From contig MQRK01222176.1 of assembly GCA_001938485.1 (NCBI GenBank), positions 5,144-59,162 on the forward strand: a stretch of 54,019 bases of DNA. The letters run 5' to 3'. The DNA is from Girardia tigrina (taxonomy: Eukaryota). The notes under the pieces were generated by a model. It was not told the origin of the DNA, did not search any database, and saw only the letters and a list, made by a program, of their open reading frames with translations. The position numbers and the translations under genes are program-made. Positions 1-54,019 of this stretch are shown here, piece by piece (the stretch's first letter is position 1; each line of letters opens with the position of its first letter).

Positions 1-2659
1 CTTTTTAGTCAATCAATTTTCTTCAAACTTTGCACACTTACTCATTCTCGATGACAATAAATGATCATGTGAAAATTTGATCAAAAAGAACTTTTTATGA
101 TCCCAAAATGAGAAAAAAATGCAAAATTCGGAATTCCCGAACAATATTAATTGCAGATATCTGATAGGACTAAATCAATGCAAAAATAATGTAGCGTTGG
201 AGAAAACTATGAGTTCTCCATTCGACCAATCAGATTATAATTTTTAAACAATCGAAGAACTATTTTTTTAGTATTTAAGATTCAAGAAAGTAACGACTGA
301 CTTTTGAATACAATAATATTAATTTTTTAAATCTACAGAAAAAACATATTCATTCTGGTTAAAACTTTATAAGCAAATCGAAAAATTGATTATATTACTT
401 ACAAAAATCTAAAAAAAATAATGAAAATCTTTCTAAGAAAAAGGGGGTCATCTTAGCACTATATTATCTTACTTAGCATTAACTTTTTACAATAATATTT
501 TACCAAATAAAAAAATATTTCGTTAAAAAATGGTTAAAATATATTTGAAATTAGCGAAAATGTAAAAAATAATTAATATTTATTATAATTATAATTATTA
601 TTATTTATTATAATTATTATTTATTATATATATTTTTAATATTTAAATTATTTATTAGTAATTTATTTTTAAAAATATTTTATTTTTACTAATTAAAAAT
701 CATATAAAATTATGATAGTTTGTACTTATTGTTAATATAATTGTAGTGCCTTACTTACTTACTATCCCTGATTGGATTTGTCACCTCTTACTAGTAAATG
801 TGCGTTTATTATTTTTTTGGTATTACTAAATTATTGTAATTTCTCATTATTTGAGGTTGCCAATTGTACGCATGTATGACAGTTTTATTTTTGTTTTTAT
901 TTTTTTTTACGACCATGTATTGCTTTTATTTGCTTTTATATTTTTTATAGGTAATTTTTTTGCATAGGAAAGATGGTTAAAATTTGTAATTGCTATTAGC
1001 GATAAAACAAAAATTTAAATGGCAATCAATAAAAAAATTGTTTTTTTTATTATTATTATTTTACGGACTGATAATTTTATGTGACTGAATTTGCTTTTAT
1101 TTGCTTCGACGATTGCTCCATCTCTGAAAAGTTTGAAGATCGAAGATTAAATTTTGACATTATTGCTCGATATACAAAATACCCATTGATTGAATCGAAG
1201 TCTTTGTAAAATCAGTGCTTAAATAAAAATCAAAGTGAGTTTCTTCGATTATTAAACACATCGTTATCGGGGCCTTTTCATCTACTAACCAAAAGTATAT
1301 TACTGAATTTTCATTAACGTTTGATCAGTTTGGAATATATTTTATTTGTTAGTTTGTTGATTATAAAACAATACAGTTTGATATAAAGTTTATCTATATA
1401 AATACTACCAAGTTCATCAAACTAAGTGGTTGAATAGCTTGGTATTCATATAATAGATAAGTCAATATATATTTGTATCTTCTTTTGCTTTGACAGATAA
1501 GTTGATTTATCAATCGCAGATATTATTACAATATTATTGGATTTTATCATCTATTCTAAAGAATTTTATTAAAAAGAATGATGTCAGTTTGTCTGTTCGT
1601 AATGTGTTTGGAGACAGTTCGAGCAAATATAACCAAACATTCCATAAACCTTTTTCCGTGTTTAATGAATAGTCAATGTCAACTTTGTCCCTATAAAAAT
1701 CAGCTTTGTCGTTGATACAGACCGCCTTGGTAGGTGCCTCCGCTAGTGTTATTTATGGTTTTTATTTATAACTTATTATATTTATGATTTATTTTTCTTA
1801 TTTAAATTGCCCTTAATAATATTTTCCTCATTTATATTATTATTTATACTTATTTATTTATTTAATATAAAATATATATGGTAAGTAAGTATGCACATAA
1901 TTTATACATGATTTAAGTTATTAAAGTTATTATTTACAAAACAATGAAATGCAAATTATAAGATAATTCCGTATGAAATATAAAAAAAATATTCTCTGTT
2001 ATTAAGACGAACTTTCTTTCTACGATGTCTTCATTAGAAGTTTCTAAAGAAAGAATTTAGGAACCTTAGTTAAGAAATTTGAAACAAAAATTTATCAGAC
2101 CAGGTGACTTAACATAAGTAACATACTTATGCGGTTAAAATAATATATATTCTACCTTTCAATCAATTTTTAGTGAATGTCTTCAGACTAGAGAATTGCA
2201 TCTTTAATTCATCATGTAAATAACTTTGATGAAAACAAAATTTAAGAATTGACACGGCCTAACTTTTTTGGTTGTAGTGTTTTAACAATAATCATTCACA
2301 GATATATAGAATTCATTAAATAAATAAAAATTGGCTATTATTATGCAAAATGTTTTAATAAATGATATTTTGACAATAGGGACTGAAGAATACATTAGCC
2401 CCACAGCAGCAATATATGAAAGTTAAATGTTTTATGCTAAAAATACACTTTTTTTAGCGAATTACAAACATACATGAGGCTTTTCTATTATCACAAGAAT
2501 GTTAGTTTCTAAAGTATGTTTTAATGATTATAGTTAAATAAATATGAGTGTTTTAGGACACATTGTGTGGTCTAATTCTATTTGTTATATGCCTTCCACG
2601 GATATTTTTGTATACAAAAAAGGCCGCAACCGTTACAATTGGAGCAAGGATCATTAAAG

Positions 2660-3342
2660 AAGACAATGCGTGTCACGCTGAGTGTTGCACCTCAGAAGTT
2701 CCATATCAACCTACTTCAGAGAATATATTGAAAGACACCCGCCGAGATTATGTAAAGGGTTTATTTCGAATTTTTCAGTATCATTGGTACAAGTAATTCC
2801 CTTAAATATAATTGTGTGTTTTAAAAATGAAAGTATTTTTACTGCAATTATAGTACGTCCACTGAATGAATCCTCATAAACTTCAGTAAAAATTTATAAA
2901 TCGCTTTTACAATTAATAGTTTTAACAACTTGTAAAAAGGTAGTCCAGCGTTTAAAAACCCACAAAACGAGTCAAGGACATATGAAAGCTGCAATGAAAC
3001 AATAACAAAGAAAATGAAAGTCCGTTTTGTTTCAGTTAAATGAGCAGTATAGTACAGTTCAAGCCTTTCGACGAGATATATTACTCAGACAGATTAGCAG
3101 TCTATGTTACATTGCACATCAAGGTCATACAATTTATGGACATATAAGTAATGAAGGTGACCTACATCAGCTATTGAATCTAGGAATTGAAGATATTGAC
3201 AGACTAGATTTTTGGATTAAAGAATGTAATTACACTTCAGCAGATATCCTTGATGACTCCTTCACTTATAAGGCAGGCTCATTTTTGTAATCTCTTATTA
3301 GACATTAGGAAAGCAAAATATTTTGCTTTATTAACTGATGAG
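2660..3342 (+). mobile_element. Decayed hAT transposase fragment (ZMYM/DUF4371-like N-terminal half)
   Basis: Translated pieces RIFQYHWYK, LLRQISSLCYIAHQGHTIYGH..EGDLHQLL and LLLDIRKAKYFALLTDE resemble ZMYM1-type hAT motifs (RxFQxxW, L.RQGLA.RGH, FALIADE); contains stops and frameshifts. Confidence 0.7.
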
Positions 3343-3369
3343 AAATATCAACAGAAAGGAGCACATTTG

Positions 3370-3773
3370 TTGATTTTGTGCATTTTTTGTGTTGATTCGG
3401 GTTGTGTCTCTCCTACGCAGATAGATGATTGGTATTTTCTTAGATTTAAAAATAATTTAATTTCATTTTTAAGTAAACAGATTTAAAATAATTTTCGAAT
3501 GTAATATTTAATTTTTAATGTAAAATATAATTTAATATATTTATTTAATTGGTACTTTTAAAAAATGTTTAGTATTAATTTTAAGCAATTAGAATCTTAA
3601 AAATTAATAATTATTAATAAACTTTTTCATTTATTGAAAAATTAGTATGAATTTAGAAATATATTAATCAAGAAAAATGTTAATTAGCGAAAGCCCTTCG
3701 AATAATTTTTGTCATGACACATCTGCTTTGGATGTTAATAAATGTTTAAAAAATCATATAGATGTTGTTAATA
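3370..3773 (+). mobile_element. 5'-truncated gypsy LTR, homologous to solo LTR 40959-41320
   Basis: Shares GTTGATTCGG.TTGTG.CTCTCCTAC.CAGAT.GATGATTG and the end GATGT.GTTAATA with 41005-41320. Confidence 0.65.
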
Positions 3774-4508
3774 TTATGTATGCTTTCCTTTTTTTTCAAA
3801 TTCAAACTATCCTCACCCAAAAGTTACAAATGTCTTCACATTATGCATAATTTTAGGTAGCATATTTTCATTTTTGCATTTAGAAAAGAAATCAACATTC
3901 TTTTTTCTTTTGAAATTTGATATTTATTTTCAAGAAAATAAAATCCCGGGATGGCTTGCTTCTCGAACAAGCGGTTGCAGTGATAGAGTCGCAATGTTGG
4001 GATTGAAGTTCGGGAATTTTTTGTTCGTGCTGGTATTCTTTTATTGTAGAGAGTATTTTAATCATACGTTTGTTCATTTAAAGCTTTTATTAAAATTAAA
4101 TAAAACTTATTTTATTCCTCTTTCAAATATAAAACTTTCAATAGAAACAATATGAAAATTTACGTTATTTTATCTGACAGTTTGTTCAACTATGTTTGAC
4201 TTATTCAGTTAATGAAATTCCACAGCTCTTCAATTATCTTTTGTTAGAAAATTGATTTCACGTTTTTCTCAATTGTACATTTAAATTTATATATAAGCAA
4301 ATATAATTTATATTATAAATAATACATATTTGTCATTTATAAATTACGAAAATTTACTTAAATATTAAAAATCCTTTTTATATAAAAAACATTGAGGTGC
4401 TCTGAGAAATTGTATACCATTTTTTTTCAAATTGGACACTTTTCTATAAATTATAAATTTAATAAATTTGTTTAAATAGTAATTAACAATCTATATTATT
4501 TTAAATCC

Positions 4509-4916
4509 ATGGAAGATCAACCAACAAAACCAACTCAAAATAACCGCCTAAATAAATACAGCAGCGTGTCTAATGAGAAAATACTAAGTCTTATCAGGCT
4601 AATTGACGATCTTGGGCATTCGATTAAAGAAGCATCATCAACTTTCGAGATAAATGCTTGAAATATCGTAAGAGAGAAACGAACCGTAAATAAAGTACTA
4701 AAGAAAGATACTGAAGGTGTACGTGGAGTTGTTATGAATCCTGAAATTTCATTGAAAATCGAAGAATTATTATCGGAAAATAATTTAACAATTTTAAAAG
4801 AGCTACAATTAAAAATTACTCAATCATTTAATACAAAAATTTCTTTATCTACAATCAACAAAGGAATTGGTGATATTTGGGTTTACAAGGAAGCTCAGAC
4901 ACAAAAAAACTTTTAG
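4509..4916 (+). mobile_element. Tc1/IS630-like transposase N-terminal (HTH) relic
   Basis: MEDQ..LIRLIDDLGHSIKEAS..; IEELLSENNLTILKELQLKI..KISLSTINK is typical of IS630-Tc1 HTH regions; internal stop, no DDE domain. Confidence 0.55.
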
Positions 4917-5438
4917 GGTAAATGCTGCTGGAAGCATTGATTTCTTAGAATAAATTGAAATAAATTGCTTGAAAAAGAACGTTCGACTTGTACTGGAGCA
5001 ATTATGCAGTGGATTTAAATGACGATCTATTGATTTCAGGAGTGAAACATTATTATCATTGTAGCTGAGTTATCTATAGAGGAGCTCTCGGTAATCTCTA
5101 CACAATTGGTCTCCCAACGGGCCGAGCATGGGAATCCAGGTCTTTCACTACCAGTCAAATTCGTTGATCTGATTCTGACGATCTCCAACGAGCTGGGATG
5201 TCCGATGTCTACATGAACACCATAATAATCACCATCAGATTCGGTGATCTCGGGCGACGATCGAGACGAGATGTGCGACTTTTTGCAACCGACGGAGGAC
5301 CGCACGATTAAGCGGTTTGGCACTCGGCTTACAGGAGCAGCGGGCTGCACTACAATCGTATTATTAACTACTATTATTTTTATTAATTATAATATAATTT
5401 ATTAATATTACCCTTTTATAGTATTCAATCTGTGAATC

Positions 5439-6388
5439 ATTATGTTTAAGACACTACAGCCCATAAATTAATATTCATAATGGACAAAAATAAAGCCGTC
5501 TCAATTTGTAACAACTTTAATTAAAATAATATATAAAAATTTAGGCAAATAATATGAATCAAAATGTGAATATATACCATAAAAGACTTGAGAGCATAAT
5601 GAAAATATTTTTTCGTCTTTTTTTTATATTTCAACAGCGAATATTAAATAATATAAAATATAAGTATATTTTCACTTGAATCCATTTCTGTGAATTTAAT
5701 AATTATGGTAATTATGAGTAGTTTTACATTTTCATTTTAAATTTCTCATATTCCATAAAACAAATTTTAACTGTTTTAAATACTGTTTTATAAGAAAAAA
5801 TGTTTATTTTGATTTAATAAACAAAAGTGTTTTAATTGTTTTAATTGTCAACATTGTGATTGTTTTGGAAAATGTGAAAGATGACAAAATTATGAAAACC
5901 TTTCACAACGAATGTGGCAGAAATATGTCTCAATCCAACCCTTTAATAATATGATAATGGAATGTAAAATATTTAGACAAAATTTCAGTCTATTTAGTAT
6001 AAATATTTTTATATGTTTCTGCTAATTTGTCTTTAAATGATTTTTAATCGAATTTTAATAAACATTTTTTTCATCAGTTTATTAGTAAACATTTAGTAAA
6101 ATAATTAATTAAATTAAAGTCTACTTTTGACAAAAAATAATAGTTGAAAAATTGTAAAAAAAATATAAAACATAATTATTTTGTTACAATAGAATTAATG
6201 AAAATTAACAAAAGATCAAGAAACAAAGGATAAAACCTGAAAAATATTATTAATTATTTTGGGCTACCAGATTATTAAAGCCGGTAAGAGGACAATTATT
6301 ATGTTTAAGACACTACATCCCATAAATAAATATTCAAAATGAACGAATTGAAGCCGTCTCCATTTGTAACAACTTTGATTAAAATAAT
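5439..6388 (+). repeat. Two ~90-bp direct repeats (5439-5530 and 6298-6388)
   Basis: ATTATGTTTAAGACACTACA.CCCATAAAT.AATATTCA...AAGCCGTCTC.ATTTGTAACAACTTT.ATTAAAATAAT is present twice. Confidence 0.85.
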
Positions 6389-6461
6389 TGATCACAAAAT
6401 GTGGACAGACGAATCTTTGTTTCACCTATCTGGAGCAGTGTCACGACGCAACAACGTTCGT
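6389..6461 (+). mobile_element. Short Tc1/mariner-superfamily DDE fragment
   Basis: MWTDESLFHLSGAVSRRNNVRY matches the W(S/T)DE.xFHL.G.VN..N.RYW motif. Confidence 0.6.
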
Positions 6462-6770
6462 TATCCAGTTGATGCAACTTTCGTCATCCATTCATCTGTT
6501 TTCTTATACATGGATGATTACTCCTTTTGGAAATTTATCGCTTTTAGAAAATGTTTTTTGTTTGAAAATTACCATAGGTTGCAATTAGGTCCCATCTGCT
6601 AGGCAGATAAGGATTACAGTGAAACTTGTTTCTCGTGGCCAGTTGTCTTAATCCAAATTGATTTTCCTGCCAGCCTTGCTAACGGTTTTGTTTCCAATCA
6701 TATAAAAAATCAGAGTTCCGTCCATATGCCAAATATTTGTAGCAAGTATAGGGTATTCCAAAAGCAATGA
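6462..6770 (-). mobile_element. pogo/Tigger transposase fragment, same family as 10213-12065
   Basis: Direct nucleotide similarity to 10893-11163; translates WHMDGTLIFYMIGNKTVSKAG. Confidence 0.8.
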
Positions 6771-6859
6771 GAGGAAATTATTTTGTATGCATATCTGACA
6801 AAATAAAAGAAAATACAAAGTTAATAGTACAACTGTATCTACCAACATACAGAGAGTAT

Positions 6860-7125
6860 TCTGAATGGAATCATATTTGCAGTTGTTTTCCCTGCAAGGT
6901 GTGATTCACTGTTCAAACCGCTCATACTCTGCATGACATGCTCTTTTTAACATGTCCTGTCGGATTTCTTTAATGCTGCACTATATCTTGTCTCAGAGCT
7001 CAGCAATAGTAGCAGGCCTTTTGCACTACACATGTTCCATCAGGTAGCCCCAGAGAAAGTAATCACACACTTACGTCAGGTGAATGAGGGGACCAACCTA
7101 TTGGACCACCTCAACTGATATGGAT
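6860..7125 (-). mobile_element. Tc1/mariner-superfamily transposase C-terminal fragment
   Basis: GPIGWSPHSPDV..CDYFLWGYLMEHV..PATIAEL matches WPPRSPDLTPCDFFLWGYLK..V...P.TI.EL. Confidence 0.75.
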
Positions 7126-8075
7126 TCATTAATTTAAAATAAAATAATGTTTTTAATAGATTAATTTTTAATTTTGTTAAAATCTTATTATCTTAAAAAA
7201 TCCGGACAGTCATATGTTTTGTTTATTACCTTGTGTGATATTAAATATGAGCGTTTTTCCTGCAATATATGTTAAAAATGTGTATATTTTGGGGATGAAA
7301 ACAGGTTAAGCTGATAGAAATTTTCCTAAATTGTCATTATACATAATTTGAATTTAAAATAAAATATCCGAACGAATGGTCACCCTAAGTTAGTTATTAT
7401 TTTATTTATCCTAAAAACTTATTTAGAAAAGTCAAATTTATTATTATTATTTTGAAAATTAAATAACGAAATTCATAAATCCAAAAACTATATATATAAA
7501 TTTTATAAGAAAAAAAGCAATTTCAAATTAAAAAAAATGTTAATTCAATATTTCTAAAGATTCACCAAAATTAAAAAAAAATTATTTAAAACCACACAAA
7601 AATGGAAATATGTTAATTTAAAATTATCATAAACAAACAAAATAAAAAACAATTTAAAAACACTAAAAATAATTAACAGAAAAATCTAAAATCCTAAAAA
7701 AAATAAAACAGCAAAAATAAAATTTTGGTAATTTTGTATTCTCATTCAATTTTTTTTCAAACAAAATAAACGCAGCTAACAAATACAATAATAAAATTTA
7801 ATTGAATTTAATAAGAAAAAAAATAATCTCCACGAAAATCACAAATTTTATTTGCCTTCATTTAGGACCAATTATACTAAATCAAACAAAAGGTTTCATT
7901 TTATTTTTTATTCCATCTGAAATATTTTATCAATATTTATCTAAAACAAATATTTTTTTAAAGAAAAATAATTTTTGAAGAAATTAATGTAAAAAAAAAT
8001 ATTTTTTCCTTTAAAATAAAGCATTTATTTTATTAGATTTATAACTTAAAAGTAACTTAAATTCATTAGAAGTAA

Positions 8076-8487
8076 ATAAATATTAAAAAATTATTTATTC
8101 ATAAATATTTATGTATTTATATCATTTGTTTTAATCTTAATATATAATCATAAAATTTATTGTTTCCTTCATTAATGAATGAAAAGGAATCTGATTTAAA
8201 TTAATCATAATATGTAATGATACATAGAAATGTTAAATATCTTAATATATTAATATTAAATAAATATTAAAAAAATAATAAATATCAATATCAATAAATA
8301 TTAATAAATATTAAAAAAATATTTATTCATAAATATTTATGTATTTATATCATTTGTTTTAATCTTAATATATAATCATAAAATTTATTGTTTCCTTCAT
8401 TAATGAATGTAAAGGAATCTGATTTAAATTAATCATCATATGTAAAGATACATAGAAATGTTAAATATCTTAATATATTAATATTAA
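8076..8487. repeat. Tandem duplication, period ~228 bp
   Basis: A ~185-bp block (…TTATTCATAAATATTTATG…GATACATAGAAATGTTAAATATC…) at ~8076 recurs at ~8304 with few mismatches. Confidence 0.85.
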
Positions 8488-8701
8488 TTACTGTTATATT
8501 AATAAAAATAAATAAGAAATTCAAAAGTATCTCAATACGAAGATAATTCGATGACCAAAATAAAACAAAAACAGTTTTAATATTTTATATTGGTTGGGCA
8601 AAAAATCGCATTTTTCAGATAACTACTTTGCTTTTGCAATCATTGAATTACTCCTACAAATAAATTTTAATATCAATTTTATAGATACAAATATTTTTGG
8701 A

Positions 8702-9454
8702 AATATATATATATATATATATATATATATNNNNNNNNNNNNNNNNNNNNNNNNNNNNNNNNNNNNNNNNNNNNNNNNNNNNNNNNNNNNNNNNNNNNNN
8801 NNNNNNNNNNNNNNNNNNNNNNNNNNNNNNNNNNNNNNNNNNNNNNNNNNNNNNNNNNNNNNNNNNNNNNNNNNNNNNNNNNNNNNNNNNNNNNNNNNNN
8901 NNNNNNNNNNNNNNNNNNNNNNNNNNNNNNNNNNNNNNNNNNNNNNNNNNNNNNNNNNNNNNNNNNNNNNNNNNNNNNNNNNNNNNNNNNNNNNNNNNNN
9001 NNNNNNNNNNNNNNNNNNNNNNNNNNNNNNNNNNNNNNNNNNNNNNNNNNNNNNNNNNNNNNNNNNNNNNNNNNNNNNNNNNNNNNNNNNNNNNNNNNNN
9101 NNNNNNNNNNNNNNNNNNNNNNNNNNNNNNNNNNNNNNNNNNNNNNNNNNNNNNNNNNNNNNNNNNNNNNNNNNNNNNNNNNNNNNNNNNNNNNNNNNNN
9201 NNNNNNNNNNNNNNNNNNNNNNNNNNNNNNNNNNNNNNNNNNNNNNNNNNNNNNNNNNNNNNNNNNNNNNNNNNNNNNNNNNNNNNNNNNNNNNNNNNNN
9301 NNNNNNNNNNNNNNNNNNNNNNNNNNNNNNNNNNNNNNNNNNNNNNNNNNNNNNNNNNNNNNNNNNNNNNNNNNNNNNNNNNNNNNNNNNNNNNNNNNNN
9401 NNNNNNNNNNNNNNNNNNNNNNNNNNNNNNNNNNNNNNNNNNNNNNNNNNNNNN
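8702..9454. other. (TA)n microsatellite running into an assembly gap (N 8731-9454)
   Basis: Seen directly; similar (TA)n-flanked gaps occur at ~14475-14524 and ~28264-28313. Confidence 0.95.
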
Positions 9455-9589
9455 ACTCGTGCATCTGTGCATAATTTGTCTAATGTTACCCTAATGTTGT
9501 GTTCTATTTGCTTGTTTGTATACATATTGTCCTTCAAGCGTCTTCTAAGAATATTTAAACCCTGATTTGCAATATATATATATATATAT

Positions 9590-9950
9590 ATTAAACAAAA
9601 ATAACACCATTTTAATTTTAAATTTTTATTGGAAAACATGTTTCGCCACTTTTGTGGCATCTTCAGTTCTGTATTTAATTAGAAAGTTATTGTTTATATA
9701 GAAAAATGACCATTACGTCACAGTGTGTTACGTCAAAATACTATAATATGATTGGACGAATCACTTTGCACATTTAGACTAGGTTTACAAAACTTTATCA
9801 AGAGTACTTCAGTAATTGTCATTTCATAATTGTGATCAAAGTTACTAATCAAAACCCGAAAATCATTATCAAATACCCTCCTTTGAGTTCCATGACATTT
9901 CACTATGTGGTCCAAAATTGAGCTTTTTCTACTTGATTGGGAACTGATGA
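9590..9950 (-). mobile_element. Penelope-like element 3' end (GIY-YIG C-terminus plus pLTR), subfamily A
   Basis: SSRKSSILDHIVKC..EVLLIKFCKPSLNVQSDSSNHI is homologous to 19360-19617; followed by a hammerhead motif and (TA)n. Confidence 0.8.
9632..9669 (-). ncRNA. Minimal type I hammerhead ribozyme
   Basis: Minus strand GAA-CUGAAGA-U-GCCAC-AAAA-GUGGC-GAAA-CAU-GUU-UUC: core, 5-bp stem II, palindromic ACAUGU stem III, GAA/UUC stem I. Confidence 0.8.
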
Positions 9951-10212
9951 GAACATTTAAAAGGCGAAAGAGGTTGTTGAAGAAGAACATGTGATAAGTA
10001 TAAATTCTGAGATGTAAAAATGGTAAAAAAACTCTTTTTGGGCTCCCTTTATAAAACCTGTACCTACAAGCATAATTTAAAATAAACAATTATTTCATAA
10101 TAATATTTCTTAATGTTAGCCAACATTTTCTATTTATTACATGTAAAGCTTTTTGTAAAATTTACACTGTTGTTGTTGAATCAATAAATGTAGCGAAAAA
10201 TAATTACAAACA

Positions 10213-12065
10213 CCGTATTTTCCATCTAATAAGCTGAATTTCTAGCCCGAAATTTCAGACTTGATTTTTTGGGTTCGGCTTATTAGCCGATCATCATTTC
10301 TGTGAATAAACTCGATTTGTTCATAATAGGTACATGCATCACAAATGGCATGTATTCAAAGAAATTAGTATGAAAATTCAAAATCTAAAAAAATTATTCA
10401 AATCGATCAAATTAATCATCAAAAGATTAGAATAATAGATTCCAATCCTCGGCAGAGACTTGGTCGTGGTAGGGGTCATTCTTTGGTGTTATTGGCTATC
10501 TCTTCGTCGTCTAACCACAACATATCGTCTTCCGTTCCATCCATTGCATTTGAAAAGCTACATTTTTGAATGATTTCTTGAGAGTTTCAACTCTAATATC
10601 ATCAAGTGATTTCACAACCTGCTCACAGATGGTTGCGAGTGGTAGCACGCATATTTCCAGCAACAGTAAAATTGTGATCGTCGCAAACAATCCAGTTATT
10701 ACTGTATTGATAGAGTCTCCCTTTAAAAGGTTTAATTAAACATACATTTAATGACTGCATCACTGATGTCATCCCACTCGGAATAACTGCAATATCAGTA
10801 TTGCATCTTTTGATAAAGTGGAATTCAAACATATTCAAAACGAGAAAGGTCTAGTTTTTCTCAGCTTGCCAGGATGACGCACCTAGACTTCTGTTATCCA
10901 GTAAATGCAAATTTTGTCATCTATCCATTCATTTTCTTATACATGGACGATTACTCCTTTTGGAAATTTCTCTTTTTTAGGAAATTTTTTTCGTTTGAAA
11001 ATTATCATAGGTGGCAATTTGGTCCAATCTGCTAGGCAGGTTAGGACTACAATAAAACTTCTCTTAATCCAAATTAGTTTTCTCGCCAGTCTTAAGAAAG
11101 GTTTTGTTTCCAATCATATAAAAACCAGAGTTTCGTCCATACTCCAAACATTTGTAGCAAGTAGTTGTTTTTTGGTGCTGAGGAATGATAAATTTATGAA
11201 AAGAGGTGATTTTATGTTCCAACTTACTTTGCAATTTCTGCCGTCATCTTCGTTTTCTCTCGAGGTAAAAGGTTATGCCGCTTCATGAAGCGAGTACACC
11301 AGCTGTTGTTTGCCTTGAAGTCTCCTGAATTTTCTTCTGTAAATCGACCAGTCCACTTTAGTACATAAATATAGATCTAGATATTTATGACAGCCAGACT
11401 ATTCTGTGAGATCTCATTCACCTATATAGCTACATCTTCTTCTAATTTTTGCCATTTCTGTTGATTTTTTTTGTTACATTTACTTGTTTTCGACATTTGT
11501 TTACGCACACATTCTGCATTCTTCCATTCACGGATTTGTTTCTTCTTCACACAGTAATTGCAAGTGGCTTTCATATTTGAGGTTTTTTAGGCTAACTCTA
11601 ATACTTTTAGTTTAAAAGCAGTATAATAACGGATTCTTCTTTTTTCATGTGTAGACATTTTTGATTTTTGAGGGTACAATGATAAACCCCCAACTGCATA
11701 CATCTGGTATTTAAATATCACATATAAATCAACACAAAATATAAAATCAATACCAGATGTACGTCAGGGGAAATAATATAGACGTGAGAAAAGCGTGGTC
11801 TGCTGAATGCCCCTGTCGTCATCAACGCTAACTCATCACTGATCTTCTCAAACAGTAAAAATTGTCAAAATTAATTACAATATGTAAAAAGATGTAATTA
11901 CAATATGTTTATTTTAATTACAATGTAGAGTATCTAACAGGCCACCAATAATTTGACATCTTTATGACATTCGAAGAGGTAAGTAAGAAAGCGATCCAAA
12001 AAATTGTTGTGTGGAAATTTTTCGATTCTTAAAAATGGTCTCGGCTTATTAGGCAGAAAATTCGG
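10213..12065 (-). mobile_element. pogo/Tigger (POGK-like) DNA transposon, decayed but near full length
   Basis: Imperfect TIRs CCGTATTTTCCATCTAATAAGC / CCGAATTTTCTGCCTAATAAGC; transposase relic ~11660-10540 with YYTAFKLKVL, FKANNSWCTRFMKRHNL, KLPPMIIFK and DIAVIPSGMTSVMQSLNVCLIKPFK. Confidence 0.85.
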
Positions 12066-14424
12066 TATATATTTTTGTTAAGAAGTAAAATTAAAAAATA
12101 TAATTTTGTTTAAAAAGATGATATTATTTAGTTTTAATTCTTTTTATAAAATTAAATGCAAAAGTTCATTAATCCAAAGTTTTGGGTTTTGTGAGGAAAC
12201 AATTGGTAACGAATAAGAACATTAATCGTAGTTGATATTCTGGGATTCTCTGGGACCGCGCACATTCTTACAGATATATCGACAAATCAATCCACAATAC
12301 TCTCCGTGAGACCTCTGGTCAAAGAATCATCGATTTTGTACTCCACGACTATCTTGTTTTATTTGTTTTCGTACAAATTCAATGTCTTGGAAAAGTATCG
12401 ATTGATCCCATCATCGATCGGTTTGATGGATATGCAGACGCATTTCACTATCCCATTGTTCTAGCCGATAATCACATTGTATTATTCACTTTGAACTTCG
12501 TGAGTGCCTTATGGACCACAATGGAATTTTCTGTCCGTTTGGTGATTGGATTGCGTTAAAACTCGGTGAATTGGCTGGGTTTTTTGACTTCCACCTACAT
12601 GGGTAATTTCTGACACACGTTCAGAGAGTCTGAGTAGAGTGCTGTCGTGTCGCATCCCTGAACTCCGAAAACCTCCACCGCCACCGCCGGCGCGTTCTGT
12701 TTCAATCCGTCGAACAATACGGGTGTGTTGTTGGTCTACTGTCGACATGGTGAAGAGTTTTGAGAGAATCTCATAATGGCTGGTTGAAATTGTTGGGCGG
12801 TTAAATTGGCGACGTTTTGTAAATTCGAATGCAATGTTAGATTAGCGATATTATTTTATTGATTTTTGCTATTTGGTTAATAATAATTATAAAAAATAAT
12901 TGAAGGAGTAGTATGCGAATAAGTAATAATTGAATAAGTAATACTCGGTAATTTATTACTGTATTTCTTTGTTGTAACTACTTTGTTAATCAATTTAAAC
13001 AAACTAATTTTTTTAACCTTACAATTATAAATAACAATACAATAACAAAAATAATACATACAAGTTTTTAGATTTTTTTACATATTTTTGGATTATAAAA
13101 TACATTAATATTTATATAAAAAATAGTTTTAGTTAAAATAAACCTAATTACATTGAGCTTTCTAAAAACTTTTATTTAAAGAACACACAACATCGAATAA
13201 CCGGTTAACCGGTTTACACTACCTACAAATCGAGACTCTTTCTCTTGGTATCACCAAATATTGTTTACACTTGACTCTTTTTTTTTGTAGAAAAACAACG
13301 ATAAATAATGAATGGATAATGAATATTCCTCAAATGAAACCATAACACAAAAGAAGAGGTCAAATCGTTTTATATACACAAAATTCATTTGTTGTTAATA
13401 AACATTTTTTATTACCCAAAAAAATTTTTTAATCGAAAACAGTGGTAGAAGTAAATAATCTTATAAATCTCACATTTTCATTTTTCGAGAAAATATCGCA
13501 AGCTCGATCTTGACGGTAGAAAGTTATGAATTTAGTTTATTTTGTGAACTCTTAAAATCGTCTATTATCATCAACTGTTTTATAGAATCTTTCGAATTTT
13601 AAACTTATCATTATTAATATTAGAATAATTATTGAATTCATGTAGAATTATTTTAAATTTTTACATGATTCATGTTTGACAAGATAATTATAAAGAAAAA
13701 TAATCTGTTGAAGTATTATATTTAATATAACGTTAATTACTTTTGATAAAGAATTAATTAAAGTAATTAAATTTATTTCTATTTTTAATGATTTCCACAA
13801 ATATTTGTACGGATATGTAACAGTTTCACAAGAATAAACACTGAGAAAAACATTTTAAGATAAAATTTTTTCCATTGGCTTGATTGACTTTTCGATTGAC
13901 TTGAGTCAATATTATATTAGTCAAAACAAGTACATTTCTATGAATTAAACATTTGAAAAAAGAAAAAAAATAATCGGTATCTACGATACAAAGTACCTAA
14001 ACAATGTCAAAAGACTAAAATATAACTATTAAAGAGAATATATTATGATAAATAATGTTTATTTATATCTATGGAATAATACTAGTAAATCAAAAAAAAA
14101 CTTTATATTCATTCTTTATGGTAGCAAAACTGTACTTGTCCAAGAGAAATTATTTGTTTTTTGTAGAAGGGAACTTACTATTACATTTACTTTTTTATCT
14201 TTACTTTTTTTACATAGACTTTTTTCAAATGCTATTTTAAAAAAAAGTTTAAAAAACCTGTAAAAGTTTATAGTGTATTGAATATATAAAATCCCTATTG
14301 TTCAGAAACACAAATTAGACAAAGGAAGAGGATGACACAAATTGAAGGCACAATTTGAACATTTATTATTTACCAAACTTTAAATGTATTATGATAATCC
14401 GAAAAGAATACCAAATCGAATTAA

Positions 14425-14474
<50 letters not shown>

Positions 14475-14524
14475 NNNNNNNNNNNNNNNNNNNNNNNNNN
14501 NNNNNNNNNNNNNNNNNNNNNNNN

Positions 14525-14569
<45 letters not shown>

Positions 14570-15429
14570 GACCTAGGTATAAAAAACATACTTCTACTTT
14601 TCTTGCCTGGCTTTACATAATTAGAATGATAGATGATCCCGTTTACTTGAAAACCTGAAGAGAAGGATAATAATAAAGAATACTAAATTAAATTTAATTC
14701 TCCAGCTATAGAGTTCTTTGAATTTCAGATCCTGAACACTAATGTAAGGATCATTTTAGCGTTAGTCTTTTTTTTAAATTACACTGCTAAAAATATTCAG
14801 ATTTAATTATATATATTTTTAATATTGGCCATGATATACATGAATATATCAATTTTTGTTTTTCACGAAAACATTCAGTGACATTAACTGTATGTTTAAG
14901 ATCTTTATGTTATAATAATTAAGATATATTATTGAATTTTATTATTCCCTTTTAATATCTTTCATTTCACCTCGTAATGTTTATCTACTTATAAATTGCT
15001 ACTAAACTATTTAACATTTTTTGACTGAAATAATTTGAAAGTGTTTCTGGTTTTCATTTTTTGACGTATACATACTTTTTTAGTAGCAGAAAGCGCAGTG
15101 AAAGCGTTTTTTACCAAGTAAGATCCCCCTACGGCGCGCGAAAAACGGGAGGATGCATTTATTTATATTATGTAGATATTTAATAGATAAATATACAAAT
15201 ATCACATTCTCAAAAAAGAGCGTCATTTCGCAAGTATTCATTTCGACCATTGAATCGTCCATCCACGTTACGATTTGGTGACGTCCTTACGTCTCTTGTC
15301 GCTTCAGCGGTGCATCCTCGCGGCAATCTTCGTTAGTTCCGACGCTGTCCGGGGAATAAAGAAATTTATTTGTGATATAATTTGCAAGACGAATAACTAT
15401 AACGGAATCTTTAGATATAAACACTTGAG

Positions 15430-15935
15430 GAGAAGAATGAAATGAATTTTCTACTTCACTTTCAGCATTATTCTATTTTGCAATAACCTTGTCAGATATT
15501 TGACGATAATCACAAGTTGTAATTCCAAGGAGAGCCTTTCCTCGATATTTGTCTCGCTGAGAATAGCACTTCGCTGTTTTACCAGCAGGCTCAAAACATG
15601 CATTGGTAATCTCTACATCACTTAGTTGTCCTCGGTAGGCCTTCTCGGCTAAAATAACCAGTGTAAATGTATTCGTCGGTAATTGAATATAAGGATATGG
15701 AACCAAATTATTTTTAGAAACAGTCGAATCGACATCGAGAGTTCCATCGAACGGTAAAGAAGTTGTGATATATATCCCAATTCGTAGTATTTTAATGTCA
15801 ACCGCAGAGGCACGAACAGAATGTTCTAATAAAGAACGGATCGAACTATTGAAATTGTAAGGCTCATCAAACTCGGTGGAGATATGAAGTGCTGAATATT
15901 CCAATTCGGATTTCTCATCGTAATTATAATTGGAA
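15430..15935 (-). pseudogene. TUBA: Degenerate alpha-tubulin fragment (middle of the protein)
   Basis: [34 protein letters not shown] and [22 protein letters not shown] match alpha-tubulin ([47 protein letters not shown]); internal deletions, no N-terminus. Confidence 0.9.
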
Positions 15936-16901
15936 ATCATATTTCGGGATAATAACAACAAACTGCAACAAATAAATGTTTTTATTTATCATTAAATCTT
16001 GCAACACTGAACTGCGTTTCCGCGCTATAATTTTACAACAATTTTATTAAAACAAAACACGCAAATTTCACAACATATATAGTTATAAATATATATTATT
16101 AATGTCATTTATTTTAAAACAAAAAGGAATATTTAAAAATAAATCGATCAAAATACTATGTTTTTTTTTATTTTACAAGGATGAAAAAATAAAACATTAA
16201 TTAAAGTGTAATGTATTCATATAATACATTTATTTATCTATTTTTGTCCATTTTTCCACAAGATAATTCTTTTATTATAGAAAATAAAATATAAAATTAG
16301 AATAAAACGGAAAATAAATAAATGTAACTTTAATTTATTGGTGATAATTGCTATATTTAAATAAAATAAAATTTTATTATTGCAATTATTCTGCTGTTAT
16401 ATTATTATTAATAAAATGTATCTTTTTTAATAAAATATCAATACTTTTCTATGAACTATTTTATTTTAATTTTTTTACAAAATGAAAATTTTATTTATTT
16501 ATAAATCAGAATAAACAATACTTTATTTTACTAAATGATGATTTATTTACAAATCATAATTTCCTTTCTATAAAAAATGTTTCTATATATTTCTTTTATA
16601 TTATTCTGGAAAAATATGCAATTTATTAAATTTTTATTATTTATCTACTTATTAAGCAAAACTGGAAGCTAATAGAAAGTATTCTTATAAATACTATTTT
16701 AACCAATAATTTTTTTGAAAGATATTTAATATTGAGGTGCTTTACTATTCCCAATATGGATGTTAATCAAAATTGTAAGGTGTCTGATCAGCAACGATTC
16801 ACCTCTCAGATTCTGAATCAAATTTTTTTGAAGAATATAAAAAGTTTCATTAGTAAAATTAAAATATTTTTGTTTTTTAATAACGTGAATAAAATTTTAT
16901 G

Positions 16902-17050
16902 GCATATTTTTTTGAGATGTATGATATAATAGTTTTCAAGAATATAAATATTAATCTCTGTTTTTTATTACACTGAAGATGTCATAATGGTGAAAGTCGT
17001 TTATTTTAAGAATAAATTTAATATTTTAAATCGCCTTTATTTTCATTATT
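16902..17050 (+). mobile_element. Penelope pLTR remnant with a decayed hammerhead (CTGAAGA at 16973, GAAA at 16992)
   Basis: Colinear similarity to 19651-19800. Confidence 0.7.
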
Positions 17051-17359
17051 ATTAAAAATATTAGTATTAGTTCTAGAGAATATGAATCCGTTTAAAAAAT
17101 TTTTATGATCAACATCTTCAAACAAACGTCCGTTAATTTCTCAATATTCAAACAAATACATTGTGAGTCTTTTAATCGCATTTTCTCATATAAAAAATGC
17201 GATATTGTATTCATCATGTCCGTATGTACGTGTTTATCACAGCAAATTACGGGTACTGGGTGCGTCCAAGACCCCATAAACTATATATTTTTATTAGGTC
17301 TCGTCAACATCAATCCGCACTGCTATAGTAATTCAAGGTCATTCAAGTTCAACAGTCGC

Positions 17360-17580
17360 GATCATCTTAGAAACGCTTCTCATTGGTCCATTGTATTCCT
17401 GCAACGGTCGCCATCACCTTAGCATAGGCAGAAACGCTTCTGATTGGTTCCCAGTTCCTTAGCAACGATAACCAAGAGACCGATTATCTTAGCAACGAGT
17501 ACAGTAATTCAAGGCAGTTGTAACTATAGTAATGGTAACCGTATCCATAGCAACCGTGACCCCTACCCTAGCAACCATAG
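17360..17580 (+). promoter_or_regulatory. Cluster of TAGCAAC / RFX X-box-like motifs
   Basis: ATTATCTTAGCAAC (17483-17496) and GTATCCATAGCAAC (17541-17554) fit RTHNYYWTRRNRAC; further YTAGCAAC half-sites and two ATTGG; function not shown. Confidence 0.4.
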
Positions 17581-17855
17581 AAAAAAGTGCTACTCGATCG
17601 CTGCACTATGCTCAGATATGTTAATTGATATTTTTAAAGGGCTAATTAATAGTGCACATTGTGCCGCACATTATAATGTGCTAGCACAGTGCTATTTAGG
17701 CTGCAAATGGGCAAAAAAGAAAAAATCAAAACATAAAAATTTTTAAAAGTACTAGTGTTGAAAATCGATATGATGTTTTTAATGCACATTTTGATTCTCT
17801 ATCTGAATATGCAATTAGAATTTTCATTTGTTGATTACTTTTTCCTATGTACTGC

Positions 17856-17900
<45 letters not shown>

Positions 17901-19319
17901 TATGGTATACTTAAAACATGCATGGGCTTTCTAGAGCACAAGATCCCCCGGACCGCTACAGTATCTAAATTTGGGTATTTTACTCTTGTAGGCTTACATA
18001 TACAAAATGCGCTGTACGTCGCTCACGAAGGGAGTACTGATCTATATTTGTATAAGAGTTTCTTCAGTTTATCAACATGTCGAACCAAGAGTTTTTATAT
18101 TTTTTAATGCATCTAAATATTTTTATTTACATTGTAATTGAAGAATTTTCTTAAGAATATTGTTGAACCATTAGTATTATATAATTTAGTTTAATTAGTT
18201 ATTTTAATTTCATTTATTTATCCAATTGTTATTAACTCATTAATTGTATTTAACAATACCTATATTATACTTAATTATATTTAATTAAGTTCATTGTTTT
18301 TACAAAATATAACTTTTTATTTGTTTGGACAAAGCAATAAATGGAAAGAAAATACTAAAATGAAAGAAGAATATCGTTTATAAATTTTATAAATTTGTTT
18401 ATATTTCTGTTAATTTTAGTTGCGATAAAATATGGGGTATAAAACATGAGCTAACGTTATCCAGTCTCTGAACCCAAGAAATATATTGTATAATATATTA
18501 TATCAAATGGTCTTTAGGGACAATTATATTCTATGATATCAATAATTAATAATAGAAAAAGAAAATATTTCCAATATACAAAAAAGTAAAACATTTTGCT
18601 AACTTTATTATGAAAACTTCATCCGTAAAATAAAGATACTTTCCCATCATAAAAATTGCGGTTTAATGAAAAAATAATAGTTAAAATAAAAAAATCAGTA
18701 ATTTTAATTATTATAAAAAAATAATGAACTAAAAGAAAATTCTTTATCGTATATATAATCGGCGCCACTTATTTTTATTCACATTAATTTAATGAAATAA
18801 TCAATTATTAATTGCTTTTTTACAACAAATAAACGAGTGATTAATAAATAGTATAAAGATTAATGTTTTACAGTATTTAAATTCTACTTTTCCGTTTTAA
18901 TGAATTTCTAAGATGTACCAATATTTTCATTTTATATCTCTTATTTATTTTTTCATCAAAATAATCTTGGTCAGTTTAATACCAAATTAAATGTACTTAA
19001 ATTGGGAAAACTTACCTATAGGAGTCACTTGAGAAATAATTAACCGTTCTAAGGTATGTATAAATTGTTTTTCTTAAATTTCAAAGCAATCGGAAGTCTT
19101 TAACAATAAACCTGTTAGAAATTAAATTTTATTGCTAAACAACTTGAACATTTAAGGGTAGGTTGATAGTTTTTAAATTCGTATATGTGTGTATATATCG
19201 TCTAATATACCAATAAGAATGTCTGTTTGTATGTCCACTATGCGTTTTGAAATGTATACCTTATTGCATAGGATATAGGTTGCTTTTAGAACTGACCAAT
19301 GGTATTGCAGTATCTGAAA

Positions 19320-19797
19320 AAATCTAGTTTATCAATTCAAATTTCACAAGTGCGAAGCCTTGTACATTGGAGAGACAAGTCGTGATCTCCGCACTAGAAT
19401 TGCTGAACATACTCAATCGAGTAGAAATAGTTCGATATTGAGTCATATTAAAAGATGTAAAAGTAATCTTATGGATTACAATAAAGATCTTAACATGATT
19501 TTAAATAATTTTGACACAAATTATCAAAGGATTATTGCCGAAGCATTGTTAATAAAGCATCATAAACCATGCTTAAACGTGCAAGGTGATTCATCTAATC
19601 ATATTAAAATTTTTTAAATATCATTAAAATACTTTTTTTAATGAAAAAAAGCATGTTTTTGAGACGTGTGATGTAATAGTTTTTCAACTATATAAATAGT
19701 AATTAATCACTTTATTTCATTGCACTGAAGATGCCGAAATGGTGAAACGCGTATGTATTGCGAATAAATTTAATATTCAAAAATGGCCTTTGTTTTC

Positions 19798-19800
<3 letters not shown>
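19320..19800 (+). mobile_element. Penelope-like element 3' end (GIY-YIG endonuclease plus pLTR), subfamily A
   Basis: NLVYQFK..C...YIGETSRDLRTRIAEH..IAEALLIKHHKPCLNVQ is the PLE GIY-YIG signature; hammerhead downstream; ends in (TA)n. Confidence 0.88.
19721..19757 (+). ncRNA. Minimal type I hammerhead ribozyme
   Basis: UGCA-CUGAAGA-UGCCGAAAUGGU-GAAA-CGC-GUA-UGUA: core, short stem II, palindromic ACGCGU stem III, stem I UGCA/UGUA. Confidence 0.75.
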
Positions 19801-19840
<40 letters not shown>

Positions 19841-20857
19841 TGTTTTGAACGCGAATTTAACATTATTGATAAACTTAAATTAAGTATTTTTGAAAATATG
19901 AACCAAGGACAAGTTTCACTGTTTTCTTACAACAGATTAATGTTCGTAATAGTAATTCATAATAAGAGTATTTTTTTCATGGAAAAGATTTCAAATATTG
20001 AAGCGACTTTACTTTTCAATGTTAACTTTTTAAATGTTAAATTCATGAACTGGTGTAATGTCTTACCCATAGAGATTCACTTAAACTGTCGTTTATAATA
20101 AAAATTAAAACTCTTCAAAAAGAAATGGTTTTACTCTTTCAATACAACCATTGTTCAAAAACCTAACTCTATCAACGCAATCGCTAATCAACTCTAATTC
20201 AAGTTTCGAGATAAAAAATTGAGAGGAAAAAAATTGTCGACAGAGTAAAATAAGATGTATAGTTAACAGAATTTAGCATTTGCCTTCTGATATTTTGAAT
20301 ATTATTAGAAAATGTTTAACGGACAATATGCATACAAAGAAGTAAATAGAGCCAACAGTGGGTAACTTGAAGAAACTATATATACAAACCTCGTTAAGAA
20401 AGATATCTAAAAAAGTATTGAACAGATCAATAAAATACCTTATTCTGAAAAATTTATAGAATTTGAGAGGAGTATTTTTAAAAAATTAGAAAGTATCAAG
20501 ATTTTTAATGCATTCACAATCGAGTCTCACAATTAAAGTTCTTGACAACCGGCTGTGTTGAATGAGTACAAAATTATTCGTTTTTAAAAAGGTAAGTTTT
20601 ATGTTTTACAAGAGTATCAATTTACATTTAAAGAGACAGTTATGTGAATATTTACTGATATGACACTACAATAAGACACTAAAAAAATGGAAAAAGAAAA
20701 GACACTTCGTTACCTATATTAGGTTCGTGATTAAAATCTAAAGTCATTATTTGCAAACTTTATTTCTAGTAAAACTTCCATTATTCAAACAAATTTATGA
20801 GGAACAATATTTCAGTTGCATAAACCAGATTTTAAAATTCTAAATATAAATAATTAT

Positions 20858-20897
<40 letters not shown>

Positions 20898-20899
<2 letters not shown>

Positions 20900-21505
20900 C
20901 AGAACGCCATTAAATTCAAATTTTATTGTCATAATTTTAAACTCAAAGGAGTACGAGATTTATTTCTGAACATACTTTGAATTTGGTAAGATTTAGAATT
21001 TAAAAATCATTTCTAAATCTTACAAAATTCAAAGTATGTTCAGCAATAAATCTCGTACTCCTTTGAGTTTATGTTCCAATCTGGTTTATCTATTTTCGTG
21101 TAATGGGTGCAACGCTACATACATTAGAGAGACGTCTCGTCATCTCTGTAAACGGATTCAGGAGCATGGACGATTGGGTAATGGGAGTAATATTGCTGGA
21201 CATATGAAGGGTTGTAAATCGGAGGTGAAAACAACTAATTTTAAAATATTGTGCAGTAATTTTAAAAATTATTGGGAAAGAGTTACTTGTGAAGCATTAT
21301 TGATTAAATCACTTAATCCGGCCATTAATGTCCAAACAAGTCTATCTTTCAATTTGTTGAAAATATTTAATTAGTTATTACGCAAGATGTTTGCATAATC
21401 ATCAATTTGCTATATATAAGACAGCGAAATTGTTGTTAATTCAGCCTGAAGATGGTGGAAAATCCACCGAAATATATTGCGACAATAAAAATTGAGATTA
21501 ATGGC
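20898..21505 (+). mobile_element. Penelope-like unit, subfamily B: inverted 5' segment, GIY-YIG (ORF 21036-21374) and pLTR; split by the gypsy insertion, tail resumes at 25848-25888
   Basis: NLVYLFSCNGCNATYIRETSRHLCKRIQEH..CEALLIKSLNPAINVQ; 20939-20998 is the reverse complement of 21011-21070; (TA)n on both sides of the reconstructed unit. Confidence 0.88.
21444..21480 (+). ncRNA. Minimal type I hammerhead ribozyme
   Basis: GC-CUGAAGA-U-GGUGG-AAAAU-CCACC-GAAA-UAU-AUU-GC. Confidence 0.75.
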
Positions 21506-21842
21506 TGTGAGGGATATTGGAATGATGTTTGAATGATGTTGAGTGATTGTTGAATGAGTTTTATAGTATGTTTGAGACTGGTTGGTGTTTGAAGCATGAC
21601 ATCTTTCCCTAGACAATTGAAGTCAATTATTGTCGAATTTAAAAAATTATATTACTAATTGTATAATAAATTAATTGTTATTTAACAATTAATTAAAAAT
21701 ACAAATGTTTTAATCTTTGCAGATTTTGGCAAATTTTTGAAAAATCAATTGAAGAAACAAGTCATGCCCCAAACACTGATTACAGATCATTTTAGTCGTA
21801 ATAAATCTTGTAATACGACTTTGTCTGTTAATATCCTTAATA

Positions 21843-21853
21843 TGGCGACCACG
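21843..21853 (+). promoter_or_regulatory. Primer-binding site TGGCGACCACG (likely tRNA-Arg)
   Basis: Abuts the 5' LTR; complementary to a ...CGTGGTCGCCA tRNA 3' end as recalled for tRNA-Arg(TCG); identical at 53816. Confidence 0.75.
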
Positions 21854-22848
21854 ACTCCAATGAACCTGTCAATCAAAGGACCAGAAATCTATGATGGAAA
21901 CGACAACATGTTGGAAAATTTTATCAAAGAATTCGACAGATTTTCAAATTTGATCGAAATTCCTGAAGAAAAAAAGATGTTGCTGATAACTGTTTTTCTT
22001 TCATCAGAAGCCAGCGACAAATCCGAAATCGCAGAAGGAGAAAATTATGTTGCAAAACTGCGATCGGCTTTTTCAAAGAAGAAAAATCTGTTGGATATGA
22101 TGGGAGAACTCTATCTCTTAAAACTCAATGGAGAAAATCCGGAATAAATTTTCCAGATGGCGGACCAATTAATAGAGAAAATTACGGAGAAAAAAATTGG
22201 AAAAAAAACAATTATCAAATCAAGTTTATATGAATTTGATTGATAGTTATGAAATCAAAAAGGAAGTCGTTTTAAAGGGCATTTCTGAAGCCAAAGATAT
22301 TAAAGATGTTGTTTTGAGAATGGATAAATTAAAAAAATGGACCCAATCGATTCAATGGCAGCCTACAATTCCTCACAAAGGGATACTCAGAGACAGTTAA
22401 ATGAATGAAATACAGTGGCATATAAAAGGCGCAGTTATCCATACGACCGAAACAATTGCAAAAATGAAAAATATGACAATAACAGAATCAAAAATTCAAT
22501 GGAATATTCGAAGAAATATCAAAAGGAAAACTTTGATCAAAAGCGACATAATGTTAGATGTTGGGCATGTCATGAAGAAGGACATCTGAGAAGAGATAGT
22601 CCCAATGTGAAATGTTCTTTCTGTCAAAGAAAGGGACATTTTCGATCACAATGTCATCAGAACGAGAACAGATTCAAAGAAAGACAGGATTATTTTCGAA
22701 GAAGCCAAAGAGATTATCAGAGACAAAGATTTACAGTTGCGGAAATGAACTACGAAGACGAAAATTTCAACAGTGCCGGAAGAACAGAATACCCTGAAGA
22801 ACCGAGACAAAAATATTTCAATGGAGAAATGAATCGAGAACGCAATTC

Positions 22849-22895
22849 GGAAAACGAGGATGCACGGTCACAGGGAGAGATGATCAGTGCGCTTC
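22849..22895 (+). promoter_or_regulatory. Putative -1 ribosomal frameshift signal (gag to pol)
   Basis: G_GAA_AAC heptamer followed by a GCAC-GGTCA...TGATC-A-GTGC hairpin; the -1 frame is open into ORF 22930. Confidence 0.6.
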
Positions 22896-23749
22896 AATAG
22901 GAAAAGGAGAAGATCGGGTTTGCTGTTGTGTGTTTGATTGTATGTTTAATTGTGTGTTACGTAATAACCCTCATAAATTGTGTGTGTTGAATGATGACCC
23001 CCATGAAATGTGTATGCTGTATAAATTAGATAATTTTTTTCAAAAGAATGATGGTTTGTGTGCCGAATTAATTGATTATCATAAAAATAATAATAAAAGC
23101 AATAATAATAATGATATTATTAAAAATAATAATAAATTAAAAATAAATGAAAATATAAATGTGAAAAAGGATATAACTTTTGAAAATAAAGACTCTCGAT
23201 TACAGAAAAATAATAATACAAATGTTAATGATAACTTACATGAGACTGGAAAAATAACACTAGAACTGTCTAATAAGTCAATTTATAATTTAAATGCAAT
23301 AAATAAAATAAATTTTGGAAATCCAAAAGGGAAAATTCAGTACAATAAATTAAATGGAAGACCTAGTATAAACTTTAAAATAAATGGGAAAAATGTTCAA
23401 TGTTTATTAGACACGGGAGCGAAAGTTAATGTTATAAAAGAAAATCTAATTAATGATATTTCCGGTATAAAAATAGAAAAAACCAAAAGAAAAATAATTT
23501 GTGCAAATGATTCTGAGCTTAAAAATTATGGTTTAGTTAAGATTGAAGTTGTTATTGAGGATATGAAGAGATTAATTGAATTTTATGTTGTAAATGACGT
23601 TAACCCTGAAATGATTGTTGATATAGATTTCTTAAACGAGTTCGGGATAAGATTAGTGAAACTTGACACTATTAATATAGCTGAAGATAATAATAAAAAC
23701 CAGATTTGTTATATACGTGAAAATCTAACAGACGATAATAGATTACAGA
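22856..23749 (+). pseudogene. pol: pol 5' part: Asn-rich linker and aspartic protease
   Basis: INGKNVQCLLDTGAKVNVI..MIVDIDFL retropepsin motif. Confidence 0.88.
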
Positions 23750-24496
23750 TTACTTCCATTGGTAGACCCGCAAAAACAATTCCAACAGTTACCCTGACAA
23801 AGTCCCAAAGATTTTTACATGGTTGGGTATCGATATTTTTGGTATGGATACCCTTCAGTGTTCTGCTTAAGACTTGAATATTAGCAGGAATAAGCTATTG
23901 TCTGGTAAAAGGATTGTGAAAAGTTGTACCTAGTTCTTCTTACTCTACGGCCTGCGGCCCGCATGTCATTTTACTTCCATTGGTAGACCCGTAAAAACAA
24001 TTCCAACAGTTACCCTGACAAAGTCCCAAAGATTTTTACATGGTTGGGTATCGATATTTTTGGTATGGATACCCTTCAGTGTTCTGCTTAAGACTTGAAT
24101 ATTAGCAGGAATAAGCTATTGTCTGGTAAAAGGATTGTGAAAAGTTGTACCTATATCTTCTTACTCTACGGCCTGCGGCCCGCATGTCATTTTACTTCCA
24201 TTGGTAGACCCGCAAAAACATTCCAACAGTCACCATGACAAATTCCAGAAGACTTGTACATGGTTGGGTATTTATATTTTTGGTATGAGTACCCTTCAGT
24301 GCATAAGACTTGGAATATTTTTGTATATATTTTCAATAAATTATTTTTCTGTCTGGTCATACTGACATTTTACTTATTTACATCTGTTAGGTTGGATATC
24401 AAAATTTTAATTCATAAAACCAAAATATTATTAATGCAATAACATATTTGAAAAAATTTTCGAAGAACTGTTTTTTTTAGCACAAAAATTTAATAC
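23750..24496. repeat. Foreign insert in the gypsy element: 221-bp tandem units (23750, 23971, partial 24192) plus a unique tail
   Basis: TTACTTCCATTGGTAGACCCG recurs at a 221-bp period; occupies the place of RT/RNase H. Confidence 0.9.
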
Positions 24497-25510
24497 GGAA
24501 AAGACAGTAAAATTTGGATCCCAAAAGAAAGACGAGATGAATTTATTGCAGAGTTTCATAAACTACTTTGTCATGCTGGTTCCAAAAAAGTTTATAATTA
24601 TATAAAAAATGATTTCGATATGGAAGATATGAGGATAATAACAAAAGAGATCGTGCAAAGTTGTGTAAATTGTCAGAAAAGAAAGACACAAACTACAAAG
24701 ACAAAAGAAGAAATTATAAAACAGATATCAGAGGAACCATTTCAGAAAATATATATTGATTTTTGTGAACTTTTTAAAAAAAATATTCATGGTAAGCAAT
24801 ATATATTTGCAATTATAGATCATTTTAGCAGATATATATGTTTAACCGCTGTGGCTCATCAAGATGAACAATCAACAAAGAAGATCCTTTTGGAAAAATG
24901 GATTTGGAAGCATGGTCCTCCTAAGGAAATACACATGGATAAGGGGAAAACTTTTGATTCAAAGTTAATAAAGTCCCTAGCTAAAACTTTTAATAATGAT
25001 TTGATTTATTCAAGTCCATATCACCACAACATTAATGGAATTATAGAAAGACAATTTCGAACAATAAGGGACGCAATAAGTATACGAATGGAGGACGGAT
25101 TACATAAAGATTGGGTGGAACTACTTCCGGAAATTGAATTCATGTTGAACTNNNNNNNNNNNNNNNNNNNNNNNNNNNNNNNNNNNNNNNNNNNNNNNNN
25201 NNNNNNNNNNNNNNNNNAAAGACAGGAAGGATGAAGTAAAATCAAAACAACAAGACATAATTGGAAAAATTAAATGGAAAGAAGAGAACATGGAAAAAAA
25301 TATGACGGTCGGTACAATCAGAAATTTCGAAATAGGGAAAAAGTTTTAATAAAGAAGAACAATGCATCGAAAGATGAATTTCGTTTTATTGGTCCGGCAA
25401 TAATAATTAAGAAAGTACATGAGAGAAGTTATGAACTACAATTAGAAAACGGCAAAACAATCATTAGGAATGTAGAATGGCTAAAGCCTTTTAAAGAGAG
25501 GGGGATGTGA
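24497..25510 (+). pseudogene. pol: Integrase (H2C2 zinc finger, DDE core, C-terminus); small gap at 25152-25217
   Basis: KIWIPK..FHKLLCHAG..CVNCQKRK; IYIDF, IHMDKG, NGIIERQFRTI; RNVEWLKPF; PPT AAAGAGAGGGGGA at 25493-25505. Confidence 0.92.
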
Positions 25511-26897
25511 GGGATATTGGAATGATGTTTGAATGATGTTGAGTGATTTTTGAATGAGTCTTATAGTATGTTTGAGACTGGTTGGTGTTTGAAGCATGAC
25601 ATCTCTCCCTAGACAATTGAAGTCAATTATTGTCGAATTTAAAAAATTATATTACTAATTGTATAATAAATTAATTGTTATTTAACAATTAATTAAAAAT
25701 ACAAATGTTTTAATCTTTGCAGATTTTGGCAAATTTTTGAAAAATCAATTGAAGAAACAAGTCATGCCCCAGACGCTGATTACAGATCATTTTAGTCGTA
25801 ATAAATCTTGTAATAAGACTTCGGCTGTTAATATCCTTAATAATGGCGTTCTGGATTATAAAATTTTGCCATTATTTTTTAAATTTCATATATATATATA
25901 TATATATGCGTTATTTTATTCAGTTTATCATAAATCATATTTTGTTTTTGTTTTATTAATTTTTATAATGTTTATTAATTGAAACATAATTTTAGATCTT
26001 TAAAAATATTTTAATGGACATCTCCTGTAAAAATTCAATTCCTAGATATTTTTTCTTCAATTTTAAAAACATTCAATTATAAATTATTTTTTTATAAGAA
26101 TTTCCGTGGACAATTAACTTCAATAAAACATTATGATTTTTATTTTACAACTTGATTTTAAAACATTAATTTTTGTAAAAATATTTATTATCATTTTGAT
26201 TTGAGATTAAATTATAGACATTCATTTTAATCAGAATTTAATTTGCTTTTCTAAAGTTAGTGTAAAATTATTTTAACTTTTGTCAACTAAAAATATGATT
26301 TTTAATTTAAAAATATCAAAAATGTACAGTTCACCAAAACGAACCCCTTAGAATCCTAAATTCTTTAATTGATACAAAAAGTTCATTATTAACCAATAAT
26401 ATTTTTTTTGTTTTCCGTTTTCTTTATATTTTTCATCATGTTTCTCGTGTTTAATTCTTTCAAATTATTACATAGAAAACGTTATTGTTGTTCTTTTACC
26501 AATAATTTTATCGCCAATTCTAATGAATAATTTTTAACGCCAATGGACAAGCTCTAATAAAGTAAAGGTTAAAGTATTAAGATATAGTAATTTTAAGTAG
26601 AAAAAATAAATAATCCTCGCAACTATATAACTCAGCAACTAATACAACATAATCTAAGTACACATATAATATGGCTCGTTAATTTATTTTAAGGTGAATC
26701 GAACTTTTTCTGACTTTGCAATATGACAATCTTAATTAACAGATTTTACAGTAACTTATTTTTTCAGTACTGGGTAAATAAGTTTTCCTATCACATTGAA
26801 CAAGAAAGCCTAATTACTATTCTACATGCAAATTAATTATTAATTTGACAATATGTAGCTTACTGAGAAAAAAGTAAAAATTAATACTAAAATGAAA

Positions 26898-27292
26898 ATT
26901 AGCAGGAATAAGCTATTGTCTGGTAAAAGGATTGTGAAAAGTTGTACCTAGTTCTTCTTACTCTACGGCCTGCGGCCCGCATGTCATTTTACTTCCATTG
27001 GTAGACCCGCAAAAACATTTCAACAGTCACCATGACAAATTCCAGAAGACTTGTACATGGTTGGGTATTTATATTTTTGGTATGAGTACCCTTCAGTGCA
27101 TAAGACTTGGAATATTTTTGTATATATTTTCAATAAATTATTTTTCTGTCTGGTCATACTGACATTTTACTTATTTACATCTGTTAGGTTGGATATCAAA
27201 ATTTTAATTCATAAAACCAAAATTTTATTAATGCAATAACATATTTGAACAAATTTTCGAAGAACTGTTTTTTTAGCACAAACATTTAATAC
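26898..27292. repeat. Near-identical copy of 24101-24496, outside the element
   Basis: Direct comparison; identical 62-aa spurious ORFs at 24254 and 27051. Confidence 0.93.
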
Positions 27293-28313
27293 ATAAAGAT
27301 AAGATAATATAAATATGAAAAATTAATTTATTATGTCTTAATTTTTTCAATTTACAAAACTAATTTTCTAAAATTTCTTTTATTAAAATTTTATCCTTTA
27401 AAGATTATATTAAAAATTCTTATTCATTTTTAAAAAAAATTTCATATAAGAAATATCTAATTTATAAAGTTTTCATGTAATCGTTAAACATATTTTTTTT
27501 AAAAATCCTAAACTAATTTTTTATTTTGATTTTATACTTTTATAAAATTTGTATTTTTAAATTAATGTTTAAATAATATATTTTCATTTTAAATTTTAAT
27601 TTAAAATTTCTGTAAATTTCAACACTTTTTTTAAATATTAATATTAAAAAAAAATTAGGTGAGCTTCCCAAAATCCATATAACATTTTTTCAAATCATTA
27701 TTACTTATCATTTGTAAAGGTATACAACTTAATAACATAAACAACGCTGTAAAAACTGAAACTATATTCAGCGTTTTTTTGACTTCCTCGGTGTTCCGCC
27801 CGATTCTCAGGTTGCCCCGAGAATCGGACGGAGGTAACATGGTTGCGCAGGGAACTTTTCTTGATTTGCTGGGCCCTTTTTAAATTGATTCGCAGCCGAA
27901 AATCAATATTGACAATTTTTCGGCTTGAATTCATTTCATTAAAACTCCACGAGATAAAAATAAGCCAAGACCATATTCAAATCGATTTATTTATTCATAT
28001 TTCAAAAAGTTCGTTTTTCCATCATTTGATTTAATAAAACAAATACTCTTTTACAATTTTTGCATTTAACTTTTTTAAAAAATGATAAACTATTAAAATT
28101 ATTTTCAGACTAAAATTTTTACAAAACGTAAATAAAAAAGAAACACAAAACCAATTTGAATAATCACAAAGGTTTTTTTTAAGTTTTTTTATACGGTAAA
28201 TGAGAAAGCGCGGGATATTTTGAAAATTCATGTACACATTTATATATATATATATATATATATNNNNNNNNNNNNNNNNNNNNNNNNNNNNNNNNNNNNN
28301 NNNNNNNNNNNNN

Positions 28314-28371
<58 letters not shown>

Positions 28372-29639
28372 ATAGATACTCAATTTGTAATATAAATAAG
28401 TAAATTAATTGAATCCCGAACACTCGGCGTAAAAAATAGTTAATTGCATACGTTGTAAGACAACTAAAAGTGTGATAGGAGTAATTTATCAACTTATTAG
28501 AGGGTTTACTTAGGGAGTCCCCATCGGGTCATCATGTTGCCCGGGGATATAAACTGGCTTAACCAAACACCTTTCAAGATGATTCAACGACTAATTACGA
28601 TCCACCTAGTTACATAAACACTTTATACTCTCATGAGGCGGCATTTATTTTAAGATTTTTTTTAAGGAATAAGAAAATAAAAATGATAATATTTTATTTT
28701 TCATATGTTTTTAAATCAAATTATTAATTCATAATATTAAACTTTAATAATATATTTCTAAATAAAATTTAATTGTATATATTTTAGCGCATTATATGTC
28801 GAGCGATAGACTGGTCTAAGCTAGATCATATGTTTTTTCTTCGTGTCACTTTTTTATGATTTTATTTTATATTGTTGTATATATGTTATTATTATTTTTT
28901 TGTATGTGATTTTTGACGAATTTCATTTTTGATCTAGTTTGATCAATTAAGGTTGTTAAACCCGTTTCAAAGAAATTTATAACACTGAATATCAATATTT
29001 TAGACGATTATTTCGTATAATATTTTTGTGATTATATCGTATTATTATGGAAGTTTTAATTTAAAAAAATAATTTTTTAACCAATATTTTTAAATTAATA
29101 AAATTTTATTTTACATTATTAATATATAATTTGTGATTTTCAGATTTTATGAAACAACGGAAACGGAGGTCGAAAGAAATTCAGTTGTGGAATGTCAGAA
29201 AATAAAATTTACAAGGACAATTATGTTTCTTTTTAGAAGAAACTCCTTCTTTAAAATTTAATTCATGAAATAATTATTTTTTAATTTATGAAAAAGGTTG
29301 ATTTGATTTGTAATTTGAGTTTTGTAAAATTGATATTGTATTTTCTATAAAATAAGACACGTATTATAATTATTTTTATGGATGAAAAATGTTTTTATTT
29401 TTTATGGTTTCATTATTTTTTTAATTAAAAAAAATCGATAATTGATGTTTTATTCACGCATTTTATTCGCAATATTATGATAAGAAGTTTAATAACATGT
29501 TCCTATTTGATCTTTATAAGTTAATTTCTTCTTAAATCCTTGAAACAAATCTTTTTTCTGCTTTATAATTGCACATTTCTCAAATCCAATCGCTAAAACT
29601 TTATTTAGTTTTTATTTTTTAAATTAAACAATTTTTGAT

Positions 29640-30310
29640 TTATAAATAACGACATTCAGAAAACTAAATTTTATTGTCGCAATATAATTCGGTAGATTTC
29701 ATGCAACCTTCAGACCTAATTAAAAAACATTTTGCTGCCTTATTTATAGCAAATTAGTGATTATACACTCCCATCGCGGAATATTTAATAAAATATTTTC
29801 AACTTAGTGGAAGAGAGACTTGTTTAGATATTAATTCATGGATTAAGTGATTTAATCAATAATACATCACAAGAAACTCTTTCCCAATAACTTGAAAATT
29901 AATGCGCGATATTTTAAAATCAATTGTATTCAATTTTACTACCATTACCAAATTAACCATGCTTCTGAACCCGTTTACAGATGTAACGAGAAGTATCTCC
30001 AATGTATGTGGCGTTGCACGCATTACACGAAAATCAATAAAACAGATTGGAATATAAACTCGAAGGAGTTGAAGATTTATTGCTGAACGTACTTTAAATT
30101 TTGTAAGATTTAGAAATGATTTTTAAAAGGTTATTATATAATCATCAATTTTATATACTTGTACACCTGGTGTATAAAAAAGAAAAATTGTTGTTAATTA
30201 GGGCTGAAGATGGTGGTAAATACACCGAATTATATTGCGACAATAAAATTTAGTTTTTTTGGTTGCGTTATTGATTAATATAATAATCTGCCATTATTTT
30301 TTAAATTTTT
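29640..30310 (-). mobile_element. Penelope-like unit, subfamily B (minus 30125-29640) with an inverted pLTR copy (plus ~30140-30310); both hammerheads carry GAAA>GAAT
   Basis: Reverse complement of 29900-30125 matches 21001-21250; CTGAAGATGGTGGTAAATACACCGAATTATATTGCGACAATAAAA at 30204 and its decayed inverse at ~29670-29715. Confidence 0.8.
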
Positions 30311-30702
30311 TGACTTTCTGTTGATACTTACGGTTATCTTTATGTCTTTATCTTTATGTTACTACCCCAGTTAGCGTCATTACGACTCTCAGAGAGTCTT
30401 TCGCGGTTTGACATCAAAATTAGTTGAAATATATAAATTTCAAATAGAAAACACTCATAGATCTCTTTGCAAAACTGATTAAGTAATAATATTATATATT
30501 ATATCTTTTAATTATTATTTGCTGATCATTTATATAAAATATTCCATTGGGTGCAGTCAAAAGGGAAAAAAGATAGTACTTTAAATTTCGATCACTGAGC
30601 TTCTATTGAATTTATCAAATTCATGGAACTTTTTTGTGGAACATTTTCATATGAAATCTGATGACATTATTGTTTACATAACAATTGTTTCGTTATATAA
30701 GA

Positions 30703-31101
30703 TGTTAGGAATTTTTTATGAAATGTTTTGAAAATTTTTGAAATAATAATTGAATTAAAGTATCATTTTAAAATTAAAAAAAAATCAAGACGTAATTAAA
30801 GTTATATTAACTATGATAAAATTTCGTAAATGTAAATTAAAATTAAAAATGAACTTATTTAATTGTCAGAAATTAAAAAAAAGTCAAATGAGTTATTAAT
30901 ACTATATTTATTTTTATTATACCGGTTTGAGATTTATGGAATAAATAGTTCCTCAAAAGTAAAAAAAAATAAATGAATTTAATTTCGATTAAATTTGTTT
31001 AAATAAATCTATTAAACATTTTTTTAGAGAAATAAAATTTGAAAAACTGATGGCGGCTTCTAATATTGATAGTGTGGAAGATGTTCCAACAACATCTAAC
31101 A
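30703..31101 (+). mobile_element. Solo LTR (TG...CA)
   Basis: TGTTAGGA...TCTAACA flanked by a TAAGA TSD; orientation assumed. Confidence 0.75.
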
Positions 31102-31160
31102 TAAGATACAGACCGTAGAATAAGAACTAATAAGATTTTTGGCAATGGTTTTATATAAGC

Positions 31161-31607
31161 TATTAGCACCATCACAATTTGAGTGTGAACATTTATGAAC
31201 AACACAAACAGATTCTTCAAAACCATTATCAGTGAGCATCTTTCTTTGATTGATATAGTTTTTGTTTATCTATTCAAATCTAAAAATTAATTAATGGGAC
31301 AGGTTTAATATTAACTTTTAATTTCTCAAAATTTTATTGGATAAAAATGCATTAAATAAATTATTAAATAAACATTTTTTTTAAATATATTAAATTTAGT
31401 AAATTAAAATCGTTTACTAAAAATATTATTAAAATTCATAATTATCAAACTTTAATTAATTATTACTTAAAATTAATATCATTAAATTAATTTCATTAGA
31501 TTCAAATAATCAATCAAATAACATATCAATCCCATCTGAGTAGGAGAGTCACAAATCTAAACAGCATACAAACAACAAACTTACAACATTCCAAATTTTC
31601 CCTCACA
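31161..31607 (-). mobile_element. Solo gypsy LTR (TG...TA)
   Basis: Minus strand TGTGAGGG...CTCTCCTACTCAGATGGGATTG...GCTAATA; TAAGC TSD. Confidence 0.8.
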
Positions 31608-34269
31608 TAAGCTTTGACCTTTGAAATAAGTCTGTTAAAAGTTGCAGGAAGACGAAAGAAATAAAAAAATGATTTATTAATTAGTTTAATAGTTTAAAAA
31701 TAGTTTATTTTAAATGGTTAGTTTAATAGTTTTAAATAAATTCCTATTAAAGAGTTTCTGAATGTTTTCGTAATTTCTATTTATTTAGAGGTCTTTTAAT
31801 GTTTTAATTATAACTTCATTGTTTTATTATATCAAAATTCCTCGACATTCCTCGAAAATAAGTCATGTTGACATATTTTGAAGTGACAATTAATATTGGA
31901 CAGGAAGCCGTGTCTCCGCGATATTTTAGAAAGAGAAGAATTGTTTCTCGTTGTGCATGTCGGTTGAAAAGTGCTTTTCATTTTATTGAACAAAATATTC
32001 AGCGGAATATCATCTCGTTTACACAATTCAAATGTGGCGATATCCCAACCGAGAAAATGATGACACGCATCTTTATTTGCCGGAAGAACATCGAATGATA
32101 GCGCACTCTTTATCGATGTTATAATGAATTCAGGCATAAATTTTAAATTGGCTGAACAAATGACATTCAGTTGTTCATCTTTATATTGGCGTTTAACTTC
32201 AAGTCCGAAATTTTCCCACAATTTTTATTATTTTGTCAATTTATTTCCATATATTTAAATCACCATAAAATTATTTTATTCAAATTCGAATCAAGAACTT
32301 TTATTTGATAAACTTTTTTTACAAAATTCTCTTTTTAACTTGAAATTGAAAAATTGTGAATTGAAATTCAAACACTTTTTATATCAAATTTCGAAATTTT
32401 ACGAACAGAGTTCACTAATTTTTAATCGATTTAACATTGAACAATTTCCAATTATCAGTTCAAGACTAAATTCACACCAATCTCCAATTTGTCACCGATT
32501 TCAAAAATTCAATATACTCGATTGATATTATCAACACACGAAACAAATTTTCGATTTCAATGAAAACTTCAACGATCGTAACTGTTTGGTTCAAAAAATA
32601 CAAGGTCAAACTCTTCTTTGATTTTCGCCAATTTTTTTAACAATCATTAATATATTTAAACAAAATCTTTTTAACTATAATTTTTTTATAATTTTTTTCA
32701 TTTTACTTATTTTAATTTATTTAGTTATTTCTTTTAATTTAATTTACTTTTTTAATTTGTTTTTATTTTACTTAATTGTTTTATTTAATAAAATTTATTT
32801 ATTTAATAAATTTTCCTAATTTAATCAATTATTTATTCATTAATTATATATCTTATTTATATTTACTGATACTGGCAAAAATGTTCGGTCAAATCAGCAA
32901 TTCTCCGCTCCAAATATAATCCCTGTATTATTTTCGTAGAAACAATTCTAGTTCACTTTATAATTATATAATTTTATTATTATAATTTTAATAGATCTAT
33001 ATACATGTATTTAGTATTAATTTTGGAAACATAATTGTCAAGTTTTAAACTGAAAAACAATCTATTTTAAAATTAAGAATAAAAATGTGAAACAAATTAA
33101 TACTTGAATTTCCTGAACACATATCATTTAACAATATCATAAAACAATCAGAAAATGTTTAATTTTGAAAATCTTTTTTTTGGCAAATTATATATAATTT
33201 ATTAAGTTTTAATATTTAATAAGATATATTCTAGGTAAAAAAAACAACTGGAAAACGCAGTGAAAAAATATGTTTTTGTTTGATTTCCAGGGAGGAAACA
33301 GGTGTCCAAAATGGAAAGATTATATCAACTTCGAGGAAAATTCTGTGGTACTGATAACATCACTTTGATAATGTTATCCCGTTACTATAGGTTATATTAT
33401 CATTAGTTACACAGTTAAGTTACTGTAATGATAATTTTACTTATTTTGTTAAATGTATTATTAATCATTATTAAATTTAAACTAATAGGAATAAATCTTG
33501 ATAGTCTTGAATATTAAATAAATTAATGTTAATCAGAATGGGTATTCTAAATCCAATTTAAATTAACTTCTAGAAAAACATTAGACAAAAACCATTCGAC
33601 ATCGATGATATTTGTATTATCATAAAAAAAGATTAAATCAGTAGATACGTGGTCAGATGGCAATTTACTGGCAAACATTTAGTCAACATTAAAATAACGT
33701 ATGTAAAATTCTTTAGCAAAGATGCATGCATCATTTAATTTTGAGTATATCATTTACATTCTAATTAATATGACATTATTTAGTTACAATAGTGTGAACA
33801 TAATTGTTCAGGTGTCATATTGGTAATATTGTTTACACATAATTTGATCTTGGTTTGAGATATGGTGATGTTTTTTTATTAAACTATCCCATTTATTATG
33901 AATTCATTATACAAGAAAACTCGATTTTACTATATCGAAAAAGTAGTACAGGGTAGTTAATCATTTTTAAATTTTGTTTTCAAATTTTCGATTTCGAATT
34001 CAATGCAAAATCCAAAACTCAATTCACCTTTTAAAAATTTTATTATTATTTTCAATTACAAATTATTACAATTGATGCAGTAAAACAATACTGCAATTTT
34101 TTCAATATATATATATATATTTAGAGAAAAAATTAGAATTTATTCAATAATAAGTTTTAACTTTTTTTTATGATTTATCAAATTTCAAAACAAAATGTCG
34201 GATAATGATAAAAACTGAAATTTTTATACACACAAATGTTTATAATTAATTGATTCATTAATTTGAATA

Positions 34270-34780
34270 TTCCATTTCTCCCCGCATGAAGTAATTAATT
34301 ATCATAATTGTCCTGACTCTGTTGACCTTTATTCTGGAAATCTCTTTATCTCGTTTGTTATTTTCTTTTTCAGGAACATTGTGGTTCTGATGATCGATTT
34401 TACATATTTGCTGAAATGCTCGTCTTTTCAGTATCCAATCGATTTCGATATCTACTACTCTACAACTGTTATCAGGTCCCAGAATCATCTTCTTTACTAC
34501 TCCCACAGGCCATCTTTGTTTATTATCACCTGATTCTAAAAATCATACTAAATCTCCCTCTTTCAGATCTCGGTTTTCTTTTAACCATTTACTTCTGATC
34601 CTCCATTCGATGATTATTTCCCTTTTCCATTTGTTCCAAAATTGAGTAGTTAGATTCTTCACGTGCTTTCATCCGGAGTTTACATTTATTTTTTTCTGAT
34701 CCTGTCATCATATAATTACATTCTCCTTGATAACCAACAATGATAAAATGATTTGGCGTAAGATCGGATTGTCTCTAGGA
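34270..34780 (-). mobile_element. BEL/Pao integrase C-terminal fragment with a PPT-like GGGGAGAAA
   Basis: LTPNHFII, QFWNKWKRE..RSKWLKENRDLKEGDLV and RWPVGVVKKMILGPDNSCRVVDI match the BEL C-terminus (DUF5641-type). Confidence 0.8.
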
Positions 34781-35555
34781 TCTTCATCGCATCAATGTTT
34801 TTAGGAGAATATCCATATGACTTAGAGATATGGAGATTAAAGCCTGTTTCATCCAAGAAAAACAAGCGCTTGTTAATTATATCTCTTAGAAACTCTCTTG
34901 CATAAATCTTTCTTTTGTGTAACAGTTCATCATTTAAGACAACACTTGAACGTAACTTTAAACGTTTTCTTGTGATATCTAATTTTTTGAGGCAGTTTGA
35001 TACAGTCGCATGAGACACAAAGATACCACTTTCTTTCAGTTTGGAAACCATTCCTTGTTGTGTCAATTCATTCTCTTCCTGAACTATATCGGAGAAAATT
35101 ATACTCTTTTCATTAGCTTCCATTACCTTTGGGCCAGGTTTCTTTATCAATCCAGATACGTTTTTGCCTTGCTCCTTGCATAAATAAATTTTTTCTAACT
35201 TTTTATATACAGTTGATTTAGATAAGTTTAATCGCTCAGATATGATTGATACCGAGTCGCACTTTTCATCCATGGTTTCAATTAGTTTTAGCTTTTCTAA
35301 AGTTAATGGGATTCTTTTCTTCCTAGCCCTTAACCTTTGATCAGAAACTGTGACATTGTTGATGTTGTTATTATTTTCCATATTGGGATGAATTTTTTAA
35401 TGATTTCCTTAATTCAAATACATAAAGTTATTAATTAACTATTGAATTGGATATAAATATTAATAAAATGGATATAATTTTTAATAAAATGGATATAATT
35501 ATTAATAAAGTGGATATAATTATTAATAAAGTGGATACAATTATTAATAACCCTG
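34781..35555 (-). mobile_element. Tc1/IS630-like transposon 5' half (transposase from 35381, truncated after the first catalytic D)
   Basis: HTH ISERLNLSKSTVYK, VSHATVSNCLKKLDITRKRL, FFLDETGFNLH..YGYSPK; terminus TA-CAGGG at 35555. Confidence 0.85.
35448..35550. repeat. Five 21-bp tandem repeats at the Tc1 terminus
   Basis: TGGATATAATTATTAATAAAR x5. Confidence 0.9.
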
Positions 35556-36989
35556 TATATAGAATATTTATGTTTTTTCCTTTAATGCTTTATAATAAAT
35601 TTATCATGTTGAGTAACTATTTAATTGCAAAATTGAGTTGTAAAAATTTTTGGTATGAAATTTTTACTTTCTAAAAAAGATTTACAGTTGCTAATAACAT
35701 AATTAATTTATTAAAAATGAAATAGTGATTCTCCTTTCTACAAAAGATAACAAAATAATTATGTTGTCTAAGTAGAATTCTGCTTGCATTAAGAACGGAT
35801 ATGTAATTTTTTTTGATTTACTAGTTATATTCAATCGTAAAGTATCTTGAATTATGATAAGTTTTGTATACGATTTATGTGATTAAATTTGAATTTTAAA
35901 TATTGGTAACGTCCTGAAATGTATGAATTATTATGAAACTTTTTAAAATATTTTACAATTTAAATTTTCAACAATTCTAAAAATTTATGAGTTTGCCAAA
36001 AAATCCTCAGTGTCAATCCTCTGGCCAACATAACGCAGAACCGTATTTTGATTCGTCCAAAAATCGATAAAAACACATTTACGAAGAAAAATTCAAAATA
36101 ATTCAGCTCAGAAACTTTGTATTCCAATAATAAACAATCTCAAACGAGAAAGTCACACACGAAACTCAATTTCCATCACATACGCATTTTCAATTCATTG
36201 CCAATTACCAACAAATTTTTTATTTAATTTTGTGCGTTTAAACAACGCACAATTTTATTAACCTCAAAAACAAATTTTCTTTTCTAAATTCCTTTATAAT
36301 TATTATTTGTTTCTTTATTTCTTTTTTTAAGTGATAATTTTTTTAATATTTTTTTATTTTATTCATTAAAATACATTTCATCCAATTTAATTTAAATAAC
36401 AGAATGAAGTTATGGATAAATAGATTGGGATTACAATTCTATCTTTGCCAAATCTTTTTTTTCAGTTTTGTCGACTTTTGCTTCTTCTTTAACTTCGTCT
36501 TTTTCTAATTTTCCTTGAAATATCGTTCGTTATCATTTCTTCATTCTCAGTATCCCCCAGGGTGGAGCGAACACTGGGTTTTAGAGATTATCTTTTGTGT
36601 TATCCTACGATTATGGAATTTTCCTGGATTGATACATTAAAAATGGGTTTTCATTTCAAAAAACAGTTTAGACTATTGTATATATACTAATTGGACTGTA
36701 TTTTTTAGTTAAGATAAATAATATTTATTAATTAAAACTTTTCATTGAAAAACCTTTCTTTCAAACACAAAACCATGTAAATATATTTTTCAAATGCTAT
36801 AATCATAACATAATTTTCGTAAATGTAAAATGATAATGCTAGCAACAAAGCCTATATACGGTTTTATGTTACAGACTAAAGTGAAGCTTTGAGTTAAAAT
36901 ATCTCACAAAAGAAAAGACATGTTCTTCTTCGACGGAAAGTTTCGGAACAGTGAGAAATAGCTATGGACTAAGTCTATTAAATTTCCTA

Positions 36990-37480
36990 TATTTCAAACT
37001 TTCTCCCATTAATGAGTTTCGCTAAATTAGTTGCTGTCACCGACATTTTAGCTTCATTGACATTGTGATAACTTCTTTCAATCATGCTTCTATCAAAATA
37101 AGTGAAATGGCCAATATTCTTTGATATTTTTCTGGACATGTATTGATATATAGAAGCAGTTTGAATCAAAATAACTTCTCAATGGATCGTTTCACAATCT
37201 GAGCTATAGGATAGCAAACTATTTTAGTGTATCAATTGTCCTTTAATCAGTTATTTTTCGTTTAATAAAATAATCAAAATTCAGACTCTTGGTCGTTAAC
37301 TTTTGGCTTAGCTCTTCTAGTGCAAACATCGCAATAGGCAATAAAGTTAGTAGTTTTTGATCACATCGGCAGATAGCCTTAACAGTTACATGCAGAGGTT
37401 ACAAAACTTTAGAAAAATTTGAAATCCATAAATTTCATATCTCTAGATTGTTTGCACTAGGAATACTGAAATTGAACCTC
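36990..37480 (-). mobile_element. Probable hAT (hATm-like) transposase fragment
   Basis: SKVL*PLHVTVKAICRCDQKLLT..FALEELSQ resembles L.PVKL.VEALCRRD.NLLT. Confidence 0.45.
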
Positions 37481-38804
37481 ATTCAGAAGATTTTCGAAAA
37501 GTTAATTCGTCTCTTTATTAAAATAATAAATTTTAAAAGTAGTTCTAGCTATGAATTTAAAACTCTAGATGTAATATCGCAAACATAAGAGAGACTTCGT
37601 GTCATTTCTGTAAGTGAATTAAGTAACATTGAACTTTGGGTAATGGTTTAAAAATAAGCATTACTTTAACCTGAGAATTTAGGGAAAATAATAAAGTTGA
37701 ATTAATAAAAAACTTTTATTTTAAAATTTTTTTAATTGATTCTAATTGTAGAGATTTGGTTTAAGATATACAATAATATACAATCTGATTCTTATTTCTT
37801 CAAATAATGTGCAAAAATGTTTTACTATACCTCAATTGTTTGACTAAAATAATAATGTAACTACAAAAAGTCAAATTCCTTTCATGATTTTTATTTTATT
37901 ATACCATTATTGTATTACCACTTTATATTTAATAGGTTATCAATCAAGCGTTTTAAAAAAGACAGTTCTTCAAAAAGATTTATTGAATTAATTATAAATT
38001 AATTAATTAATTTTTAAATACCCGAGATTTAGATGATAATTTTAAAAAATAAAAATTATTAAAAACAAAATTAAAACCAAAATATGATTATATTTAAATT
38101 GTGAAAAAAATATCGTCGGAAAGTCTTTAAATGTTTAAACCACTTTACAAAAATTCTTCTAAATATATACTTCAAAAAAGAATTCATTTATTATGAATGA
38201 ATTAAAAATCAATAATGAATTTTTATTTAAATTTAATTTTTATATGTTCAATAAATTTACCTTTTTTAAAAATTAATAATTTTTTCTCTTTTTGCTTGAT
38301 AATATAACATTTCCAATAGGATTTAATCTTCGTAAAAAATAAAATAATACTTCAATAATTCATTAAACTATAGCATATAAAGATATTGATTTCGAAGAAA
38401 TTTAAATTTTAAATTAATAAATGACTAAATTAAGAATAAAAGTAATCAGTAAATAAAGATCATTTATTAAATAAATATAATATATGTCCCTATACTCAAC
38501 ACTTCTATTTGCTCATTTTTGTACTCTGCTGAACTTCACTTTCTTTTAAAAGATAAATAAGTTTTTTCAATTAAATTCTAGGATGTATGTGTGTAACTAT
38601 TTTGTATTGAAATGTCATTTTTTGTGTTTTCTTACACAAGAAAATAAATTACAAAAAACTAAAAAAGGTAAATCTACCAAAGCTGGTCCTTTAAAATAAA
38701 TTTGGAATGAACGAACACGAGATAAACCAAACGAAAACATTCGGGATGAACAAAAATAATATGAACGGACGGGGATGAACGAACCCCAAACTTTTAAATT
38801 CCAA

Positions 38805-39343
38805 TATCACTCTAAATGAAAAAGAACAATTAATAGATATTTCAAGCGACGAAATATTACGAGTTCAATTTAAGTCCTTGACTTATCAAAAATCTTTGTT
38901 AACAATAGGAAATAAATATACCGATTTAAAGAAGGCGATAAAATTTTGATCCGATTTCCAATAACTTATTTACGCAAAGCTGGATTTTCTAAATAAATGG
39001 TAATTAATATAAAATACCAATCTCGATTGGATCCAGAGGACGACCTATGACTGGTGATTTAAAATATAAATATAGACGCAATTATAAGCATTTTGCAAGC
39101 TCACCCTTCTCATTAATTGATATTGTTATGAAAAGTTGTTCATAAAATACATGTTTAAATATAAAACTATACTTAGTTCTATTGATATCACTATATACAT
39201 AAATAAAACAGTTCTTAGAAAATTGTGTTTTATTTCACTGTAACTACACTGTTGATTGAAAAAATGTCAATTATTTACCAAGAGATCGAGACAAAATTTG
39301 ATACAGAATGAGGGGTCGTACAACAAAATAGTTTGCGCACCAA
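38805..39343 (+). mobile_element. hAT Buster/Charlie-type 3' end
   Basis: EKEQLIDISSD..FPITYLRKAGFS..KYQSRLDPEDDL..QAHPSH* followed by a GGGGTCG...AGTTTGCGCACC terminal motif. Confidence 0.85.
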
Positions 39344-40669
39344 GGAAAAGTGAAAAATAACAATTTAAAATATAAATAAAACATTTTTAAAATAATCAAT
39401 TTTTTTAAGAAAAATATCAATTATATATTGAAAATTTAATAAATTAGTGTTGTAAAAATACATTATAATTTGAGGAAGAGGAATCATGAGAATGAATGAC
39501 AGATTTTTCAGTCAAGAAATATTTGAGAAATTGTAAAATAAATTATTTACAGAATATAAAAATCCATAATATTTAATATAAATTTAAATTAAAAACCTTG
39601 TTCATCTTAAAAAAAAAGATGCGTTTTATGATAAATTAACTTATCATGTCAATAAGCATATCGATTTCGAATTAATTAGCAAAAATGGAGAAAATGAAAA
39701 TATTTTTGGATATTCAAATTTGAAAATAAATTTTGGTTTTCTGTTGGTCAATTGAATCAATATTTCTATGTATCCTATGACAAAAAACTGGAAAGTGATG
39801 ATATAAAAGCTGATGATTTTGAAGAGTCTCTTATTGCTAACATTCCTTATATGTATCGTAATATTGATCTATACCGAGAAGCTTTGGAAAACGAAGATTT
39901 CAAATATTTCGAAAGCTAATTGATGCTTATAAATTTGATGATAAATTGTTTGTTATTTATAACGTTTACGGAACTGAAATGGAGCGTATGCATTGTCAAT
40001 TAGTTTGTGTGATATTGAGAACTATTCTTAATTTGATTCTTTTGAGCACAAACCAAATACTTCCACCACCTGCTAAAGATGATAATAATAATTCAACAGC
40101 CGCAGATATAAAATCAATATTGACATCTTCTCTAAATCAAATGTTTTCTAACGATTCTGTTGCTTATTCAACTTTAAAATCTGTTAAAACTTGTGTTGTT
40201 TTGTTTATTAAATCTTGATCATTTGTTGCAACTGTGGATGAATACATCACCCAAGGATCAGAAAAATTCAGAAAGAGAATTGTCAATAATAAAAACCGAA
40301 AAACTCTCTGCTGAAATACAACAACATATTGGTGAAGTTTTTTATAATTATTAATTTTTGTATTTTTTTTTACATTTTTAAAAAAAAATAACTAAGAAAT
40401 ATAGTGTTTTTCTCAAAAAAAGCCCTCTTGCCTAAGTCGGATATATGGTGTACGATTTTGTGTCCTCACATCTGAACACATGTCAACTCATTACATGACA
40501 TTTAATCATATCTAACTCAACACATGACTACTTCATCAGGTAACATTTCATCACTTCGTAATTTCCAAATGACGACAAAATTATGGCCAGAGCCGAATTT
40601 GTAAAAGGGCCGACAACCGGCTATTGCCATATTTGAGTCAATCCTAGCACAACCCTACATTAAATACAT

Positions 40670-41460
40670 TGTAAGGATTTTTTTTAATGGAGTTTATAGT
40701 GTATTGTTTGGTATGTTGTTTTAGGATTGTGTTTCTCCCACCCAGATGGAAGATTGATATTTTAAATATTTTTAAACGTCAAATTATTTAATCAATCATT
40801 AAAATTTAAACAACCAATTTTAAAATTAAATTACTATTTCACAAATAATATTTTAATAATAATTTTCTTAAAATAAATAAAATTTATTGAATAATTTAAA
40901 GTATAAATTGTTTTTGTAATAATTAAATTGTAATTTAAATTTGTTTGAATAATAAGACTGTGAGGAATGTTTTGAATTGTGTATTGATATTGTGCATGTA
41001 GAATGTTGATTCGGATTGTGCCTCTCCTACACAGATGGATGATTGATATTTTCTTTGATTCTTACTAATTAAAAATAATTTAATTTAATTTTAAAGTAAA
41101 AAAGATTTAAAATAATTTTTGAATGTATTATTTATTTTTTTAGTGTAATTTAATTTTAACCAATTAGATTTTTTATAATAATAATTTTTATTAACAGATT
41201 TTCATCTATTGAAAATAATTAGTTTGAACTCAGGAAAATATTGATCAAGAGAGATGTCAAATAGTGAATGCGCTTGTAATATTAATAAATGTTGTAAACC
41301 TCATATTGATGTCGTTAATAAAGACATTAAAGAATAATATTAAAAAATCATCAATCAAGAACGATGACGAGTTACGCAAGTTTTACGGAGAATTGTTCCA
41401 GTGGCAATTTAAATTGTGATGCAAATAAATGTAATGAAAACTCAATTAATGTTCTTAATA
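40670..41460 (+). mobile_element. Solo gypsy LTR (TG...TA) containing a nested solo LTR
   Basis: TGTAAGGA...TTCTTAATA with TACAT TSD (40665-40669 and 41461-41465). Confidence 0.8.
40959..41320 (+). mobile_element. Nested solo gypsy LTR (TG...TA)
   Basis: TGTGAGGA...GTCGTTAATA with AAGAC TSD (40954-40958 and 41321-41325). Confidence 0.85.
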
Positions 41461-42551
41461 TACATAATTATAAAAGCTATTCAAAAAGCATTTATTATTT
41501 AGTCAATGTACATAAATTTATTTTTAAAAATAATTAAAAAAAATAATCAAAGAATTAATACATTTTTAGTATTAGGGGTTTCACTCCCGGGAAGTTATTA
41601 CCTTTTTCCCTTCTTTGTATGTACTTGCGTTTGTGTCATCTTGTTATAAGATTTTAAATAGTAGGTACATATTTATGAGTACTTTTGGGCTTCTCAAACT
41701 ATTTTTACCTCATGATACCATTTTGACTTTATTGACTTTTGCTCGCCCTATTTATTATATAACTAAGTATTTATTATTTATAATCTAAAACTTTCAATAA
41801 AAATTATTTTGTGCCCAAATACATATGAATTTGTGTAGTACGAATAAAATATTTTTTTTTAACACACATGTCCTTCAAAATTTAATCCACCAATCTAAAG
41901 TAATTAATGATTTAAGCTTTTATATAAGACAAAAATAATTATAAAAAGAGATTATAGATATTTTATGTTCCACTTATACTTATCAGCATCACTTAAAAAC
42001 AACAGGAAGAAATCCCTATTGTTTCTTCTGTCTGATGAGGAAATGTTTTGTTTTTATTATTTTCAATTAATTTTTTTCAATAATTTTCTTCAATATAACA
42101 TAATTATTCTGTTATTCTTTTGTTGAAAAACTCTGCATAAATAGATCGTTAAACTGTCAATATGGGTCATGTTTCATCTAAGATTATTGAAAGTTTAAAA
42201 GAGAATAACTATTTATTATTTAATAATTTTTTCACATAACAAATAAGAGATGTCTGTTATTTAAAATGACTCTGATTCAGTAAAGAAGTTTATTTTATTA
42301 AACGATTTCTAATAAAAACAATATTTGTTTAATTTAAAAGTAGGAGTCGCGACCAAACTACTGTCACTGGAATCACTCGAATATGTCAATTATATTTAGA
42401 TTACTGACTTTGATGGGAATATAACGGTCTTTTATATCTGACTTAAACATATCAGAACAACATTTGATCTGTATTTTATACAATTTCTAACTAACATTTT
42501 ATAAATTTTTACTGAAACCAGTGTCAATTTTGTCGTATAATATTTATAATT

Positions 42552-42989
42552 TTTTTTGGTACCGTAGCCTTTGGGCCCTGGGTGCAGTAAATTATGCACA
42601 ATCATATGACTTGGGTTTGCATATATATTTGAGTGTCTCAGTAGGCAAGGAACCTGGTGGCGCCTATTTCCTCTCCAGATTTGGATGGCCGTTGGCTCCA
42701 AGGAGCTCATCCACCCTTTGCTAGGTTTTGTTTTTCATCCTGCTAGGTGTCCATAGACCTCTTCACCCAGGTTGCTCTGGGTGAGGCAGCCGGTTTAGTC
42801 GCCAACTATTCAACCATGGGATAGGTATTACAGGTTTACGTGGTACCTGTAGCAGACAGATTGCCTGACCTGACCTGTAGTCAATGGCCCCGTGATTTCC
42901 CTATCGGTCACCTAAATACGCGGCCGTTGGTTGCTTGACTTCGGAGATCGGACGAGACCTGACGTACCCAACTGCGGCCATTGACTACC
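42552..42989 (-). mobile_element. 5S rRNA-headed SINE-like element
   Basis: 5S-like head, ~320-bp GC-rich body, A8 tail, candidate TTATAATT TSD. Confidence 0.6.
42880..42985 (-). pseudogene. 5S rRNA-derived sequence (106 nt, internally deleted)
   Basis: GTCAATGGCC..GGTCTCGTCCGATCTCCGAAGTCAAGC..GGTGACCG..GGGAA..GGCCATTGAC follows the 5S consensus; helices I and II can pair. Confidence 0.8.
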
Positions 42990-43414
42990 TTATAATTAAT
43001 TTATAATTAGCCATTTTAAAAATATAAAAAAAGAGGAATGCGCTTTGAATATTTTGAGAACTGAAGAACAAGTTATGAAATCTTTTCGAATAAAATAATA
43101 TGTAATATAGATTATAAATAAATGTACGATGAGTTATATAAAATTTTCAATTTACTAAATAATTTTAACAGAAATTAAATTAAATTTTTTATTTAGGGTC
43201 ACTATCTCCTCCGTATAAACAGGCATTTGGGACTGGATTTTGTTCATTGAAGTGATGTGATAAAGTATCAATTACTAATAATGACAATTGGTGCGTAAAG
43301 AGACGTGACAAAACAGTTTCTAAATAAACAATTAAAATCATACATGAAAATGGGTGGTTTCAGTTCATGCAGTGGGGGTGGGTGGTGAACAATAATGTGA
43401 GTGAATGTGGTGCA

Positions 43415-43500
43415 TTAACCCCTTAACGCATAGGCCCAAGTAGGACTCGGGTATGGAGAACTGGCAAATTTGTGCAAGCCCGAGTCCAGTTCGGGTGTCT
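43415..43500 (+). mobile_element. Probable piggyBac terminal fragment
   Basis: TTAA-CCCCTT start followed by two imperfect palindromes (CCCAAGTAGGACTCGGG, CCCGAGTCCAGTTCGGG); partner end not found. Confidence 0.45.
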
Positions 43501-44086
43501 AATATGTTTTAGCTATTCTTCTATGCAGCAACGAAAATAGCTTCTACACACATACATATTGGTACATTAATTAATCGATAATATTCAATCAAAATATTTA
43601 TCAAAAAAACATGTATTAAATATTTTAAATAATTAAAATATCTAATATCCAACAATTTATAAAGTAGAACGAAATTATTTTGAAAGAAATTAAAGTTAGA
43701 GTAAGTTTAATACTTTTTTAAAGAAATTATTTTGAAAATAAGTTTATTATAAATTAAATTTAAAAAATTTAAATATTTTTTTAACAAATGCTGTAAATTT
43801 AAGAGATAATTTTTTATGGTGAAAGTTCAATAAATGTATACAAAAGGATAAATTTAATTTAAAAGAAAATTTAATAAATGAATTTTGGCAAAATAATTAA
43901 ACTGACGAGAATAAATTTAAATTTGCGTGTAATTTACAATAATAAGTTTTTGTGTAAAATATGAATTTTAATTTTGAATTTCTAATCTAATGTATTATCT
44001 TCTTCTCTTCCAGATACAAATTAAAAAGATTTTTTTTTATTTTCAAAAGTTTTTTTTAATTTAAAATTAAAATATATTTTTATATA

Positions 44087-45322
44087 TTAGGGTGAACCAA
44101 ATGTCTTTTCGTATTTTTATTAAAAATTTAAACATAATTTCACAACAAATAAAAAAACATTTAAGTTTCAAAGTAAAGGCCATTTGAATCTATAGCTTGA
44201 ACCCATCTATGGGCAAGTTGTGCGGTACCAATCCTTGTTCTTAGAAGCGGAGAACTGGTGACACCCGTTTTCGACCTCGGCCAGATTATTGAAGCTGCGA
44301 CCACGAAGAAAGTGTACCACAGGGCGGAAAAGGTGAAATTCGGGTGGCACAAGATCCGGACTATATACTGGGTGTGATAGAAGTTCAAAGGTGTCGAGAT
44401 TTTTGATTTTTTCCTTTGTTTGTTTTGCGGTGTGCGGTTTTGCATTGTCCTGTTGTAGAAGAACTCGCTTTCGATTGATCAAAGCGGGGTATTTCTCGCC
44501 AAGTGCCGCATACATTTGATCAAGTTGGGCGCAGTAAAGGTCAGTGTCGATGGTACGACCATTTGGAACCAGCTCGAAGGGAATCACGCTTTCGAAATTC
44601 CACCAAACACACAAAAGTGCTTTCCTTGAGAAACGATCTCGTTTTGCTACCGGTTTCGCCATTTGTCCGGGGTCCAACCATTGATTTTGTTGGTCTCGAT
44701 TACTGAAGTAAACCCACTTTTCATCGCAAGTTACAATTCCACTGATGAAACGGTCATCGCGCGGATTTTCAAGCAATTTTTGACAAGTTTTGAAACGCTT
44801 TTCGGCTTGAATTTGTATCAATTCATGATGCACTTCTCGACATCGTCTATTGACCTTGCCAAGAGCGGGAATGTGACGTACAATGGATGTACGTGTACTT
44901 GTCTCCACGATTTCACGAATTGCTCCGGAATCTACGGTGATAGGTCGGCCTGAACGTGTATTGTCTCCGAGGTCAATGTCGCCTTCGTTGAACCTTTTAA
45001 ACCAATTTTATGCATTACGATTTGAGACCATATTATTGCCTTCAACTTCGCATATCTTCTTTGTTGCTACAGTTGCGTTTAAGCCATGTTTCCAGTAATG
45101 GCGTAAAAGAAAACGAATTTCAAAATTTTCCATGATTTTTCTTCAAGACCATAAAAATTATATTAACGACTAATTAGAAGTTTTAATATATATATTGCAA
45201 TAGAGCAGTTCAAGAGCTTTAAAAACATATAACATATGTATATAAAATATCTTTATTTGGTAATAAGAAACAATTGAACAAAAAGACGTAGAAAATACGA
45301 AAAGACTTTTGGTTCACCCTAA
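44087..45322 (-). mobile_element. mariner (DD34D) transposon, near full length, inactivated
   Basis: ~30-bp TIRs TTAGGGTGAACCAAA.GTCTTTTCGTATTTT and TA TSD; transposase 45133-44161 with RSGRP, IVTCDEKWV, LQQDNAKPH and YSPDLVPPEFHLF; stop, deletion and frameshift. Confidence 0.95.
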
Positions 45323-45599
45323 TACAAAAATTAATTATTATACCTATAAGAATTTTCCATATTAAAAATCCAAAAAAAATGATAACGTTTATTTTTAATA
45401 CACAATCAAATAATGCGCGTCTAAAATTAATTACACTGATTGATTCAAACAATCTCAGGAGTTTTTTATGTATTCAGGATCCTTTGATATAATATGATAA
45501 TGATATAAATAAATATATGTATTTTAATTTATAAATATATAGTTTTTAATTATTCTCACACCCCCTGCTTTAAAAGGCTTTAGCCATTCTATATAATTC

Positions 45600-46550
45600 T
45601 ATAAGCATTCAAGAAACCCCAGATGATGCGGAATTAGCGCTCTATTATCCCATTTGCATTTTGATGGTAAGGACTTGAATATTGTACATCAATTAACATG
45701 AATTTTCTTCATAAAAGGCTTTAACAAGTGAATTAAATGTGTCAGATACAGATCGTTGAACATTGGCTGATGGGGAATTGAGTGCGGCAATTAATTTTCC
45801 AAAAATATTGATGAATCTTTCATCAGATGCGTCAAGATGTTTCACGAGTGAATCCATCAAAGTAACAATTTACTATCGAAGGATATCGTTCTCGGCCACA
45901 TTCTCGGCACTCGATAAATAATTTTCCATATTCGGCAGAAACATATTTATATGCAGTTTCCCCGAATATTCGATCACTTTTTGACGTGTTTCTAGCATAC
46001 CATAACAAATTTGTGGATTACGATCGCTTAATGCTTGTGGTATTAGGAAATTGAATAGGCTTTCAACCAGAGAGCTTTCAGATATAAATTTAGATGTCTG
46101 GCTTGCCATTGATCAGGCGGAGATGCAATGAGTACCCTTCTAAAAGCATCCAAAACCGGTGGTTTTAAAAATGCTAAGGCTTCAAAAGGCTCTAAAATAT
46201 TCCTTACTAATAGATTTAATTGATATTCTTACATTTCAATTAACGCTGTGACTGTACTAATTGATCCAGTCATAATATCATCATGACAAAATATTACAAA
46301 ATCTTGCAGCTTAAATGCCAATTGATCGTCGACGCAAAGAGATAAAGTTTTCCATAAATGGTCGGTTTTTTCTACAGCAGTTTTATCAAAATCGTGTTTT
46401 GCTGTCCAAATGTAAAGCGACAACTGATCAAAGAATTCATTTAAAACATTCTTATCAATCGTGTTTAAACTATCAAGTGTCAGAATTCTGGCCTGAATTG
46501 TATTACAAATGAAGCAATCCATAAGATTTTTGAAAACATTTCTTTTGAAG
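45600..46550 (-). pseudogene. GCN1: GCN1 (eIF2-alpha kinase activator) HEAT-repeat fragment inside the gypsy element
   Basis: KPPVLDAFRRVLIASPPDQWQAR, LFNFLIPQALSDRNPQI and LMDSLVKHLDASD..GKLIAALNSPSANVQRSVS match recalled animal GCN1 (RPPPVLDALGRVISESPPDQWEAR; LFQFFVPDALNDR; LMGSLAKHLDKSD..AKLIAALSTPSQQVQESVA); stops and frameshifts. Confidence 0.88.
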
Positions 46551-46554
46551 AAAT

Positions 46555-47742
46555 GTACCATCAAGTAGCATTGGATGAAAGTTCTCAAGAAAAAACTGCG
46601 TTTTGCAAGAGAATACATCAGTTATGTTTTAACCGTGTACCGTTTGGACTTTCAACAGCACTCGGAACGTTTCAGAGTATAATTCAGAATTCATTATTCG
46701 AAGATTTTCTATTCTCTGGAGTAGTATTATACCTAGATGATGTCTTAATTTACTCAAAATCAATGAAGGATCATTTGAGACTATTAGAAGAAGTACTGAA
46801 TAGACTGAAGAAAGTAGGTTTAAAAGTCAATCCAGGGAAATGCAAATTCGGAGTGCGGGAACTGGTATTTTTGGGACATACAATTAACAAAGAAGGTAAC
46901 TCAACAAATAAATTGAAAGTGGCAGAAATTCAAAATTTTCCGATTCCAAAGTGTACTCGAAATTTATGAGCATTTTTAGGTCTGTGTAACTACTATCGAC
47001 GATTTATCAAGAATTACGCAGAATTAGCAGCACCTTTGCACAGTGCATGTAGCGGAAAATGTAAAGAAAAATTTAAGCAGACGAGTGCGACAGAAGTTTT
47101 CACGAATTGAAGCAAAAGTTATGAAGTGCACCTATATTAGCATTTGTGAACCCGAATAATAATTTTATCTTAGATACAGATGCATCATTCGGATCGATAT
47201 GAGCAGTTTTAAGTCAGATATCAGAAGAGAAAGAAGTAGTAATCGCGTATGCATCGAGGATTTTAACCACACATGAAAAAAGGTTCTGTGTGACAAGAAA
47301 GGAACTTTTAACTTTACAAGAGTTCATGTTACATTTCAAGCAATATTTATATGGCAAGAGATTTACAGCAAGAACTAAAGCACTAGTGTATATGAAGAGT
47401 ACATCCAAACCAATAACTCCTCAATTCCAAACATGGTTAATAAACATGCGGATTTTGACTTTGATTTGAAGTATAGAAAAGGTGACGAACATGGAAATGC
47501 AGATGGATTATCACGGCTATATGACGACGTCTGTGCAAAATGTGAAACAAAACACGAAGAACCAAAATTAACAAAAGCAAGGGTGAAACACATCAAAACA
47601 GTGGTGATTCAGTCTACAATTCAATGGATAAAAGACTAACAAGAAAAGTGTTCAGAGTTGAACCAGTTGAAACAAATACAGGAGATGACAGAGGGAGAAA
47701 AGAATGAAATCAACAAGGAGTTATTACAACTAAAGGACCAAT
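46555..47742 (+). mobile_element. pol: RT/RNase H fragment of a different gypsy family, antisense to the host element
   Basis: YHQVAL..KTAF..FNRVPFGL..VLYLDDVLIYS..FLGH..FLGLCNYYRRFI..ILDTDAS..HGNADGLSR. Confidence 0.92.
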
Positions 47743-48186
47743 TAGTTTCATTTCGCATAAATGAATACGTTTTCATAAATCCCACTTGACATAATTATTT
47801 ATGGAAAAAGATTATACAAGCATTTCCTTCACTTTTTGGAATCCAAATCTTGTCATTTAGGGTTCTGACACATCCTTTGGATAATTTGAATGTTTCACAA
47901 GTATTGTTCTTTATTTGTTCAATGATTTACGTAATTTCCGTGCTCTTCTGTTTTCATGGTATGGGAGATCTCTCTTCATCTATTGCCAACATTCTCACTT
48001 TTTGGTTTGATAATTTTGGCTGCTCATGTTGAATCATACACTGTGAACATACTGTACATTCATTCCGAGACAACGCATCTTCATTTTGATGTATTTCTCA
48101 TTTTCTATATTCTAATTTCATATCTAAACTGCCTAAGTTCATCTAGTTTTGAAATTGCGGAGTAATTGGTTTTTTCTTGTCATTAT

Positions 48187-48464
48187 TGTGAGGGGTTTGT
48201 TTGATAATTAATGTGTGTTGATTGAAATTTGTTGAGTATGTTGTTCTCTCCCGTTCAATGTAATTATTAACACGATGATCTTAATTTGAATTATTAAATG
48301 ATAAAATGAATATATGACAAATAAATATATTTGTTTTAATATTCAGATTTTTGACGAATATTTAAATTAAGCGTGATTGTATATTCTTGTTCTTGAATAA
48401 ATGTTTTCAAAAAAAGAGTCTTGTTTTCTTGATAAACAGACCAAAACGTGTGGAGTAATTAACA
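48187..48464 (+). mobile_element. Solo LTR (TG...CA) inserted in the RNase H region
   Basis: TGTGAGGGG...ATTAACA with ATTAT TSD; RNase H homology resumes on the other side. Confidence 0.85.
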
Positions 48465-50174
48465 ATTATAAAAACAATTGCATTGTGATCTGTTCTCAGT
48501 TTAAAATGTGCACCGTAAAGGTAATGTTTAAAATGTTGAGTAAAATAAAATATTGTTAATAATTCTTTCCTTGTTATACAATAACCTATTTCATGTTTCG
48601 ACATCGACCTTGATACATACACGATGACTCGCTCTTCACCTTCGTCATCTAACTGAGAAAGAACCACGCCAATTGTATCGAAAGATGCATCTGTATCTAA
48701 AATGAACTGCTTTTTAAAATTTGGATAACATAATATATGGGCACTTGTCATGACTGTTTTTAGCTTTTAAAAAGCCTCTGTTTGTAATACGTTCCAATAA
48801 AGTTTATTTTTAGAACTTCCACGCATTGCTTACTACGGTTTTGCTAGTTTTTGATTATTCTACAATGAACTTCCTTTAATAATTACACAGTCCTAAAAAA
48901 CTGCGCAATTTTTTTTACACATTTTGGTTGTTCAACATCTACTAATGTCTGGATTTTCTCGGATCCGTTTTTTATTCCTTCACTATTCACAATATATCCA
49001 AGAAAATGCATCTCCTTCTGGAAAAATTTACATTTTCTGAGTTAATTCTTAAGCCTGCTTATTGAATTTTTCGAAAATAAGCGGTTTAATCTTTTCAAAT
49101 GCTCGTCTTTTGTTTCTGAAAAAATCAACACGTCATCCAGATATACCACTGCCTCTTTCCATAGCTTATCCTTCAATATTTCATTCATTAATTTTTGGAA
49201 AGTAGCCAGTGCTGCTCTATGCCGAATGGCATTCTAGTAAAGCAAAATTTTCCGGTCCTTGTAGAAAAAGCCGTTTTCAACTTTGAAGATTTTTCAAACT
49301 CCACTTGGTAATAAGCATTACCCAGATCTATGGAACTAAACCACTTCATTCTAATTAAAGAATCCATCATCTCATCAACATTTGGAAAAGGAATGGATGG
49401 TCTCTCAGTTACTTGATTTAGGAGCCGTAAATCTAAACACAGACAGATTTGCTTTTTCTCCTTTTTCCACACACAAACCAATGGTGTGTTTTAAGGGCAA
49501 GAATATTTTTCTATTTTTCCATGTCTTTCTAAATTCAATATTGCTTTTTTGATGTGATGTTCCAAATGTGCCGGCTATCTACGGGGCTTCTGTAAAATTG
49601 GCTCACTAGGTATTTTTATTTCATGTCTGGTTAACGTAGTTTTCCTAATATCCCATTTTCCAGTCATAAAAATGTTCTTGTACTTATTTATACATCTGTA
49701 TAAATTTGCACCATCACGTAGATTTAATGTTTTTAGATTTTCAAAAATCTGTCTTTGTCTGTATAAATAAGTTTATCCATCCATGGATATAAAGCACATA
49801 TTTCCGCACATACTCTATCAGATGTAAATAGTTCTTGTATTATATTTTTGGCATCAAATCTCCACCTTAAATCGAGACCTAAAGATCAAATTTATTACAT
49901 AATCAAATTATGCGAGTCTAAAATTAATTACACTGATTGATTCAAACAATCTCAGAAGTTTTTTATATATTCAGGATCCTTTGATATAATATGATAATGA
50001 TATAAATAAATATATGTATTTTAATTTATAAATATTAATTATTCTCACAATATCATAGAAAAAAAGCAGAATTGTTGAAAGGTATTGATTTTTTTCGTTG
50101 TTTTGCTTTCGTGTTATTTAAATGGACTTTTTGTAAATAAAAACAGAGAAATTTTGCTAAATAAAAATGTTATT

Positions 50175-50565
50175 TGTTAGGAATTAATAGTAACGATAAA
50201 TTTTTGAAATAGGCAATCGAAATTAAGTTAAATTAGTTAATTAAATATAATCTTATAAAATACCGGTTTAACAAAAAAAATAAACCTTTAGTAACTTAGT
50301 TCCTCAAATTTTTAAGAAGTAATTAAATAAATAGAATATAAGTTAAATGTAAATTAAATAAAAGCAAATTTGTTTTAATAATTGGCAGAATTTTTCCGGG
50401 AATTGAAAATCAGAGTGGAAATTGGAATTATTAGAAGATCAACGCAATCAATCAATCAATTAATCCAAATATTTTTCAATATTCGATAATTAAGTGTCAT
50501 TAATAAATATAATTTAGTTATGGATATTTGTTATTCTCCGAGTGGTGTTCCCACAGATTCTAACC
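50175..50565 (+). mobile_element. Decayed solo LTR related to 30703-31101
   Basis: TGTTAGGAATT start, shared ATACCGGTTT..AGTTCCTCAAA blocks, end TCTAACC, TSD TTATT/TAATT. Confidence 0.55.
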
Positions 50566-52063
50566 TAATTAAAAATAAATTCGTTATTTTTTGTGTTTAA
50601 AAAGGAAAAATTCAAATAAAATGATCGAAAACAAGGTCGTTTTCGATATGGTATTTATTGAGAATCAAATTTTTCGAGTTTCGCTCAGAAATTAATTATC
50701 GATTATTGTAAACAACACCGAGAACTGAGTTCCGAGGATTTTGAAACTATTTTCAAACCGATATTTTCGAAAATCTCATTAAATATAATCGATTTCTTTA
50801 GTTACATTGAGATTTCTTTGGAGATTTGATCGAATCTTGTGATAGACAGTTGTTTGAGGAGATACTAGGTAGAGATTCAACCGAGAAATTGACAAGTATA
50901 ATCATTGGTTACAATCTATTTGCGCATGCAAATGTACTTTAGACGATTGTAAGACTTGTCCAACAATAGCTCTAGTACGAGTTCATTACAGAGAGCGTTA
51001 TTCTCTCCAAATTGAACTCTGAACTCCTCATTGTTTTTCAACAACTACTTTACGTTGATAAAGTCCTATCTGGATATTTGACGGTGTTTGCTCATCCTTG
51101 TAAAAATCACTGTCTAGAGTCGTTAAAATGCTATTCATCCTTTGTTAAAGCGTTAAGCGACAATATATCCTGTTCTCACTGGCTCTTACAAATTAAAATA
51201 TTAGAATCAATAAATGAATTCATTGAATTATCATGATCTTAGCATTTATATGTTCCGCTAATCTTTATCGAGAAAATCTTCTAACTGAATGTTTTATTCA
51301 AATTATCTTGTGTACAAAATGTCACATTTGATATTGTTTTTTCAAGTTGTATCAATGTCATACCTTTTAGAATAAAAATAATGCTTTGAGTTTAGCCTAA
51401 TAAATAAAACAGAAAACTTGCTGTTATCAAATATTTTGTAAAAAAACAAATTCATAAATATATGGAGAAAGGTTTAGGAGACTCTGCTCCATCATCTATG
51501 ACTGTGTATAATTGAGAAGTTGGTTATGAGAGTCAATACCATTCAGGTTCACGTTGGGCTTAATCAGGGTCAACTCGTAAATTCTCAGAATCTTTGGAAA
51601 CAATCCGAATCATGTTGACAAATTCACGTTTATTTTGGAAATATTCGGTTTAGAGCGAGTCGTCAGTCATTTCATCTTTTTATAAATAATTGATTTTGTT
51701 AAAATCAGTCCCAAACAAATAGGTTTTTAATAAATAAATCTTTATGGTTAGGTCTGGTATCACACCCTCAAATATAAATGAACTGTATTTTTTGAAACGG
51801 GGGATTCTTATTTAAAAAGATGAATAATTATATTGTGCAATTATTGTTTGCATCTAGTGATATATGACTATGGTGGGTTAACACGATAGATGTCCACCCC
51901 ATTACACTTGTGCACTTAGTGTAAGACTTCATTTTGTGTTTCCTGTTTAGGTAGTTGTTAGTCACAAAATTTGCCTCAACAAAGACTGAATTTCAATTAA
52001 AAATTTTCAATTTGATTTCAGTTCGAAATAATTTTTTAAACCATTTAAATTTTGATCAGCGAA

Positions 52064-52432
52064 CTAAATTAAATACCTTCTCATACACACACCACGATCA
52101 ACCCATGAACGATAATTTTCCTTGACTGACATGGGGACGAAATAGAGGCACTTCTCATCTATAACAATAACTCTTCTGTGTATGTCATTCAAAATTTTCT
52201 TAGCACCTTTTACCTGTGTTCTCTTCTTACTTTTTTTATAAGGTATGAGACCATCATCTGGACTATACATTCGATTCAGTACACGATTGATATTTTTTTC
52301 TGTTTTTGCATTTCTTGGTTTTCCTGATCCTTGAAATCTTGTGAATTCTTCTTTCTCTTTACAGGCATATTCTTTTGAGATGATTTGAACTCTTTTCAAC
52401 GATAAGACATTCTCTTCACCTCCTGCGAGCAA
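52064..52432 (-). mobile_element. Tc1/mariner-superfamily transposase relic
   Basis: GSGKPRNAKTEKNINRV and RVIVIDEKCLYF resemble GSGRPR..T.ENI..V and VITDEKWFY. Confidence 0.6.
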
Positions 52433-53523
52433 CTAAAAAAGATGGTATTTATGTACCTTATAATTACTTTTTCGTAAGTTGCAATGAAGAAATTCATATT
52501 TTCAATCATATGTTTCATACTTAAACTCAGTATAGAAACTAAAAAAAATAATTAAAAAACAACCCCAATACAAATTCATAAATAAAAAAAAACATTAAAT
52601 CAAAAATCTAATCAAAAATAGTTTTATAGCTCTAATGAGGCACAAAGTCAATACATAACCTATTGCATTAAACATGAAAATTTCAATGTTCTAAAATTCA
52701 TTTTTTTGGTCGCCCTTTACAATTTAACAATTAGAATAAATCACAGCTGAATTGCAATAGAATCAATTTATTACTTTATTCGGTTAAAGTGTACTGAGTT
52801 AATTTAATTTACTTTTTAGCAGTGACTCTACGTTTAATAATCTAATTGTCAAAGCGTTCTAACAAAACAAATGTGACATTTGTTTCCTCAACGATTTATC
52901 TCAATATTAACAGCTTTTAATATGCTTTTTTCTAACAAAAACATTTTACGTTCTGACAGAAGGAAAATATGTATATTTTATAAAGAAGAATACTTTCATA
53001 TTAACTAATGAACTATTTTTTCCTGAATGCATTGTAAACAAATTATTGAAGGCGGAGACTGTTTTAATTTAACTTTCGACGATACATTTATCGTGTGAAA
53101 AATTTTAAGCTGAAATGTGTTAAAATTTCGTAAATTATATATTATTATTTGTACTTAACAGTCAAAGACTAAGAAACTTTCATTCACGTCTTTCATTTAA
53201 ATAACTTGTATATCAAGAATCATAGTTTATTGCAAATTAACATTAATCGAAGCTTAGTTTAACCACTTAATGCTCGGATTATTTTTACAAAATAGTTAAA
53301 AAATAAAGTCAATTAAATAATATTTCATAATGTCTTTAAAAAAACAACCCAAGATTAAAAAAGACAAGCCTGTGTAATATCTTTTATCGATCGTATACAT
53401 GTAAACAAGTAGACAATCGAGAGCAACTTTCGGGTTTTTCGCTAATCGATAAGTACAAACCACGCGAACGCCGCTCGTTCAAAGGAATTAAGTGATTAAA
53501 ATTATGATATTTTTTAAAACGTG

Positions 53524-54019
53524 TGTAAGATTTGTAAGTATAATTTATAAGATATTTTAATTCTCAACATTTAAATAATTATTGATATTATTAAATATAT
53601 ATATCTATATCCATATCCATATTTATAAGAAACGGTTAAAAATAGAAATACAAAAATATCCTCAAATAAATTCAGTTGTTTAAATAAACAGAAATTTTGT
53701 GGGTAATTCAAAAAGTTGTCGATAAATAAATTATTTGGATCCAAGCTTATCTCTTTTGTGATTTGAATGTCTGAAGAAACAGGAGACATTTATGCGACCA
53801 ATGTCGTTCCTAACATGGCGACCACGACCTCGGAAATACTCCTGACCAGAGCAATTCCAGAGCGGTATACAAAAGGCGAAGATGTGGAATTATTCATCAT
53901 CAAATGCAAGCGATTCTTCGAGCTGACGAACACCAGAGAGAGCATGAAAGCTATCCTTGTGAAGACTCTATTGGATGACGAATCAATTAAAATATACGAA
54001 GAAGTCGACGTCAATATAA
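53524..54019 (+). mobile_element. gag: 5' end of a third gypsy element: LTR (start uncertain, ends CA at 53815), PBS 53816-53826, gag open to the window end
   Basis: CCTAACA|TGGCGACCACG; MATTTSEILLTRAIPERYTKGEDVELFIIKCKRFFEL resembles a gag N-terminus. Confidence 0.8.

Follow-up and report, generated by a model that had tools for sequence, protein, structure and literature searches.

The window, the whole stretch of 54,019 nucleotides analysed here, carries on the minus strand at 45345-50049 a decayed Ty3/gypsy LTR retrotransposon copy of 4.7 kb, now dead. It is a remnant and no transposable unit, with PBS and gag missing. Its integrase is interrupted by a patch of 2 kb, which is composed of an RT/RNase H piece from another gypsy, in antisense, and of GCN1 coding sequence, and which replaces ~124 integrase codons. 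From left to right, the features of the locus are:

45340-45344, no strand: left TSD copy, 4/5 match to 50050-50054
45345-45560, minus: 3' LTR, 216 bp, complete, with TG...TA ends
45561-45600, minus: PPT and last integrase codons
45605-45703, minus: piece of the integrase catalytic core (left limit approximate)
45704-46551, minus: 848 bp of GCN1 coding sequence in the element's sense, corresponding approximately to residues 1090-1373 of the marmot protein
46552-46555, no strand: four bases belonging to neither neighbour
46556-47748, plus: piece running antisense to the main element and derived from a different gypsy family (C-terminal half of RT, RNase H, linker); its 393 codons contain 4 stops
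47747-48181, minus: main element again, with a linker and the first part of the zinc-binding domain of integrase; overlaps the antisense piece by 2 bp
48187-48464, plus: solo LTR from another family, nested in the element, 278 bp long with TG...CA ends and flanked by a perfect 5-bp TSD
48465-49897, minus: main element, from the last part of the protease region through RT and RNase H, broken by stops and several frameshifts
49897-50049, minus: 5' LTR, ~50 bp missing from its end
50050-50054, no strand: right TSD copy

The LTR pair (45394-45560 against 49891-50049) is 91.6% identical (E 7e-65), the two copies differing by 5 mismatches in 153 aligned sites and one 8-bp indel. Between them the main element keeps the order RT (Pfam RVT_1), RNase H (Pfam RT_RNaseH_2) and integrase, the start of the latter being 43% identical to the zinc-binding part of the integrase from another gypsy in the window; the RT had no relative in the viral contigs searched. 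At the 3' LTR, the PPT and the integrase end are recognizable from the 90% identity of 45555-45594 to 25470-25511, in the second gypsy of the window, which also has TG...TA ends. In all these points the initial annotation of this DNA, made from the letters alone, was right. It had also bracketed the element with a 4/5 TSD; this is present, but it is weak by itself, as 4 of 94 candidate ends score 4/5. The end at 45345 is backed by two other observations: it has the best terminal inverted repeat among the four candidate ends with a 4/5 TSD, and alignments with contigs of the family stop at 45344-45345, according to our interpretation of the contig-end column, which was calibrated on the boundary at 45704.

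That annotation had missed the integrase-core piece, the nested solo LTR and a deletion at the other side of the element, where the 5' LTR is fused straight to the end of the protease region. Behind this LTR there is neither PBS nor gag, and most of the protease has gone too. The neighbouring element's PBS motif occurs at three places in the window, none of them inside 45345-50049. Contigs from the protease side align as far as 49896-49897, with the contig-end column interpreted as above. The solo LTR lies behind the RNase H domain of the main element; contigs of runs X1 and X2 skip 48187-48464, and the window has a single occurrence of this LTR's first 27 bases. The contig comparison covered 4 of the 24 listed runs (X1, X2, X3 and X6), and contigs drop rare variants, so that what they lack is no evidence of absence. 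The small shares present in freshwater, biofilm and leaf-litter runs are left out of account.

The patch replaces integrase sequence in a collinear manner. In the numbering of the neighbour's integrase, the reading breaks off at residue 40 and is picked up near residue 165, by a core piece running from 45703 to ~45605 in which 17 of 23 residues are identical to the other element's integrase (pairwise E 9e-11). Thus the GCN1 fragment, which had been placed in lieu of the integrase, belongs to an insert that takes the place of part of it, ~124 codons, with the catalytic core resuming at 45703; and if the core piece and the upstream integrase belong to one family, as we assume, it sits between discontinuous parts of a single LTR element. 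A second deletion, of ~400 bp of integrase, separates the core piece from the last codons. The plus-strand part of the patch contains RVT_1 and RT_RNaseH_2 domains with 35-50% amino acid identity to the main element, and is indeed the antisense stretch of another gypsy that had been proposed.

Where measurable, the pieces overlap at their junctions by 0-2 bp: the microhomology amounts to 2 bp at 47747, while the four bases at 46552-46555 fit neither side and form a filler between the GCN1 contig match, which stops at 46551, and the antisense-gypsy contigs, which start at 46556. The junctions, read by eye, show neither a poly(A) tail at the GCN1 end nor a TSD around the insert, both hallmarks of L1. 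None of the 32 contig pieces listed (25,480 more exist) bridges a junction, and no allele or ortholog of the insertion site appears among the contig joints listed (of which there are 108 more).

The identity of the GCN1 fragment is clear. Residues 1111-1373 of the marmot protein are collinear with 46483-45705 (combined E 1e-34), in the element's sense and uninterrupted by any gap that could accommodate an intron, as first described; the GCN1 pieces of the window match no Pfam family on their own, and the upstream one has no PDB match. The fragment had been given ~950 bp and a junction at ~45595, both of which are wrong: GCN1 contigs of other runs, whose match stops exactly at 45704 and 46551, set its limits and leave 848 bp. 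It is decayed, its 282 codons including 3 stops and a deletion of ~25-30 nt near 46095 shifting the frame; it is unable to make protein and non-coding. We rejected alternative splicing as the origin of this deletion, since the skipped letters, inspected by eye, lack a final AG.

The GCN1 piece is probably derived from spliced RNA, to judge from the sequence, because it reads through a conserved apparent intron site at 45762/45761, and continues for 19 more codons, where many short homologues break. Of 166 homologues, some of them mutually dependent, 74 are no longer than 500 aa; in 23 of these the match stops exactly at marmot residue 1355, and in 4 others at 1356. The breakers include a trematode gene model and the nearest relative, P0003, which is 68% identical and ends there, although this end could equally be a contig edge. 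Runs X3 and X6 supply four GCN1 contigs that match the fragment gaplessly at 89-93% identity, two of them across the intron site; these runs may be RNA, X3 by a guess and X6 being of uncertain kind. The parent gene was not encountered: longer proteins (up to 2000 aa) gave none among 719 and 168 candidates, a search among proteins of similar length passed 8 of 379 candidates with P0003 as the sole close relative, and the protein and motif scans of metagenomes and the scan of prokaryote genomes found nothing.

We favour, with a probability of about 0.5, the reading that the element is an LTR-borne retrocopy of GCN1 formed by template switching. The collinear replacement of the integrase supports it, as does the position of GCN1, internal, in the element's sense and without poly(A); an RNA origin of the piece is supported indirectly by the intron site read through and the gapless match to the X3 and X6 contigs. 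The events might have been as follows. (i) During minus-strand synthesis in a gypsy particle, the RT would have quit the element RNA within the integrase core, copied ~850 nt of spliced GCN1 mRNA and then ~1190 nt of RNA transcribed antisense from another gypsy, and rejoined the element RNA ~124 codons further upstream; alternatively, both pieces could have come from one chimeric transcript. (ii) The chimera, then with both LTRs, PPT and PBS, would have been copied in trans at least once when already decaying, which would have reset its LTRs. (iii) The deletion that took the 5' LTR end, PBS, gag and most of the protease would have followed integration, and the insertion of another element and its collapse to a solo LTR would likewise be late. 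Since the present structure lacks a PBS, reverse transcription cannot have yielded it directly: one or more deletions at the DNA level came later, as probably did the solo-LTR event. The capture by several switches that the initial annotation had inferred keeps the intron site and the partly replaced ORF on its side, and has against it the missing PBS, the overlaps of 0-2 bp where measurable, and the want of a second copy with the same junctions among the contig pieces listed.

Step (ii) is suggested by the state of decay. From the LTR divergence, 1.7-2.2 stops are expected in the 589 codons of the main pol, or 3.9-5.1 at the upper bound, whereas 12 are found (P 0.0007-0.006). For the GCN1 piece the expectation is 0.6-0.9 stops and the count is 3 (P 0.03-0.06, point estimate), an excess that is gone at the upper bound of LTR age (P 0.18-0.32). 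Thus the GCN1 piece looks older than the LTR pair, and an interior more decayed than its LTRs fits a capture followed by copying in trans; gene conversion between the LTRs would give the same signal.

LTR-mediated retrocopies have been described in animals (Tan et al. 2016, PMC5131818, which cites Derr 1991 and Schacherer 2004). There, an internal ORF was partly replaced in 15 of 15 Drosophila cases, one case involved two genes and three switch points, and the junctions had a median microsimilarity of 6 bp, with 2-26 new bases at three of them. As in those retrocopies, a partial, internal piece of a gene in sense replaces part of an ORF between two LTRs with more than two switch points, and there are hints of further copying as a non-autonomous element. 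In contrast, the gypsy-GCN1 copy is older and dead, its second captured piece is an antisense gypsy stretch instead of a second mRNA, and its host is a flatworm, a word absent from the main text of PMC5131818. Against the retrocopy reading we count the junction overlaps, short beside the published median; the antisense piece, which requires a co-packaged antisense transcript; and a locus plainly rearranged at the DNA level, with PBS loss, a solo LTR and the 400-bp deletion. Stops are also sparser in the inserts, with 7 in 675 codons, than in the main pol, with 12 in 589; a patch added later would produce such a difference, although it is not significant (p 0.17).

Post-insertion patch repair, the alternative that the initial annotation had offered, comes close behind and is a tenable if somewhat less probable account. 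Here a double-strand break in the integrase would have been repaired with the loss of ~370 bp and the capture of two pieces, one from a GCN1 cDNA or an older processed GCN1 copy, the other from part of a different gypsy, perhaps the nested element later reduced to the solo LTR, which is on the same strand 440 bp off. It is a strong rival because the overlaps are of 0-2 bp and none of the listed contig pieces bridges a junction. Repair is moreover free of any constraint on orientation, so that the antisense piece needs no special transcript; further DNA-level events are seen at the locus; decay is somewhat milder in the inserts than in the main pol; and the same window holds a decayed alpha-tubulin fragment of the host at 15476-15985. 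Breaks repaired with reverse-transcription products in mouse zygotes (Ono et al. 2015, PMC4516963) received multi-piece inserts of retrotransposon and spliced-mRNA sequence with microhomologies of 1-5 nt, much like the present combination of retrotransposon and apparently spliced mRNA sequence with short or absent overlaps and a 4-base filler. Those breaks were induced in any sequence, whereas in the present case an LTR element is itself the target, which leaves break repair and template switching indistinguishable when there is but one copy. What speaks against a fresh mRNA captured after the present insertion is the apparent age of the GCN1 piece, with a decay above what the LTR pair allows; an older pseudogene as donor escapes this objection.

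A route intermediate between template switching and post-insertion patching may also be envisaged by analogy. In yeast, chimeric Ty1-mRNA cDNAs carry mRNA pieces between retrotransposon pieces, arise via template switching and can recombine into resident elements. Recombination of such a chimeric cDNA into a resident gypsy could have produced a comparable arrangement.

Capture at the DNA level of a single long genomic GCN1 exon, with no RNA step, is improbable. It draws on the failure of the protein, metagenome and prokaryote-genome searches to find the parent locus, and on P0003, which continues through residue 1289, where 12 of the 74 homologues (vertebrate ones) begin, so that its lineage has lost some introns; but P0003 and the trematode model both break at 1355/1356, which makes it probable that flatworms had this intron ancestrally and that the nearest relative found still has it. 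A chimeric assembly is most unlikely: the window does have 890 N and near-identical duplications, no listed contig piece bridges a junction and the best run contains only 0.28 of the sampled words, but the joined pieces have 0-2 bases in common where measured, too few for a word-graph misjoin, 45345-50049 is free of N, every piece carries private changes, the integrase is collinear across the patch, and the whole is bracketed by LTRs and TSD.

The giant Burro gypsy elements of planarians (PMC6431247) contain host-like protein domains, which lie in frame within ORFs of several thousand residues in a high-copy family. The GCN1 piece is neither intact nor in frame, with its three stops and frameshift in a 4.7-kb dead copy, and we found no functional domain capture of this type. 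If the retrocopy reading holds, the locus adds a flatworm case to LTR-mediated retroposition and illustrates the raw material from which in-frame captures like those of Burro could arise. The mechanism being already established and the copy non-coding, the find is of modest value, short of confirmation that a GCN1-bearing family has been amplified and is expressed. In the literature outside subscription papers we found no LTR retrocopy of GCN1 and no planarian retrocopies, and among papers on flatworm LTR retrogenes and planarian processed pseudogenes, judged by titles and abstract openings, none was on the subject.

It is very doubtful, although conceivable, that the copy survives from non-autonomous GCN1-carrying elements that multiplied in flatworm genomes and were transcribed, feeding their piece of GCN1, a ribosome-collision sensor, into the transposon small-RNA pathway, which could dampen the host gene. 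The sole hint is one of depth. In the DNA runs, bin 45811-46000 is deeper than 46191-46380, 9 times in X1 and 5 times in X2, and the two GCN1 contigs are 4.6-fold apart in depth in X3 and level in X6; depth is no measure of copy number. The deep X3 contig diverges from the window beyond 45704, so that any amplified form differs from the present chimera. Elsewhere in the window, the reading frame at 50814-51323 has no Pfam or PDB match, and the alpha-tubulin sequence mentioned above is another decayed fragment of a host gene.

With a GC content of mostly 20-35%, the window is AT-rich, and it is crowded with broken transposons, among them the minus-strand gypsy at 45345-50049 that is our main element. 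Its matching LTR pair (45394-45560 and 49891-50049) differs at 5 of 153 sites (3.3%, 95% range 1.1-7.5%) and by one 8-bp indel, and the 3' LTR extends to 45345. The initial annotation had placed a 4/5 target-site duplication (TSD) around the element: the 4/5 match does exist at the 45345 end, but 4 of 94 candidate ends score the same. Among these four, 45345 has the best terminal inverted repeat, and contigs of the element's family stop aligning there (from_end column as we interpret it, a reading that reproduces the 45704 boundary). The 5' LTR is ~50 bp short and runs directly into the last stretch of the protease region, followed by minus-strand RT and then RNase H; the LTR has neither a PBS nor gag behind it, and judged as a gypsy the element is a remnant. 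A mariner (44085-45325; Pfam Transposase_1, terminal inverted repeats) ends ~20 bp from the 3' LTR.

The integrase breaks off at 47747 (residue 40 in the numbering of the neighbouring gypsy's integrase) and picks up again at 45703, close to residue 165, so that 2043 bp stand in place of ~124 codons. The insertions in the main element are:

Behind the RNase H: solo LTR, 278 bp, TG...CA ends, perfect TSD; skipped by contigs of the DNA sequencing runs X1 and X2
46556-47748, opposite strand to the main element: RT/RNase H of a different gypsy
45704-46551: GCN1 piece; best named matches are GCN1 proteins

The GCN1 match proposed between ~45600 and 46550 is borne out for 45704-46551, the piece being collinear with marmot GCN1 residues 1111-1373 save for one short deletion. 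It aligns without gaps, at 89-93% identity, to four contigs from runs X3 and X6, and its ends are fixed at 45704 and 46551 because three of the four continue unlike the window at one or the other; at 45704 the unmatched contig letters carry on the GCN1 reading frame (by eye). Beyond it lie ~33 integrase codons, after which ~400 bp are gone before the last codons and the PPT. Compared with contigs that are relatives and not donors, the junction at 47747-47748 has a 2-bp overlap, and four bases (46552-46555) belong to neither adjoining piece. None of 32 contig pieces among the matches listed bridges a junction.

In a tree of 29 rows (the piece and 28 matches that we selected out of 150; 136 columns), the GCN1 piece groups with its closest relative protein, P0003 (support 100/96), and named parasitic flatworms form the sister group of the pair (99/96), which on these columns makes a free-living flatworm the probable host. 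No parent gene turned up in protein searches, in metagenome scans with protein and motif, or in a prokaryote genome scan. Among the 74 homologues no longer than 500 aa (out of 166; several near-duplicates), the match ends at marmot residue 1355 in 23 and at 1356 in 4 more, including P0003 and a Dicrocoelium model. Judged from these sequences, this is the pattern to be expected where gene calls meet a phase-0 GT intron; P0003, on a 2246-bp contig, may instead stop at the contig edge. The window piece continues across the site (45762/45761). At least the intron at vertebrate site 1289 is lacking from the lineage of the piece, and X3 and X6 are not recorded as RNA, which counts against an RNA origin. 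On this indirect evidence the piece is nevertheless likely to derive from RNA.

Stops were counted in frames of our choosing, leaving out short out-of-frame stretches: 12 in 589 codons of the main pol, 4 in 393 of the antisense gypsy piece and 3 in 282 of the GCN1 piece. LTR divergence predicts 1.7-2.2, 1.2-1.6 and 0.6-0.9, respectively, or 3.9-5.1, 2.9-3.7 and 1.5-2.0 at its upper bound (the biased mutation model, built on unpolarised X3 counts, is rough). The excess is firm in pol (P <= 0.006) and marginal in the inserts, with no significant difference in decay between them (p 0.17). Since pol stops exceed the LTR-age expectation, the main element was dead before its LTRs were last made identical; gene conversion as well as copying in trans could have done this. 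The PBS/gag deletion must be later than the last integration, because copying requires a PBS.

The best explanation, to which we give a probability of about one half, is that GCN1 was captured by template switching inside a gypsy particle, that the chimera would then have been copied in trans, and that decay at the DNA level would have come last. PMC5131818 describes a matching replacement pattern, chimeras with multiple switches and further copying, and the main element has the structural features of its LTR-mediated retrocopies; the piece is not a functional capture of the Burro type, as presented in PMC6431247. We found no open-access report of such retrocopies concerning GCN1 or planarians. 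According to a Dugesia genome preprint (10.64898/2025.12.11.693146), which does not contain the word pseudogene, gypsy makes up >90% of the LTR elements of Dugesia and Schmidtea. A somewhat less probable course, still a serious contender, is that the resident element broke and was repaired with gypsy DNA and either cDNA or an older GCN1 pseudogene, as in PMC4516963; the short junction overlaps, the antisense orientation of the second gypsy piece and the further DNA-level events at the locus favour it. Capture of a GCN1 exon without an RNA step is unlikely, and misassembly more unlikely still.

When contig depths are summed, the downstream portion of the GCN1 piece (45704-46110) reaches 5-9x the upstream value in X1, X2 and X3, whereas the two are level in X6. 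An amplified GCN1 segment in relatives is possible, depth not being copy number; an amplified, transcribed GCN1-bearing family, for which depth steps are the only basis, is improbable. The top PDB match of the piece, chain 8i9x_LR (2898 residues), is labelled ribosomal protein L19 and matches GCN1; it is probably a fused gene model.

Scraps of host genes may be no rarity in the window, which also holds a decayed, internally deleted alpha-tubulin fragment (15476-15985, minus strand; best PDB match E 7e-25, no Pfam match). The neighbouring gypsy (21506-25842, plus strand) has 337-bp LTRs with 9 differences, a perfect 5-bp TSD, a PBS, gag-like and protease-like frames and an integrase (Pfam rve, H2C2); its RT region is replaced, by eye, by duplicated non-pol sequence, another internal replacement (23750-24191 is tandem, and 24096-24395 recurs at 26893-27192). 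A PBS-like motif and then a gag-like frame from 53816 onward (plus strand) probably mark a third gypsy extending past the window end. Broken gene-like frames (by eye) at 50600-51330 (plus strand), 600 bp past the 5' LTR, have no Pfam or PDB match, and X3 and X6 contigs cover their start. The ORF list holds short gene-like frames at 17100-17777 (minus strand; no Pfam match) and 12236-12841.
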